Below, piece after piece: positions 1 through 64,000 of a DNA stretch of 64,000 nucleotides (within the stretch, counting starts at the first letter, position 1; each line of letters opens with the position of its first letter). A program made the position numbers and the translations under genes. The notes below the pieces were generated by a model. It ran no database searches. It was not told the DNA's origin and saw nothing but the letters and a program-made list of their open reading frames with translations. This DNA comes from Mobula hypostoma (lineage: Eukaryota): the NCBI RefSeq assembly GCF_963921235.1, contig NC_086097.1, positions 159,032,001-159,096,000 on the forward strand. Direction: 5' to 3'.

Positions 1-419
1 AACATGCCAACGAGGTAGAGGGTGACAATATTTTGTGCGCAGTTTAAATTCCTTTGTACACTAGCAGAAAAAGATGTGTGTGCACACCTTAGAGTGAACA
101 TTAATTACAGCCGATTAGAGCATGAGTTCCCTCAAGTGCCTTTACCCTGAAGATGAGCTGGTTGGTTAATTAGCTAATACAGTTAATGGCAGAAGAATCA
201 GGGCAGAGTTAATGAACATAGGTTAGAGAAAAGGTTACAGGAAAATAACAGAGGAAAGCTATAGACCATGTGCAGACAGATGTGCAGTTTAATTTAGTAT
301 CATGGTCAGCACCAACACGGTGGGCCGAAGGCCCTGTTCCTTGTTGTACTGTTATGTGTTCTATGTTGTTCCATGTTCAACATAATATCATGAAAGGGAA
401 ATTTTTTGACTTTGACTTT

Positions 420-905
420 GACATCTGAGTGAAATTTTTTGACTTTTTCTGTTCTTTGAGGATGTAACATGTAGTGTCACTGAAGGGAAACCATTTAATG
501 AGGTGGACTTGAATTTCCAAGAGGCAATCAATAAGGCTTCACAAAGGATTATACGAGTTCAGTATCGACAGAATATAATAGAATGCCACTGTGTTTATTG
601 TTGGCAGCAGAGTTGTTTACGACTTAAATGCTTGCCTTAGATGTAGGCATATTTGCTAATGAATCAAGGGTTGATAGGACAGACAGTAATGATGATGATG
701 ATGATACAAACGGTCTTTCAAGGGCTATAGATTGGCTCAGAGAATGGGGAAAAAATACCAAACAGAGCACAATGAGGAGAATTGTGAGGTTGTGCACATT
801 GGTAGGAGGAATAAAAAAAAGCAAGAGCTTCAGAATACTGTCTTATAGAGATATCCTAGCATCTTAGTATGTGAAGCACAGAAACTTAGCAAGTATAGAC
901 AAAGT
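420..905 (+). mobile_element. Decayed CR1-like LINE RT fragment
   Basis: TTCTTTGAGGATGTAACA…GACTTGAATTTCCAAGAGGC…; resembles the CR1 copy at 60890-62056. Confidence 0.55.
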
Positions 906-1890
906 GGAATGCAAGTAAGCCATGTGATGAATTTTTACTCAGCCATCATTGACAGTGTTGTGACCACTTCTTTCACTGTTTGGTTTCCTCCCACCTCCTC
1001 CCTCTCCAAGTCCCTGTTTGCAGTGAGTGGTCCACTCAGCCAAGAAGATCATTGGTTGTCAGTTACCAACATTAAAGGACGGCTTCTTCACCGGAGCGAA
1101 GGAAAGAGCTGGAAAGATTACTGCTGACTCTACCCGCCCTAGCAGTCACCTTTTCACCAAATTGCCATTGGGGAGATGCTACAAGTCCATCACCACCAGG
1201 ACTACATATTATCTTTGAAGCTTCTTTTCTGTAGCTATCCAGCTTCTCAACAAACCTCACTCTGATACCCTACCTGTCCCTCCATAACATCTGTTAAATG
1301 GTCTTTCTTGTTCTGTTGATAAGTATTGAGTCTGCTCGTATGTTCACATTTAGTTAAGTTTGATTATTGACGACTGGGCATGTGACCATCTGCTAATTGT
1401 TGATTGCTCAGGGCTGCTTGCATTACTGTCTTGTAAATTGTTAGTTGCTATTGTGTATATATGTCCTGTGCTTTATGCTTGGCATCAAACCACAATCAAA
1501 TCTGGTATGTTTCATATACTAGGAATAAAGTGATTCCAATTCTGAAATGATCAGTAATTCCACAAATATTGACTCTTATCACAAGGGGGATGGATTATAA
1601 AAGTAGGGAAGCCTTGCTACAATAGCACAGGGTAAATCCACACTTAAGATTCAGAATATCTTATTGTCAGATACACCAGGGTGCAATGAATTTCCTAAAA
1701 ACACGAAGAGAAGTATGAGTAATTTTGGTCTATTTTACTTCCTTTGGAACGAGCTCAGACCAGGTTCACTCGATTCATTCTCGGGGTAAAGGTGCTGAGT
1801 AAGGAGGAAATGTGGAGCTGGTGTCCACTGGGATATATGAGGAAATCAATGTCTGGAGGGCTTAGATAAAAGGAGAAACTGCATAGACTA

Positions 1891-2565
1891 AGAGAGAAGA
1901 GAAGATGACGGTGCGACGCAGCGCGCAGCGGCCACTCCGGTGATGAATATCTGTTATTTGTCAAGTAGGATGCCGTGCACAATCCTGATTTGGTGGAGAC
2001 GGATGTGAGAAGCACAGAGGAACATCTGGTGAAACTTCTGAAATGCCTGTTTCACTGTGCGGTTCAGGATCTCCGGAGGGGAAGGCCCCGAATCCTTGGC
2101 TTTGCCTGTTGCTTGGTGGTCGGGGCCAGGGTCGAAGCGCTCGGCAGAGATGGTGCTCGGTGCTCGGTGTCGGAGGGCTGGTCAGAGGCTCGAAGTTTTT
2201 GGACGGACTCAGAGTCGGCTGTGGTTGGGTGCTTCCAGGGTGCTGCATCGGCAAGTTTGCGGCGCTGGAGGTTCATGGCAAGGAGAGTTTCTTCCTTCTA
2301 CCGTCTATGTGAGATGATGGGGCTATCAGGACTTTGAAACTTTTTTTTTAACCGTGCCCATGGTCTGCTCTTTATCAAATTACGGTATTGCTTTGCACTG
2401 TTGTAACTATATGTTATAATTATGCGTTTTTTGTCTGTTTTAGTCTTGGTCTGTCTTGTGTTTCTGTGATATCATACTGGAGGAACATTGTATCATTTCT
2501 TAATGCATGCATTACTAAATGACAATAAACGAGGACTGAGTGTCTTCATAATCTAATCTAATCTA
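1891..2565 (+). mobile_element. Non-autonomous retroelement (AAGATGRCG head, (AATCT)n tail), inserted in a CR1-like fragment
   Basis: Homologous to copies at 32592, 38527, 44027 and 49134. Ends …AATGACAATAAA…ATAATCTAATCTAATCTA. Confidence 0.85.
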
Positions 2566-2864
2566 GGACTATTTTCTCTGGAGTATCGACGAATGAGGGG
2601 TGGTCTTTAAAAGATTTATAAAATTGTGAAGGGCAGGATAATGTTATTTCTGGGGTAAAGGAGACAAAACTAGAAGGTGTAAGTTTGTGGGAGAGGACAG
2701 GGACATAAAACTTAAAATGCATTTGGACAGCTACATGGATCATATAGGTTTAAGTGGATCAAATGGAGGCACATGGAACTAGCTCAGTCAGGCAACTTTA
2801 ACACCTAAGGGCTTGTCCCTGTGTTGTATAGCTCTGTGACTCTGTGAAAGAAAACATGGCACCA

Positions 2865-3035
2865 TTGTTAGGAGTTTGTACTTTCTCGTCGTGACTCTGT
2901 GGGTTTCCTCTGGGTGCTTTGGTTTCCTCCCACAGTCCAAATATGTACAGGTTAGTAGGTAAATTTGTCTTTGTAAATTACCCTGTGATTAGGCTGATGT
3001 GAAATAGCTGGCTTGCTGGGCAATGTGCCTCGTTA
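2865..3035 (+). mobile_element. V-SINE (HE1-like) fragment
   Basis: GGAGTTTGTACTTTCTCGTCGTGACTCTGTGGGTTTCCTCTGGGTGCTTTGGTTTCCTCCCACAGTCCAAA, a V-domain-like core. Confidence 0.7.
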
Positions 3036-3439
3036 ATGTAATGGATATTTACTTTCCAGAACCATGGGGCCTTTTATTGCCAAACACACTTCTCTAACAT
3101 TGTAGCTAAAATATCTAGAGATCAAAGAGTTATTTTTGAATAAGTTAAGCTGACAATCAGTATGATTTGTTCAGTTTCTTGTCATAAACAGGAACCAGCC
3201 TTCAGTTCTTGATGTAAGTGGCAAGCAATAATCAGTGTGTAGATAGCAGGACAGCTTTGGAAACAAACAGCACTGTGTATAGAATACAGACTGAGGGCCT
3301 GTATTCTAACATGATAACATAATTACTTTGCTTTGTGTTCAGTATTTGGATTACAAATAATACTCTGCTACAGTTTTCTTAAAGATAAAATACCTCTACC
3401 ATTTTTATTTGCTAAAACCTACAGGAACTTATCTCCATT

Positions 3440-3800
3440 ACCACCCATGGCTGTAACAACCTTAAGGAGCTACAGTGGGTGAGTTAGCAGAGGAAAGTCA
3501 CAGCAGTCAGGTCTCTGGCACTCAAAAGAGGAGTGAGGGAAAAGGAGCGCAGTAGGGATAAGGATTCCATAGTTAAAGCAGCAGACAGGAGATTCTGTGG
3601 ATGGGAAATAGGCGCACAGATGGTAAATTGCCTCCCATGGGTAGGGTCAGGGATGTCTTGGATAGACGGGTTACTCCTGAATACGAGGAGGACCAATATC
3701 TTTGCAAGTAGGTTTGCTAGAGCTGTTGAGGAGGGTTTAAGCTAACCTACCAAGGGGATGGGAACCAGAGTAATAGGGCTGAGGATAGGGCAAGTAGATA
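3440..3800 (+). mobile_element. Old CR1-like LINE, ORF1 (SGNH esterase-like) remnant; continues at 8861-9330 and 12170-14390 (APE/RT remnants)
   Basis: DSIVKAADRRFCG…MVNCLP resembles the CR1 ORF1 esterase. Downstream pieces read ARNIQNKVDD…YEVVGIAE and VMVVMGD (APE-like). TAGATA is repeated at 3795-3800 and 8861-8866 around the nested insertion. Confidence 0.65.
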
Positions 3801-4094
3801 ACCATATATAACCATATAACAATTACAGCACGGAAACAGGCCATCTCGGTCCTTCTAGTCCGTGCCAAACCCTTACTCTCACCTAGCTGCACCACCCTGC
3901 ACTCAGCCCATAACCCTCCATTCCTTTCCTGTCCATATAGCTGTCCAATTTAACTTTAAGCGACAACATCGAACCTGCCTCAACCACTTCTGCTGGAAGT
4001 TCGTTCCACACAGCTACCACTCTCTGAGTAAAAAAGTTCCCCCTCATGTTACCCCTAAACTTTTGCCCTTTAACTCTCAACTCATGTCTTTTTT
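3801..4094 (-). mobile_element. CR1-like LINE 3' fragment (host of the PLE; resumes at 8794-8860)
   Basis: Minus-strand RGNFFTQRVVAVWNELP… C-terminus and (TTATATGG)-type tail. Confidence 0.85.
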
Positions 4095-4139
4095 CGCATC
4101 TGCTCTCAGGATGAGGCTTTTCATTCTAGGACGAGGGAG

Positions 4140-4883
4140 ATGTCTTCATTTTTTAAAGAAAGGGGCTTCCCTTCCTCCACTATCAACTCTGCTCTTAAAC
4201 GCATCTCCCCCATTTCACGTACATCTGCTCTCACTCCATCCTCCCACCACCCCACTAGGAATAGGGTTCCCCTGGTCCTCACCTACTACCCCACCAGCCT
4301 CCGGGTCCAACATATTATTCTCCGTAACTTCCGCCACCTCCAACGGGATCCCACCACTAAGCATATCTTTCCCTCCCCGCCTCTCTCTGCATTCCGCAGG
4401 GATCGCTCCCTACACAACTCCCTTGTCCATTCGTCCCCCCCATCCCTCCCCACTGATCTCCCTGCTGGCACTTATCCGTGTAAGCGGAACAAGTGCTACA
4501 CATGCCCTTACACTTCCTCCCTTACCACCATTCAGGGCCCCAAACAGTCCTTCCAGGTGAGGCATCACTTCACCTGTGAGTCGACTGGGGTGATATACTG
4601 CGTCCGGTGCTCCCGATGTGGCCTTTTATATATTGGTGAGACCCGACGCAGACTGGGAGACTGCTTTGCTGAACATCTACGCTCTGTCCGCCAGAGAAAG
4701 CAGGATCTCCCAGTGGCCACACATTTTAATTCCACATCCCATTCCCATTCTGACATGTCTATCCACGGCCTCCTCTACTGTAAAGATGAAGCCACACTCA
4801 GGTTGGAGGAACAACACCTTATATTCCGTCTGGGTAGCCTCCAACCTGATGGCATGAACATTGACTTCTCTAACTTCCGCTAG
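4140..4883 (+). pseudogene. 5'-truncated duplicate of the PLE ORF C-terminus (linker + GIY-YIG)
   Basis: The 247 aa are nearly identical to the last 247 aa of 5275-8403 (visible differences Y/H, C/R, H/Y). Confidence 0.9.
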
Positions 4884-5176
4884 GCCCCACCTCCCCCTCG
4901 TACCCCATCTGTTACTCTTTTTATGCACACATTCTTTCTCTCACTCTCCTTTTTCTCCCTCTGTCCCTCTGAATATACCTCTTGCCCATCCTCTGGGTCA
5001 CCCCCACCCCCCGTCTTTCTTCCCGGACCTCCTGTCCCATGATCCTCTCGTATCCCCTTCTGCCTATCACCTGTCCAGCTCTCGGCTCCATCCCTCCCCC
5101 TCCTGTCTTCTCCTATCATTTTGCATCTCCCCCTCCCCCTCCAGCTTTCAAATCCCTTACTCACTCTTCCTTCAGT

Positions 5177-5214
5177 TAGTCCTGACGAAGGGTCTCGGCC
5201 TGAAACGTCGACTG
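5177..5214 (+). ncRNA. Minimal type-I hammerhead ribozyme (upstream pLTR)
   Basis: TAGTC-CTGACGA-AGGGTCTCGGCCT-GAAA-CG-TC^GACTG. Conserved CUGANGA and GAAA..UH core; stem I TAGTC/GACTG; short stem II; palindromic ACGU helix III. Predicted cleavage after 5209. Confidence 0.85.
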
Positions 5215-5274
5215 CGCCTCTTCGCAGTTGGTGGATGCTGCCTGGCCTGCTGCGTTCACCAGCAACTTTGATGT

Positions 5275-8200
5275 ATGTTGCTTGAATTTCCAGCATCTGC
5301 AGAATTCCTGTTGTTTGCGTTTAAATTCACTACTGCGAAGCCTCTTCCGGTGATGCCTACACCGAAGAAGTTTAGATCCTCTCTTCGACGGGAGTTCAGT
5401 GAAACCATCTCTCACTGCTCCCCATCTGTGATTTCTTCGGCTCTTCAACTTTTCGACCAGACTTTGACTCAAACTCGCTATCACTGCCGTGTATCCTTTC
5501 TTGGAACGTGCCTCCGTCGCCAACTTACTCCAGTTGGCTTTAGGATTCGTTTCCAAGCCTCTCAATTTGGACCTTCTGAGGATCCCAGGTACTCACATTT
5601 CATTGACTCTGCCTCTCGCCGCTTCTCCCGTCAAGCTCTGAAGGCGACGCTCTCCGCCATGAGGAGGTACTTGGTGTCCCTATCCCAGACCCTTCCACAC
5701 TTTCGGGACACTTTCTTCGCCGTCTGTAATGGTCCTACCCGATATTTCATCCTCCGTCGGATCCACGCCTGCAATCGCCGTTTCTTTGACTTTGTCATGT
5801 TAGGCAAAGATCGCAAGATCTTACATCTACGGACTGCAGAGCCTGCCGGCCCCGACGCTAGCAGGCATGAACTTTCGGTTGCGGCCCCTGCCGTTGGTCT
5901 CGGCGGCTCCAACACCTCAGGACATATTCAAAACCCGGACTCCAGCAACGACCATGGAGACATTCAAAGCGATCGCGCAACCACCAACTGCGACTCCAGC
6001 CTTGAACTCCAGGCCGGGTCTTTATGTGCTGCTGTTGTGACTCCCGTCTCCCCTTCCCCCACCACCACTCCGCAGCCCCGTCTTCCTCAGATCCCACCGT
6101 CAACTCCTGGGCCCTCAGAGGCTCCATCTTCCTCTCACCCCAACCCTCCCCTCTCCATTGACACCCCCAGCCTCCCCCCTCCCCCCTCTGATCCCAGCTC
6201 TCATCCGTGCCGGGTCTTTACCATCCCCTCCGACCTTCAACTGTCGGAGGCAGAACGCTCTGTTCTCAGTAAGGGCCTCACGTTTGTCCCCCTTCGCCCA
6301 CACCTCAGCGAGTTCCGTGTTCGCCATGATGCGGAACTTTTCTTCCGCCGTCTCCGTCTCCGAGCCTACTTCTTCGGCAAGGACTCTTCCACCCCCACCG
6401 ATGACCCCTTCTCCTGTCTTCATCCCTCCTCTTCTTCATGGACACCCCGCTCTGGTCTTCTGCCTGCTCTGGATCTCTTTATTGCCAACTGCCGACGGGA
6501 CATCAACCGTCTCGACTTCACCGCACCTTGTCCCCATTCCAACCTCACTCCTTCGGAATGCTCTGTTCTCCACTCCCTCCGCACTAATCCTAACATTATT
6601 ATTAAACCCGCTGATAAGGGGGGTGCTGTTGTAGTCTGGCGTACTGACCTCTACCTTGCCGAGGCACAGCGACAACTCGCGGATACCTCCTCTTATTTAC
6701 CCCTCGATCGTGACCCCACTAAGGAGCACCAGGCCATTGTCTCCCACACTATCAACGACTTTATCCGCTCAGGGGATCTCCCATCCACTGCTACCAACCT
6801 TATAGTTCCCACACCCCGCACTTCCCGTTTCTACCTCCTACCCAAGATCCACAAACCTGCCTGTCCTGGCCGACCTATTGTCTCAGCTTGCTCCTGCCCC
6901 ACCGAACTCGTTTCTGCATACCTCGACACTGTTTTATCACCCCTTGTTCAATCCCTTCCGACCTATGTTCGTGACACTTCTCACGCTCTTAAACTTTTCA
7001 ATGATTTTAAGTTCCCTGGCCCCCACCGCTTTATTTTCACCTTGGATGTCCAGTCCCTATATACTTCCATCCCCCATCAGGAAGGTCTCAAAGCTCTACG
7101 CTTCTTTTTGGATTCCAGACCTAATCAGTTCCCCTCTACCACCACTCTGCTCCGTCTGGCAGAATTAGTCCTTACTCTTAATAATTTCTCCTTTTGCTCC
7201 TCCCATTTCCTCCAAACTAAAGGTGTAGCTATGGGCACCCGTATGGGTCCTAGCTATGCCTGCCTTTTTGTTGGGTTTGTGGAACAATCTATGTTCCGGG
7301 CCTATTCTGGTATCTGTCCCCCACTTTTCCTTCGCTACATCGACGACTGCATTGGCGCTGCTTCCTGCACGCATGCAGAACTCGTTGACTTTATTAACTT
7401 TGCCTCCAACTTTCACCCTGCCCTCAAGTTTACCTGGTCCATTTCTGACACCTCCCTCCCCTTTCTAGATCTTTCTGTCTCTGTCTCTGGAGACAGCTTA
7501 TCCACTGATGTCTACTATAAGCCTACTGACTCTCACAACTATCTGGACTATTCCTCTTCTCACCCTGTCTCTTGCAAAAACGCCATCCCCTTCTCGCAAT
7601 TCCTCCGTCTCCGCCGCATCTGCTCTCAGGATGAGGCTTTTCATTCTAGGACGAGGGAGATGTCTTCATTTTTTAAAGAAAGGGGCTTCCCTTCCTCCAC
7701 TATCAACTCTGCTCTTAAACGCATCTCCCCCATTTCACGTACATCTGCTCTCACTCCATCCTCCCACCACCCCACTAGGAATAGGGTTCCCCTGGTCCTC
7801 ACCTACCACCCCACCAGCCTCCGGGTCCAACATATTATTCTCCGTAACTTCCGCCACCTCCAACGGGATCCCACCACTAAGCATATCTTTCCCTCCCCGC
7901 CTCTCTCTGCATTCCGCAGGGATCGCTCCCTACACAACTCCCTTGTCCATTCGTCCCCCCCATCCCTCCCCACTGATCTCCCTGCTGGCACTTATCCGTG
8001 TAAGCGGAACAAGTGCTACACATGCCCTTACACTTCCTCCCTTACCACCATTCAGGGCCCCAAACAGTCCTTCCAGGTGAGGCATCACTTCACCTGTGAG
8101 TCGACTGGGGTGATATACTGCGTCCGGTGCTCCCGATGTGGCCTTTTATATATTGGTGAGACCCGACGCAGACTGGGAGACCGCTTTGCTGAACATCTAC

Positions 8201-8403
8201 GCTCTGTCCGCCAGAGAAAGCAGGATCTCCCAGTGGCCACACATTTTAATTCCACATCCCATTCCCATTCTGACATGTCTATCCACGGCCTCCTCTACTG
8301 TAAAGATGAAGCCACACTCAGGTTGGAGGAACAATACCTTATATTCCGTCTGGGTAGCCTCCAACCTGATGGCATGAACATTGACTTCTCTAACTTCCGC
8401 TAG
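5275..8403 (+). CDS. Penelope-like element (Neptune-type) polyprotein: reverse transcriptase + GIY-YIG endonuclease, uninterrupted 1042 aa
   Basis: PLE RT motifs IIIKPADKGGAVVV, FYLLPKIHK, GRPIVS, LDVQSLYTSIP, GVAMGTRMGPSYA, LRYIDD and VYYKPTD. Cys-rich linker CKRNKCYTC followed by VIYCVRCSRCGLLYIGET..R..EH (GIY-YIG). No stops or frameshifts. Confidence 0.95.
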   Translation: MLLEFPASAEFLLFAFKFTTAKPLPVMPTPKKFRSSLRREFSETISHCSPSVISSALQLFDQTLTQTRYHCRVSFLGTCLRRQLTPVGFRIRFQASQFGPSEDPRYSHFIDSASRRFSRQALKATLSAMRRYLVSLSQTLPHFRDTFFAVCNGPTRYFILRRIHACNRRFFDFVMLGKDRKILHLRTAEPAGPDASRHELSVAAPAVGLGGSNTSGHIQNPDSSNDHGDIQSDRATTNCDSSLELQAGSLCAAVVTPVSPSPTTTPQPRLPQIPPSTPGPSEAPSSSHPNPPLSIDTPSLPPPPSDPSSHPCRVFTIPSDLQLSEAERSVLSKGLTFVPLRPHLSEFRVRHDAELFFRRLRLRAYFFGKDSSTPTDDPFSCLHPSSSSWTPRSGLLPALDLFIANCRRDINRLDFTAPCPHSNLTPSECSVLHSLRTNPNIIIKPADKGGAVVVWRTDLYLAEAQRQLADTSSYLPLDRDPTKEHQAIVSHTINDFIRSGDLPSTATNLIVPTPRTSRFYLLPKIHKPACPGRPIVSACSCPTELVSAYLDTVLSPLVQSLPTYVRDTSHALKLFNDFKFPGPHRFIFTLDVQSLYTSIPHQEGLKALRFFLDSRPNQFPSTTTLLRLAELVLTLNNFSFCSSHFLQTKGVAMGTRMGPSYACLFVGFVEQSMFRAYSGICPPLFLRYIDDCIGAASCTHAELVDFINFASNFHPALKFTWSISDTSLPFLDLSVSVSGDSLSTDVYYKPTDSHNYLDYSSSHPVSCKNAIPFSQFLRLRRICSQDEAFHSRTREMSSFFKERGFPSSTINSALKRISPISRTSALTPSSHHPTRNRVPLVLTYHPTSLRVQHIILRNFRHLQRDPTTKHIFPSPPLSAFRRDRSLHNSLVHSSPPSLPTDLPAGTYPCKRNKCYTCPYTSSLTTIQGPKQSFQVRHHFTCESTGVIYCVRCSRCGLLYIGETRRRLGDRFAEHLRSVRQRKQDLPVATHFNSTSHSHSDMSIHGLLYCKDEATLRLEEQYLIFRLGSLQPDGMNIDFSNFR

Positions 8404-8695
8404 GCCCCACCTCCCCCTCGTACCCCATCTGTTACTCTTTTTATGCACACATTCTTTCTCTCACTCTCCTTTTTCTCCCTCTGTCCCTCTGAATATACCT
8501 CTTGCCCATCCTCTGGGTCACCCCCCCCCCCGTCTTTCTTCCCGGACCTTCTGTCCCATGATCCTCTCGTATCCCCTTCTGCCTATCACCTGTCCAGCTC
8601 TCGGCTCCATCCCTCCCCCTCCTGTCTTCTCCTATCATTTTGCATCTCCCCCTCCCCCTCCAGCTTTCAAATCCCTTACTCACTCTTCCTTCAGT

Positions 8696-8733
8696 TAGTC
8701 CTGACGAAGGGTCTCGGCCTGAAACGTCGACTG
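8696..8733 (+). ncRNA. Minimal type-I hammerhead ribozyme (downstream pLTR)
   Basis: Identical to 5177-5214; predicted cleavage after 8728. Confidence 0.85.
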
Positions 8734-9339
8734 CGCCTCTTCCTATAGATGCTGCCTGGCCTGCTGCGTTCACCAGCAACTTTGATGTATGTTCCTTTTG
8801 TTTGAATCTCCCCCACTCTCAATGGAAAAAGCCTATCCATGTCAATTCTATTTATCCCCCTAGATACAGTGTGTGGTGGTACTGTGAGGAATTACGGGTA
8901 GATGACAGGGCAGTATTTCACTCAGTGTCATGAGTTGAAGTGTAACATGGGTTCAAAATTGAAAATGATGATGAATACAGGACAAGAGAGGGTGATTGAA
9001 AAGCACGTAATATACAGAATAAGGTAGATGATTTTGCAGCGCATTTAGAGTTTGGCAGGTATGAAGTTGTGGGCATTGCTGAGTTATGACTGAAAGATCA
9101 TGGTTGGGAAATTAACACCCAAGGAAAGGACAGGCAGGTAAGCAGAAGTGGTGGAATGGCTCTGTTGGTAAAAAAAATAAATAAATCGGCTCCTGACAAA
9201 GAGGTAATATAGGATCGGAAGATGTAGAGTCCTTGTCGGTAGAGTTAAGAAACTGCAAGGTTAAAAAGACTCTGATGGTAGTTATAAACAATCCTCTGAA
9301 TAGTAAAGTTCTAAAGTTAAATAAATTGAGAATTGGTGG

Positions 9340-11931
9340 ATGTTGTGTTCCTGGATTTTTAGAAGGCCTTTCATAAGGTGCCACTCATGAGGCTGTTTAT
9401 CAAGTTAAGAGCCTATGGTATTACAAGAAAGTTACTAGCATGGTTAGAGCATTGGCTGATTGGTAGGAGGCAGAGAGTGGGAATAAAAGGACATTTTCTG
9501 GTTGGCTGCCAGTGACTAGTGGTGTTCTGCAGCGGTCGGTGTTGGGACGGTATGTTTTTACACTGTATATCAATGATTTAAATAATGGCATTGTTGCCAA
9601 GTTTGCAGATGTTACGAAGATTGGCGGAGGGGCAAGTAGTGTTGAGGAAACTGGAAAGCTGCAGAAGGACTTAGACAGATTAGGAGAATGGGCAAAAAAG
9701 TAGCAAATGAAATACAGGTGTCCCCCGCTTTTCGAACATTCGCTTTACGAAACCTCACTGTTACGAAAGACCTACATTAGTTACCTGTTTTCGCTAACAG
9801 AAGGTGTTTTCACTGTTACGAAAAAAGGCAATGCGCAAAAAAACAGCGCGCGCCCCGAGCAGCCGCTCTCCCCCCGGATTAGGAATGGTAATCTTGCCAG
9901 CATTGCTTAAATACGTGCCTGTGAGCAGTCGTTTGCAAGGTGAGTTCTAAGGTATCAGAAAAGCCTAAAAGAGCTCATAAGGGTGTTACACTTTGCTTAA
10001 AACTAGACATAATTAAGCATTTTGATCGTGGTGAACGAAATAAGGACAAAGTGAGTTTGGCTTGTGGAAGTTGACGAAGATGATGTTGAAGAGGTTTTGG
10101 CATCCCATGACCAAGAACTGATAGATAAAGAGCTGATGCAATTGGAATAGGAAAGGATAACAATCAAAACCGAATGCAGTAGCGAATGGACTGAGAGTGA
10201 AGCCGTCCAGGAACTGAACGTGAAGCAACTGCGTGAATTTTCACTGCAATGATAAAGTATGACTTTAATTTTGAAAGGGTACATCAGTTTAGGGTATATT
10301 TGCAGGATGGTTTGAGTGCTTACAAAGAACTGTATGATAGAAAAATGTGCAAGGCTAGCAGTCAAGCATACTGTCGTTTTTCAAGCCTTCCACATCAGCC
10401 ACAGCAGATGACGAACCTCGACCTTTGACATCAAGGCAGGCAGAGATAGAAGAAGATGACTTGCCTGCCCTGATCAACGATGGGATGACACCCCAGTGGT
10501 CCCAACCTCTGGGCCGCGTTCAGATACCAATCTGCGGAGAATGCAGCAGTAGCCGGGAGGCACCCAGCACATCTTTAAGAAAAAAGCTGAAACAAACAAG
10601 CTAATTAATTAGGTGCCACCCGGTACGTAAATATTGGCCCAGAGGCGATGTATTTTTATGTGTCATTTGGTATGATTTGGCAGCTTCATAGCTTAAAGGT
10701 TACTGGAGAGGGTGTTTCTGCCGAGAGCGCTTGCGTGAGATGTTCTGCCGAGAGCGCTTGCGCCATGTTTCTGCCAAGAGCGCTTGCGTGAGATTTTCGC
10801 TATGGAGAACAGTGCAGGCAATGGTTGTAGAAAAGTATTTCTATTTTATATAGGCAGTGTATTTAACATATCATTCTTGCTTTTACTGTATGTTATTGTT
10901 ATTTTAGGTTTTATGTGTTATTTGGCATGATTTGATAGGTTATTTTTGGGTCTGCGAACGCTCACAAATTTTTCTCATATAAATAAATGGTAATTGCTTC
11001 TTCATTTTACGACATTCCAGCTTACGAATCATTTCATAGGAACGCTGTACCTTCGGATGGCGGGGGAAACCTGTACAATGTTGGAAACTGCATGGTCATG
11101 CACTTTGATAGAAGAAATAAATGTGCAGACTATTTTCTAAATGGGGAGAAAATCCAAAACTCTGAAGTGCAAAGGGACTTGGGAGTCCTTGTGCAGAATA
11201 CCCTAAAGGTTAACTTGCAGGTCAAGGTGGCGGTGAGGAAGGCACATGTCATGTCGGCGGTGAGGAAGGCACATGTCATGTCAGCATTCATTTCAAGAGG
11301 TCTAGAATATATGAGCAGGGATGCGATGCTGAAGATTTATTAGGCACTGGTGAGGCCACACCTTGAGTATTGTGAACAATGTTGGGCTGCTTATCTGAGA
11401 AAAGCTGTGCTGGCATTGGAAAGTGTGGAAAGGGTTCAGAGGAAGTTAACAAAGATGATACTGGGAATGAAAGGGTTATTATACAAGGAACATTTGATGA
11501 CTCTGGGCCTATACTTGCTGGAATTTAGAAGGATGAGGTGGGGGGAGGGATCTCATTGAAACTTTTCAAATGTTGAAAGACCTAGACAGGGTAGATATGG
11601 AAAGGATGTTTCCCATGGTGGGGGAGTCTAGGACAAGAGGGCACAGCATCAGGATAGTGGGGTGTCCATTCAAAACAAAGGGACAGAGACATTTCTTTAG
11701 CCAGAGGGTTGTGAATTTGTGGAATTTGTTAACCACAGGCAGCTCTGGAGGCCAGGTCCCTGGGTATATTTAAGGCAGAGATTGATAGGTTCTTGATTGG
11801 TCATGGCGTTATGGGGAGAAGTTCAGGAGAGAGGGGCTGAGGAGGGAAAAAAAAGTATCAGTCATGATTGAATGGCAGATCAGATTCGATGAGCCAAATG
11901 GCCTAAATCTGCTTCTATGTCTTATGGTCTT
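9340..11931 (+). mobile_element. CR1-like LINE RT-to-3' fragment, interrupted by a Tigger MITE
   Basis: SGVLQRSVLG…YINDL…KFADVTK, RPHLEYC, FFSQRVVNLWN and a CTTATGGTCTT tail. Contains a 27-bp tandem duplication at ~11229-11283. Confidence 0.85.
9715..11073 (+). mobile_element. Tigger/pogo-derived non-autonomous DNA transposon
   Basis: TIRs CAGGTGTCCCCCGC / GCGGGGGAAACCTG with TA TSD. Residual KLDIIKHFDRGER (psq-HTH-like) and acidic EVDEDDVEEVLASHDQEL. Confidence 0.85.
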
Positions 11932-12961
11932 AAATTTATTATCGAAGTACATATATGTCACCATATACAACCCTGATAGTCATTTTTTTGTGGGCATAAT
12001 CAATAAATCCATAATAGAACCAATGAAAGTGCACCAATTTGAGCATTCAAAAGACAACAAATGGCAAATACAATGAGAAAGAAATAATAATAATACTAAA
12101 TAAATAAGCAATAAATATGAAGAGTCATGATAGTAGATATGAGACACAAATATCAATGGAAGATAGAAAATGCATGTAAAAAGCACAAAGTAATGGTGGT
12201 CATGGGGGATTCAATACACAGGTAGATTAGGAAAATCTGGATCCCAAGTCATGGTATTTGTAGAGTGCCTATGAGATGGATTTTTAGTGAAGCTTGTAGT
12301 TGAGTCCACTAGGGCAGCGGTCCCCAACCACCGGGCCACAAGGCATGTGCTACCGTGAAGAAACGATATGAGTCAGCTGCACCTTTCCTCATTCCCTGTC
12401 ACGCACTGTTGAACTTGAACATAGGGTTGCCAACTGTCCCGTATTTGCCGGGACATCCCATATATTGGGCTAAATTGGTTTGTTCCATATTTCCCCCGCT
12501 AAGGTAGAGCGTTCCTATGAAACCTTTCGTGCCGAAATGGCGTGAAGCGAAGAAGCAATTACCATTAATTTATATGGGGAAAATGTTTGAGTGTTCACAG
12601 ACCCAAAAAATAACCTAACAAATCATACCAAATAACACATAAAACCAAAAATAAATAACCCTAATATATAGTAAAAGCAGGAATGATATGATAAATACAC
12701 AGCCTATATAAAGTAGAAATGATGTATGTAACAGTATAGTCAGGAAGATGAAGGCAAAACCGATTTGTGGGAAAATATTGGCACGTTCGCACATGCGCAC
12801 ATCACATGCGCACGTCACGCATGCGCACACAGATGCCCGCGCAAGGCTTCATGGTCATGGTAGGCTTTCTTGGGGTAAAGTGTCCCGGGATTTGACTGCT
12901 ACTTTTGTCCCTTATTTGGGAGTGAGAAAGTTGGCAACCCTAACTGTAAAAGACATGTGGA

Positions 12962-13198
12962 CTCGGCTCTATCCCTCCCCCTCCTGTCTTCTCCTATCAT
13001 TTTGCATCTCCCCCTCCCCCTCCAGCTTTCAAATCCCTTACTCACTCTTCCTTCAGTTAGTCCTGACGAAGAGTCTCGGCCTGAAACGTCGACTGCGCTT
13101 CTTCCTATAGATGCTGCTTGGCCTGCTGCGTTCACCAGCAACTTTGATGTGTGTTGCTTGAATTTCCAGCATCTGCAGAATTCCTGTTGTTTGCGTTT
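12962..13198 (+). mobile_element. Short PLE pLTR-only insertion with 13-bp TSD
   Basis: Matches PLE 5081-5322. Flanked by AAAGACATGTGGA at 12949-12961 and 13199-13211. A similar uninterrupted host sequence occurs near 24841. Confidence 0.9.
13058..13095 (+). ncRNA. Hammerhead ribozyme motif in a short PLE-derived insert
   Basis: TAGTC-CTGACGA-AGAGTCTCGGCCT-GAAACGTC-GACTG: core intact, one stem II substitution. Confidence 0.75.
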
Positions 13199-14394
13199 AA
13201 AGACATGTGGAGGTGAGTTTAATCCTATGTGAACATCCCCCTCCGGTTGGCCGGTCCGCAAGAATATTGTCAATATTAAACCGGTCCGCGGTGCAAAAAA
13301 GGTTGGGGACCCCTGCACTAGGGGAATAGAAATTCCTGACTAGGTTTTGTATAATGACCCAAGCTTGATTAGTGAGCTTAAGGTTAATGAACCTTTACAA
13401 GGCACCTACCATAATATGATTGAATTCACCCTGAAGTTTGAGAAAGAGAAGTTAGTCAGATATATCAGTATTACAGGGGAGTAAAGCAAATTACAGAGGC
13501 ATGCAAAAGGAGCTGGCCAAAGTTGATTGGAAGAGGATACTAGCTGCATTGAAAGCAAAAGAGCAATGGCTGGGGTTTCTGCGAGCAATTCGGAAGGCAC
13601 AGAACTGATATCTTCAAAAGATGAAGAAGTGTTCTAAAGGGGGGGGGATGAGCCAATCATGGCTGAGGAAGGAAGTCAAAGACAGTATAAAAGTAAAAGA
13701 GAGGGCATATAATAAAGCAAAGATTACTGGGAAGTTAGAGAATTGGGAAGCTTTTAAAAACCAACAGAAAGCAACTAAAAAGCCATAAGGAGAGAAAAGA
13801 TGAAATATTGAAGTAAACTAGCCAATTATATACTGTAAAGGAAGATACCAGAAGATTTTTCAGATAGTTCAAGAGTAGAAGAGAGGCAAGAGTGGATATC
13901 AGACCACTGGAAAATGATGCTGGAGAGATAGTAATGCAGAACAAAGAAATGGTGGACAAATGCATTAAGTATTTTGTGAGTCTTCACAGTGGAAGATGCT
14001 GGGAGTACGTCAGAAATTTGAGAGTGTCAGGTGCAGAAGTGAGTGTAGTTGCTGTTACTAAGCAAAATGTGAAAAGTCTGAAGGTAGATAAGATGGACTA
14101 CACCCCTGAAAGAGGTAGCTGAAGAGATTGTGGAAGCATTAATAGTGATGTTTCAATAATCACTAGATTCTGGAATGATTCTGGAGGTATGGAACATTGC
14201 AAATGCCACTGCACTCTTTAAAGAAGGAGGTAACAGAAAGGAAATCTTATATCAGTTAAGTCTGACATCAATGCTTGAGAAGATGTTGGAGTTCATTATT
14301 AAGGATGAGGTTTTGGGGTAATTGGAGCCACATGATAAAATAGGCCAAAAGTCAGCGTGGTTTCCTAAAGGGGACACCTTGCCTGTCAAATATG

Positions 14395-16650
14395 CATGTA
14401 CCTATCCAAATTTCTCTTAAATGGTGACATGAACCTTGCATCCACCATTTGCACTGGCAACTCGTTCCATACTCTCACCATCCTCTGAGTGAATAAGTTC
14501 CCTCTCATACTCCCCTTAAACTTTTCACCTTCCACCTTTAACCTTTAACCCATGGCTTCTAATTGTAGTCTTATCCAGCCTCAGTGGAAAAAGACTACTT
14601 GCATTTACCCTGTGCCCCTCATAACATTGTATACCTCTATTGATTCTTCCCTCAATCTTCTACATTCTAGGGAAAAAAGTCCTAACTTTTTCGATCTTTC
14701 CCGATAACTCAGGTACTCCACTCCTGGCAACATCCTTGTAAATTTTCTCTACACTCTTGCAATTTTATTCACATCTTTCCTGCAGGTAGTTGACTAAACT
14801 GGACACAGTAGTCCAAATTAAGCCTCGCCAACATCTTAAACTGTTTCAAAATAACATCTCAGCTCCTGTAATCATACATTGATTTATGCAGCCCAATATG
14901 CCAAAAGATTTATTTACAACCCTATTTACACGTGACAGCACTTTAAAGGAATTATGCATCTGTATTCCCAGATTCCTTTGTTCCACCACACTCATCAGTG
15001 CCCTACCATTCACTGTGTAAGACCTATCCTGGTTGGCCCTACCAAAATATAGACTCCATGTCTGTCTCCTTAGTAAATACAGATCTTCCCCATTTCTTTC
15101 AACTCGACACACAGATTATCACTCTGATCATCTAGAGGACCAATTTTGTGCCTTGCTATCCTTTTGTTCTTAATAAATTTGTAGAAGCCTGTTGGAACCA
15201 TGTATCTATTTTCTGTCTGTGTTGTATTTTGTGGCACCTTTTTTAATGGTAATCTGTCACATGGTTTGGGGTGTAGTAGAAGCAAATGAGTATAGTTATG
15301 TATTAGTACTTGTGGTTAGCACAGGCCATTTTTTTTTTGTTGACCACTGATTTAGTTCGACTGCTTAGTTACACAAATTGGAAAGTTATTAGACCACTTA
15401 AAAACCTATAGAATGCTAATTCTGATATCACTAATTAGAATACATAGTTACGCTGACATCACTATATCACTAATTTAGTTCGACCCCTAGTAAAGCGTTA
15501 ATTGGAACACTATTAGGACGGTTAAATATATATAGAATGCTAATGAGACACTAATTGGGATGTTATTGGAATGCTAACTAGATCGCTAACTTTGTTACTT
15601 CAATAACTTAGTTATGCTCATATTGCTATTAGACCACAAGTTAGACCATAATATCATTAATTTTGTTCGATTTTTTTTGTTACTAGATTATTCCTCTTTG
15701 CTGGCTTCATCATAAAGCATTGAACATACCTTTATTGATTTTGAAATTTGCTATTTGGAAGCACGTCATACAGTGTTGAGTACCCCGGCTTAGTCTCTTG
15801 GTGGTTTTGGTTGGTTTTCAAGTAACTGTGAGCAAGCCCTTAGGATTTTCCTTCACTTTTTCTGCTAGAACAACCTCATGTCTTCTTTTAGCCCTCCAAC
15901 TTTCCTTTTCAATTATTTTCTTACATTTCTTATATTCCTCAAGTACCTCATTTGTTCCTGTCTGCCTATACCTGCTATGCACATCCTTTTTTTTAACCAA
16001 GGCCTCAATATCTCTTGAGAGCTAAGTTTTCTTAAAACTGTTATCCTTGCCTTTTACTCTGACAGAAATATACAAACATTGTACTTTAAAAGTTTCACTT
16101 TTGAAGACCTCCCACTTACCAAGTAGAGTTTTACCAGAACACAACCTGTCTCATTCCACACTTGCAAGATCCTTTATGATACCATCAAAACTGGCCTGAT
16201 TTTCCCAATTTAGAATCTCAATCTGAGGACCAGACCTATTCGTTTCCCTAATTAACTTGAAACTAATGGCATTATGATCACTAGATGCAAAGTGTACCCC
16301 TACACAAACTTCTGTCACCTGCCCTGTCTCATTCCCTAATAGGAAGTCTCCCTAACTGGGACTTCTCTGTACTGATTAAGGAAACTTTCCTGAACACATT
16401 TGACAAATTCCTTCCCATCCAGCCCTTTTACAGTAGGGCAATCCCAGTCAATATGTGGATAGTTAAAATAGCCTTATGTTTCCTGCAACAGTGTGCGATC
16501 TCACTACAAGTTTGCTCCTCTAAGTCCTGTGAACTATTGGTAGTCTATAATATAATCCCAGTAACATGTCATACCATTCTTATTCTTTAGTTCTACCCGT
16601 AAAGCCTCACTAGATGAGCTCTCCTGTCTGTCCTGACTGAACACTGCCGT
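14395..16650 (-). mobile_element. Decayed minus-strand CR1-like LINE, interrupted at 15190-15834
   Basis: Minus-strand CR1-type peptides (YTVNGRAL…EQRNLGI; KSWRAKRRHE…VKENPK). Confidence 0.7.
15190..15834. mobile_element. Candidate solo LTR (Gypsy/ERV-type)
   Basis: Begins TG, ends CA, and is flanked by AGCC (15186-15189, 15835-15838). Removing it restores the CR1 host sequence. Contains internal degenerate ~123-bp repeats. Confidence 0.6.
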
Positions 16651-17517
16651 GACACTTCATTGAGCTGCCTGTCCTGCTCCTCCTGCAACCATGTCTCACA
16701 AATGGCAAAAGATGTACTGGCATTGGAGAGGGCCCAGAGGAGGTTCATGACAATTATTTTGGGAATGAAAGGGTTAACATTTGAAGAGCATTTGATGGTT
16801 CTGGGCCTGTGCTCATTAGAGTTTAGAAGAAAACATGGGAGCAAAATCTTAGAATGGAAACAAGAAGGAATTTCATCTCTCCAAGGGGTGCTAATCTTTC
16901 ATTATCTTTAACCTAGAGAGGTATGGAACCTGAATGTAGACTTTTTTTATTCTATTGGGGACTCAAGGGTTATGACAAGCAGAAAGGCAGGAGAAACTTC
17001 AAATATAAATCAGATAGGTTTATGATCTTACTTATGGTGCATATGGCTTGAGAGATCAGAAGGCCACTTCCTCCTCCGATTTATTTATGTGCTATGCTTT
17101 ATAAATGAAAGCATAGATTATACAGTACTTACAAAAGATGTAGGCACATATATAATAAAGGTTCAAAGGTTCATTTTATTATCAAAGTATGTATGCAGAA
17201 TACAGTTCTGAGATTTGTCTTCTTTAGATAGTCATTAAATACAGGAAACCAAAGAAGTAGTTGAAAGAAAGACATCAATTCCAACCCCCACCCCTGCATG
17301 AAAGAAAAAGAAACAAAACCTTGCAAACCCCAAACCCCCTGAGCTCTCACTCAAAACGTGAACCAGTCGCCCTTCCAAGGGAAGCAACACAAACCAGCAG
17401 CTTCCCAGGGGCAGCTAGAATGCCTAAGACTTTTGCATAATGTGTGTATATTATGTCTTTCCAGTTACCAAATAACACGTAATACTACTGAGCTAATAGA
17501 AAGCTAAGTACTCTTAC

Positions 17518-17652
17518 TCCTGACGAAGGGTCTCAGCCTGAAATGTAGACTGTACCTCTTCCTAGAGATGCTGCCTGGCCTGCTGCATTCACCAGCATCT
17601 TTGATGTGTGTTGCTTGAATTTCCAGCATCTGCAGAATTCCTCGTGTTTGCA
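17518..17652 (+). mobile_element. Short PLE pLTR/HHR insertion with 14-bp TSD
   Basis: CTGACGAAGGGTCTCAGCCTGAAATGTAGACT… flanked by TACTCTTACTCCTG at 17509-17522 and 17653-17666. Confidence 0.85.
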
Positions 17653-17714
17653 TACTCTTACTCCTGTTTCCTAACCATCTTCCTGTTTTAATCAATATAC
17701 AGTACTGTGCAAAA

Positions 17715-17863
17715 GTCTCGTGAGTCCTGACGAGGGTCTCGGCCCAAAACCTCGACTGTACTTCTTCCTGTAGATGCTGCCTGGCCTGCAGTATTCCACC
17801 AGCATTTTGTTTGTGTGTGTTGCTTGAATTTCCGGCATCGGTAGATTTCCTCATGTTTGCGTT
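17715..17863 (+). mobile_element. Short PLE pLTR/HHR insertion (degenerate core)
   Basis: AGTCCTGACGAGGGTCTCGGCCCAAAACCTCGACT…GATGCTGCCTGGCCTGC…TTTGCGTT. Confidence 0.8.
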
Positions 17864-18361
17864 AATACAATTCAGCTAGGATTCCTCTTGGAACAGAGAA
17901 GATTAAGAATAACATATCAGAGATTTTCAGGGTTGCAAAAGTAGAGGGGCACACTTTCTGCTGGCAAGTGGGTCTATATCCAAAAGTGATAAAATTGGAA
18001 TTCTTTGCGAAATATCCATTAAAGATTAACGCTTAATATTACAAGCCAATTGCCATTCGTATTATGAGCATATTGATTGGATTCCATGATTGGCTACAGA
18101 ATATTTACCTAAGTGTGATATTCTTCATGGCTACTTACCGACATGACATTTTAAAATTTTTGAGAGTTGTCGATGAAATGCGAATATTACTAACTGGGGC
18201 AACTTCATTGTCTATTTCTGACAAGAGTACTTGAGTAGTAAAATCAGATGATCTCCACTGATACATAAAGAAGGTAACTTTTACATCTTATCCAATGGCT
18301 GCTGTTTAATATGTTCTGACTTGCTTTGGCCCTTGTATTCTTCTTCTTGGTTGCTTATATC

Positions 18362-18901
18362 CTCTATGTGGTTATCTTATTAGGTACCACCTGTAAAGTG
18401 GCCACTAAGTGTATGTTTGTGGTCTTCTGCTGCTGTAGCCCAGCCACTTCAAAGCTTGATGTGCTGTGCTTTCAGAGATGCTCTTCTGCACACCACTGTT
18501 GTAATGTGTTGTTATTTGAGTTATTGTCACCTTCCTGCCTGCTTGAACTATTCTGGCCATTCTCTTCTGACATCTCTCAATAGCAAGGGCTTTTCGCCCA
18601 CAGTACTGTCACTCACTGAACATTTTATTTTTGCTTTGTGCACTATTCTCTGTGAATTCAGGAGATCCACAGTTTCTGAGATGCACAGACCACCCCATCT
18701 AGCACCAACAATCATTTCACAGTCAAAGTCACTGAGATCATATTTCTTCCCTATTCTGGTGTTTGTTCTGAACAGCAATTGAACCTCTTGACCATGTTTG
18801 CATGCTTTCATGCATTGAGTTGCTGCCAAGTTATTGGCTAATTAGATATTTGCATTAACTAATAGGTGTACAGGTGTACCTAATAAAGTGGCCACTGAGT
18901 G
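18362..18901 (-). mobile_element. Tc1-derived deletion derivative
   Basis: End CAGGTGTACCTAATAAAGTGGCCACTGAGTG|TA; minus-strand GKKYDLSDFDCEMIVGARWGGLCISETVDLL (Tc1 N-terminal HTH). Confidence 0.8.
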
Positions 18902-20239
18902 TATGTGTAACAAAGCTCACCTAAACCCACACTGAAAACCAAAAACTCATTGACTTAACTGGCAGAAATCCTCCCTGTGTTATCATAATTCTGTGATAGA
19001 ACACCATATCTGAATATTAAATATAGTAATGTCCATTATAACCATTGTGTTTCTGCTATCCCAGAACTTTCGACTTCAAAAGCTCTTTTCAATCAACAAT
19101 CAAATGAAGTATTGCTGGTAAAATTTGCTTTGCATCCTTTAAAAACTGTTGAAAGACTTGCACGTCATGATTAAATCTAACAGACTGCATCAAATTTTAA
19201 CAACTATTTCCAGCTGAAAACTTTCTCCTCACTTAGGTTTCTCCAAATACCCACTGGAATCAATAAAATTTAATGTTGTCAAAAGTGGCAGCCACCTGTA
19301 TTCCCCTGATTAATCTGTCACACTCCAGTGTACAGATATTAAGAACAGGCAGCCATTGAGGCAGACTTACATGGAAAGTAGACTGATACCGAACTCTTCT
19401 CGATCAGTGATTTGCACATTTAAGGCATTTGAAAATGTGTGAAAGAAGAGCAAGTCTAGGAATGATTTTTGACCAAGAGGTGATGCAGAAAGAAAATGCA
19501 TGAAGAAGCAGAATTCAGAAGATGGATTCCAACTACAATAATTTCTTATGTTTACCAAAATGCTTCTGTGAAACCACAAGGCAGAAAATTGCAATTCAGC
19601 TGGCCAGGCTATTTTGTGAAGTCTTAATACAACACTGCACATTGCAATCTAGGTTTAGCACAGCAACAAATGATTACCAGCACTGAACTAAAAACTTTAG
19701 GTTTGCAAGTAATCAAACATTACATCCAATTAATTTAGTCAATCCGGTGTTTCACAGCTCTCAAATGGCTGGAGCACTAAATCACAATTGGACTTGCTTT
19801 TATTGCTACCTGCTGACAATACAATTAATGTCACTTTTTATATCCCTAACGTACTTCCAATTAAAATGATTGTTCAGACTTTACCGATGTATTATGATGC
19901 GCCATGAAGCAACACTAATGAGATTTCTCCAATGCTGCTGCCTAGCCTTGTGCATGCCATGAATCTCTTCTATTGTTGCAGTGTTCTGAAGGGACAGTTA
20001 AGAAAAGGTTATAATTGCAAGAGGTGTTTTTTTTATGACTAAAGGCATTTGTTTCATCAAGTAATTCATGAATGCTCTATATAACTAGGAAATACAAAAC
20101 CCTTTAATGTCAGGGGTTGTTGCTCTGGGACTGAAACCTTGAAATGAGTAGGCATTGCATCTTCAAGCAACCAGTGTAGGACATTCAGAATATGATAAGA
20201 AAAAGATTCCTAATGGGTCCCTGACAATTGAACTGACTT

Positions 20240-20645
20240 TATTTCTTACGTCCTTCATATACATGAGGAGTAAAAATCTTTACGTTGCGTATCCATCTAA
20301 ATGTGCAATGTGCAATCATAGTAATTTATAATAATTTATAATAAATAGAATAGACAATGTAACATAGAAATACACTCAAATCAGCATGAATTAATCAGTC
20401 TGATGGCCTGGTGGCAGAAGCTGTCCCAGAGCCTGTTGATCCGGGCTTTTATGCCACGGTACCGTTACCGCAGCTGGAATAGATTGTTGTTGGGGTGCCT
20501 GGGGTCCCCAATGATCCTTCAGGCCCTTTTTTCATACCTGTCTTTGTAAATGTCCTGAATCATGGGAAGCTCACAACTACAGATGCAGTGGGCTCTCTGC
20601 ACCACTTTCTGCAGAATCCTGCAATTAGGGGAGGTCCAGTTCCCT
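20240..20645 (-). mobile_element. Rex1/Babar-like LINE 3' fragment
   Basis: Minus-strand RT C-terminus/3' UTR (…GACAGCTTCTGCCACCAGGCCATCAGACTG…). Confidence 0.6.
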
Positions 20646-20989
20646 TAAATGCGCTTGCTTGACAAAAGAATACACTGTTACCCATACCCCAACCGTTCAA
20701 CGTTTCCAAATTGGCTCTAACTTGACCAATTAAGCACTACAGGAGCTGTTGGAGTTTTAATCCTTTCCAGATATCAACTAGTCTAAATATTAAAGGTCAT
20801 TGATCTTCCTCTTTCTCCACCGGTCCTTCTGACTGCTGAGTTCTTCTAGCATCTCCCAAAATCTTATTCAATCTCCCTCAGTCTTTTGTCCACTAAACAT
20901 CTCTGCCTTGTGACCCTTTTAGAGATGTTATCAAAATCAAGTTTTATGACCTGTTTCTGACTATGAACAAGTTGTGCACATTTAGAATA

Positions 20990-22526
20990 CAGGTGTCCCC
21001 CGCTTGTCAAACGTTCGCTTTACGAAACCTCACTGTTACGAAAGACCTACATTAGTACCCTGTTTTCGCTTTCAGAAGGTGTTTTCACTGTTACAAAAAA
21101 AAATTCAGTGCGCGATAAAAGGCAGCGCGCGCCCCGAGCAGCCGCTGTCCCCCGGATTCGGAACTGCCTTGCTTTAACATGTGCCTGTGAGCAGCCGTTT
21201 GCAAGATGAGTTCTATGGTATTGGAAAAGCCTGAAAGAGCTCATAAGTGTGTTACATTTACGGTAAAACTAGACATAATTAAGCATTTTGATCATGGTGA
21301 ACGAAGTAAGGACAACGTGTGTTTGGCTTGCGGAAGCTGACGAACATGATGTTGAAGAGGTTTTGGCATCCCATCACCAAGAACTGACAGATGAAGAGCT
21401 GATGCAATTGGAAGGAAAAAGGATAACAATCGAAACCGAATGAGTAATGATAAAGTATGACTTTAATTTTGAAAGGGTACATCGGTTTAGGAGATATTTG
21501 CAGGATGGTTTGAGTCTTTATTAAAGAACTGTGTGATAGAAAAATGCGCGAGGCTCAGCAGTAAGCCAAGCCTTCCACATCAGCCACAGCAGACGATGAA
21601 CCTCGACTTTTGACATGGAGGCGGGCAGTCATAGGAGAAGATGAGCTGCCTGCTCTAATGGAAACAGACGACGAGATGACACCCCAGTGTCCCACCACCC
21701 CAACCCCCAGGCCACGGACAGATACCGATTCGTGGAGAATGCAACGGTAGCCGGGAGGCACACAGCACATCTTTAAGAAAAAAGCCGAAATAAACATGCT
21801 AATTAATTAGGTGCCGCCGACACGTAATTATTGGCCCTGATCAGAGACGACGCAATCGGAAATCGGCGCTGATCTGGGCCGACAATTACGTGTTGTGCGG
21901 CACCTAATTAATTAGCTTGTTTATTTCGGCTTTTTTCTTAAAGATGTGCTGTGTGCCTCCTGGCTGCCGCTGCATTCCTGCATGTTTCGCTCGGCGGCCT
22001 GGAGGGTGGGGACCACTGCACCACCCAACCTGTGATGACTCAGTCTAACACACCATCATCAGTGTGCTCGGCAAGCTATCTTCCCGATTCCCATAAGTGA
22101 TACTACACTGTACATACATTATTTCTACTTTATATTGGCTGTGTATTTTTACGTGTTGTTTGGTATGATTTGGCAGCTTCATAGCTTAAAGGTTACTGGA
22201 GAGAGTGTTCTTGCCAACAGCGCTTGCATGAGATTTTCTGCCAACAGCGCTTGCGTGAGATTTTCACACGGAGAACAGTTCAGTAATGATTGTGGAAAAG
22301 TATTTCTACTTTATATACGCTGTGTATTTATCATATCATTTCTGCTTTTACTATATGTTACTGTTATTTTAGGTTTTATGTGTTACTTTTGGTTATTTTT
22401 GGGTCTGTGAACGCTCACAAAATTTTCCCATATAAATAAATGGTAATTGCTTCTTCACTTTATGACATTTCAGCTTACAGACCATTTCATAGGAACGCTC
22501 TAACTTCGGATGGCGGGGGAAACCTG
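20990..22526 (+). mobile_element. Second copy of the Tigger-derived element, with an internal ~240-bp hairpin
   Basis: Same TIRs and body as 9715-11073; inverted arms at ~21737-21845 and ~21868-21978. Confidence 0.85.
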
Positions 22527-24371
22527 GTAAATCATAAATTGTCATTACATACTGTCAGTGCACCAGCAATTTTTGCGCTCTGGAATTTGATTGTGAAGGG
22601 GCTACTAATTAAAAGCAGTACTGGGGAACCAGGCTCAAAATGTACATAATAAATAAACATGCTTTTAATCTCAGTCTGTAACATTTCAGCACTCACAAGA
22701 TGGCCACATAGTTAAGAGTTAAAAACCACAATGATGTATTAGAATATCTAATATAGATTACTCATATGCTCACTTGTATGGTCACAATTAAATTAGATGA
22801 CTGATTTGATTAAGAAAGAGAAAGCTAATTCAACAGCAGTTTATCATCTTTCTCTCTGTTACCTTAGCCTGTGTTTTAATTTTAAATAACTTTCTGCATA
22901 TCCATAAATTCTTAGTTCTAGGATTTCTGACCCCATGTTAACCGTGAAAGATTTAGAGAATTTAATTTTGGTTTTAAACCTATGTGTGAAATATGGTCAG
23001 AGACAGTTCAGAGGTAAATAACTGAAGGTCTTCATGCAAATGAAAATGAAGAGCAGCCTTGTTCAAAGGTTAAGTCAAAAAATAAATGAAAACATTATGC
23101 TTTTTTTTTGATTTATGGCCCTACTGCATAATTTTAAATATTTTGACTTAGTGGTGCAAATCTTGGCGCAAACCACTTATTTGTACAACCACAAGTAAAC
23201 AATAGCAACTCTTCACAGTGTGCACCCAACTGCAAATAGAAGCTGTTTCTGTTCTTCAGATAACAGATAACTTCACCTTGCCAGGTCGAGCTATGTAAAA
23301 AATCCTCGAGAGATAAAAAAAAATGAGTAGTTTTTAAAGGTAGGGACTCAAGTAGCCACAGACATAACTGAGCGCCTATGCAGAATTAGATCTGTATATC
23401 GCCCATGCTAGAAGTTATACTGCAAGCTTAAAGCTTTGTCATATCAGGACTTTTGAAATTGATAGATAATTGAAGGGAAGTAATTTGCAGGACACATGGA
23501 GGAAGCAGGTGGCCAGGATTAACTGCTTTATTCTACAGAGAGTTAGTATATACACGCAGAGCTGGATGATGTTCTTACCTACTGTAACATTTCAATGATT
23601 TTTGTTGCTGTTCTTCCAGTTTCTGTACTCTTTTCTCTTTTCTGTTCCCATTTGCCTGTTCCATTTTCATGCACTGTAATCTCTATCTGCTTTCTATCTG
23701 CCCGAGTGAGTTGCAGTAGCTTTATGGTAATCTGTTCTAAATTCTAATAAGGCTCTTCAAATCTATACAATGCAACGACCCCAACCCCACCCAACATACC
23801 TTACCAATGCTAAGCTTTATTTCCAATGTACCCATTTCTAGGAATTTCATTATTTTCCTTGTACGTTACTTGCTTCAAATAGATTCCTTTTAACCTCCCT
23901 CACCATTGATCTATTCAATTCAATTCTATGCTAAAGAAATTCCTGTACAGCATTGCAACTTGTTTATATTTCCATTTGTTTTATCCAAATAAAAGATCTC
24001 TGATTTTAGCCCTTTGGGATTAGAATTGTTCCACACATAACAGTTAATAGCTGACAACTGTAAACTAGCAATAAACAGACATGTTAACTTGACAATTCTA
24101 TTCAACTGATAACATCATAAAAGTTGTGTAGTTGGTTTATATACAAAACAGCAGCAAAGGATATCAGGGTCCATAGAATTTTCACAAGTACTGTGTATAG
24201 AAGAAACTTCAGGATAAAGCTACAGGGTTTTAGAACATAAGGCCATAACATATTGGAGCAGAATTTGGCCATTTGGCCCATCGAGCCTGCTGTGCCATTC
24301 CACCATGGCTGATAATTTCCCCTCTCAACCCCATTCTCCCGCCTTCTCCCTGTAATCTTTGACACCTTTAC

Positions 24372-24517
24372 CAGACACACCAGACAACCCACCTCTCCTG
24401 GAAGTTCCAGGAGTCTCCCGCATATTAATAGTGGCTCCCTGATGCCCGCAAATTATATAAAATGACACGGAAATTAATTTTTTTGAGAGAGATAGTGAGC
24501 GAGCACGAGAGAGACCA

Positions 24518-24555
<38 letters not shown>

Positions 24556-25036
24556 TGTGAGCGATCACGAGAGTGAGAGAGAGCGAGTGTGAGAGCGACC
24601 ACAAGAGAGAGAGAGCGAGCGCGAGAGAGACTACGAGAGCGAGAGAGCGAGCACAAGAGCGGCCACGAGAGAGAGCACGCGCCATGGCAGAGTGTTCCAA
24701 AAATAGAAAATATAAAATGTATATCACACCAGACTACCCTAAAGTGTACCCCTGCCTAATAGGGGTCAAAAATAATGACAGTGTTGCTCGCTGCACTGTT
24801 TGCAACAGTGACTTTCCTATTGCCCATGGTGGGTTAAGACTGTAAAAGACATGTTGAGGTGAGTTTAACAGGTGTCATTCGTTCATTAACATAGCTAACA
24901 TTATGTAAACTAGCTGGCTATCTGCTAAGGAGCTACTCTATTGCAGACATCCCACCTCTCCCGGAAGTTCCGGGAGTCTCCCGCAAATTGATGGTGCTAC
25001 CTCCCTGAAATGAGTTTTTGCAGGGTGGGATGTCTG
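24372..25036 (+). mobile_element. hAT-type MITE carrying a transposase N-terminal zinc-finger exon remnant and a GA-rich microsatellite
   Basis: TIRs CAGACAACCCACC / GGTGGGATGTCTG with CCTTTAC on both flanks. MAECSK…ARCTVCNSDFPIAHGG…KRHVE followed by a GTGAGT donor. Confidence 0.7.
24484..24680. repeat. Degenerate (GA)n/(GAGC)n microsatellite
   Basis: Directly visible in the sequence. Confidence 0.9.
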
Positions 25037-25225
25037 CCTTTACTAATCAAGAACCTATCAACCACCACTCTGATGAACCTCAAGGTTCTGTGGTTAGTTC
25101 ACTGCTCTACTCTCTCTGCCCCCATGACTGTGTGGGCAGGCACAGCTCAAATGTTATCAATAAATTTGCTGATGATGCAACTGTTGTTGGCAGAATTTCA
25201 GACGGTGATGAGAATGTGTACAGGA

Positions 25226-28200
25226 AACTGAAACCAAATTCTTAATGTATGTTTAATAATGGGAGTAAAGTCTTGTCAACTAATCTTAGAAAACAAAAAG
25301 GAAAGAGGAGCTCCCAGTAAAGAGGCCAAAGAGAACCCCTTCACCAAGTTTTTCTCCAAATCCAACCATGAAGGACATTTATGTATGTCTGAGTAATGAA
25401 TCCAAAAAGTAATATATCGAATATTAATTGCCCAATAATACATTCTAAATTTTGGCAAAGCCATACCACCATCCTTTTTTAATTTCTGTAATAAAGGTTT
25501 ACTCAATCTCGGATTTTTATTATTCCAAATATAAGATAAGATTATAGAATCTATTCTATTAAAAAGCGTTTTATGAACAAAGGTTGGAACTGCCTGAAAT
25601 GTATATAAGAATTTTGGTAGAACTATCATTTTAATAGCATTAATTCGACCTATTAATGATAAAGTCATATGTGACCATTTAGAAAGCATTTGTTGGGTGT
25701 AATCAATTAATGGGAGAAAATTATATTTATACAGGTCCTTAAAATTTTTAGTAATTTTAATACCAAGATAAGTAAAGTAATTTTTAGCAATACTAAAAGG
25801 TACTTGATGATATCGATCCGAGTAATTATTAATGGGAAATAACTCACTTTTATATAAACTTAATTTATATCCAGAGAAACTACTGAATTCAGAAAATATA
25901 GATAGCATAAAAGGAATAGATATCCTAGGATCTGAAATATAAATTAACAGGTCATCTGCATACAATGAAAACTTGTGTACTTTGTCCCATCTCTTAATAC
26001 CCTGAATAGTATTGGAATCTCTAAGAGCAATAGCAAGGGGTTCTAAAGCCAAGTTAAATAATAAAGGGCTAAGACGACAACCCTGCTGAGTACCTCTGTA
26101 TAATCTAAATTTAAGGAGATTTTTGATTATTAGTTATAACCGCAGCCATAGGAGCTTGATAGATCAATTTGATCCAGGAAATAAATCCCGGACCAAAATT
26201 AAATCTTTCCAAAACCTCAAATAAGTAAAACCACTCCACCCTATCAAAAGCTTTCTCCGCATCAAAATAAACAACACATTCAGATTCTTTAGATGGAGAG
26301 GAGTGATAATGTTTAATAATCTTGGAATGTTAAAATGTGAATGCCTATTTTTAATAAATCCAGTTTCATCGTTGGAAATAACACTAGGTAAGATACTCTC
26401 AAGTCTATTAGCCAAAATCTTAGAAAGAATTTTGAAATCCACATTCAGTAAAGAGAATAGTCTATAGGAAGCACATTCAGATAAATCTTTTTCTTTTTTA
26501 AGAATAGTGGGATTGATGCCTCATAAAAAGTTTTCAGGAGATTCCCAGAGGATATAGAATCAGTGAAAATTTGACATAAATAAGGTGTAAGTATTTCAGT
26601 GAAGTCTAATAAAATTCCACTGTATATCCATCCGGTCCCGGAGCCTTACCTGGTTGGGAAGAGGACATAGCCCTTACTATTTCCTCTTAGTCAATAGGTG
26701 CATCTAATGTGTTCATAACTTGGATAGAAATTTTAGGTATATTCAATTTTTGCAAAAATCTATTCATAAAAGTAATATTGTCTGAAAATTCAGATTTATA
26801 ATGGTTAGAGTAGAAATCCATAAATACCTTATTAATTTCATAAGGATCTACTGTTTTGGTTCTATCAGGTCTTCGAATTTTCAGGATCTGTCTTCTAGCC
26901 TTAGTAGCTTAAACATACTTTAAGAATTTGGTTTCAGTTTTGTAGATTTTTTGAGTTAAGTAATTTTGTTCTTTCTAGTAATATCCATTTTAATTATTTT
27001 TTTAAACCATCAATTTTGGATAAGACCTTTTTAATTTGGAAAACCAAGCTAATAACAAGTTTTTCAGATTTGTTTTAACGGGACTGTTTAATGTATTTTT
27101 CTCAGTTAGTGGATAAATATGGTTTACCTAATGTACATTTCTTTAGATATTAACAAATTAGGATTTTTTTACATGGTTTGCTGCCAAATTACCCTTCTGC
27201 TTATCCACCTAATATGACAGATGCTCTTTTTCAGCTTAAACCACTTCAAAAAGGGTTGATAGCTATAATTTATAAACAGATATTGAATTTATGAATGATA
27301 TCTAACGATAAAATTAAATGTGCTTGGGAATTGGAAGTTCAAGAGTCATTTTCAGATAATCAATGGAGGAAAATTTTTCATTTGGTTAATAACTCATCTA
27401 TTTGTGCCAGTCATTCCTTGGTAAAGTTCAAGGTAGTGCATCGGGCCCGTATGTCAAAGGATAAACCAGCACGTATTTTTTCCAACATCAATCCTATTTG
27501 TGACAGATGTAATCTGTGAGGTGAGGTGGCCACTTTAACTCATATGTTTTGGCCTTGTATAAAGCTAGACAATTTTTGGAGAAACGTTTTTAAAACATTT
27601 TCAAAAGTCTTGGATCTGGACCTACAACCTAATTCACTTACGTTAATATTTGGGATTACCCCATCGAAACCAGGAAATATTCCTGTTTCTGCTCAACATA
27701 TGATAGCCTTTTCAACTTTATTGGCTAGGAGAGCCATTTTACTGAAGTGGAAGGATTCTAATCCATCTACGGTCTTTTATTGGCTTTCCTCCATTATGTC
27801 CTGTTTAAGTTTAGAGAAAATAAGAAGTTGGACATTTGATACATCCTTTAAATTTGAGCAAATCTGGCAACCTTTTGTTCAATATTTTCATTTGATTTGA
27901 TTTATTACCTTTCAATTTTTTTTTTCAAAGTTTTAGATTTGATCAGAAAGTCTTTCAATTTTTTTAATTGTTACCTCAGAATGGATTGCCCAGTCCCTTT
28001 TTTTTGTATAGTGTAGGGGGTTTTTATTCATTTAAAATTCAAAGTTTTTTCTTTCCTCTTCATGAACTGATAAGAGGAGAATTAGCTGTTTTCTTTTTTA
28101 TTATATGTTATATATTACATACTAGTTTAACACTATGTTTGATTTTGATAATGGCTATTTCAATCTCTGTATTGTTGTCGATATATATATTTGAGATAAT

Positions 28201-28257
28201 TCTCCTCTTGTTTGTATTTATGTTCCTTCTAAATCAATAAAAAGATTAATAAAGAAA
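25226..28257 (+). mobile_element. L1-clade LINE, 5'-truncated with a 5' inversion (25226-~26910 minus; ~26911-28257 plus), decayed
   Basis: Minus part: L1 RT motifs (DFKILSKILANRL, GTQQGCRLSP, SLYADDLL, GRINAIKM). Plus part ends in CDRC…HMFWPC zinc knuckle, then AATAAA and an A-rich tail. GAGAA(T/G)GT(G/A)TACAGGA at 25210-25225 and 28258-28273. Confidence 0.85.
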
Positions 28258-28273
28258 GAGAAGGTATACAGGA

Positions 28274-29072
28274 GTGTGATAGATCAGCTGGTTGAGTGGT
28301 ATTGCAGCAACAACTTTGCCCTCAACATCATTAAGACCAAAGGGTTGTGACTTTAGAAAGAGTAAGACGAGGGCACACATAGCAGTCCTCATTAAGGGAT
28401 CACTGGTGGAAAGAGTGAGCAATTTCAAGTTCCCGGCTGTCAGATCGCTGAGGATTGAACCTGGCCCAGCATATTGAAGAAGTTACAAAGAAGGCACAAC
28501 AGCAGCTATAAGTCATTGGGAGTTTGAGGAGATTTGGTATGTCACCAAAGACACTTACAAATTTCTACAGATGTACTATGGAGTACATTGTAACTGGCTG
28601 CATCATCATCTGTTGTGGGGGTGGAGGGTGGTCACGGCATAGGATTGAAATAAGCTGCAGAAAGTTCTGAACTTTCAGCTCCATCATGGACACTAGCCTT
28701 CGAAGCATCCAAGCCATATTCAAGGAAGGATGACTCAAAAAGGTGGCATCCATCATTAAGAACGCCCATCACCCAGGATGTGCCCCCTTCTCATTGCTAT
28801 CATAAGGTTGAAGATACAGGAGCCTGAAGGCTCACACTCAACAACTTAGGAACAGCTTCTTCCCCTCTGCCATCAGATGTCTAAATGAACATTGAACCCA
28901 TGAACATTTCCTCACCACTTTTTTCTCTTTTTATTTAATTTAACTATATCTACTTCCTGTAATTTACAGGTTTTTTATAAATATTATGCATTGATATGTA
29001 CTGCTGCTGCATAACAAATAATTTCACAACATGTGCCAGTGATATTAAATCTGATTCTGATTCCGAATCTGA
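28274..29072 (+). mobile_element. Rex1/Babar-like LINE (host of the L1; 5' part at 25075-25225)
   Basis: KFADDATVVGRISDGDE before the L1; downstream RT C-terminus and (GATTCT)n tail. Confidence 0.75.
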
Positions 29073-29162
29073 AATACACCCAATGGCTTGGCCTCTACAG
29101 CTGTCTGTGCCAATGAACTCCACAGATTCAATTCCATTTGATTAAATCACCTCTTTCTAAAG

Positions 29163-29242
29163 CAGAGGTTCCCAACATTTTTTATACCATGGAGCCTTAC
29201 CATTAACTGAGGGGTCCACGGACCCCAGGCTGGGAATCCCTG
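29163..29242. mobile_element. Small Charlie-type hAT MITE
   Basis: CAGAGGTTCCCAAC…GCTGGGAATCCCTG flanked by (T/G)TCTAAAG. Confidence 0.75.
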
Positions 29243-29871
29243 GTCTAAAGGAACTTCCTTATCTTCTGAGGCTGTGTCCTCTAGTCCTAGACTCCCCCAC
29301 AATAGAAAACATTCTCCACACATTCTTTTAATTCTATTAATTACTTCTCACCTATCAATATATAAAAATAATTAGATTATGAGACTCGACCTTGACAGCA
29401 ATAGATTATGTCCAGCTGAAGGATTTAATCTTTGACATTACCCTGAAGAGGACCCACTTATATCCAGTTCTGTTCTGCATACAGATGATCATGCATTAAT
29501 GAATAAAATATGAATTCATGTGTTCTCATATCAACTCCTTGTGCTATGATGCAGGTTATATTTTTACTATCTAGCACATTAAGAAGACAAATATCCATTA
29601 GTAACTCAGCTAGGTTCACTTTCGGAAAATAATTTGATGTTTTATAGTAAGCATGTTTTAATTACAATTCTGCACTATTACACTTTCACAAGGTTATAAG
29701 ACAGAAACCATCTTCACACTGTAGACAGAATATTTTCATAATAAGAATTCCTTTTAATAAAACGGAGTACAGTAATTCTAGTTTAAAGTTGTGTTGCTTA
29801 GGAAATAATTTGATTTTGGGATTCTTACTAACCTGTAATTCTGAAGGTTTAGTGAACCTAAAGAGATGCAG

Positions 29872-29961
29872 GAAGGGTCTCGGCCCGAAACGTCAACTGT
29901 ACCTCTTCCTATAGATGCTGCCTGGCCTGCTGCGTTCACCAGCAATTTTTATGTGTGTTGC
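29872..29961 (+). mobile_element. Very short PLE pLTR insertion (truncated HHR) with 9-bp TSD
   Basis: GAAGGGTCTCGGCCCGAAACGTCAACT…; TGCAGGAAG at 29867-29875 and 29959-29967. Confidence 0.85.
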
Positions 29962-30559
29962 AGGAAGTATTAATTTGATTGCTTGCTGAGAAGCATGGGC
30001 TTAAAGATTCAATGACTTAAAGAAGTCTGGATCTAAAGCTCATCTTAAAAGTGCACTTTCATTAAGTACTGACTTATAAACTGATAATGAAATGGAGAAA
30101 GAAAAAAAGATGCTTTAGATTTGTCGTCATACTTGAAGCATCGAAATTTTGATATTAAAATGAATGAGCAAAATACTACAGATGCTGAAAATCTGAAATA
30201 AAATAGAAAATGTTGGAAATACACAAAAGGTCAGGCAGCATCTGTGGATAAAGAAGCAGAGCTACATTTCCAGATCAATGATTTTAACTTAATTTAATTT
30301 AGATATACAACACAGTAACAGGCCTTTCCAGTCCAACAAGTCCCCGCCACCCAATTACACCCATATGGACTGCAGAGGAAACCGGAGCACCCAGGTGAAA
30401 CCCAAGCATTCACTGATTCAATATCAGAACTAATCACTGTTTCCTGTTTTGTTTATTAAAGAGGAAATTTTCATTAATATGGAAATGTTAAAATCCATAA
30501 ATGGTTCAGCAAATGAAAAGTTTAACAATATATAATAAATCAGTTTACCAATGTAGTTA

Positions 30560-30734
30560 ACAACAGGAATTCTGCAGATGCTGGAAATTCAAGCAACACG
30601 CATCAAAGTTGCTGGTGAACGCAGCAGGCCAGGCAGCATCTCTTGGAAGAGGTCTTGGCCTGAAACGTCGACTGTCCCTCTTCCTAGAGATGCTTCCTGG
30701 CCTGCTGCGTTCACCAACAACTTTGATGCATGTT
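30560..30734. mobile_element. PLE pLTR insertion with an inverted segment (hairpin) and ~15-bp TSD
   Basis: Minus-strand pLTR piece at 30560-~30650 joined to a plus-strand piece at ~30650-30734. TTACCAAT(G/A)TAGTTA at 30545-30559 and 30733-30747. Confidence 0.85.
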
Positions 30735-32497
30735 ACCAATATAGTTATAACATTAGCAAATAATTAATGCATTCCATTGTCCCCAAATCATTGTGAGCTA
30801 AGCAAGCAAGGTAAACATTAGTGACATTTGTTGTAAGGTAATTATGGGGCACAGTAATTACACTCCTTCACATAATGTGCTTAGGATATCTTAGGGATCA
30901 TTGATTTAGCATTGATTCAGCAATACACTGGTCCTCAGTTCTGCATTAAGTTTACAGGCTGTGTCATCACCAAGCTGGGACTGAAGCATGATCATCTTAT
31001 TAAGACCAAGCTAATTGCACATGAGCAGCATTATGTTCATCACAACTCTATCTTGAGGCTTTTGCCTTCTGCAGAACATCCCACCAACACAGTGAACATG
31101 CAGTTGTTGTTATGGTTGGCAAATTAATTTTCATTCCCAGTTAAAAAAAAATTGCCATTCTGGCAAAGTGGTAGAATAATGTTGAAAATGAAGTTATTCA
31201 TCTAACTTTTGATATTGAGATGCTGAAGGCCATAATTCATGGGCATTGCTGGAAAATTAATGATTATTTCCTTGAAGAGGAATGATTCATAGAGTGGTGG
31301 AAGCATCCCCAAAGAGTGTTACAAAAATAATGAGAAACTAAATTTCAATATATCTGTCCATAGTGTCCATGATTTTAATCAATTGATAATGTGATTCCAC
31401 TTGTTATTTTAACAGATTAATTAACTCAGCTATTTTAATATCTTCATTGTTAAGCAGAAATATTTTATAAACCTTCTAAGCATTCACTTAACATCTTGAT
31501 AGTACTTTCTTAGAAGTGCTAGTTCAGGAGCGGGTATTTTAAAATAATTATTACAAGCTGCATTACTGTGTTCCATTCATGGGTTTTAATTGTTTTGAAA
31601 TATTGGTATTTTTTGATATAAAGTGAAACAATTCAAGTGAAAGCATCAACTTTTGGTTTCTATAATCAACTAGAAATAAATTAGCGTGAGCAATAAATAA
31701 TAACACACACATTCAAAATCATTCTCTACCACCCACACATCTACTAAGCTAGGCTTCAATACAGAGCCACCCCCTCATCCCCTAAACCTCAGGTTACTCA
31801 CTCACTTCACTGACCTGCTTTTTCTTTTACTTGCCTAAATGCATTTGATTAATAATCTCTGCACAATACCAACATTTGTAAACCGTATTCTTAAAGATAA
31901 ATGCGTGGATAACACAAAATATATTGCAAACCTAAACTTTATTGGTATTTTAAAGAATAAGTAAATTTTTGTGATGTTTTAGATATTATCAATTAAAAAA
32001 ACAAATATTCAAGGACTATATGCAAATGAAATGAAATGAAATATCAGTGCAGTGACAGAGCCATAGTTGTTATGCTGGCTTCCACTTCAAAAAAACACCT
32101 GACTTATTTCTGGTATGGTAAAATATACTTGGTGACCCTCTCTACCTAATAAAGTGGCCACCAAGCCTAGTTTGTGTTCTTCTGCTGTTGTAGCCCATCC
32201 ACTTCAAGGTTTGATATGTTATGCATTCAGAGATGCTCTCCTACACACCGCTATTGTAATGCATGGTTATTTGAACTACTGTCGCCTTCCTGCTGGCTAA
32301 AACCAGTCTGGCCATTCTCATTAACAAGGTGTATTTGCCGACAGAGTGCTGCTCACTGAATGTTCTTTGTTTCTCGCACCATTCTTGGTAAACTCGAGAG
32401 ACTCTTGTGTGAGAAAATCCCAGGAGATCAGCAGTTTCTGAGATACCCAAACCACTCTGTCTGGCACCAAATAACATTCCATGGTTAAAGTTACTTA

Positions 32498-33643
32498 TGA
32501 GGGGTGATTGATAAGTTCATAGCCTAAGGTAGAAGGAGTCAATCTTAGAAAACCTAGCACATTTATTTTTCAACATAGTCCCCTCCTGCATTTAGATTAG
32601 ATTAGATTAGATTATGAGGACACACAGTCCTCTTTTATTGTCATTTACTAATGCATGCATTAAGAAATGATACAATATTCCTCCGGTGTGATATCACAGA
32701 AACACAGGACAAACCAAGACTGAAAAACTGACAAAAACCACTTAAGTATAACATATAGTTACAACAGTGCAAGCAGTACCATAACTTGACGAAGAACAGG
32801 CTATGGGCACAGTAAAAAAAAAAGTTCAAAGTCTCTCGAAAGTCCCACATCTTATGCAGACGGGAAAACTCTCCCTGCCATGCCTGTCCACAGTCCGACT
32901 CTGAGTCGTCCGAAAATTTCGAGCCTCTGACCAGCCCTCTGACACCGAGCACCCTCTCTGCAGAGCACTTCAACCCCAGCTCTGGCTGCCAGCAGCAGGC
33001 AAAGCCGAGGATTTTGGGGCCTTCCCTCCAGAGATTCTCAATCGCACAGTCGCAGCGGCAGCGAACCGGGCATTTCAGAAATTACTTCAGATGTTCCTCC
33101 GTGCTTCTCACGACTGTCTCCACCAAATCAGAATTGTGCACAGTACCCTATTTAACAAATACGATATCGTTTCACCTGAGAGCTGTGCGCGCTGTGTCGC
33201 GTCGCCATCTTCTCCTCCCGCCTAACTTAGTCCAGCAGTCGTGGAGCACACGGATCCCTTCTTTGTAGAAGTCAGCGTCTTGGACCTCCAGAAAGTGTTT
33301 CACAGCAGGGGTGATTGATAAGTTTGTGGCCTAAGGTAGAAGGAGATGAGTTATACAGCTCTTGTTACATGCACGTGCAGTTCAACTCTGAGTGATTATG
33401 CAGAAAGTTTGAAGTTAATAGCCCATCTCCTTCTACCTTAGGCTATGAACTTATCAATCACCCCTGCTGTGGACCACCTCTGGAGGTCCAAGATGCCAAC
33501 TTCTACAAAAAAGGGATCCGTATGCTCCACGACCGCAGAACTTAGTGTGTAAATGTAGGAGGGGACTGTGTTGAAAAATAAATGTGCTAGATTTTCTAAA
33601 ATTGACTCCTACCTTAGGCCAAGAACTTATAAATCACCCCTCG
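32498..33643. mobile_element. Palindromic mariner-derived MITE with TA TSD
   Basis: Four copies of the GGGGTGATTGATAAGTT TIR. Arms carry the mariner C-terminus FYKKGIRMLHDR..CVNVGGDCVEK*. Confidence 0.8.
32592..33224 (-). mobile_element. Same non-autonomous family, minus strand, nested in a mariner MITE
   Basis: (TAGAT)n at the left end and CGCCATCTTCTCCTCCCG at the right end. Confidence 0.85.
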
Positions 33644-36600
33644 TAAATCACATTTCTTCCCTATTCTGATGTTTAGTCTGAACAACAACTGGATCTCTTA
33701 GCCATGTCTGTCTGCTTTTATGCATTGAATAGCTTCCACATGATTGGCTGATTAGATAGCTGCATTAATAAGCAGCTGTGCAGGTGTACCTAATAAAGTG
33801 GCCACTGAGTGTATATTCTCAATTGATGCTCCCAACTCATCACTGACAAAACATTGTGATTGCTGATCTTCAACATTAGGTATTGTTTGCAAACAATAAA
33901 TTTAGAGAAAGGAGAAACTCAGTAGGAAAAAACAATGGGAAGCTGGTGAATTTTAGAGGATTTATTCTCAGTGAAAGATTGTAGTAGGTAGCAGTGGTTA
34001 TGGGGAACATTCATACAGAAGGTATATATTTTTTTAATGAAGCATAACTTAGAACTTGAATAAAGGTCAGTAAACCAATTGCAATTTCTATATTGAAGTT
34101 TCGTAGTTTTTCTTACAATTATGAAAAAAGGAAGAAAATATACTGGTATTGAAAGTACTTGAAAACTGCAGAGATTCCATCATTAATTGTGAAAATAAAG
34201 CATGGTTAACAATTTAGGTATTGATCTTTATTAAAAAGAAGCATGTACATGAATGCAGAAGCTGGGGCCATAGTACCTCTGGAGTTTAGTTTACTCAAAT
34301 TTTTGTTCCCTTTAGCTGTAATCTTTTTTTTGCTGGAGATACATGCCTAGATATTAGACAAATCCCTACACATTTTTTTCTGCACAATTTGCACAAATTC
34401 ACCATGCGCTTATTAGATCACACTAGCAGTTATTTCTAGGGCAATGAACAGCCACTGAGAAACTAATTTGGGAACTTGCAGTTGCAGTTCATCTCAGCAT
34501 GGCTGTGGCTGACCTTTGCTTGGTATCAGTCACACTCCTAATGATGGAGCGATCACTGCCCCCTTGATCCCAGTGGCTTTGAGCTGCCGTGCTGCACTGA
34601 AACTTACATTAGAATCACTCTACTGACAACTGGTGATGGATATACTGAACTTTATTCACACTCTTAATTAAAAGACAAAGTACAGTTATTGTCAGTAAAC
34701 TGCCCATTAAGCTATGAAATAATCAATCTCAGAGTTATGATATGTAGTGTTCTCTGAAGCCCAGATTTAGGATCTCTCTTTACAAGTGTTGGCCAGAAGC
34801 TTTTGTGCTGATCCGCAGTTCAGTAAAGGGTTGAATCCTCTTTCCAGGTCCCATCTCCTTTCTGTTCATTTCATTCTTTTCAATGAGATGATACTATCAC
34901 TAGTCCAGTCCAGGTCTGTTTGGTTCCAGTCTGTCGTTATGTTTATTTCAGAATCTTAATTACCACCAGTATCAAGGATCAACTTCATTCACCATATACG
35001 TTTAGATGTGTTAGAAATTTGCTGTGGTATGTTGGTGCAACATGTAACAAAAGCAGCATTCAACAATCATAAAGGATAAAAAATTAAATGAAAAATAAAG
35101 GTAGAGGTTAAAGTATGGATAAGGAATAAAATATGTGTAGAAACACAAATATCTGTATGTATTTACAAAGTAAATAGCGTTATAAAAAGTGGTTTAAAGC
35201 GTTTACAATGCAGTGCAGTGACTAGGGTGGGGAGGAGGCTAACTGGGATGATTGATCAGATTAACTGGAGAAAGAAACTTTTAGGATGGTGTGAAGTTTT
35301 TGCTTTAGTAGTCCAACAGCACTTTCCAGAAAGAAGCTTATTCACAGGCTGCATGCTTAGTCACCTGCTCTACTCTCTTAACATCCACAACTGTGTGTCT
35401 AAGCACGGCTCCAATACCATCCATATATTCACTGTTGACACTACTGTTGTTCACCAAGTCATGGGCGCTGATGAGTCAACATAAAAGAGTGAGACAGCAT
35501 GTGGATGATGGGGCCGCAGTAACAACCTTTTGCTCAACATCAACAAAACCATGGAGCTAATTGTTGATTTCAGGAAAGGCAAGTCAGGAGGCAGTTCTGA
35601 TTGGTGAGTTTGAAATGAAAAGTCTAAGTGACTTCAAATTCTTAAGCACTAACATCTCGGATGAGCTGTCCTGAGGCCAGCAGTCATCAAGGAGATGAGC
35701 CTGTGTCCCCTAACAATACCTCAACAATGGAACTCTATGGACCAGCTCCTGCACTATCATTGACTTGTTGTCAATTGTGTCTTTAAATTTTATTTGCACT
35801 CTTGCTTTTGCAGTCTTTTTTTCAAGGTTTAAGTTGATGTATAATTTTCATAATCCTGTACCTCACCATGCTTGTGCACATCTTAATAAATCCACTTGAT
35901 GACAGCTTCTTCAAACAATTTCTGATTCTAAATCCGAAGATCAATCAGTCTTGGAGATACACTCCTATGATTAAGTCATCATCAATCTCCTTGCTTATAC
36001 TTTCTTAGCAATTACTAGAGCTTTAAACTCCATTAACGCACACCTCCAGGTATTGGTGAAGATGGAACACACTGCCTATTTTTCTGATCTGCGATTATTG
36101 TTTCAACCTTCATTCTACCAAAGAACTACCTATGGTACAGGGAGCACACTGTCACATGTGGTTGGACAGACACATGTCTTGTACAACACCAAGAGAGGAT
36201 TATTTCCAGTTTATAGGCTTACTTTTTATTTATGGCTTATTGAAGCAGATACGCTTGCTAGAATGTTATTTTTCCATCCCAAAAGAAACTAATGAATTGC
36301 ATTTCACTCTAGCCAGATAATCAAGATTTAATTATTGAGTAACCAACAGCATGGATGTTTTCCTGAATGTGTTTATTTTCAGTCAGCATTTAATTGCATT
36401 ATCAGTACCACAATGAAGCCATGACAAACACATTCAACTGCGGTGTGAGCTGTTAATAATGAGTTAAAGATGCTTAAAGATTAAAATTCACAGAACTCTT
36501 GGCCTCCTATGGGCTTTGAATCTCGGACTAAGTGCATCAGGCACCTCAAAGCATTGGAGGCATAATGCTAAATGGAGTATCTATAAGAGGCACTGCCTCA

Positions 36601-36719
36601 AGAAAGCAGATGTTCATCATCTGAGCCATTGCCATCTTCTCACAGCTACCACTGGGCAGGAAGTACAGAAGCCTGAAATCCAACACCACCAGGTTCAATA
36701 ACAGCTTCTTCCCTTCAAC

Positions 36720-37130
36720 CTTTGAATAGGTTAGGACTTTACTACCTAGAATGTTTAACATTGAGGGGAGATTTGATAAAAGTATACAAAATTATGAGGG
36801 GTAGAAGTAGGTTTAATGTCAGCAGGCATTTTCCACTGAAGTTGAGAGAGACTACAACGAAAGGTTAAGGTGAAAGGAGAAATGTTTAAGGGGAAAATGA
36901 GAGGAAGCTTCTTCAGTCAGAGGGTGGTGAGAGTGTGGAACAAGCTGCCAGCGCAAGTGATGGATGCGGGGTCAATTTCAATATTTAAGATAAATTTGGA
37001 TAGGTACATGGATGAGATGTGTATGGAGGGTTATGGTCTGGGTGCAGGTCGATGAGACTAGACAAATTAATGGTTCAGCACAAACTCGATGAGCTGAGGG
37101 GCCTATTTCTTTATTGTAGTGTTCTATGAC
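36720..37130 (+). mobile_element. CR1-like LINE 3' fragment
   Basis: RGSFFSQRVVRVWNKLP…; TTCTATGA tail. Confidence 0.8.
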
Positions 37131-38249
37131 TTCATTTGGTCATTGAACCAACTTGTACAGCCCCAGTCACTACCTAAGTATCGCAATATTATGACCACTT
37201 TCACCACTTTACGATAGAGTGCACCATTTTTTTTTATTCTTAGCATATTCTTTGACGTATAATTTTATACAATTTATATCGGTAATTTATGATTTTCTTA
37301 TCAATGTTGTGCGTCTGGTGCTATTTGCCTGCAATGCTGCTGCAGATAGGTTTTCTATTGCATCTGTGCACACATGTACTTGTGCATATGGCAATAAACT
37401 TAACTTTGACTTTGACTGATGCTGGCTGCACAAAATTGTCCCAGTTTCTGGAGGATAAGCAAGCTAAATGTCAATATCCTCTCCAATATCGGTATCTCAC
37501 CCTAATTTCAGGATCAAAGATATTCTTAAATTCTGTTGGAAAAATATAACATCCTCACTGACCCCTGGAATCCCTGGTCTATTCCTCGACCACCCTGACA
37601 ACCTCCAGTCCATGCCTCCACACAGAAACCCACCGAAAGTGGCTGCTCTGGTAAAATCTGCAAAGCCCAACATGTTTTGGCCTCACCAGCTCACCAGTGA
37701 CTGGAATGGGAGTGCAGGAGTGGAGATAAGCCCTCAATCCTAAGTGTCTGCCTGCCAATAAAATTTCAAGGTCGTGGTTCAGCAGTTCGCAGCAGTGTGT
37801 TTGTTGGGGGTGGGGGGGGCGGGTCAAATGAAGTTGAACATTGATAATTGTTTGTATGCTACAAACATTCACAGTATATTGGGATTCTTGTATATTTAGC
37901 ATTGAATTGTTGTTGGACACAGCACATATACAAACCAGGTTTCCAAATCAGCAGTATCTGCTGTAACATGGAAGAGCCTCAACCTTAGTTTTGTGGTGTA
38001 AGCACTTCTTATTAATACAAAGAAGTTGATGGAATCAGTGCAACTAAATATATATCTTGTCTTTGTGCAAGCTAAGTACCATCCATCACTTCATATACAT
38101 AATATACGTATCTCCTCATCTATTTGTCAAGTTCCAGTGATCAGTGCTGCTTCTGCTGGCTCCTCACTTTCAAATCCCGAGGAAAGTTTCCTTCTTGTTC
38201 CAGTCTCCAATTTGGAGCGGCAGCAGCAGCGGCGTTCGAGGTGGGATGG

Positions 38250-38485
38250 TGTGGGAGTGCAGCGATTAGTGTAGTTCTGTTACAGCGGGAGTGACACAGG
38301 TTCAATTCCTGCTGCTGCCTGCAAGGAGTTTGTACGTTCTCCCCATGACCACGTGGTTTCTTCCAGAGTCCTTCCACATTCCAATGATGTACCGTTCGGC
38401 AGGTTAATTGGTCATGTGAGTGTAATCGGACAGCGAGGGCTGATTGGCCTGGAAGGATGTGTCACTGTGCTGTGTCTCTAAATAA
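38250..38485 (+). mobile_element. tRNA-derived V-SINE (HE1-like)
   Basis: B-box-like GGTTCAATTCC followed by V-domain GGAGTTTGTACGTTCTCCCC…; A-rich tail. Confidence 0.7.
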
Positions 38486-38526
38486 AATTATAATTTTATT
38501 TATAAATTATATAATTTTATTTACTA

Positions 38527-39082
38527 CGGGAGGAGAAGATGGCGACGTGCCTGCATGTGCGCAGCCCTCCGGTGAAAAATGATATCGTATCTGTTAAATA
38601 GGGGGCTGTGGACAATTCTGATTTGATGGACAATGGACGTGAAAGCACAGAGGAACATCTGGAGAAATTTCTGAAACGCCCGTTCGCTGCTGTGGTTACT
38701 GTGTGGTCGGGAATCTTTCGGAGAGTAGGCCTCAAAATCCCCAGCCTTTCCTGCTTTTGGCGACCGAGAAGGAGGTTGAATCGTTCGGACAGAGTACTCG
38801 GTGTTGGAGAGCTGATCAGAGCTCGAAGTTTTCGGATGACTCAGAGTCGGATTGTGGTCGGCACGGCAGGGAGAGTTTTTCTTCCTTCTCCCGTCTGCGT
38901 GAGTTGTGGGACATTTGAGAAACTTTGAACTTTACTGTGCTCACGGACTTCTTCACCAAGTTGTGGTATTGTTACACTGTTTGTAACTATATGTTATAAT
39001 TATCACTTCTTAATGCATGCATTACTAAATGACAATAAAAGAGGACTACGTGTCTTCATAATCTAATCTAATCTAATCTAAT
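38527..39082 (+). mobile_element. Same non-autonomous family (related subfamily)
   Basis: CGGGAGGAGAAGATGGCG…GACAATAAAAGAGGACT…(AATCT)n. Confidence 0.85.
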
Positions 39083-40949
39083 GGAAAGTGTGGAACTCTT
39101 TAGTAGCATGTTAGCTGAACAGCAATGGGATAAGTACATCGTAGGAGCTGGAGACTAAAATATTCTCATACAGTATATTGTTTAGGTATTCTTTGCCAAG
39201 GGTCAAATATTGATAAGGATTTGATTCATATTGTCAAATGAACCACCACTAGATCTACTGATTGTTTGGTTTCTGTAGATAGGGGGCATGAACAAAAATT
39301 TGTATTTCATTGTGAGTGTGCTGAAAATAGGATGACGTAGCATTTGTATGTTTCATCCAGCAGTCACTGATAAAGACTTCATGGTATAAGTTGTGCAACT
39401 TTTCCTCATTGACTTCAATTCATCCATGAAGATCATTTGGCTCTGAAATTAAATAGCATCAGTTATGCCTGCTTGGCAGGAATTTGTTAAAGGTTAATAT
39501 GTAAGGTCAGCAACTAATTCGGAAATCCAACTGAATGTTATTGTTTATTGCTGGGAAATTGAACACAGAAGCAAAAATGTTATGGTTCAGTTGCAAAGAC
39601 CATTGATTAAATTACGATTGAAGTTCCGCATACGGCGTTGGTCTCTTGTTTAAGCAAGGATGTTAAGGAAGAAATTCAGAGATTCACTAAATTAATAACT
39701 GAAATGGATGTTATATCATATAAGGGAAAATTAGACAGTATCCCCTGGAGTTTAGAAAAGGAAACATGATCGAAACATAATGCATCTTGGTGTGGATGTG
39801 GAGGAGATGTTTACCTACATGAAATGACCTTGAACTTTGGGTCATAGTTTAAATTTAAATTTTTGTCCATTTAAAACAAGGATAAAGTAAAATACTAATT
39901 CTCAGAGCAGCATAATTCATAGGAACTCCTTTCCTCAAAAGATGCTCCAGCCTAATTTTAGTTGAAAGATTTTGAAAAATCAAGGGGTTGAAATGTTGGC
40001 ATTGACAGGTAAGTCTCTCAAGTTGAAGATACAATAAAATCAGCTATGATCTTAATTAAATGGCAGAGAGGCAAGCAGCTTACTGCTGCTTCTGATACAC
40101 ATGAAGATCCACCAGTCACCTGAATTTTGACTCAGTGACCCAATTTGCCCCACCCGACATTTACACAACAGCTTCACATTATTTATGTCTCGACCCTGCA
40201 GCCTTACCAAGCAGCAGTACTCAAACAGAATCTTCACTGATAAAGAGTTCATGGTATAGGTTGTGCAACTTTTCCCCATTTTTGTTGTGTGCCAACTCGC
40301 CCTCCCCGTCACCACCATGATGATGTTGGTGTCAGCAGTCACTTCGTGGAGCCCTCGTACTGAAACTAAAATCTCAGAGGGAAGGTAATATTTTGCTTCT
40401 TCGGTATTTGTCAATAAAAGGTAGACATATAATTTTAGTACTGGTGTGAACTGTTTGCAAAGTGCAGTGTTGTACTTACAGTCTGTTTATGACTGACACA
40501 GTCCTAATAATATAATAGAAAGCTAATAAAACTGCAGATGCTGCAATCCGAGAAAGGGTTGCTGAACTGAACTATTAACAGGTTACACTCTGCATGGCTG
40601 CTCTATGCCTGTGTTTATGTAGAGATACAGCACAGTAACGGGCCTTCTGGCCTAATGAGCCTCCACCACCCTATTACACTCATGTGACCAATTAACCTAC
40701 TAACCTGTATGTGGAAGGAAACTGGAGCGTCCAGAGGAAACTCATTACTGACAGCAGTGTAATTGAACCCCAGTTCTCGGGCTATAATAGTGTTACACTA
40801 ATCATTACATTACCATACATAATCTACAAACCATTGTGCATCATGTCAAATCAAAAGCAAGATTCAAAGACCTGTCAACAGTTGACTAAACAGTACACTA
40901 AATTTCCCCAGGAGCAATATACTGTATTGCCTTATGAACTCACCTAATT

Positions 40950-42274
40950 TGTTGATACAGAAAATTGGAGGGTCGCCTGTGTTCAATGAATTTATAAGAA
41001 ATAAATGCCACTTCTCTCTGTAAGGTTCAAAAGTATGGTAGATTTTCAACAGACTAAACTAAAATGCAAACAAGCATTCTAGGTAAGTCAGGGCAATGAT
41101 AATAGAGAAGCACAAATCTGAGAAAGGGTACAAGACCATCTCAGAGTCACTGAACATACCTCGGAGCTCAGTGCAGTGCATCATGAAAAAGTTAAAAAAA
41201 TATGAAACAACAGGCCACCCTTCTGAACTTAGTCACTGAAGAAGAAAGGCATTTGTAAAAGAGGCTATGGTGATGCCAACATTCACTCTGAGTGAGTTGC
41301 TGAAGACGGTGGATGCAACTGAAGATGAAGTTCATGGCTCCACAATTCTAAGGCCTTGCACAAAAAGGGTTTTTGTGGAAGAGTGACAAGGAATGAAGTC
41401 CTGACTATAAAAAAAGCATATTCTTGCCCATAAAGACTTTGCAAAACATCACTTAGAAGATACTGTAAAGATGTGGAAGAAGCTCTTGAGTCTGAGTGAG
41501 ACTAAAATGGAATTTTTGGCCTCTGCGGTAAGAAGTACGTATGGCATAAATTAGTTACTGCGCATCAGCCACATAACATCATCCCCACTGTAAAGTATGG
41601 TGGAGATAGCATCATGCTATGAGGATGCTTTTCAGCAACAGGGACTAGAAATTTGGTCAGATTGATGGGAAAATGAATGCTGCTAAATCCAGAGAGGTGC
41701 CGGATAAAAACCTACTAGCCTCTGACAGAATGCTTAAACTGGGGAGGAAGATTGTCTTTCAGTAGGACAATGACCCGAATCACACTACCAATACACCCAT
41801 AGAAAGGTTCCAAATAAAAATAATTGATGTCCTTGAGTGGCCCAGTCAGAGTCCTGACCTTAATCCAATTGAACGTCTCTGGCAAGACCTCAAGATTGCT
41901 GTCCAGTGCCACTCTCCAACAAGCCAGGCACAGCTTAAGCAATTTTGCAGGGAGGAATGGGCAAATCTTGCTCCATCACATTGTGCAAAGCTAATAGAAA
42001 CTAACCCAAAAAGACAACTTGCTGTAATAGCTGTGAGAGGTGGTTCAATGAGCCAAGGGGGATGGATATTTCTGAACTGCCGACATATCAGTTACTGAAT
42101 TTTTAGTTTTTCATGCTTTACAATTTTCTCTTTTTTTGGGCTTTACTGTGAAAAAAGGAAGATGTGATTCACAAATTTAAAAAAAATCTCAGTTAAATTG
42201 ATCAAAATCCCTGGTTGTAATACTCATTTATATGAACAAAGGGTTGGGGGGCTGAATACTTATACAAGGCACTG
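40950..42274 (+). mobile_element. Tc1-like transposon with decayed transposase
   Basis: IIEKHKSEKGYKTIS…, [35 protein letters not shown]; right end …GGCACTG|TA. Confidence 0.85.
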
Positions 42275-43189
42275 TAAATGACAAACATTTCCACTAAAAC
42301 CCACTACCATTGAGGATGATAAGAAGCAATGTGTAGAAATGATATTTTGTCACACGAAAAGGAGACTCCCACCCACCCCAACCCTTTTGTAGAACAGTGT
42401 CTACTCTATTTGTGATTTAATTTAGACTTTTACAGCTCTGAAGGAGCCCCTATAGCCCATTATTCCCATATTAAATGTTGTTTTTAAAAGATAAGTAATT
42501 TGCCCCATTCTATCTCTCATTCCTTCCCCCAAATGCTAATTTGTCATGTCTAAGTAAAATCTTTGGAAGATACTACTGAATCCGCCTTCACTACCTTTAT
42601 AGGCAGTACACAGAAATAACTGGATGAACTATAAACTCTCCTCATGTCACTTGATTTAACAACCATTATTTTTCAATGGGACCACTTCACATAATATATC
42701 GCATTATTAAACACTTGGAAAGAGATTCTTTTGTGGTGATAATGGTCTTTCAAACTGACTTGTATATATGCCCTCGTTGAAAACCAGCAAAATGTGATGA
42801 ACAGCTCCAAAAATAAGTGCTGACACACACCCCCAGTAGGAGCTCAGAGTTTGAAAGGTAAAGACTGCGAACATCGTCCTCACAGAACTACATGCAGACA
42901 ATGAGTCTGTCCAAATGTAATGGAAAAGTCTTGCCTTATCAAAATATTGTTACTATCAAACTATCCTTATGACTATGATTACTTTTATTACGGTGTAGAA
43001 AAGTGGTTTGCAGATATCAGAGATTTAGAGATTACTCAGAGGAGCTAAAAGTGCCAAGTTTTCTTTTCTCTTAATTTCAATGTGGCACACCTCCTCATTC
43101 CTAACCAGATTCTTGAAACCTGAGTTGATGTATTTTTCACCATTTGTGAATGCATTTTTATTTAATGTGGCACAGGACTGTTGGGAACA

Positions 43190-43508
43190 GCATGGTTGCG
43201 GGGTATTTAATGCTTTTCATTGTCAGCTGTAAGATCAGGGTTCAATTCCTACCACTGTAAGGAGCTTGTAAGCTCCCCCTAGGAATTGGTGTGTTTCCCT
43301 CAGATGCTGCAGTTTCCTCCTCCATTCCAAAGACATACAGGTTAGGGTTAGCAAATTGTGGGCATGCTATGTTCGCGCTGGAAAAATGGCAACACATGCA
43401 GGCTACCCCCAGCATAACTTGTAATGTGTTGGTCGTTGATGCAAATACATTTCACTGTATATTTCTTGCTTCAATTTATAGGTGACAAATAATCTCTTTT
43501 ATCTCTTA
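43190..43508 (+). mobile_element. tRNA-derived V-SINE-like element
   Basis: GGGTTCAATTCC B-box, V-like core and …GTGACAAATAA tail. Confidence 0.6.
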
Positions 43509-43837
43509 CAACTCGTTATGATCCGAACTCCAACCAGATTTACATGCTCGTCCTGGAAATTCCACACCTGCACTGACAGGATATCGAATGAACAGCAGTT
43601 GCTACTTTTGCTTCCTTTCCATATTAACAAGAAAGCCTGTGCAACAACGCCCAACAAAAAAAAATCACAAACACGAGAAAATCCGCAGATGCTGGAAGGT
43701 TTTGGTTGTGGTTACGGATACGGACCCGGCAACCTGCCTGTGTCGTAGGGGCGCTGTACCAGTTGCCTCCATCTTTCATGCTTGTGAGTGAGTGCTGCGT
43801 TGTGGCAAAGCTGACTTTGGTCCACTCTGCAATAATG

Positions 43838-45380
43838 TCAGAATCAGAATCAGGTTTATTATCACCGGCTTGTGACGTGAACTTTGTTAACTTAGCTGCA
43901 GTAGTTCAATGCAATACATAATCTAGCAGAGAGAGAGAGAAAAAAAAATAATAATAAATAAAATAAAAGCATAATAATAAATAAACAAGTAAATCAATTA
44001 CATATATTGAATAGATTTTTAAAAATTGGAGGAAGGGAAGATGGCGGCGCGATGCAGCTCACAGCGCCCACTCCAGTGGTGATGTCTGTTATTTGTCAAG
44101 TAGCGTGCCGTGCACAATCCTGATTTGATGGAGACGGACGTGAGAGCAAGGAGGAACATCAGGTGAAACTTCTGAAATGCCTGCTTCGCTGCTGCTGCTG
44201 CTACTGTGCGGTCCAGAATCTCCAGAGGAGAAGGCCCTCAGTCCTCGGTTTTGCTTGTTGCTCGGTGGCCAGGGTGGGGTCAAAGCACTCGGCAGAGGAT
44301 GGTGCTCGGAGAGGCTGCGTCAGAGGGGCTGGAGGCTTGAAGTTTTTGGACGGACTCAGAGTCCGCTGTGGTGGGGTACTTCCAATGGTGCTGCATCGGC
44401 AAGTTGGCGGCGCTTGGAGGTTCATGGCGGGAAGAGTTTTTCCCTTCTGCTGCCTGCGTGGGATGATGAGTCTATCAGGACTTTGAGACTTTTTTTTTTA
44501 CCGTGCCCATGGTCTGCTCTTTATCAAATTATGGTATTGTTTTGCACTGTTGTAACTATATGTTATAATTATGTGGTTTGTCAGTTTTAGTCTTGGTTTG
44601 TCTTTTGTTTTCTTGTGATATCATTCTGGAGGAACGCTGTATCATTTTTTAATGCATGCGTTTCTAAATGACAATAAACGAAAACTGAACTGAACTGAAA
44701 AATGTGCAAAAACAGAAATACTATATATTGAAAAAAGTGAGGTAGTGACCAAAGCTTCAATGTCCATTTAGGAATCGGACAACAGAGAGGAAGAAGCTGT
44801 TCCTGAATCACTGAGTGGGTGCCTTCAGGATTCTGTATCTCTTACTGGATGGTAACAGTGAGAAAAGGGCATGCCTTGGATGCTGGAGGTCTTTAATAAT
44901 AGATGCTGCCTTTCTGAGACACTGCTCCCTAAAGATGTCCTGGGTACTTTGTAGGCTAGTGCCCAAGATGGAGCAGACTAGATTTGCAACCTTCTGCAGC
45001 TTCTTTCAGTCCTGTGCAGTAGCTCTCCATACCAGGCAGTGATGCAGCCTGTCAGAATGCTCTCAATGGTACAACTATAGAAGTTTTTGAGTGTATTTGT
45101 TGACATGCCAAATCTCTTCAAACTCTTAATAAAGTATAACCTTTGTCTTGCTTTCTTTATGATTACATCGATATGTTGGGACCAGGTTAGATCCTCAGAG
45201 ATCTTGACACCGAGGAACTTGAAGCTGCTCTCTCTCTCCAGTTCTGATCCTTCTATGAGGATTGGTATGTGCTCCTTCATCTTACCCCTCCTGAAGTCCA
45301 CAATCAGCTCTTCTGTCTTACTGACGTTGAGTGCCAGGTTGTTGCTGCGGCACCATTCCACTAGTTGGCATATCGTCTGC
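43838..45380 (-). mobile_element. Rex1/Babar-like LINE 3' portion
   Basis: Minus-strand LVEWCRSNNLALNVSKTEELIVDFRR…FKFLGV…IESILTGCITAWYG; (GATTCT)n tail. Confidence 0.85.
44027..44698 (+). mobile_element. Same non-autonomous family with (AACTG)n tail, inserted in a Rex-like LINE
   Basis: GGAAGATGGCGG…GACAATAAACGAAAACTGAACTGAACTG; possible AAAAAT TSD. Confidence 0.85.
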
Positions 45381-45604
45381 CTATTTTTTCTTCCATCTGC
45401 CTCTTTTTCATTTCCCCTGCACTGATCCCTGAGGAATGGTCTTTGAGAGTTCACTTGATCTTCTTATGTGGCCATACTGTCTCAGTTTCTTCCTCTTTAC
45501 TTTCGACAGTAGATCTTCGTAGTGTCTCATGACCTGGGTGATGGTTCTTCGTACTTCTTCATTTGAGACATGATCTGTATAGGAGATGCCGAGGAGCTAT
45601 CTAA

Positions 45605-46145
45605 ATATAGAACATAGAACGTAGAAATCTACAGAACATTACAGGCCCTTTGGCCCACAATGTTGTGCTGACCATGCAACTTACTCTAGAAACTGCCTAG
45701 AATTTCCCAAGCATGTTGCTTTCTATTTTTCTAAACTCCATGTACCTATCTAAGATGCTCTTAAAAAAATCCCTATTGTATCTGCTTCCACCACCGCTGA
45801 CGGCAGTGCATTCCATGCACCCACCACTCTCTGTGTGAGAAACCTACCCCTGATCTCCCCTCGGTACCTATTTCCAAGCACCTTAAAACTATGCCCTCTT
45901 GTGTTAGCTATTTCAGCCCTAGGAAAAAGCCTTTGGCTATCCACACGATCAATTCCCCTCATCATCTTATACACCTCTATCAGGTCACCTCTCATTCTCC
46001 GTCGTGACAAGGAGAAAAGGCCAAGTTCAGTCAACCTATTCTCATGAGACATGCTCTACAATCGAGGCAACATCCTTGTAAATCTCCTCTGCACTCTGTC
46101 TATAGTATCCACATCCTTCCTGTAGTCAGGTGACCAGAACTGAAC
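45605..46145 (-). mobile_element. CR1-like LINE 3' fragment inserted in an RTE-like remnant
   Basis: LFSLSRRRMRGDLIEVYK…FLTQRVVGAWNALP; TTCTATG tail. The flanking minus-strand IFLYVCKSWTLTAEMQKNIQVVEMKCFR is RTE-like. Confidence 0.8.
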
Positions 46146-46289
46146 ATAGTCTGAAGCATTTCATTTCTACCACCTGGATATTCTTTTGCATCTCTGCTGT
46201 CAAAGTCCATGATTTGCACACATACAAAAAGATGGAGAGTTTCAACCTGACAGCGATGTTACTGTCTCGCCAGTTTAGTTCAGCCAGCA

Positions 46290-46407
46290 CTATTGTTGAA
46301 ATCCATGGCAAAGCATACAAAATGCTGGAGGAACTCAGCAGATCAGACGGCATCTGTGGAAATGAATAAACAGTCGACATTCTGGCCCGAGAACCTTCAT
46401 CAGGACT
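46290..46407 (-). mobile_element. Older PLE pLTR/HHR relic
   Basis: Reverse complement reads AGTC-CTGATGA-AGGTTCTCGGGCCA-GAATGTC-GACTG…GATGCCGTCTGATCTGCTGAGTTCCTCCAGCAT. Confidence 0.7.
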
Positions 46408-48099
46408 TTCAAGTGGCAATATGGGTACCAGCTCTGTTGGCAGCAGTGTTCTCCAGTGAGTCAGAAGGTTATGGATTCAGGTACTTCTCCAGGCATTTCA
46501 GCATAAAAGTATGCAACACAGCAATGCACTGCAGAGGGAATGCTGCACTGTTGGAGGTGCCATCTTTCAGATAACATTTAATTGCAATTTCATCTGTTCT
46601 CCCAAATGGCTATGAACAGTTCGATGTTGTAGCTCTCAAGAAGATTGGAGGATTTATCCCCATGATCTTCGCCAAATTTTATTTCCCACTAACACATCTA
46701 AATGCCTGAGTATTATTTCTGTTTGCTTGTGAAGGCTTGCTGTGCATAAATTGGCTGCCAGTTTTCCTATGTTATTAACAGCAATCAGTTTTTAAATCCT
46801 CTCAATAAAACTCTTTGAGAAGTTATGACTAGCATTAAATGCAATAATTCAGAAGGAATGGCTAATTTAGTTCAGTGGAGAAGGTAGATGCCTTAACTGT
46901 GTGGAGGAACAGAGTGCTCTTGGGGTCCACATCCGTACATTCCTCAAAGTTGCCGCAAAATTTGTTGAGAAGGCGTATAGTGTGTTGACCTTCACTATTC
47001 AGGGGCTTGAGTTCATGAGCTGTGAGGTAATGTTTCAGCTCTATAAAACCCTTGTGAGACCACACCTGAAATATTGCATTCAGTTCTGGTCACCACATTG
47101 TGGGAAAAATGTGGAAGTTTTAGAGAGGGTGCAGAGGACTCATGCTTGTAAGATGTTGGAAAAGATTTGTAGCTCGGTCTGAGAATGCAGTTGTTCAGTA
47201 GCTTTCTGAGTTGGCTTGTTAGCTTGGTGAAACATCTGAAGGCTAACAAGTCACCTCAGCGAGCCACTCAACAACAACATTTATGCTTGTGTTAAACATA
47301 GAAATTCTTCGTACAGAAACACTGAGTGTTCATACACTGATATTAATTTGAATTCTAGAGTTAGCTGGTATCTATGAAGCATATTGAAAGAATTAAGAAT
47401 AAATGGAGTTGAATGTTGGAAGGCATGTTGCCCGTGACTTTGCAACTCTGTGTTTATTCTTATATCTGAGTTCTAACTCAAGAATCTGGCTAAGCTTAGA
47501 GAATCCGGAGAGGCAACATGCAAAGGATTTAAGTGTGCACAATCAAAGCTACATACTAAATTTTGAATGTTCTCAATTGTGATGTTATGATGATGGGATT
47601 GATCAATGGGTTAAAATGTTAAAAACCACAGAATGGTTCTCACAAAACTGAGTGGAGTCATTCAATTTGAAACCAGCTTTCTCAATGATGGAATCCTCTC
47701 TTGTCTCAGGCAAAGTCAGAAACTGTTTGCAGATTAGCCTGCAGGTACTTGAAGATTTCAATTTTCCAGTTGGACAAATCTTCGTGTCCCCTCCTTTTAC
47801 TAGATTTCCTGCAGCATTCTGATTTACTTCTCAATGTAATGTAAATATCAGTTAGCTGCCCAATCCCATCTATTTCAGTGTCCTTCCTGCTGTAACTTCA
47901 TACTCTCAGAAATGACAGCCACTCAGAACAATTCAAAGGAAAATAAAACTGTTATTCATTGTAATATGGGATAATTAACCTGAAAAGAGAATTTTCTGCA
48001 TTCCTTACCTGTCAATAGCCAAATGTAATTTTACAGTGAACAGTAATTTTGTGGGTGTTGCTTTGGATTCTTAGCATCAACAGATTTTCTTGTGTTTGT

Positions 48100-48710
48100 G
48101 ATGTATAATAAATTTGGGCTCAACATATTGATGCAATCACAAAGAAGGTATGCCAGAGGGTATACTTCAATAGGAGTTTCAGAAGATATGCTACGTCACT
48201 AAAGACTGAGTCAAATTTTTGCGTTTTTACCATAGAGAGCATTCTAACTGGTTGCATCATAGTCTGGTATGGAGGGGCCACTGCACTGGATTGAAACAAG
48301 CTGCAGTGTTGTAGACTCAGCCAGTGAAATCATGGGCACTAGATAACCAACCATCAAGGACATCTTCAAAGGCAATGCCTCAAGAAGGCAGCATCCATCA
48401 TTAAGGATTCTTATCCAGGACGTGCCTTCTTCTCATTGCAGCCACCAAAGAGGAGATAAGGAGCTGGAAGATACACGGTTAACATTTTAAGAGCAGTTTC
48501 TTCCCCTCTGCCATTGGATTTCTGAATGGTCCATGAACATATGAGCACAACCTCATTATTTTGCTTTCTTTTTGTACTATTTATTTATTATTATATTTCC
48601 TATTGTAATCTATAATATTTTTTACATATTGCACGGTACTGCTGCACCATAATGACAAATTTTACCACATACTGTATGACATTGATAATAAACCTGATAC
48701 TGATTCTGAA
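48100..48710 (+). mobile_element. Decayed Rex1/Babar-like LINE 3' portion
   Basis: ACCATAGAGAGCATTCTAACTGGTTGCATC…; (TGATTC)n-like tail. Confidence 0.7.
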
Positions 48711-49133
48711 TTTGTTCAGAAGTTAGGGGTTAAAATTGACCTCTCATTTCTCTCTGAGTTGACTCCCAATACCTTATATTCATTTACGTGCTAAGGTAAT
48801 GCAGAACATGGCAGTAACACTCTGTGAAGATGGACTGAGTCCATATGTTTGCTTGTCGAGGTTAGATTGAAAGACTTAGTAAGGAGCGTTCTCCTGGGTT
48901 CAGCTTTAAATCAGTCACTGCAGGGGCTGAAAGTACTGCGGAAGAATCTGCTTTATTCTGTGTGAGGTAATGCTAACATGTGATCTTATGTGAGAGAGGC
49001 TACAGGCCCTATTCCTGGTATGGACAGATGCAAGTGCTTGAACCTGCACACTTACTGCACAAAGTCAGTTGTAACCACTCTCATTATTAGTAGTATTTTT
49101 AATGCTCTAAATTCATATAACTTTGCTAACATT

Positions 49134-49687
49134 TTAGATTAGATTAGATTATGAGGACACTTAGTCCTTTTTTATTGTCATTTAGAAATGCATGCATTAA
49201 AAAATGATACAACGTTCCTCCAGAATGATATCACAAGAAAACACAGGACAAACCAAGACTAAAACTGACAAAGCCACATAATTATAACATGTAGTTACAA
49301 CAGTGCAAAGCAATACCATAATTTGATATAGAGCAGACCATGGGCACGGTAAAAAAAGTCTCAAAGTCCCGATAGCCTCATTATCTCGCACAGGCGGCAG
49401 AAGGGAGAAATTCTCCCTGCCATGAACCTCCAAGCGCCGCAAACTTGCTGATGCAGCACCATTAGAAGCACCCGACCGCAGCGGACTCTGAGTCAGTCCG
49501 AAAACTTCGAGCATCCGACCAGCCCCTCCGACACAGCCTCTCTGAGCACCATCCTCTGCTGAGCGCTTCGACCCCGCCCCGGCCACCACCGGGCAACAAG
49601 CAAAGCCAAGGACTTGGGGCCTTCCCCTCCGGAGATCCTGGACCACACAGTATCAACAGCAGCGAAGCAGGCATTTCAGAACTTTCA
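49134..49687 (-). mobile_element. Same non-autonomous family, 5'-truncated, minus strand
   Basis: (TAGAT)n tail; body homologous to the reverse complement of 44163-44680. Confidence 0.85.
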
Positions 49688-49939
49688 TTTTGCTGTTTGA
49701 CTTTAAGATCAGTTAACTTGTATACTTCGGTCAATATGGTTAACATGTAAATCAGTTGATTTAAATTAATGACTTATCATGTTTATTTGATATCATAGAA
49801 ACTAATTAGTTAGCTATTCATCGGATGCTGATATAGAGTCATTTTGCAACATACCGAGGTTTATCCCTGTATAATCAAGCATTGGCTAGAATAGTTTACT
49901 ATGGACTTTGATACATCCATTCCCCAGCAAGAAGCTCTT

Positions 49940-50930
49940 AAAGTTTAAAGTTCTTTCTGCAATAAAGATCCAAGCAGTTGTACTTCACCTAAACTCCCAT
50001 TCCCCTATCAGAACGTGTTCACATGAAAAAAGTCCATCACTTCTGACAAAAAAAAGCTTTTGCCATGGGCTCTAACTACGTCTGTCTTTTCGTTGGTTGT
50101 GCAGGACAGTCCTTGTTCCATTTTTTCGATGATACCACAGCCCAACTCTTTCTCTGATTCATCAATGATTGCACTGGTGCTGCTTACTACACTAGTGCAG
50201 AACTCGCCAATTTTATCATCTTTGTAAGTAAGTTCCACCCCGCTCTCAGGTTCACTTAGACCATTCTGACACTTCTCTCTCTTTTCTGGATGTCTGTGCT
50301 TCCATCTCAGGAGACAAGCAATCCACTGGTATTTACCATAAATCCACAAACTGCATGGCTAACTAGGCTACACCTCTTCCCACACTTTTTTTTGAAAGAA
50401 TTTCCATCCCTTTCTCTTAGTTTTTTCATCTAGAACGCAGTTGCTCTCAAGAAGAGGATTTCCACTCCGTGACAGCTGAAATGTCCTCCTTTGTTAGGAA
50501 CTGTGGCTTTTTTGCTACTGTGGTTGATGGAGACTTCTCTTGTAACTCCTCCATTTCTCGTGCTTCTGCTCTCAGCCCACCTCTCTGCAACCAGAATGGA
50601 AATATGGTCTCCCTTGTCCTCACTTTTCACCCAACTGCCCTCGTATCCCACATATTATTATATATCATTTCCACCAGCTGTAAAGGTATCCACTAACCAC
50701 ATCTTCCTGATCGTTTATCACCTTCCACAGGAACCATTCCCTCCATGACTCCCTGGTCCACATCCCTCCTCATCTATCCCTCCCAGATGCTTCGCACTTC
50801 CTCTGGTGGTGCTATATTTATTCCTACATCCCTTCACTCGCCCTTCATCCAGGGACCTAAGAACCTTTCTAGATGAGGTAAGGATTCAATTACATCTTCT
50901 CTAATCTCATCTGCTGCGTTTGGTTAATAG
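49940..50930 (+). pseudogene. Decayed Penelope-like (Neptune-type) RT/linker fragment
   Basis: Colinear similarity to PLE ~7060-8130 (gccatgggc…tgtcttttcgttgg; gattgcactggtgctgct; tatccactggtatttaccataaatccac; catccagggacctaag) with many stops and indels. Confidence 0.75.
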
Positions 50931-51224
50931 GCTAGAATGGAAAATGGACAGGAACTTGCTGGGAAGTGCAGGTAGCCATGTCTAATTGTTGGAGTTAGTC
51001 CATTCTAAGTGTCCAGCAGCATCATGTCTGCTGGCAGTTTTTCTGAATTCGCCACCAGTTATGTTGCCCATTGAACCTGAAGCAGGAATATTGAACACAT
51101 TCACTTGGTAAGTGAGGAGCTGCTAGAAAACAGAAAAGTAAGAATAAAATTATTTACATTTGCTTCAATGTAGTCAGTTTTTATGTGCTTTTCTTAAGAA
51201 TAATAATTTCTGAAGTATGATAGT

Positions 51225-51366
51225 GGATCAGGACTGATGAAGGGTATTGGTCCAAAACAACAATTGTTTATTCCTTTCCATCGATGCTGCTTGACCTGAT
51301 GAGTTCCTCCAGCCTTTTGTGTGTGCTCCTCTGGATTTCCAGCATCTGCAGAATCTCTTGTGTTTA
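51225..51366 (+). mobile_element. Older PLE pLTR/HHR relic
   Basis: CTGATGAAGGGTATTGGTCCAAAAC…GATGCTGCTTGACCTG…TTTCCAGCATCTGCAGAATCTCTTGTGTTT. Confidence 0.65.
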
Positions 51367-54300
51367 ATACTATAAGACTGTAAGACATGAGAGCAGAATT
51401 GGGCCATTTAGCCCATTGGGTCTGCTGTGCCATTTCATCATGGCTGATCCATTTCCCTTTCAACCCCATTCTCCTGCCTTTTCCCCCACAACTTTTCATG
51501 CCCTGAATAACCAAGTGACCCACAACTTCTCATGCTCTGAATAATCTCTCAAGTGACCTGGCTTCCATAGCTGCCGGTGGCAATGAATTCAGCAGAATCA
51601 CCACTCACTAGCTAAAGATATTCCTCCTCATCTCTGTTCTGAATAGATGCCCCTCCATTTTGAGTCTGGTCCTAGACTCCCCCACCAAATGAAACATCCT
51701 CTTCACATCCGCTCTGTCTAGGCCTTTCAATATTCAATAGATTTCATTGAGAATCCACCCCCCCCGCCTCCATTTTTCTAAATTCCAGCAAGTATAGGTC
51801 CAGTGCCTTCAATCGCTGCTCGTATGTTAACCCTTTCAGCCCTGGAATCATTGTGAACCTCCTCTAAACCCTCTACAATGTCAGCACATCCTCTCTTAAA
51901 GAAGGGGCCCAAGTGATGACTCACCAGTGGCTTATACAGCCGTGCCATTATATGAGGTTGTAGAATGTTCTGTTTGTTTTGTTTATGTGGAATGAAGTGT
52001 TAAATTTGCAAAGAAAGTGCAACTCAGGTAGACAAATAAAGTGCAAAGGCCATGGTGAGATAAATTGGAAGATCAAGAGTTCCTTTTTTGGTGCGTGAGA
52101 CATCTATTCAAGAGTCTGAAAGCAGTGGGTTAGAAACTGTCCTTAAGCCTGCTGGGTATGTAACCTCAAGATTTTGCATTTCTGCTCAATAGGAGAGCGA
52201 AGAAGAGAGAATGACTGGGGTGGGAGGGGTAATTGATTAGCATTTCCAGAGCCATTGGAGGAGAGGCTGGTTTGTGTGATGGACAGTGCGTATTCTCAAT
52301 TCTCTACAATGTCTTGTGGTTTTGGATAGAGTAGGTGACAAACCAAGCTGTGATGTATCTGGACAGGATGCTTTCTATGGTGCTCGGAGTTTCAAGCTGT
52401 TTTAAAGATGAGGCTAGTTCTGCCCAAGCCATGACATGGAATTACATTGTACATTGTCCTGCTAACAAAAAGGGCCTCATTGGTGAGATGATGGTGGGAG
52501 AACAAGAACATGTAAAGCCCTGTATTTCTTTCACAAACAACAGTGAGTTTTAGTAGCTGGCTGCTAGCATCAAATTCTGGGCTAACAATTTTTGTGTCCT
52601 AGTTTTTAGTTGAACTTGAACCCCCATTATTAGCTAATCAATGGATAGCAGTAGGAGATGTAAATAATATAATGGAAGTTTTATTTGAAGTCTGTGTTTA
52701 GATAGTGTTCAAATTTACCTGAACTCAAACTTGGGATACTGATTGCCTGCTGACAGTGAGCAACTTAGGGAAGTGTGCCTGCAAAATCTGGCAGGATCAA
52801 TTCACAGGGATTCCTGGCATGCACACTTCAAAACCTATGCCTGCATCTTGTGCATTCCAAATGCTTCAATGTAATGAACTCTATTGGCAGTGAAGAAATA
52901 AGCAGAGCAATTTCCAACTCAGCCAGGCTAAGAGCAAGTGAACAGAGTGGAAACATGGTCTCAGCAATATGGAGACTGACAGAGGGTTAGAAAGACAGGA
53001 GTCCAAGTGGGGTAGAAAAATAAAGGAAAGAGTCCATTGTGTTAGTTAGAAAAGCTCTGATCAAAGCGAAGGACATGAAGGACAAGTGAAAACAATAGAA
53101 GAACAGCTTGAAATCAATTGAGGGAATTGTACTGACATCTTTGCTGAGCACTGATCATATAGAATAAAAAGGAGAAAGCCCAGACAAAATAATAATGAGT
53201 TTGGTGAAAGATCATCGACCTGAAATGTTCATTCTATTTCTGTCTTCACAGATAACCTCCTAAGCATTTCATGCATTTTCTGTTTTTAATTTCTGTTTTC
53301 CAACATGCACAGTATTCACAACTTTCATGACCAAAATGCATAATTATTGACTGAGGTGCTCTCTCTTTTCTCAGATGTTTTGTTGCTTCAGTATATAAAA
53401 ACAGCGTTGAAAGCACAGATGGCGTTAACCTTTATCAAAATTTAATTTCATCCACACGTTATTGAATCAAGTAAGAAAAGAAATTTGTTTGCTAAAGATT
53501 TCATCAGCATTTTTATTACTTCAAAATGTAAATATGGCATAACTGGGATCAAAACTGAATCGCAATAAATACAATTTCACAGACTGCCTTGAGGCATTGT
53601 TGACTCAGTGATACAGTCTCTGGAAGTTAAACAGCCGGGAGTCTCCTTGTTTTAAGATTGCAAAAAGTGCCATGGTTTCATTTTCATTTACCAGCGGTGA
53701 GTTGAGTGACAGATGGCCATGCTGACAGCTCGGGCTCAAGGGCTCGCTCCTTTAGCCCAGACCAAGAAACCTGCGCCGCTTCTTATTAGTTACGTGGTTT
53801 ACACAGCAGGGCAGTCAAAGGTGGGATTTTCCACGCGAATGTGATCCAGAACCGCTGTGCTTGTATCCGCCCTATAAATTGCTCTCTATGTACCAGACAG
53901 CATTCATTAGACATCAGTTTTCAAGGCATCCATCTGCTGTACGGAGAGCTGCAGACTTAGTTAGTAATGATCACAGAGAACCCATGATGATGAGCAGCAG
54001 TGCATGCAAAACCATGCATTTGACATCAAATTAAATAATTCATGATTGCCTGAAGCCTCGCCATTTTCTTTTGTTTACGACCGCTTTAAAGGAGCATTTT
54101 ATTTTATTATCTCGGATGACCTGTTTCTCTAAATAGGAGGTTAAGTGTCACCAAGTCTTTTCACGGTATAGCCTGAAACAAATTCCAGCGTTTAAATGAT
54201 GCCTGCAGAATACTACATTCCAAACCATTAATTCACAAAGGTTCAAGCCTAATGCTGGGATTGTTCAACATGACTTAATCTCCGAGAGGCAATGGTGGTC

Positions 54301-54824
54301 AATCTTGTGTGACTGCGTGAGGTAGCAGGGTCTGTTCTCTACAAGTAATGAAGACTAGTGGTAGGGTATGATGGAATTTAGTCAGTATAGTATAGATACA
54401 GCTTGAGTAGTGTTTTCAGAGTTGTAATGGTTTAAAGAGGATGCAAACATACTGTCTAGAAAAATTGGACAGGAACAAGCTCTCCAACTTTCAGGAAGAC
54501 TTAGGTGAGCAATTGATGTCGTGTTGTCAGAGCCCAGAGCTAGGAATTAGTTCATAAAATAACTTTGAGTTAGGTAGAAGCCAGAACTAATATTAGTGCC
54601 CTTGAAGCTAGCAAATTGACTTTTTTAAAAAACTGTAGAAGGTTGAAATTTGAAACTGAAACTGAAAATACTGGAAAAGCTCAACAAGTCAGGCAGCATC
54701 TGTGAATAGAGGAACAGAATTAATATTCTAGCTTGAAGTCCTTCGACAGAACTGAGGAAGTGAAAAAAACAGATTTGTTTTAAGTTATAAAGATAATATG
54801 AAGACTGACAGTTAGACTGCTAAA

Positions 54825-55070
54825 TAGCTGCTCTACCTGACTCTGCTTTGGACACTTTTAACTTGCACTGGACACTTATAACTTGATTTTAACTGACATG
54901 TGGCTGTTGTGTTTTTCTATTTATTGTTATGTTTATTATTTAGTGTTGCGTTTGTTATGTTATGATTGCACTGCTCCTGAGAAACGCTGTCTCATTCTGC
55001 CCTGCAGAGCTGATGTACGGTTAGAATGACAATAAAGTATTTTTAAAAATTTTTTTGAATCTTTGAATGA
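54825..55070 (+). mobile_element. Rex1/Babar-like LINE 3' UTR tail
   Basis: …GAAACGCTGTCTCATT…AATGACAATAAAG…TTGAATC tail. Confidence 0.55.
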
Positions 55071-55139
55071 AACATTAACTCTCCCACTCTTTCTGATTAG
55101 TGCTAGCATGTTCTGTTGTTATTTTTTATTTGGATTGTC

Positions 55140-55645
55140 TTACAGAGTCATGGAGTAGTTCAGCCCAGAAAGAGGATCTATGGCTCCTCTGGTCCATGCT
55201 GAGACCATTTAGACTGCCTACTGCCTACTCCCATTGACCTGTATCAGGACCATAGCTCTCCGTACCCCTTCTATCCATGTACCAAACTTCTCTTGAATGT
55301 TGAAATGGAGCTCAAATGCATCACTAGTGCTGGCAACTCATTCCACACTCTCATAACCTTCTGAGTGAAGAAGTTTCCCCTCATATTCCTCTTACACTTC
55401 TCACCTTTCACCCTTAACTCATGACATCTGATTGTAGGCCCACCCAACTTCTGTAGGAAAAAAAGCCTGCTTGCATTTACCTTATCTATACTCCTCACAA
55501 TTTTCTATACCTCTATCAAATCTCCTCTCAATCTTCTACATTCTAAAGAATACAGTCCGAACCTATCCAATCTTTTCTTATAACTCAGGTCCTCCAGACC
55601 CAGCAACACCCTTGAAAATTTTCTCTGTACTCTTTCAAACTCACC
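55140..55645 (-). mobile_element. CR1-like LINE 3' fragment
   Basis: ERVQRKFSR…GLYSLECRRLRGDLIEV; RGNFFTQKVMRVWNELP. Confidence 0.8.
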
Positions 55646-56718
55646 TGGATCATGAACGGGAAGTAATCTGGCCCACCATGAAATGGCCTTCAGGTGACTC
55701 AAAAATCACAATGCCCTCCAAGAAATCATCCATTTCAAAGGACAATTCCAGAAGAGCAATAAATGTTGTCTTGTCAGTGATGCCCACACCCTTTGAAAAT
55801 TTGTTACCTACAGCTAGAAGATTGCACACAGAAGTCAAAGGACATGTTTCCAGCTAATAGGCCTTGTCACCTGTTCCTATTTTTAGGTTTCATTTGGCAG
55901 CTTCAATATAGAGACAAAGCAGGCTGCCATTCAGAATGTACAAGATAGATTTATCCCCAAGACATGGTTGACAAGGGAAGGCAAAAACAGCAGAAAAGCA
56001 AAAGAAAGGGCATATAATATTGCAAAAATTAGTAGCAAGTTAGAAGTTTTAAAAAACCAAAAGAAAACAACTAAAAAAGCAATAAGGAGAGAAAAGATAA
56101 AATATGAAGGTAAGCTAGCCAATAATATGGAAGAGTTTGTTCACACACTCTGTATATGAAAAGTAAAAGAGAGGCGAGAGAGAATATCAGGTGGCTGGAT
56201 AAGTACTCTGGGGAGGTAATAATGGGGGACAAAGAAATGTTGGACGAACTTATTATGTGTTTGTGTCAGTTTTCACGATGGAAGACACCAGAACAATGCC
56301 AGAAGTTCAAGAGGATTGGGGGCAAAAGTGAGTGTAGTTGCTATTACTAAGGAGAAGGTGCTTGGGACTCTGGCTGTAGATAAGTGACCTGGACCCAGAT
56401 GGACTATGTCCCTGGGTTCAGAAAGAAATAGCTGTGCAGGCATTAGTAGTGATCACCCAAGAATCACTAGACTCTGGAATGGTGGTGCAGGCTGGAAAAT
56501 TGCAAGTGTCACTCCACTCTTTAAGAAGGAAGGAAGGAAGGCAAAAGACTGGAAATTATAGGCCAGTTCACCTGACTTCAATAGTTGATAAGATGTTGAA
56601 GTCCATTACTGAGTATGAGGTTCTGGAGTATTTGAAGGCACATGATAAAACAAAAATCAAAAGTATGCAAGACTTTCTTAAGGGGAAATATTGCCTGATA
56701 AACCTGTTGTAATTCTTT

Positions 56719-57099
56719 CATGCCCCCATGTCGGCTACCCCGCAGAGTGTTAAACGGCCAGCTACATCATGGTTGACGCTCAGCTGGAGGGCCCAAGAAG
56801 TGCTATAAGGATCAGGTGAAGAATATTTTAAGGAAGTGCAAGATTAGACCCGAGGACCTGGAGGATGTTGCTACTGACCGTACCACTTGGCAACAGCTGT
56901 GTAGGGACAGGGTTCGTATTCTGGAGATGGAAAGAACAAGCAGAAGAGAGCCAGGAGAAATGCAGCCATGGTTGCCATCACTTCCACATCTGCAATAGAG
57001 CTTGTGGGTCCAGGATAGGACTGTATAGTCATCAAAGATCTCACCATTAAAGGAGGTGGATGTCATCATTGGATTTTGATGGACAACTGAAGAAGAAGA
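56719..57099 (+). mobile_element. RTE-clade LINE 3' fragment
   Basis: GGPKKCYKDQVKNILRKC…DRTTWQ, C-terminal HICNRACGSRIGLYSHQRSH zinc finger, and a (GAA)n tail. Confidence 0.75.
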
Positions 57100-57569
57100 G
57101 GAAATATCAGGCAATATACACAAAGGAGAAGAAAAGGAAGTTTTGGTCTTGGATTTTCAGAAGGGTTCTGACAAGCTGCTGCACATGAGGCTGCTAAACA
57201 AGGTAAGAGCCCATGGTATTGTAGGAAAGATACCAGAATGGATGGATAGAAGGTTGGCTGACTGCAAGGAGGCAAAGAGTGGGACCAAAGGGGGCTTTTT
57301 CTGGTTGTCTGCTGGTGACAAGTGTTGCTCCACAGGTGTCGGTGTTGGGACCACATCTGTTCACATTATTCAGTATGCCAGTGATTTGGATGTCAAAGTT
57401 GATGGCTTTGTGGCCAAGCTTGAGGATGATACAGTATTAAGACAGGAGACAGAAAGTGTTGAAGAGGCAGGAAGTCTGCAGAAGGACTTAGACAGATGAG
57501 GAGAACGGGCAAAGAAGTGGAAGATGGAATATAGTTAAGGAAGTGTATGGTCATGCACTTCAGCAAAAG

Positions 57570-58016
57570 CAGTGGTGTAGTGCTAGCCAGAGCGTGTCCG
57601 GCACATCTTTAAGAAAAAAAGCCGAAATAAACAAGCTAATTAATTAGGTGCCACCCAGTGTGGTTTGAGTATCTCAGGAACTGCTGATCTCCTGGTTTTT
57701 TTATACACAACAGACTCTGGAGTTTACAAAGAATGGTGCCAAAAACAAAAAAAACATCCAGCGAGTGGCTGTTCTGTGAGCAAAAACATCTTGTTAAATC
57801 CACTCGCTGGATGTTTTTTTTTTGTTTTTGGCACCATTCTTTGTAATCTCCAGAGTCTGTTGTGTGTAAAAATCCCAGGAGACCAGCAGTTTCTGAGATA
57901 CACCCTGGGTGTATCACCCTGGGTGGCACCTACTTAATTAGCTTGTTTATTTCGGCTTTTTTCTTAGAGATGTGCCGGACACACTCCGGTGTGCTCCGGC
58001 TAGCACTGCACCACTG
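57570..58016. mobile_element. Palindromic hAT-type MITE with 8-bp TSD
   Basis: CAGTGGTGTAGTGCTAGCC / GGCTAGCACTGCACCACTG; AGCAAAA(G/T) on both sides; the whole element folds back on itself. Confidence 0.8.
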
Positions 58017-58242
58017 AGCAAAATGCATAAAGGCATTGACTATTTCCTAAATAGGGAGGGAGCAAATTCAGAAATCAGTAGTGCAAAGGGAGTTGGGAGT
58101 CCTTGTCCAGGATTTGCTAAAGGTTAACTTGCAGGTTGAGCCAGTGGTAAGGAAGGTAAATGCAATATCAGCATTAAGTTCGTGAGTACTAGAATATAAA
58201 AACAAGGATGTAATGCTGAGTTTCAATAAGGCATTGGTTATA

Positions 58243-58395
58243 CAGGTCGACCTTCACTAATCTGGCACCATTGGGACCTGAGGAGTGCCGGATTAGTTAA
58301 AATGCCGTATTACAGAAGGATCACATTAAGCATAATCAGTGCCGGATTATCGAAGGAACCGGATAACAGGTAGTCAGATTAGTGAAGGTCGACTG
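58243..58395. mobile_element. Small Tc1/mariner-superfamily (Tigger-like) MITE
   Basis: TA|CAGGTCGACCTTCACTAATCTG…CAGATTAGTGAAGGTCGACTG|TA. Confidence 0.8.
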
Positions 58396-58789
58396 TACCA
58401 CACTTGAAATATGTTGAGCAGTTTTCAGCACCTTATCTAAGAAAAGATTTCTCGGCATTGGAGGGGGTCAAGAGGGTTCAGGAAAATGATCCTAAAATGA
58501 AAGGGTTAATGTAATTAGTGTTTGATGGCTCTGGGCGTTTATGTGCTGGTGTTTAGAAGAATGAGGGGGCTGTCTTGAAACCTACCAAATATTGAAAGGC
58601 CAACATAGAGTGGACATGGAGACAAGGTTTCCAATAGTGGAAGAGTCAAGAACCAGAGGGTACAGCCTGGAAGAAAATGACTTCCCTTTACAATAGAGAT
58701 GAAAAGGAATTTCTTTAGCCAGAAGGTGGTAAATCTGTGGAATTCATTGCCACAGACAGCTGTGGAAGTCATGTCATTGGATATATTTA

Positions 58790-60039
58790 CAGTGCCTAAA
58801 AAAAATTCAGTATTCTGGCAAAAGCTACACTATGAAGACAAAAGAACACTCCTGGCAAATCTGCAGAAAGGTTATTAAAAGGCACAAATCAGGAGATAGA
58901 TATTAGAAAATTTCCAAGTCACTGAATATACTTGGAGTACAGTTAAGTCAATCATCAAGAAATGGAAGGAATATGGCACAGCTGTAAATCTGCCTAGAGC
59001 AGGCCGTCCTCAAAAACTGAGTGAGCATGCAAGAAGGGGACTAGTGAGGGACCTATGACAACTCTTGAGGAGTTACAAGCTTCAGTGGCTGAGATGAGAG
59101 AGACTGTGCATAGAACAACTGTTGCCCGGATACTTCACCAGTTGCAACTTTATGGGAGAGTGGCAAAGAGAAAGTTACTGTTAAAAAAAACTCACATGAA
59201 ATACCAGCTACAGTTTGCCAGAAGGCATGTGGGAGACTCTGAAGTCAGCTGGAAGAAGATTCCATGGTTTGATGAAACCAAAACTGAGCTTTTTGGCCAT
59301 CAGACAAAACGTTATGTTTGGCATAAGCCAAACACTGCACATCATCAAAAACACACCATCCCTACTGTAAAACATGGTGGTGATTGCAGCATGCTGTGGG
59401 GATGCTTCACTGTAGCCGACCCTGGAAGGCTTGTGAATGTATAGGATAAAATGAATGCAAAATACAGGGAAGTCCTGGAGAAAAACTTGATGGCGTTTTC
59501 AAGAGAACTGTGACTTGAGAGAAGATTTGTTTTCCATCAAGACAATGATATCAAGCATAAAGCCAAAGTTACACAGGAATGGCTTAAAAACAGCAAAGTT
59601 AATGTCCTGGAGTGGCCAAGTCAGTTCAATTGAGAATTTGTAGCTGGATTTGAAAAGGGATGTTCACTCATGATCTCCATGCAATCTGACAGGGCTTGAG
59701 CTGTTTTGTTAAGAAGAATGGAAAAAAATTGCAGTGTCCAGGTGTGCAAAGCTGATAGAGACCTATCCACACAGACTCAAGGTTATAATTGCTGCCAAAG
59801 GTGCATTTACTAAATACTGATGTGAAGGGGTGAATACGTAAGCAATCAATTATTTTTACATGGTATCTTTGTAATTAGTTTCGATCACTTGGTAGAGATC
59901 TTTACTTCGACATGAAAGTATCTTTTCCTGTTGATCAGTGTCAAGAAAAGTCAAATTAACTCCTTTGTGATTCAATGTTGTAAAACAATAAAAATGAATA
60001 CTTCCTGAGGGGGCAGGCAAATACTTTTTATAGGCACTG
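58790..60039 (+). mobile_element. Tc1-like transposon with decayed transposase (~58832-59820), TA TSD
   Basis: TA|CAGTGCCTA…TAGGCACTG|TA; MKTKEH…, WFDETKTELFG, PTVKHGG, FHQDND, EWPSQ, TKY*. Confidence 0.9.
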
Positions 60040-60889
60040 TAAAGTAAAGGTTGATAGGTTCTTGAGTAGTAAGAGCATCAAAGGTTATGGGGAGAAGATA
60101 GGATAATGAGGCTGAGAAGTAAAATAAATTAGCTAAGCTGGAATGGTGGAGCAGACGCGATACGCCATATGGCTTAATTCTACTCCTGTGTCTTATGGCC
60201 TTATGGTTATAAAAAGGAAGGCAATATCAAAAGTGAACACATGCTGTGTACAGTCATGCCTTAATAAACTTTATGTAGTTTCCCATGGGGGAAATTATCT
60301 GCGGAAATGTTTCAGAGTGAAAAAAAAACGTGGTGTTTCACAACCAAAATAATTCTGTCTTCACTTGACGTCCATTAGCTTGCTGGGATCTGGAGCAAAA
60401 CTGTAATGTGCAACTAGAAGCAGGTTTATCCTAAAGTTGATCAATACTGTACCCTCTTTTGAGAAGTTCCAGGAAATTTGATAATTAACCATGCTGCAGA
60501 AATGTTGTCATTGTATCATTTTTCTGGTATACATTCACTATGTCATATGGAGACCTGAAAATGCCAATATGGGAACTTTAAGGTTAAGTACTATGAGTTT
60601 TATGGGTTTTTTAATCAATAACTTTGAAGTGACATAGAATGCCATGTCAATGCCATTCAAATGTTCAAAAGTAGTTTCTCTGCTGTGTTGATCAGTGGGT
60701 AATGACGAGCTCTTTCCATGCTTCAACCTTGTAGTTGCAAAGGTCTGACCCCAATCATTCTATCCTTCCTAATGCAGACTGAAAAATCACTTTGACTAAA
60801 GAAGCACAGAGGAGGAAAGGAGTTCAAAAACTGAAAGACAAATCCTTAAATGATGCATGATGGAATCTGATGTGAAAGTGAACCATTAG

Positions 60890-62056
60890 CAGACATGTAG
60901 GAGATTAGTGTGCAAATTTAAAGCACACGGTATTGGGGTTAAGGTATTGATGTGGATGGAAAATTCGTTAGCAGACAGGAAGCAAAGAGTGGGAATAAAC
61001 GGGACCTTTTCAGAATGGCAGGCGGTGACTAGTGGGGTACCGCAAGGCTCAGTGCTGGGACCCCAGTTGTTTACAATATATATTAATGACTTGGATGAGG
61101 GAATTAAATGCAGCATCTCCAAGTTTGCGGATGACACGAAGCTGGGTGGCAGTGTTAGCTGTGAGGAGGATGCTAAGAGGACGGAGGGTGACTTGGATAG
61201 GTTGGGTGAGTGGGCAAATTCATGGCAGATGCAATTTAATGTGGATAAATGTGAAGTTATCCACTTTGGTGGCAAAAATAGGAAAACAGATCTGAAATCT
61301 GAATGGTGGCCGATTAGGAAAAGGGGAGGTGCAACGAGACCTGGGTGTCATTACACACCAGTCATTGAAAGTGGGCATGCAGGTACAGCAGGCGGTGAAA
61401 AAGGCGAATGGTATGCTGGCATTTATAGCGAGAGGATTCAAGTACAGGAGCAGGGAGGTACTACTGCAGTTGTACAAGGCCTTGGTGAGACCACACCTGG
61501 AGTATTGTGTGCAGTTTTGGTCCCCTAATCTGAGGAAAGACATCCTTGCCATAGAGGGAGTACAAAGAAGGTTCACCAGATTGATTCCTGGGATGGCAGG
61601 ACTTTCATATGAAGAAAGACTGGATGAACTGGGCTTGTACTCGTTGGAATTTAGAAGATTAAGGGGGGATCTGATTGAAACGTATAAGATCCTAAAGGGA
61701 TTGGACAGGCTAGATGCAGGAAGATTGTTCCCGATGTTGGGGAAGTCCAGAACGAGGAGCCACAGTTTGAGGATAGAGGGGAAGCTTTTTAGGACCGAGA
61801 TTAGGAAAAACTTCTTCACACAGAGAGTGGTGAATCTGTGGAATTCTCTGCCACAGGAAACAGTTGAGGCCAGTTCATTGGCTATATTTAAGAGGGAGTT
61901 AGATATGGCCCTTGTGGCTGCGGGGGTCAGGGGGTATGGAGGGAAGGCTGGGGCGGGGTTCTGAGTTGGATGATCAGCCATGATCATAATAAATGGTGGT
62001 GCAGGCTCGAAGGGCCGAATGGCCTACTCCTGCACCTATTTTCTATGTTTCTATGT
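60890..62056 (+). mobile_element. Young 5'-truncated CR1-like LINE (RT C-terminal half, one frameshift at ~61290)
   Basis: SGVPQGSVLGP, YINDL, KFADDTK, RPHLEYC, RRLRGDLIETYK, FFTQRVVNLWNSLP; (TTTCTATG)n tail. Confidence 0.92.
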
Positions 62057-64000
62057 AGGAGGGGTTGGATATATCTTTTCCAATAATTAGGAATAAATAT
62101 CAGGGATGATATAACTTCGAAAGTCTTTAGTTATCCCGCATAAGTACCTTAATGGAACTTGTTACTCAGTGTCAGCTAACTATAAGTGACCGAAAACAAG
62201 ATGCAATTTTGGTGACAGAATAAAATGAATGGCATGTTAACTAGCATGTTTCTGTGGTATTTTTAAGACAAAAAGGCAAATGAAGAAATAAGTGTGAAAC
62301 TTCAAGGAACACCATGACCTATATCAGATTCTTTTAGTCTGTGTCTTGACATTTATTTTAACTGCATCTCCTGCAATTTCCTCATAACAAAATTAACAGG
62401 GAAATGAAGTGACAGAAAATTGCACTATTATCACTGACAGTTCTCTTAAGGGTCAGATCCGTATGTCATAGATTATTTTAGCGAGTAATAGCAGGAGCTT
62501 CTGTGCAAAATGAACATTTAATGGACAAATTTATCATGCTTTTCCACATGCAACTTGTGTGCGATGACTAATTGCTAATAGTTATCCCAGGGTTCAGTAT
62601 TAAGTCCTTATACTGCAATCAGATTTCGGGAAACCACTTTCTCTGGCAAGTTTTGTTCCCCATTGGAGTTGGAAGCCAGTAAAGCACTGTCACCCCACCT
62701 CATCAGCTGTACGATTTCAGAATGATGGCAATGAGATTGACTTTTAATGGAACTTCAGTGTGACCAAGTATCAGATTACCACAACAAAGCACATTGCCTT
62801 CAACAGCAAAAAGAACAAGACTAGCAGTGATGTTGGAACACCACTAGTGTCAGAGTCAGAAAGCAATACAGTATGGAAACAGGCCCTTTAGTCTAGCTAT
62901 CCATGCCTCCCTAGTTTTCTGCCTAATCCCATCTCTCTGCAGCTGGACCATACTCTAGACCTCTATACCTCTCTCATCCATATACTATGTGAAGATTTCC
63001 CTGAAAACCATATACAACTCTCTCCCACCCCAAATTAGAACTGTTTTTCTTTATCACTCAGTCTGAATATTGAATATTCCTTCGCAACAGCACAGTGAGA
63101 GTTCCTTCACCCGAAGAGGGACATCAGCACCTACTCAAGGACAATTGGCTTTGTGCATTGAATATGGCTTTTATCAAACATAAATCAACAATGTACCTAA
63201 TTATTTTGTAAAGCTGGTACTGTTGTGTTCAAAAAGCACAAAATGTAAGGAATGCAGCAAGTCAGGCACCGTCTATTGGGCGGGGGGTGAGTAAAGAGCT
63301 GATATTTTGGGGCTAATTGTTTACTCTCCTCCCTAGCTTCTGCCTGACTTGCTGAGTTCCTCCAATATTTTATGTTTGTTGCTCAGGATTTCCAGCATCT
63401 ACTGCTGTGTTCGTGAGGGAATTAAGTGGGAGAGTGCCAGGGAGGGAGGACAGGATTTCAGAAACAGCTGAAGTCAAGATGGGAAAGGATTGTCAAGGAA
63501 GACCATACGATCCCATTACATGTGACTTTTTTCATATTAGAAAATGCCTGCTCTGTCCTAACAACACTGAATAAAAATGTTAGATGGCGTATTGAACGAT
63601 AATTTTTCCAAAAATTTTGTATTATGTTAGAAGGATGTACTAAGTCGTAATATTTGTACTAATTTCTGCAGGCCTGTCTGCAAATTCTGGATTATTTTGC
63701 TGAAATAATTTCTCCAAATGATGAGTTTCTAACAAAAAAATAGTTGCCTCTCCTCCCAGTATGTAGCTTGTGGTGCAGAAGATCAATATATAAGAAAGTT
63801 TTAAAGTTAAGTTCACTGTGCTAAAATTTTAAAAAAAGCCTGAATTAAAGGCAATTTTATGTTGTTGTGCTTCTGAGGTAAGAGTCTGATATCCTGGGAG
63901 TTGATTTGTTTGCTTTGTGTCTCTTTAGTTTTTCTCTACCCTTGCTTTCTCTGAGTTCATCTTAAACACGTAGTCCAACTATTATTTCTCTGATTTCATT

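Follow-up and report, generated by a model that had tools for sequence, protein, structure and literature searches.

Internal priming past a predicted ribozyme cut, and a possible circular RNA template for the long copies, in a Penelope-like element of Mobula hypostoma

The insertion at positions 4095-8793 of a 64,000-nt stretch of Mobula hypostoma DNA (the window) is a young Penelope-like retroelement (PLE) with an open reading frame (ORF) for a reverse transcriptase (RT) and a GIY-YIG endonuclease. The ends of related copies in this genome support internal priming downstream of a predicted hammerhead ribozyme cut, with RT running through the junction. We propose, with confidence somewhat short of even, that the long partial tandems arise by reverse transcription of a cut-and-rejoined circular RNA, and that the short copies arise from uncut linear RNA; copies of both kinds end at +65 or +102 past the motif. 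Signed positions are given throughout relative to the predicted hammerhead cut.

Overall architecture of the insertion

The insertion consists of the following parts, in window coordinates:

4095-8793, plus strand: the entire insertion, 1.335 units of a Penelope-like element in partial tandem
4095-5278, plus strand: upstream repeat (pseudo-LTR), 1115 nt up to the cut and then tail; it encodes the last part of the RT thumb and the endonuclease and includes the 3′ UTR
5178-5213, plus strand: minimal type-I hammerhead motif of the upstream repeat, with helix I AGTC/GACT and a palindromic helix III (ACGT); the cut is predicted after 5209, and 5178 marks the -31 boundary
5224-5233, plus strand: private replacement of 5 nt by 10 nt of inverted local sequence, at +15 to +24 of the upstream repeat; 1 genome match
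5272-8403, plus strand: open frame, 1043 aa from stop to stop, likely start ATG 5353, with RT, CX4CX2C linker and GIY-YIG endonuclease
5279-5316, plus strand: optional 'tail' of 37 nt, separating the 3′ end sites +65 and +102
7615-8793, plus strand: downstream repeat, ending at the short start site (+65)
8697-8732, plus strand: downstream hammerhead motif; predicted cut after 8728

From the predicted cuts after 5209 and 8728, the unit of the focal copy is 3519 nt, and the insertion makes 4699/3519 = 1.335 units. The repeats 4095-5283 and 7615-8797 are 98.8% identical, and those of the insertion are concordant, with 4 differences against 4.0 expected; an ORF fragment (4074-4883) lies within the upstream repeat region. 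An earlier, sequence-only reading had described about 1.33 seamless head-to-tail units with a 3′ end about 65 nt past the cleavage site. Its length and its end (8793, exactly +65) agree with our measurements, whereas 'seamless' has to be qualified, since the private replacement at 5224-5233 scars the upstream repeat; the cut junction itself is clean. A partial tandem with pseudo-LTRs is found in the focal insertion and at 33 further loci. As for a target-site duplication, the focal insertion shows only an imperfect T-rich match.

The focal ORF matches RVT_1 (E=3e-5) and GIY-YIG (E=4e-4) in Pfam, each below the curated cut-off, and its protein has 1918 homologues at E<=1e-20, the nearest named ones being from rays and sharks with up to 94% identity. 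A single ORF with an RT and, at the C terminus, a GIY-YIG endonuclease, a feature of the EN+ PLEs, is present in the focal copy. Its linker, CKRNKCYTC, fits the CX2-5CXXC pattern given in PMC8557442, and this motif by itself suggests a placement in the Neptune/Nematis clade.

The focal element lies within an older LINE-like fragment (window 3883-4094 and 8794-8860, minus strand), presumably of CR1 type, with paralogous pieces at 14462, 36870 and 55360. Reconstruction of the empty site from these paralogues was rejected, since they are too diverged. Elsewhere in the window, a decayed older Penelope-like ORF fragment (50065-50780, 66% identity to the young element) stands upstream of the old ribozyme copy at 51231, and short tandem repeats of 26-27 bp occur at 10713-10796, 11229-11282 and 22212-22265, two of them similar in sequence.

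Hammerhead motif and cut junction

The predicted cut positions are set by the motif CTGACGA...GAAACGTC, with the motif and helix I read by hand. A search of Rfam at the gathering score returned no match for a hammerhead, and none is visible in the minimum-free-energy fold of the monomer; the assignment follows the motif and the description in PMC4209133, and self-cleavage is predicted. The ribozyme core is conserved across old subfamilies. Minimal hammerheads of PLEs are described in the same paper as cleaving poorly in vitro.

The replacement at 5224-5233 is predicted to sequester the 3′ strand of helix I, and is likely a later repair scar. Its use as a mark of the junction was rejected, for it is unique in the genome and absent from the other 33 junctions. 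The cut junction is clean in all 34 full-length copies.

Family size and sampled copies

The family is very large. Copies were collected from the genome itself through pattern searches, which gave 66,953 exact matches for a 28-nt tail motif, 24,424 for a motif upstream of the ribozyme and 792 for a motif at the 5′ end of the ORF. The main sample consists of 95 ORF-anchored loci from the first 100 of the 792 matches listed, with nearby pairs merged and the window excluded; a further sample holds about 140 shorter loci. Apart from three junction loci, the sampled loci lie on contigs 1 and 2, and the samples are thus not genome-wide. Five loci (L069, L095, L098, L110 and L112) form a subfamily whose proline-rich N-terminal linker is longer by about 210 nt (unit coordinates of the junction, 989|778).

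3′ ends and priming sites

The short copies in the window are:

12962-13198, plus strand: -128 to about +108; 13-bp target-site duplication
17514-17651, plus strand: about -30 to +104; a 14-bp duplication overlaps its 5′ end
17720-17863, plus strand: older copy, about -31 to +107
29872-29961, plus strand: -22 to about +66; 9-bp duplication
30559-30734, both arms: head-to-head pair, plus arm -22 to +65 (short end), minus arm +20 to +102 (long end)
46300-46407, minus strand: older-subfamily copy starting at -31, 3′ end approximate
51231-51365, plus strand: older-subfamily copy with an end near +102

Three of these carry target-site duplications, and the older-subfamily copies reported earlier at 46290 and 51225 are 72-78% identical. 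All seven contain sequence from both sides of the cut, as the sequence-only reading had noticed; at 30650 this applies to the plus arm, the inverted arm covering +20 to +102.

Two 3′ end sites are seen across the sampled copies, with no 3′ ends at the cut. Among 97 tail-anchored copies, 52 end at +59 to +72 and 44 at +95 to +113 (mode +102), while one reads on; values of 59-60 are partly due to a subfamily difference from the reference. The two clusters claimed earlier are thereby borne out beyond chance (96/97), the mode of the longer one being slightly under the claimed value of about 110. A pile-up of 3′ ends at the cut was looked for in copies anchored upstream, where crossing is not presupposed, and none of the 30 ends there. 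Ribozyme cores continue past the cut in 257 of 258 cases, and the lone miss, a copy of an older subfamily, continues when inspected by eye. Duplications of 8-15 bp surround 21 of the 97 copies, two of these 21 rows being artefacts, compared with 1.7% of shuffled pairs. Internal priming downstream of the cut with read-through, as proposed by the sequence-only reading, is supported by these end maps, and has been shown in vitro for a lizard element (PMC11167929).

Insertions in head-to-head arrangement have one short arm (about +65) and one long arm (about +102) in 79 of 81 pairs (p about 1e-21), the 81 pairs being what is left of 91 candidates after removal of five with less than 90% element cover and five duplicates. 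Each event thus seems to use each start site once. Examples are the window pair at 30559-30734 and loci L070, L082 and L133. The optional one-ended tail of 30-40 bp known from EN+ PLEs is 37 nt here and is borne on one arm in these 79 inverted pairs. A special stem-loop at the start sites was considered and rejected, the folds being no more stable than those of shuffled sequences (z -0.64 and -0.05).

5′ ends and template jumps

A sharp 5′ boundary at -31 is seen in the DNA, together with jumps onto it. 5′ ends gather at -30 to -33 in 15 of the 97 tail-anchored copies, at -30/-31 in 30 of 222 cores, and at the boundary in 7 of the 21 duplication-flanked copies. Genome-wide, the end pattern has 2,828 matches at -31 against 228 raw matches at the control position -41. 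Raw matches number 352 at +1, 257 at +3 and 137 at -1, which become about 300, 170 and 75 after removal of substitutions by eye, as judged from 100 listed rows. The 5′ excess at the cut is mild, and that at -31 is roughly tenfold larger. Given the excess at +1, some RNA is probably cut in vivo; a purine-rich partner arm may be a partial cause of this excess. Position -31 lies at the base of helix I and at an initiator-like sequence, TTAGTCC. A cap signature, an extra G before -31 or -30, found no support, with G in 4/16 and 3/14 rows by eye.

Fifty junctions link positions 0 to +8 with -31/-30, mostly from +6/+7 rather than from the cut. Cleaved 3′ ends as jump acceptors were accordingly dropped as a candidate: position 0 shows no peak and accounts for about 7 of the 50 junctions, fewer than +6 or +7. 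Arrays with 35-39 nt periods are among the jump junctions. The micro-arrays L227/L228 (G000:C1:135602662-135602731) and G000:C18:21203430-21203506 are built of 35-39 nt units, each about a whole minimal hammerhead (-31 to +3..+7). Another tandem, G000:C1:61736926-61736990, has a 31-nt period with units beginning exactly at +1, a possible trace of cleaved RNA copied twice. At L153, a jump junction from ORF position 1092 to -31 holds eight A in a row (near 6415-6426, element orientation), as if RT had jumped to the 3′ end of an oligo(A)-tailed RNA.

Some short derivatives have the order X-cut-Y|X′-cut-tail, and in 14 of 31 hand-picked loci X and X′ lie within 5 nt of each other, compared with a shuffled mean of 2.6; with the hotspot removed, agreement is 9/25. 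By eye, 10 of the 14 agreeing derivatives stop at the common point and four continue through the junction again. Loci L061, L072, L073, L077, L078, L080, L103, L107, L123, L151 and L154 have lost internal sequence and form units of about 270-490 nt, in which the deletion junction recurs within one insertion, is present on both inverted arms or is common to several loci. From their sequence these units look like retrozyme-like non-autonomous derivatives, and those that repeat the junction or share it across loci (L072/L073, L077/L078) behave like retrozymes.

Linear uncut RNA whose 5′ end lies at -31, together with template jumps, is the most likely source of the short copies. They give the circle no support, because both the pile-up at -31 and the jump junctions fit such an RNA; in a monomer circle closed at the cut, -31 is not an end.

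Long copies and concordance of their repeats

In the long copies the upstream junctions are clean and the repeats mostly match. The ORF is spanned by 47 copies, from 46 loci and the window; 13 of them stop within +21 to +171, none at +1, and 34 cross the upstream cut cleanly. Since none of the 47 that ran the whole ORF stops at +1, a linear doubly cleaved monomer cannot be the template, and the earlier statement to this effect holds. Among the 33 long copies that reach -30, 2 stop at -30 to -33 and the other 31 continue beyond -33; such stops are made by 15 of 68 first-pass copies (Fisher p=0.05 for the comparison with the long copies) and in 6 of 6 second passes of jump derivatives. The length profile of the second pass resembles first-pass truncation (KS p=0.39, n=29 and 32), with upstream lengths of up to 2,570 nt.

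Within one insertion, both repeats mostly carry a common haplotype, which answers the earlier call for a comparison between them. Minor alleles are common to the upstream and downstream repeats in 108 cases versus 35 when shuffled, and discordant in 46 versus 194. This sharing runs across several nested haplotypes, and the unit must therefore have been re-copied repeatedly into both repeats. At 23 concordant loci, a set picked after the data were seen, 75 repeat differences stand against 65 expected from private mutation alone. For all 34 loci the figures are 207 and 144, an excess that stems from at least five loci being mosaics of two haplotypes (L062, L069, L070, L134 and L141); L070 switches haplotype between -85 and +28. 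No non-element 5′ flank is common to the 34 loci compared.

Insertions longer than two units, which the sequence-only reading suggested looking for, did not turn up: arrays of at least two full units are absent from the 95 loci and from the first 100 of the 792 matches listed. Full-length copies are estimated at about 0.6% of all, and at the observed drop-off only about 0.2 two-unit arrays are expected, so this absence has no power and is neutral.

Template of the long copies

What kind of template could give long copies whose junctions are clean and whose repeats mostly agree? It needs to be effectively endless upstream, and a circle is so with no extra step. A circle also accounts for the conserved ribozyme just upstream of the priming sites, because a cut linear RNA carries these sites at its 5′ end, from where the ORF could not be copied. 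For the long focal insertion the circle is the simplest reading. In the scheme that we favour, transcription would start at about -31, at the initiator-like TTAGTCC, with nuclease trimming to the base of helix I giving the same appearance. Transcripts with a single ribozyme would cleave poorly and remain linear, and the short copies made from them would end at -31 or switch to a different RNA position. A full transcript would carry two ribozymes, which could provide the dimer that such motifs need (PMC4209133), and would be cut in that state; a host ligase would then join the 3.5-kb monomer. The protein would nick both target strands and prime at +65 on one and at +102 on the other, and RT would run beyond the junction and eventually drop off, so that a pseudo-LTR of random length is formed anew. 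Metazoan retrozymes are reported to form circles in vivo and to be ligated by RtcB in vitro (PMC7229834). Against the circle stand the repeats of discordant haplotypes in at least five of the 34 long copies, which are impossible from one circle, and the template jumps, demonstrably frequent in the Penelope-like family of this genome. For the lizard element, PMC11167929 describes uncut RNA as the dominant substrate and ribozyme mutants as inserting normally in vitro, and its text reports that no RNA-seq read starts or ends at the cut. The sequence-only reading had named a circle or an uncleaved tandem as the possible templates. The first stands for the long insertion, but the list was incomplete, since linear uncut RNA with template jumping gives the identical geometry, and it is to such RNA that the short copies mostly point.

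The strongest rival does without a circle. A linear, uncut and terminally redundant RNA (-31, ORF, tail) would be copied up to -31, where RT, guided by homology, would move to the downstream repeat of this RNA or of a partner, in the manner of retroviral strand transfer, and a seamless long upstream repeat would result. We consider this rather unlikely. Position -31 is the dominant discrete 5′ end (2,828 matches versus 228 raw at -41), the 50 junctions onto -31/-30 leave mostly from +6/+7 and not from the cut, 14 of 31 short derivatives have a common 5′ point for both passes (2.6 when shuffled), mosaic repeats such as L070 with its switch between -85 and +28 do exist, and uncut RNA serves as the substrate in vitro, where cleavage is dispensable (PMC11167929). 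However, the transfer would have to be more than 90% efficient and free of scars (31/33), whereas the visible jumps from -31 are non-homologous and often bring extra bases; the repeats are mostly concordant, and the conserved ribozyme would be left without a role. The circle and homologous strand transfer are not separable from DNA.

Three further explanations carry less weight. Long copies could be linear copies of transcripts begun far upstream in an older, longer tandem, from a host promoter or within an array, so that the unit is not re-copied. Such a scenario, with an mRNA of several copies, is outlined for the lizard element in PMC11167929, and young masters with identical repeats would also yield concordant daughters; we nevertheless find it improbable in view of the several nested haplotypes, each with its own variants in both repeats, of upstream repeats without erosion, of the lack of any tandem of at least two units among the 95 loci or the first 100 of 792 matches listed, and, as a weak point, of the lack of common flanks among the 34 loci compared. 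Tandems made at the DNA level, by a second insertion into the element's own end, by unequal exchange or by gene conversion between repeats, are more improbable again: separate insertions would be expected to mark the junction with a tail, a duplication or a scar, and all 34 junctions are clean; concordance is already seen at young loci that have almost no private mutations. Conversion could account for both concordance and mosaics, and the lizard enzyme has been seen in vitro to nick the ORF-pLTR junction of its own element (PMC11167929). Lastly, the two 3′ end sites might be staggered endonuclease cuts resolving a longer free cDNA instead of priming sites, as suggested for the 'tail' in PMC8557442. 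A 37-nt stagger fits the 79 of 81 long/short pairs as well as two priming sites do, but in the lizard element direct measurement placed RT initiation at two adjacent internal sites that match the tail (PMC11167929), and the 8-15 bp duplications at 21 of 97 copies (control 1.7%) are as target priming predicts, which makes staggered cuts very improbable.

Relation to known systems

The architecture and geometry of the element are ordinary for the EN+ PLE class. Elements of the Neptune/Nematis type (Craig et al. 2021, PMC8557442) likewise have a single ORF with RT and C-terminal GIY-YIG, the CX2-5CXXC linker, a pseudo-LTR partial tandem, inverted 5′-truncated partners, a one-ended 30-40 bp tail and a hammerhead in the repeat; judged by the description there, the focal element shows no structural difference, its large family size apart. 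PAc, a Poseidon element of Anolis carolinensis (Frangieh et al. 2024, PMC11167929), shares two adjacent internal RT starts downstream of the ribozyme with the tail between them, extension of both target strands, and uncut RNA as a template. It belongs to another clade, and its starts lie 85-92 nt past the cut at an AC-rich stem-loop, in contrast to +65/+102 and UG-rich sequence in the focal element. The in vitro work in that paper stops at first-strand initiation, and its main text does not address pseudo-LTR regeneration.

Self-cleavage, ligation and reverse transcription over more than a unit, yielding head-to-tail PLE tandems, were proposed by Cervera and De la Pena in 2014 (PMC4209133). 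Together with the in vitro priming of 2024 (PMC11167929), this means that the idea of a circle with internal priming, as also put forward in the sequence-only reading, was already known. As set out in its text, the 2014 proposal comes without genomic end mapping, and in the present genome the short copies speak for linear RNA. Non-LTR retrozymes (PMC7229834; bioRxiv 10.64898/2026.07.22.740005) carry a type I hammerhead in tandem units and are proposed to be mobilised by PLEs. They are described in PMC7229834 as short and non-coding, with circles seen in vivo, whereas the focal element is a 3.5-kb coding unit with a proposed circle. The short internally deleted derivatives of this genome (about 270-490 nt, some with a repeated junction) resemble them, and a short non-coding unit is found only in such derivatives, L103, L123 and L151 for example, and not in the focal element. 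In the literature searched, which comprised main texts and few subscription papers, we found neither the -31 boundary nor the jump junctions nor the 79/81 pairing count reported; the supplements of PMC11167929 map genomic ends and may bear on these points.

Taken as a whole, the following picture is possible, though more tentative than its separate parts. A vertebrate PLE would roll RT on a 3.5-kb coding RNA circle made by its ribozyme, a dimeric enzyme would prime the two strands at +65 and +102, and linear single-ribozyme transcripts starting at -31 would, through template jumps from end to end, give rise to short copies in tens of thousands as well as to new retrozyme-like units.

Rebuilding of the pseudo-LTR in PLEs, which is needed for transcription, has been said to have 'no obvious mechanism' (PMC2377424). 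The present family, being young, intact and of very high copy number, makes this question testable, since what it predicts is sharply defined: 5′ ends of RNA at -31 and +1, a circle of 3.5 kb and paired use of the start sites. Its genomic record argues against plain read-through. If true, a coding circle would tie retrozymes mechanistically to their parent elements, and, once confirmed, it would to our knowledge be the first for an autonomous animal retrotransposon.

What the first reader, a model, noticed from the sequence alone, without database searches (positions are those of the whole stretch)
5177..8733. Intact Penelope-like element whose whole ORF lies between two identical minimal hammerhead ribozymes
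Seen: identical CUGACGA…GAAACGUC^GACUG hammerheads at 5177-5214 and 8696-8733, 3519 nt apart, bracket an uninterrupted RT + GIY-YIG ORF whose ATG is 65 nt after the first predicted cleavage site. Established: PLE pLTRs carry minimal type-I HHRs whose short palindromic helix III (here ACGU) is thought to work as a dimer. Inference: a read-through transcript could pair both motifs in cis and excise a unit-length ~3.5-kb coding RNA (5210-8728), with ends suitable for RtcB-type circularisation. This is a candidate active, ribozyme-processed vertebrate retroelement.
Basis: partly seen in the sequence, partly recalled or inferred. Interest (0 to 1): 0.8.

Follow-up and report, generated by a model that had tools for sequence, protein, structure and literature searches.

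The report
Young intact Penelope element, twin hammerheads
This is a recently inserted, unbroken copy of a known kind of jumping gene in a likely ray genome; the two identical small ribozyme motifs are one end-repeat copied twice, a layout already described, and nothing here shows that they cut out or circularise the RNA.

Summary
In detail: identical 38-nt minimal hammerheads (5177-5214, 8696-8733) flank an open 1042-codon RT + GIY-YIG frame whose model best matches telomerase RT. It is a Neptune-type Penelope-like element in the usual partial-tandem form (4095-8793, inserted in a LINE fragment). The motifs are identical because 1.19 kb is duplicated (4 substitutions before the motif region ends). 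This layout and the cleave-and-circularise idea were published in 2014; a marine contig (L020) shows the same layout. Against simple excision: none of 8 window copies ends or starts at the cut site; 3' ends lie +65-69 or +101-110 nt beyond it (the known two-site 'tail'), so the template was uncut or re-ligated RNA. A private 10-for-5-nt scar (5224-5233) is predicted to misfold the 5' ribozyme of this copy. The start codon is likely 5353, not 5275. Across 80 related loci, 20 sense-strand minimal hammerheads, all with palindromic helix III, support constraint on the motif. The scan noted the same motif and stubs before, in this and other shark/ray genomes. Useful residue: private variants give a clean test for a circle.

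The parts
4095..8793 (+). Whole insertion: 5'-truncated upstream unit + full unit + short tail (partial tandem), with a T6 run at 4089-4094 at the left junction
   Evidence: blastn self-match 4095-5283 vs 7615-8797; empty-site joint 4086->8793 in 4 of 4 runs laid; flanks match other LINE-like fragments of the window
4095..5209 (+). Upstream 5'-truncated unit (end of RT thumb, endonuclease, 3' UTR): the pseudo-LTR
   Evidence: 4 substitutions and 1 single-base indel versus the downstream unit over 1129 nt
5177..5214 (+). Minimal type-I hammerhead 1: helix I UAGUC/GACUG, core CUGACGA, bulged A, helix II GGGU/GCCU, GAA, palindrome ACGU, predicted cut 5209|5210
5224..5233 (+). Private scar, 10 nt in place of 5 nt; 5222-5234 is an exact 13-nt inverted match to 5981-5993; forms a predicted 7-bp hairpin with 5210-5216
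   Evidence: -8.1 kcal/mol versus 0 for the unscarred 8729-8748
5279..5325 (+). 'Tail': region between the family's two 3'-end classes (about 5279-5282 and 5315-5325), inferred reverse-transcription start sites
   Evidence: window copies; loose ends 5282, 5320, 5321 and 13158, 13193-13198
5275..8403 (+). Open frame, 1042 aa from first ATG; likely true start ATG 5353 (1016 aa): helical N-terminal domain, disordered linker, RT, CX4CXXC linker, GIY-YIG endonuclease with CCHH
7036..7347 (+). RT motifs A (FTLDVQSLY), B' (GVAMGTRMGPSYA), C (RYIDD), all intact
7999..8379 (+). CX4CXXC linker (7999-8025), VIY-CxxC-YIG (8110-8157), two His (8191-8247), catalytic Glu and Asn regions
   Evidence: R, E, N, C, H columns invariant or nearly so in 69 sequences
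8404..8695 (+). 3' UTR, 292 nt, 80% pyrimidine, no AATAAA; its last 14 nt can pair with the ribozyme core
8696..8733 (+). Minimal type-I hammerhead 2, predicted cut 8728|8729
8729..8793 (+). 65 nt of element beyond the second cut site, ending at the short-tail position

Best explanation
This is a young, unbroken Neptune-type Penelope-like retrotransposon in the ordinary partial-tandem form, likely copied into the genome from an RNA that was still continuous across both hammerhead cut sites, with the hammerheads likely cutting only a fraction of transcripts, as pairs or with protein help, and the 5' one of this copy predicted to be blocked by a private scar. Steps: (shown) one unit of 3519 nt is preceded by 1115 nt of its own 3' end and followed by 65 nt past the second cut, so each unit brings one hammerhead; (inferred from PAc biochemistry and from the two end classes here) the GIY-YIG domain nicks AT-rich DNA and the RT starts inside the RNA at +65-69 or +101-110 after the motif and copies back through it, mostly stopping early, which gives the many stubs; (inferred) this copy came from a more-than-unit template, most simply a read-through transcript of a tandem donor; (inferred, least certain) cleavage, where it happens, trims the 5' end of the coding RNA upstream of the start codon, serving translation or turnover and not the making of the transposition template.
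For: Telomerase RTs are the five best fold matches of the model (pLDDT 86.7); CX4CXXC linker and CCHH endonuclease as defined in PMC8557442. 3' ends of 8 of 8 window copies lie at +65 to +69 (3) or about +101 to +110 (5), 0 at the cut; 5' ends at -1115, -129, -35, -34, -23, -23, +11, +19, 0 at +1. In public runs the listed loose ends with diverse AT-rich flanks fall at the same two classes (5282, 5320, 5321; 13158, 13193-13198 in 3 of 4 runs). Summed contig depth falls from about 400,000 at the motif/tail to about 1,000 at the ORF 5' end in X1, the pattern of 5' truncation. PMC11167929: RT starts internally at two sites that define the tail, HHR mutants insert normally, cleavage needs protein, no reads end at the cut. 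Scar: P(helix I) 0.01 versus 0.96 for RNAs starting at helix I with 25 nt downstream (0.13 versus 0.55 with 60 nt). Motif constraint across the clade: 20 sense hits in 18 of 80 loci, palindromic helix III in 20 of 20 with unrelated helix I/II sequences.
Against: A cut-and-religated circle would leave the same genomic ends and explains more-than-unit copies without a tandem donor; nothing here separates the two. Both units share letters that differ from the majority in the runs (7668, 7766, 7884), as a single template would give. Folding is equilibrium, single-strand prediction and ignores dimers, protein and co-transcriptional folding. The runs are contigs of unnamed, probably related species, not on record as RNA, so no RNA end was observed. 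Only 24 of 522 and 24 of 2201 loose-end rows were shown. The translation role rests on fungal-virus and plant reporter data (PMC13725137), not on PLEs. Clade placement is by domain layout, not by a tree with named references.
Confidence: 0.6

Rival explanations
1. One reading: both hammerheads pair and cut, a host RtcB-type ligase closes the 3519-nt unit, and the RT starts inside the circle at the tail and goes round more than once, giving the partial tandem.
For: Proposed in PMC4209133; shown for 170-400-nt animal retrozymes, with RtcB ligation above 80% in vitro (PMC7229834). The whole ORF lies between the cuts here and in L020. This insertion is 1.3 units long and both units are 99.6% alike. 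Palindromic helix III is kept across the clade.
Against: No PLE circle found in the papers retrieved; PAc inserts without cleavage and shows no RNA ends at the cut. A circle gives no obvious reason for stubs to stop 23-35 nt before the cut (4 of 8 window copies). Both motifs here are predicted to be sequestered in read-through context, min-HHRs cleave poorly even as dimers, and two weak motifs 3.5 kb apart must meet through a 4-bp duplex of about -3.1 kcal/mol.
Confidence: 0.15
2. The motif is mainly a structural or protein-binding signal near the RNA 5' end and RT start sites; cleavage in vivo is negligible in this family.
For: Family majority has G.U, not G-C, at the 10.1-11.1 pair (U in about 92%, 93%, 87%, 66% of depth in four runs), while 17 of 20 motifs in related loci have G-C. 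The isolated 38-mer folds with core GACG paired to CGUC. All 8 CpG positions of the motif vary at 5% or more in at least one run.
Against: Catalytic core, cut-site triplet and palindrome are kept across highly divergent families, which a mere binding site would not need; PAc HHR does cleave with protein. CpG decay is expected in dead copies.
Confidence: 0.15
3. The two units were joined by separate events (template jump or second insertion into the first copy's end repeat), and the scar at 5224-5233 is the joint.
For: The scar lies between the units and looks like a templated repair patch (13-nt inverted match); tandem insertion is the older explanation of pseudo-LTRs (PMC2377424).
Against: Family 3' ends lie at +65 or beyond, not +14; the units share letters that differ from the run majorities.
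Confidence: 0.1

Closest known systems
Endonuclease-positive Penelope-like elements, Neptune clade (Arkhipova 2006 as summarised in PMC8557442)
   Same: Single ORF with telomerase-like RT, CX2-5CXXC linker, C-terminal GIY-YIG with CCHH; partial tandem with pseudo-LTR; optional 30-40-nt tail; inverted truncated copies; HHR in the pseudo-LTR.
   Different: Nothing in kind. A cartilaginous-fish family with a ~120-aa disordered linker; no named Repbase family could be compared.
Minimal type-I hammerheads (min-HHR) of metazoan PLEs (PMC4209133)
   Same: Short helix I, bulged nucleotide before helix II, no loop III, palindromic 15.2-16.2, two copies about 3 kb apart around the ORF, many solo copies; same cleave-and-circularise proposal.
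   Different: Helix II is short (4 bp) and closes with G.U at 10.1-11.1 in place of the usual G-C.
PAc, Poseidon element of Anolis carolinensis (PMC11167929)
   Same: Two RT start sites downstream of the HHR, AT-rich targets, ends not at the cut site.
   Different: In PAc the start codon lies inside the HHR and the cut is 26 nt into the ORF; here the cut is 143 nt upstream of the likely start, so a cut RNA keeps the whole ORF. Different clade.
Non-LTR retrozymes of animals (PMC7229834; bioRxiv 10.64898/2026.07.22.740005)
   Same: Type-I HHR per tandem unit, dimer dependence in vertebrates.
   Different: Those are 170-400-nt non-coding units with proven circles; this is a 3.5-kb coding unit with no circle shown.

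Membership tests
EN+ Penelope-like element | RT closest to telomerase RT | tested here: met
   Top five Foldseek matches are TERT (E 2e-10 to 5e-9), ahead of group II intron, retron, R2 and L1 RTs; no tree built
EN+ Penelope-like element | C-terminal GIY-YIG endonuclease with CCHH in the same ORF | tested here: met
   Pfam GIY-YIG aa 945-1021; VIY-CxxC-YIG and two His; weak I-TevI sequence match
EN+ Penelope-like element | Partial tandem forming a pseudo-LTR | tested here: met
EN+ Penelope-like element | Optional 30-40-nt tail at insertion ends | tested here: met
   Two end classes 35-40 nt apart
Neptune clade | CX2-5CXXC linker between RT and EN | tested here: met
   CKRNKCYTC aa 909-917; shared with Nematis per PMC8557442
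Neptune clade | RT phylogeny with named Neptune references | not testable with these tools
   No named reference set was held
min-HHR (type I) | Core CUGANGA, GAA, UH with helices I and II | tested here: met
min-HHR (type I) | Palindromic positions 15-16, no loop III | tested here: met
   ACGU; palindromic in 20 of 20 sense hits of relatives
min-HHR (type I) | Highly conserved G10.1-C11.1 pair | tested here: not met
   G.U wobble here and in most family depth; G-C in 17 of 20 relatives. Pairing is kept, so this lowers expected rate, not the layout
min-HHR (type I) | Self-cleavage as a dimer | not testable with these tools
   Bench test needed
Non-LTR retrozyme | Short non-coding tandem unit | tested here: not met
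   3519-nt unit with a 1016-1042-aa ORF
Non-LTR retrozyme | Circular RNA in vivo | not testable with these tools
   Only contigs available
Currently active element | Near-identical full-length copies or polymorphic insertions genome-wide | not testable with these tools
   No genome held; unit divergence 0.35%, 95% CI 0.10-0.91%

The most novel reading that the evidence does not exclude
This vertebrate family makes a 3.5-kb protein-coding circular RNA by paired hammerhead cleavage and host ligation, and its RT copies round the circle from the tail, which would settle how Penelope pseudo-LTRs regenerate; the ribozyme would be held off by the upstream pyrimidine tract until a nearby RNA 5' end or splicing at the CAG ending at 5175 frees it. 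This locus carries its own proof marker: an RNA with the downstream unit's 8550-T followed by the 5224-5233 scar cannot come from the linear genome.
Probability: 0.13. Interest if true: 0.7.

Novelty: new member of a known kind. Interest (0 to 1): 0.25.

Why it matters
As it stands it is an ordinary, well-preserved member of a described class. Its use is practical: PLE replication is still unresolved, only a Poseidon-clade protein has been reconstituted among the papers retrieved, and here is an open Neptune-type ORF with mapped tail sites and locus-private markers. If circles were found, it would be the first coding circular intermediate of an autonomous PLE among the papers retrieved and would explain how tandems regenerate.

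Tried and rejected
Rfam scan of 3000-12000: no hammerhead hit, one chance lncRNA hit at E 2.5. No whole genome held, so no genome-wide copy count. No RNA holder listed: the 23 runs are contigs and none is on record as RNA; depth was used only as a rough truncation profile. Within-family constraint test: non-CpG positions with a variant of 5% or more, 2 of 29 in the motif versus 16 of 82 in the flanks, after dropping 5 positions private to the reference copy; 17 variant rows were hidden; inconclusive. Upstream 'off-switch' hairpin: real in prediction (-9.9 kcal/mol) but 4% (20 nt) and 13% (40 nt) of 300 shuffles do as well, and only 3 of 19 related motifs show such core pairing above 0.5; not a clade feature. 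Identity of the two motifs as evidence of selection: rejected (p=0.87). ATG 5275 as start: disfavoured; 25 of 40 listed N-terminal matches imply a start at residue 26-34 and six begin exactly at residue 27. NCBIfam: no match. PDB sequence search: none with A1, weak hits with A2. Earlier findings by sequence and by relatives: nothing. Lunse, Weinberg and Breaker (dimers) is not held; seen only as a reference title. A clean target-site duplication for the main insertion was not found; at most an imperfect 6-7 nt.
Full report
Observation. The two 38-nt motifs at 5177-5214 and 8696-8733 are identical and the predicted cuts are 3519 nt apart. The frame 5275-8403 is open for 1042 codons and has RVT_1 and GIY-YIG matches, both under Pfam's curated cut-offs. 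Rfam does not detect the motifs. A descriptor for minimal type-I hammerheads passes only these two sites in the 64-kb window.

What it is. Self-comparison shows that 4095-5283 repeats 7615-8797 at 98.8%: a 5'-truncated unit in front of a full unit, the partial tandem that makes a pseudo-LTR (PMC2377424, passages; PMC8557442, passages). Over the first 1129 nt the units differ by 4 substitutions and one indel, 0.35% (95% CI 0.10-0.91%), so two identical 38-mers are expected with p=0.87. Contigs from 4 of 4 public runs join 4086 to 8793: the element sits in a LINE-like fragment whose relatives occur elsewhere in the window. RT motifs A, B' and C, a CX4CXXC linker, VIY-CxxC-YIG and the two histidines are all present. 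An AlphaFold model from 69 sequences (pLDDT 86.7; residues 165-283 disordered) matches telomerase RTs best (ranks 1-5). By the layout given in PMC8557442 this is a Neptune-type element; no tree with named references was possible. The start codon is likely 5353: 25 of 40 listed N-terminal matches imply a start at residue 26-34 and 6 of 7 other end-copies lack the ATG at 5275. Two short upstream ATGs lie out of frame. The copy is open but not pristine: the upstream unit has His where the full unit has Tyr1021, and eight positions differ from 75% or more of homologues, for example Val431 against Ala in 109 of 119; none is a catalytic residue.

The ribozyme motif. In 80 related metagenome loci (all 80 returned) the descriptor finds 20 sense-strand motifs in 18 loci, 3 antisense and 0-1 per shuffled set; helix III is palindromic in 20 of 20 although the descriptor allowed other stems, and helices I and II differ freely in sequence. 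L020 has exactly the reported layout: identical motifs at 30 and 3449 around an open 1049-aa ORF. In the fish runs, divergent subfamilies stop matching at 13058-13059 and 13095, the two ends of helix I. So the motif is under constraint as a hammerhead. Against strong activity: this family closes helix II with G.U (majority in four runs) where 17 of 20 relatives have G-C, and the isolated 38-mer pairs its core with the cut-site strand. A within-family variant test was inconclusive (2 of 29 versus 16 of 82 non-CpG positions).

Where the copies end. The main insertion ends at 8793, 65 nt past the second cut. The seven other end-copies end at +65, +67, +101, +102, +104, +107 and about +107-110, and the eight start at -1115, -129, -35, -34, -23, -23, +11 (diverged copy, core visible further up) and +19 (inverted arm); none ends or starts at the cut. 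Listed loose ends in the runs fall in the same two classes with diverse AT-rich flanks (5282, 5320, 5321; 13158 and 13193-13198); none of the 24 rows shown out of 522 lies at the cut. This is the tail that PMC11167929 (main text) traced to two internal RT start sites; that paper also found HHR mutants insert normally, cleavage needs the protein, and no RNA-seq reads end at the cut. A linear 5210-8728 RNA lacks the 3' tail and cannot have templated this insertion; the template was uncut or religated.

This copy's scar. At 5224-5233 ten bases replace five. 5222-5234 is an exact inverted match to 5981-5993, which suggests a templated repair patch (inference). It forms a predicted 7-bp hairpin with the 3' strand of helix I (-8.1 kcal/mol against 0 for the unscarred site); helix I probability drops from 0.96 to 0.01 (25 nt downstream) or 0.55 to 0.13 (60 nt). 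With 14 nt or more of upstream sequence both motifs are predicted to be locked by a hairpin between the pyrimidine tract and the core, but shuffles (4% and 13%) and relatives (3 of 19) make this a weak lead. These are single-strand equilibrium predictions.

Mechanism. Best reading (0.6): target-primed reverse transcription from an RNA continuous across the motifs, starting at one of two tail sites, with cleavage a slow, assisted side step that trims the 5' end upstream of the ORF; a translation role is borrowed from PMC13725137 (passages) and is untested for PLEs. The circle model (0.15) fits the more-than-unit length equally well and is proven for short retrozymes (PMC7229834, passages) but not, among the papers retrieved, for a coding PLE. 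A non-cleaving structural role (0.15) and a two-event origin (0.1) remain.

Known or new. PMC4209133 (abstract, results, discussion read) describes min-HHRs in both pseudo-LTRs, tandem pairs about 3 kb apart around an ORF, fish Neptune examples, low dimer activity, and proposes cleavage and circularisation. PMC6765202 (passages) repeats the model. The 2026 preprint on animal retrozymes (part 1 of 5 and passages) includes one chondrichthyan. PMC3846280 (passages) describes intact partial tandems inserted in a non-LTR element. Supplements of these papers were not opened; those of PMC4209133 may list cartilaginous-fish motifs. Lunse et al. was seen only as a title. Earlier scan notes report the same motif in this genome and stubs that begin just before it in other shark/ray genomes; I saw the clustering before that look-up.

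Verdict. Real, young, intact, ordinary in kind: a new member of a known family. Interest 0.25, resting on its value as test material: an RNA carrying 8550-T followed by the scar could only arise by joining the unit's ends.

Noticed in passing
window:5155-5176 and 8674-8695: Branch-like CUUAC/CUCAC, pyrimidine tract and CAG end one base before helix I; in D. virilis Penelope the intron ends at helix I (PMC4209133). The 3' UTR is 80% pyrimidine with 3 AGs, so the motif alone is weak.
   Followed up: partly
window:17514-17651, 17720-17863, 29872-29961, 30646-30734: Four stubs start 23-35 nt before the cut, inside or at the start of the motif; may mark the RNA 5' end or an RT pause.
   Followed up: partly
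window:30559-30734: Head-to-head inverted pair of end-copies, one with the long and one with the short tail.
   Followed up: partly
window:12962-13200: 5'-truncated copy with a 13-bp target-site duplication and a G>A change in helix II; the copies at 17514 and 29872 have duplications of about 14 and 9 bp.
   Followed up: yes
window:5222-5234 versus 5981-5993: Exact 13-nt inverted match; the replaced bases were an AT-rich run, possibly a site cut by the element's own endonuclease (speculation).
   Followed up: partly
window:8734-8750: Pyrimidine run plus AG before ATG recurs in diverged subfamilies (loose ends) and resembles a second splice acceptor; it is also part of a predicted stem with the tail.
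   Followed up: no
window:10654-12720: Long inverted repeats (84-92%, about 1.5-1.9 kb apart), probably two opposed copies or the ends of another transposon.
   Followed up: no
L013, L018, L015: Related marine elements with tandem (L013, L018) or inverted (L015) hammerhead-bearing ends; L049 and L077 have the U3-A8 core variant.
   Followed up: partly
window:25276-25908 (-), 60950-61964 (+): L1-like and CR1-like LINE fragments with open stretches.
   Followed up: no
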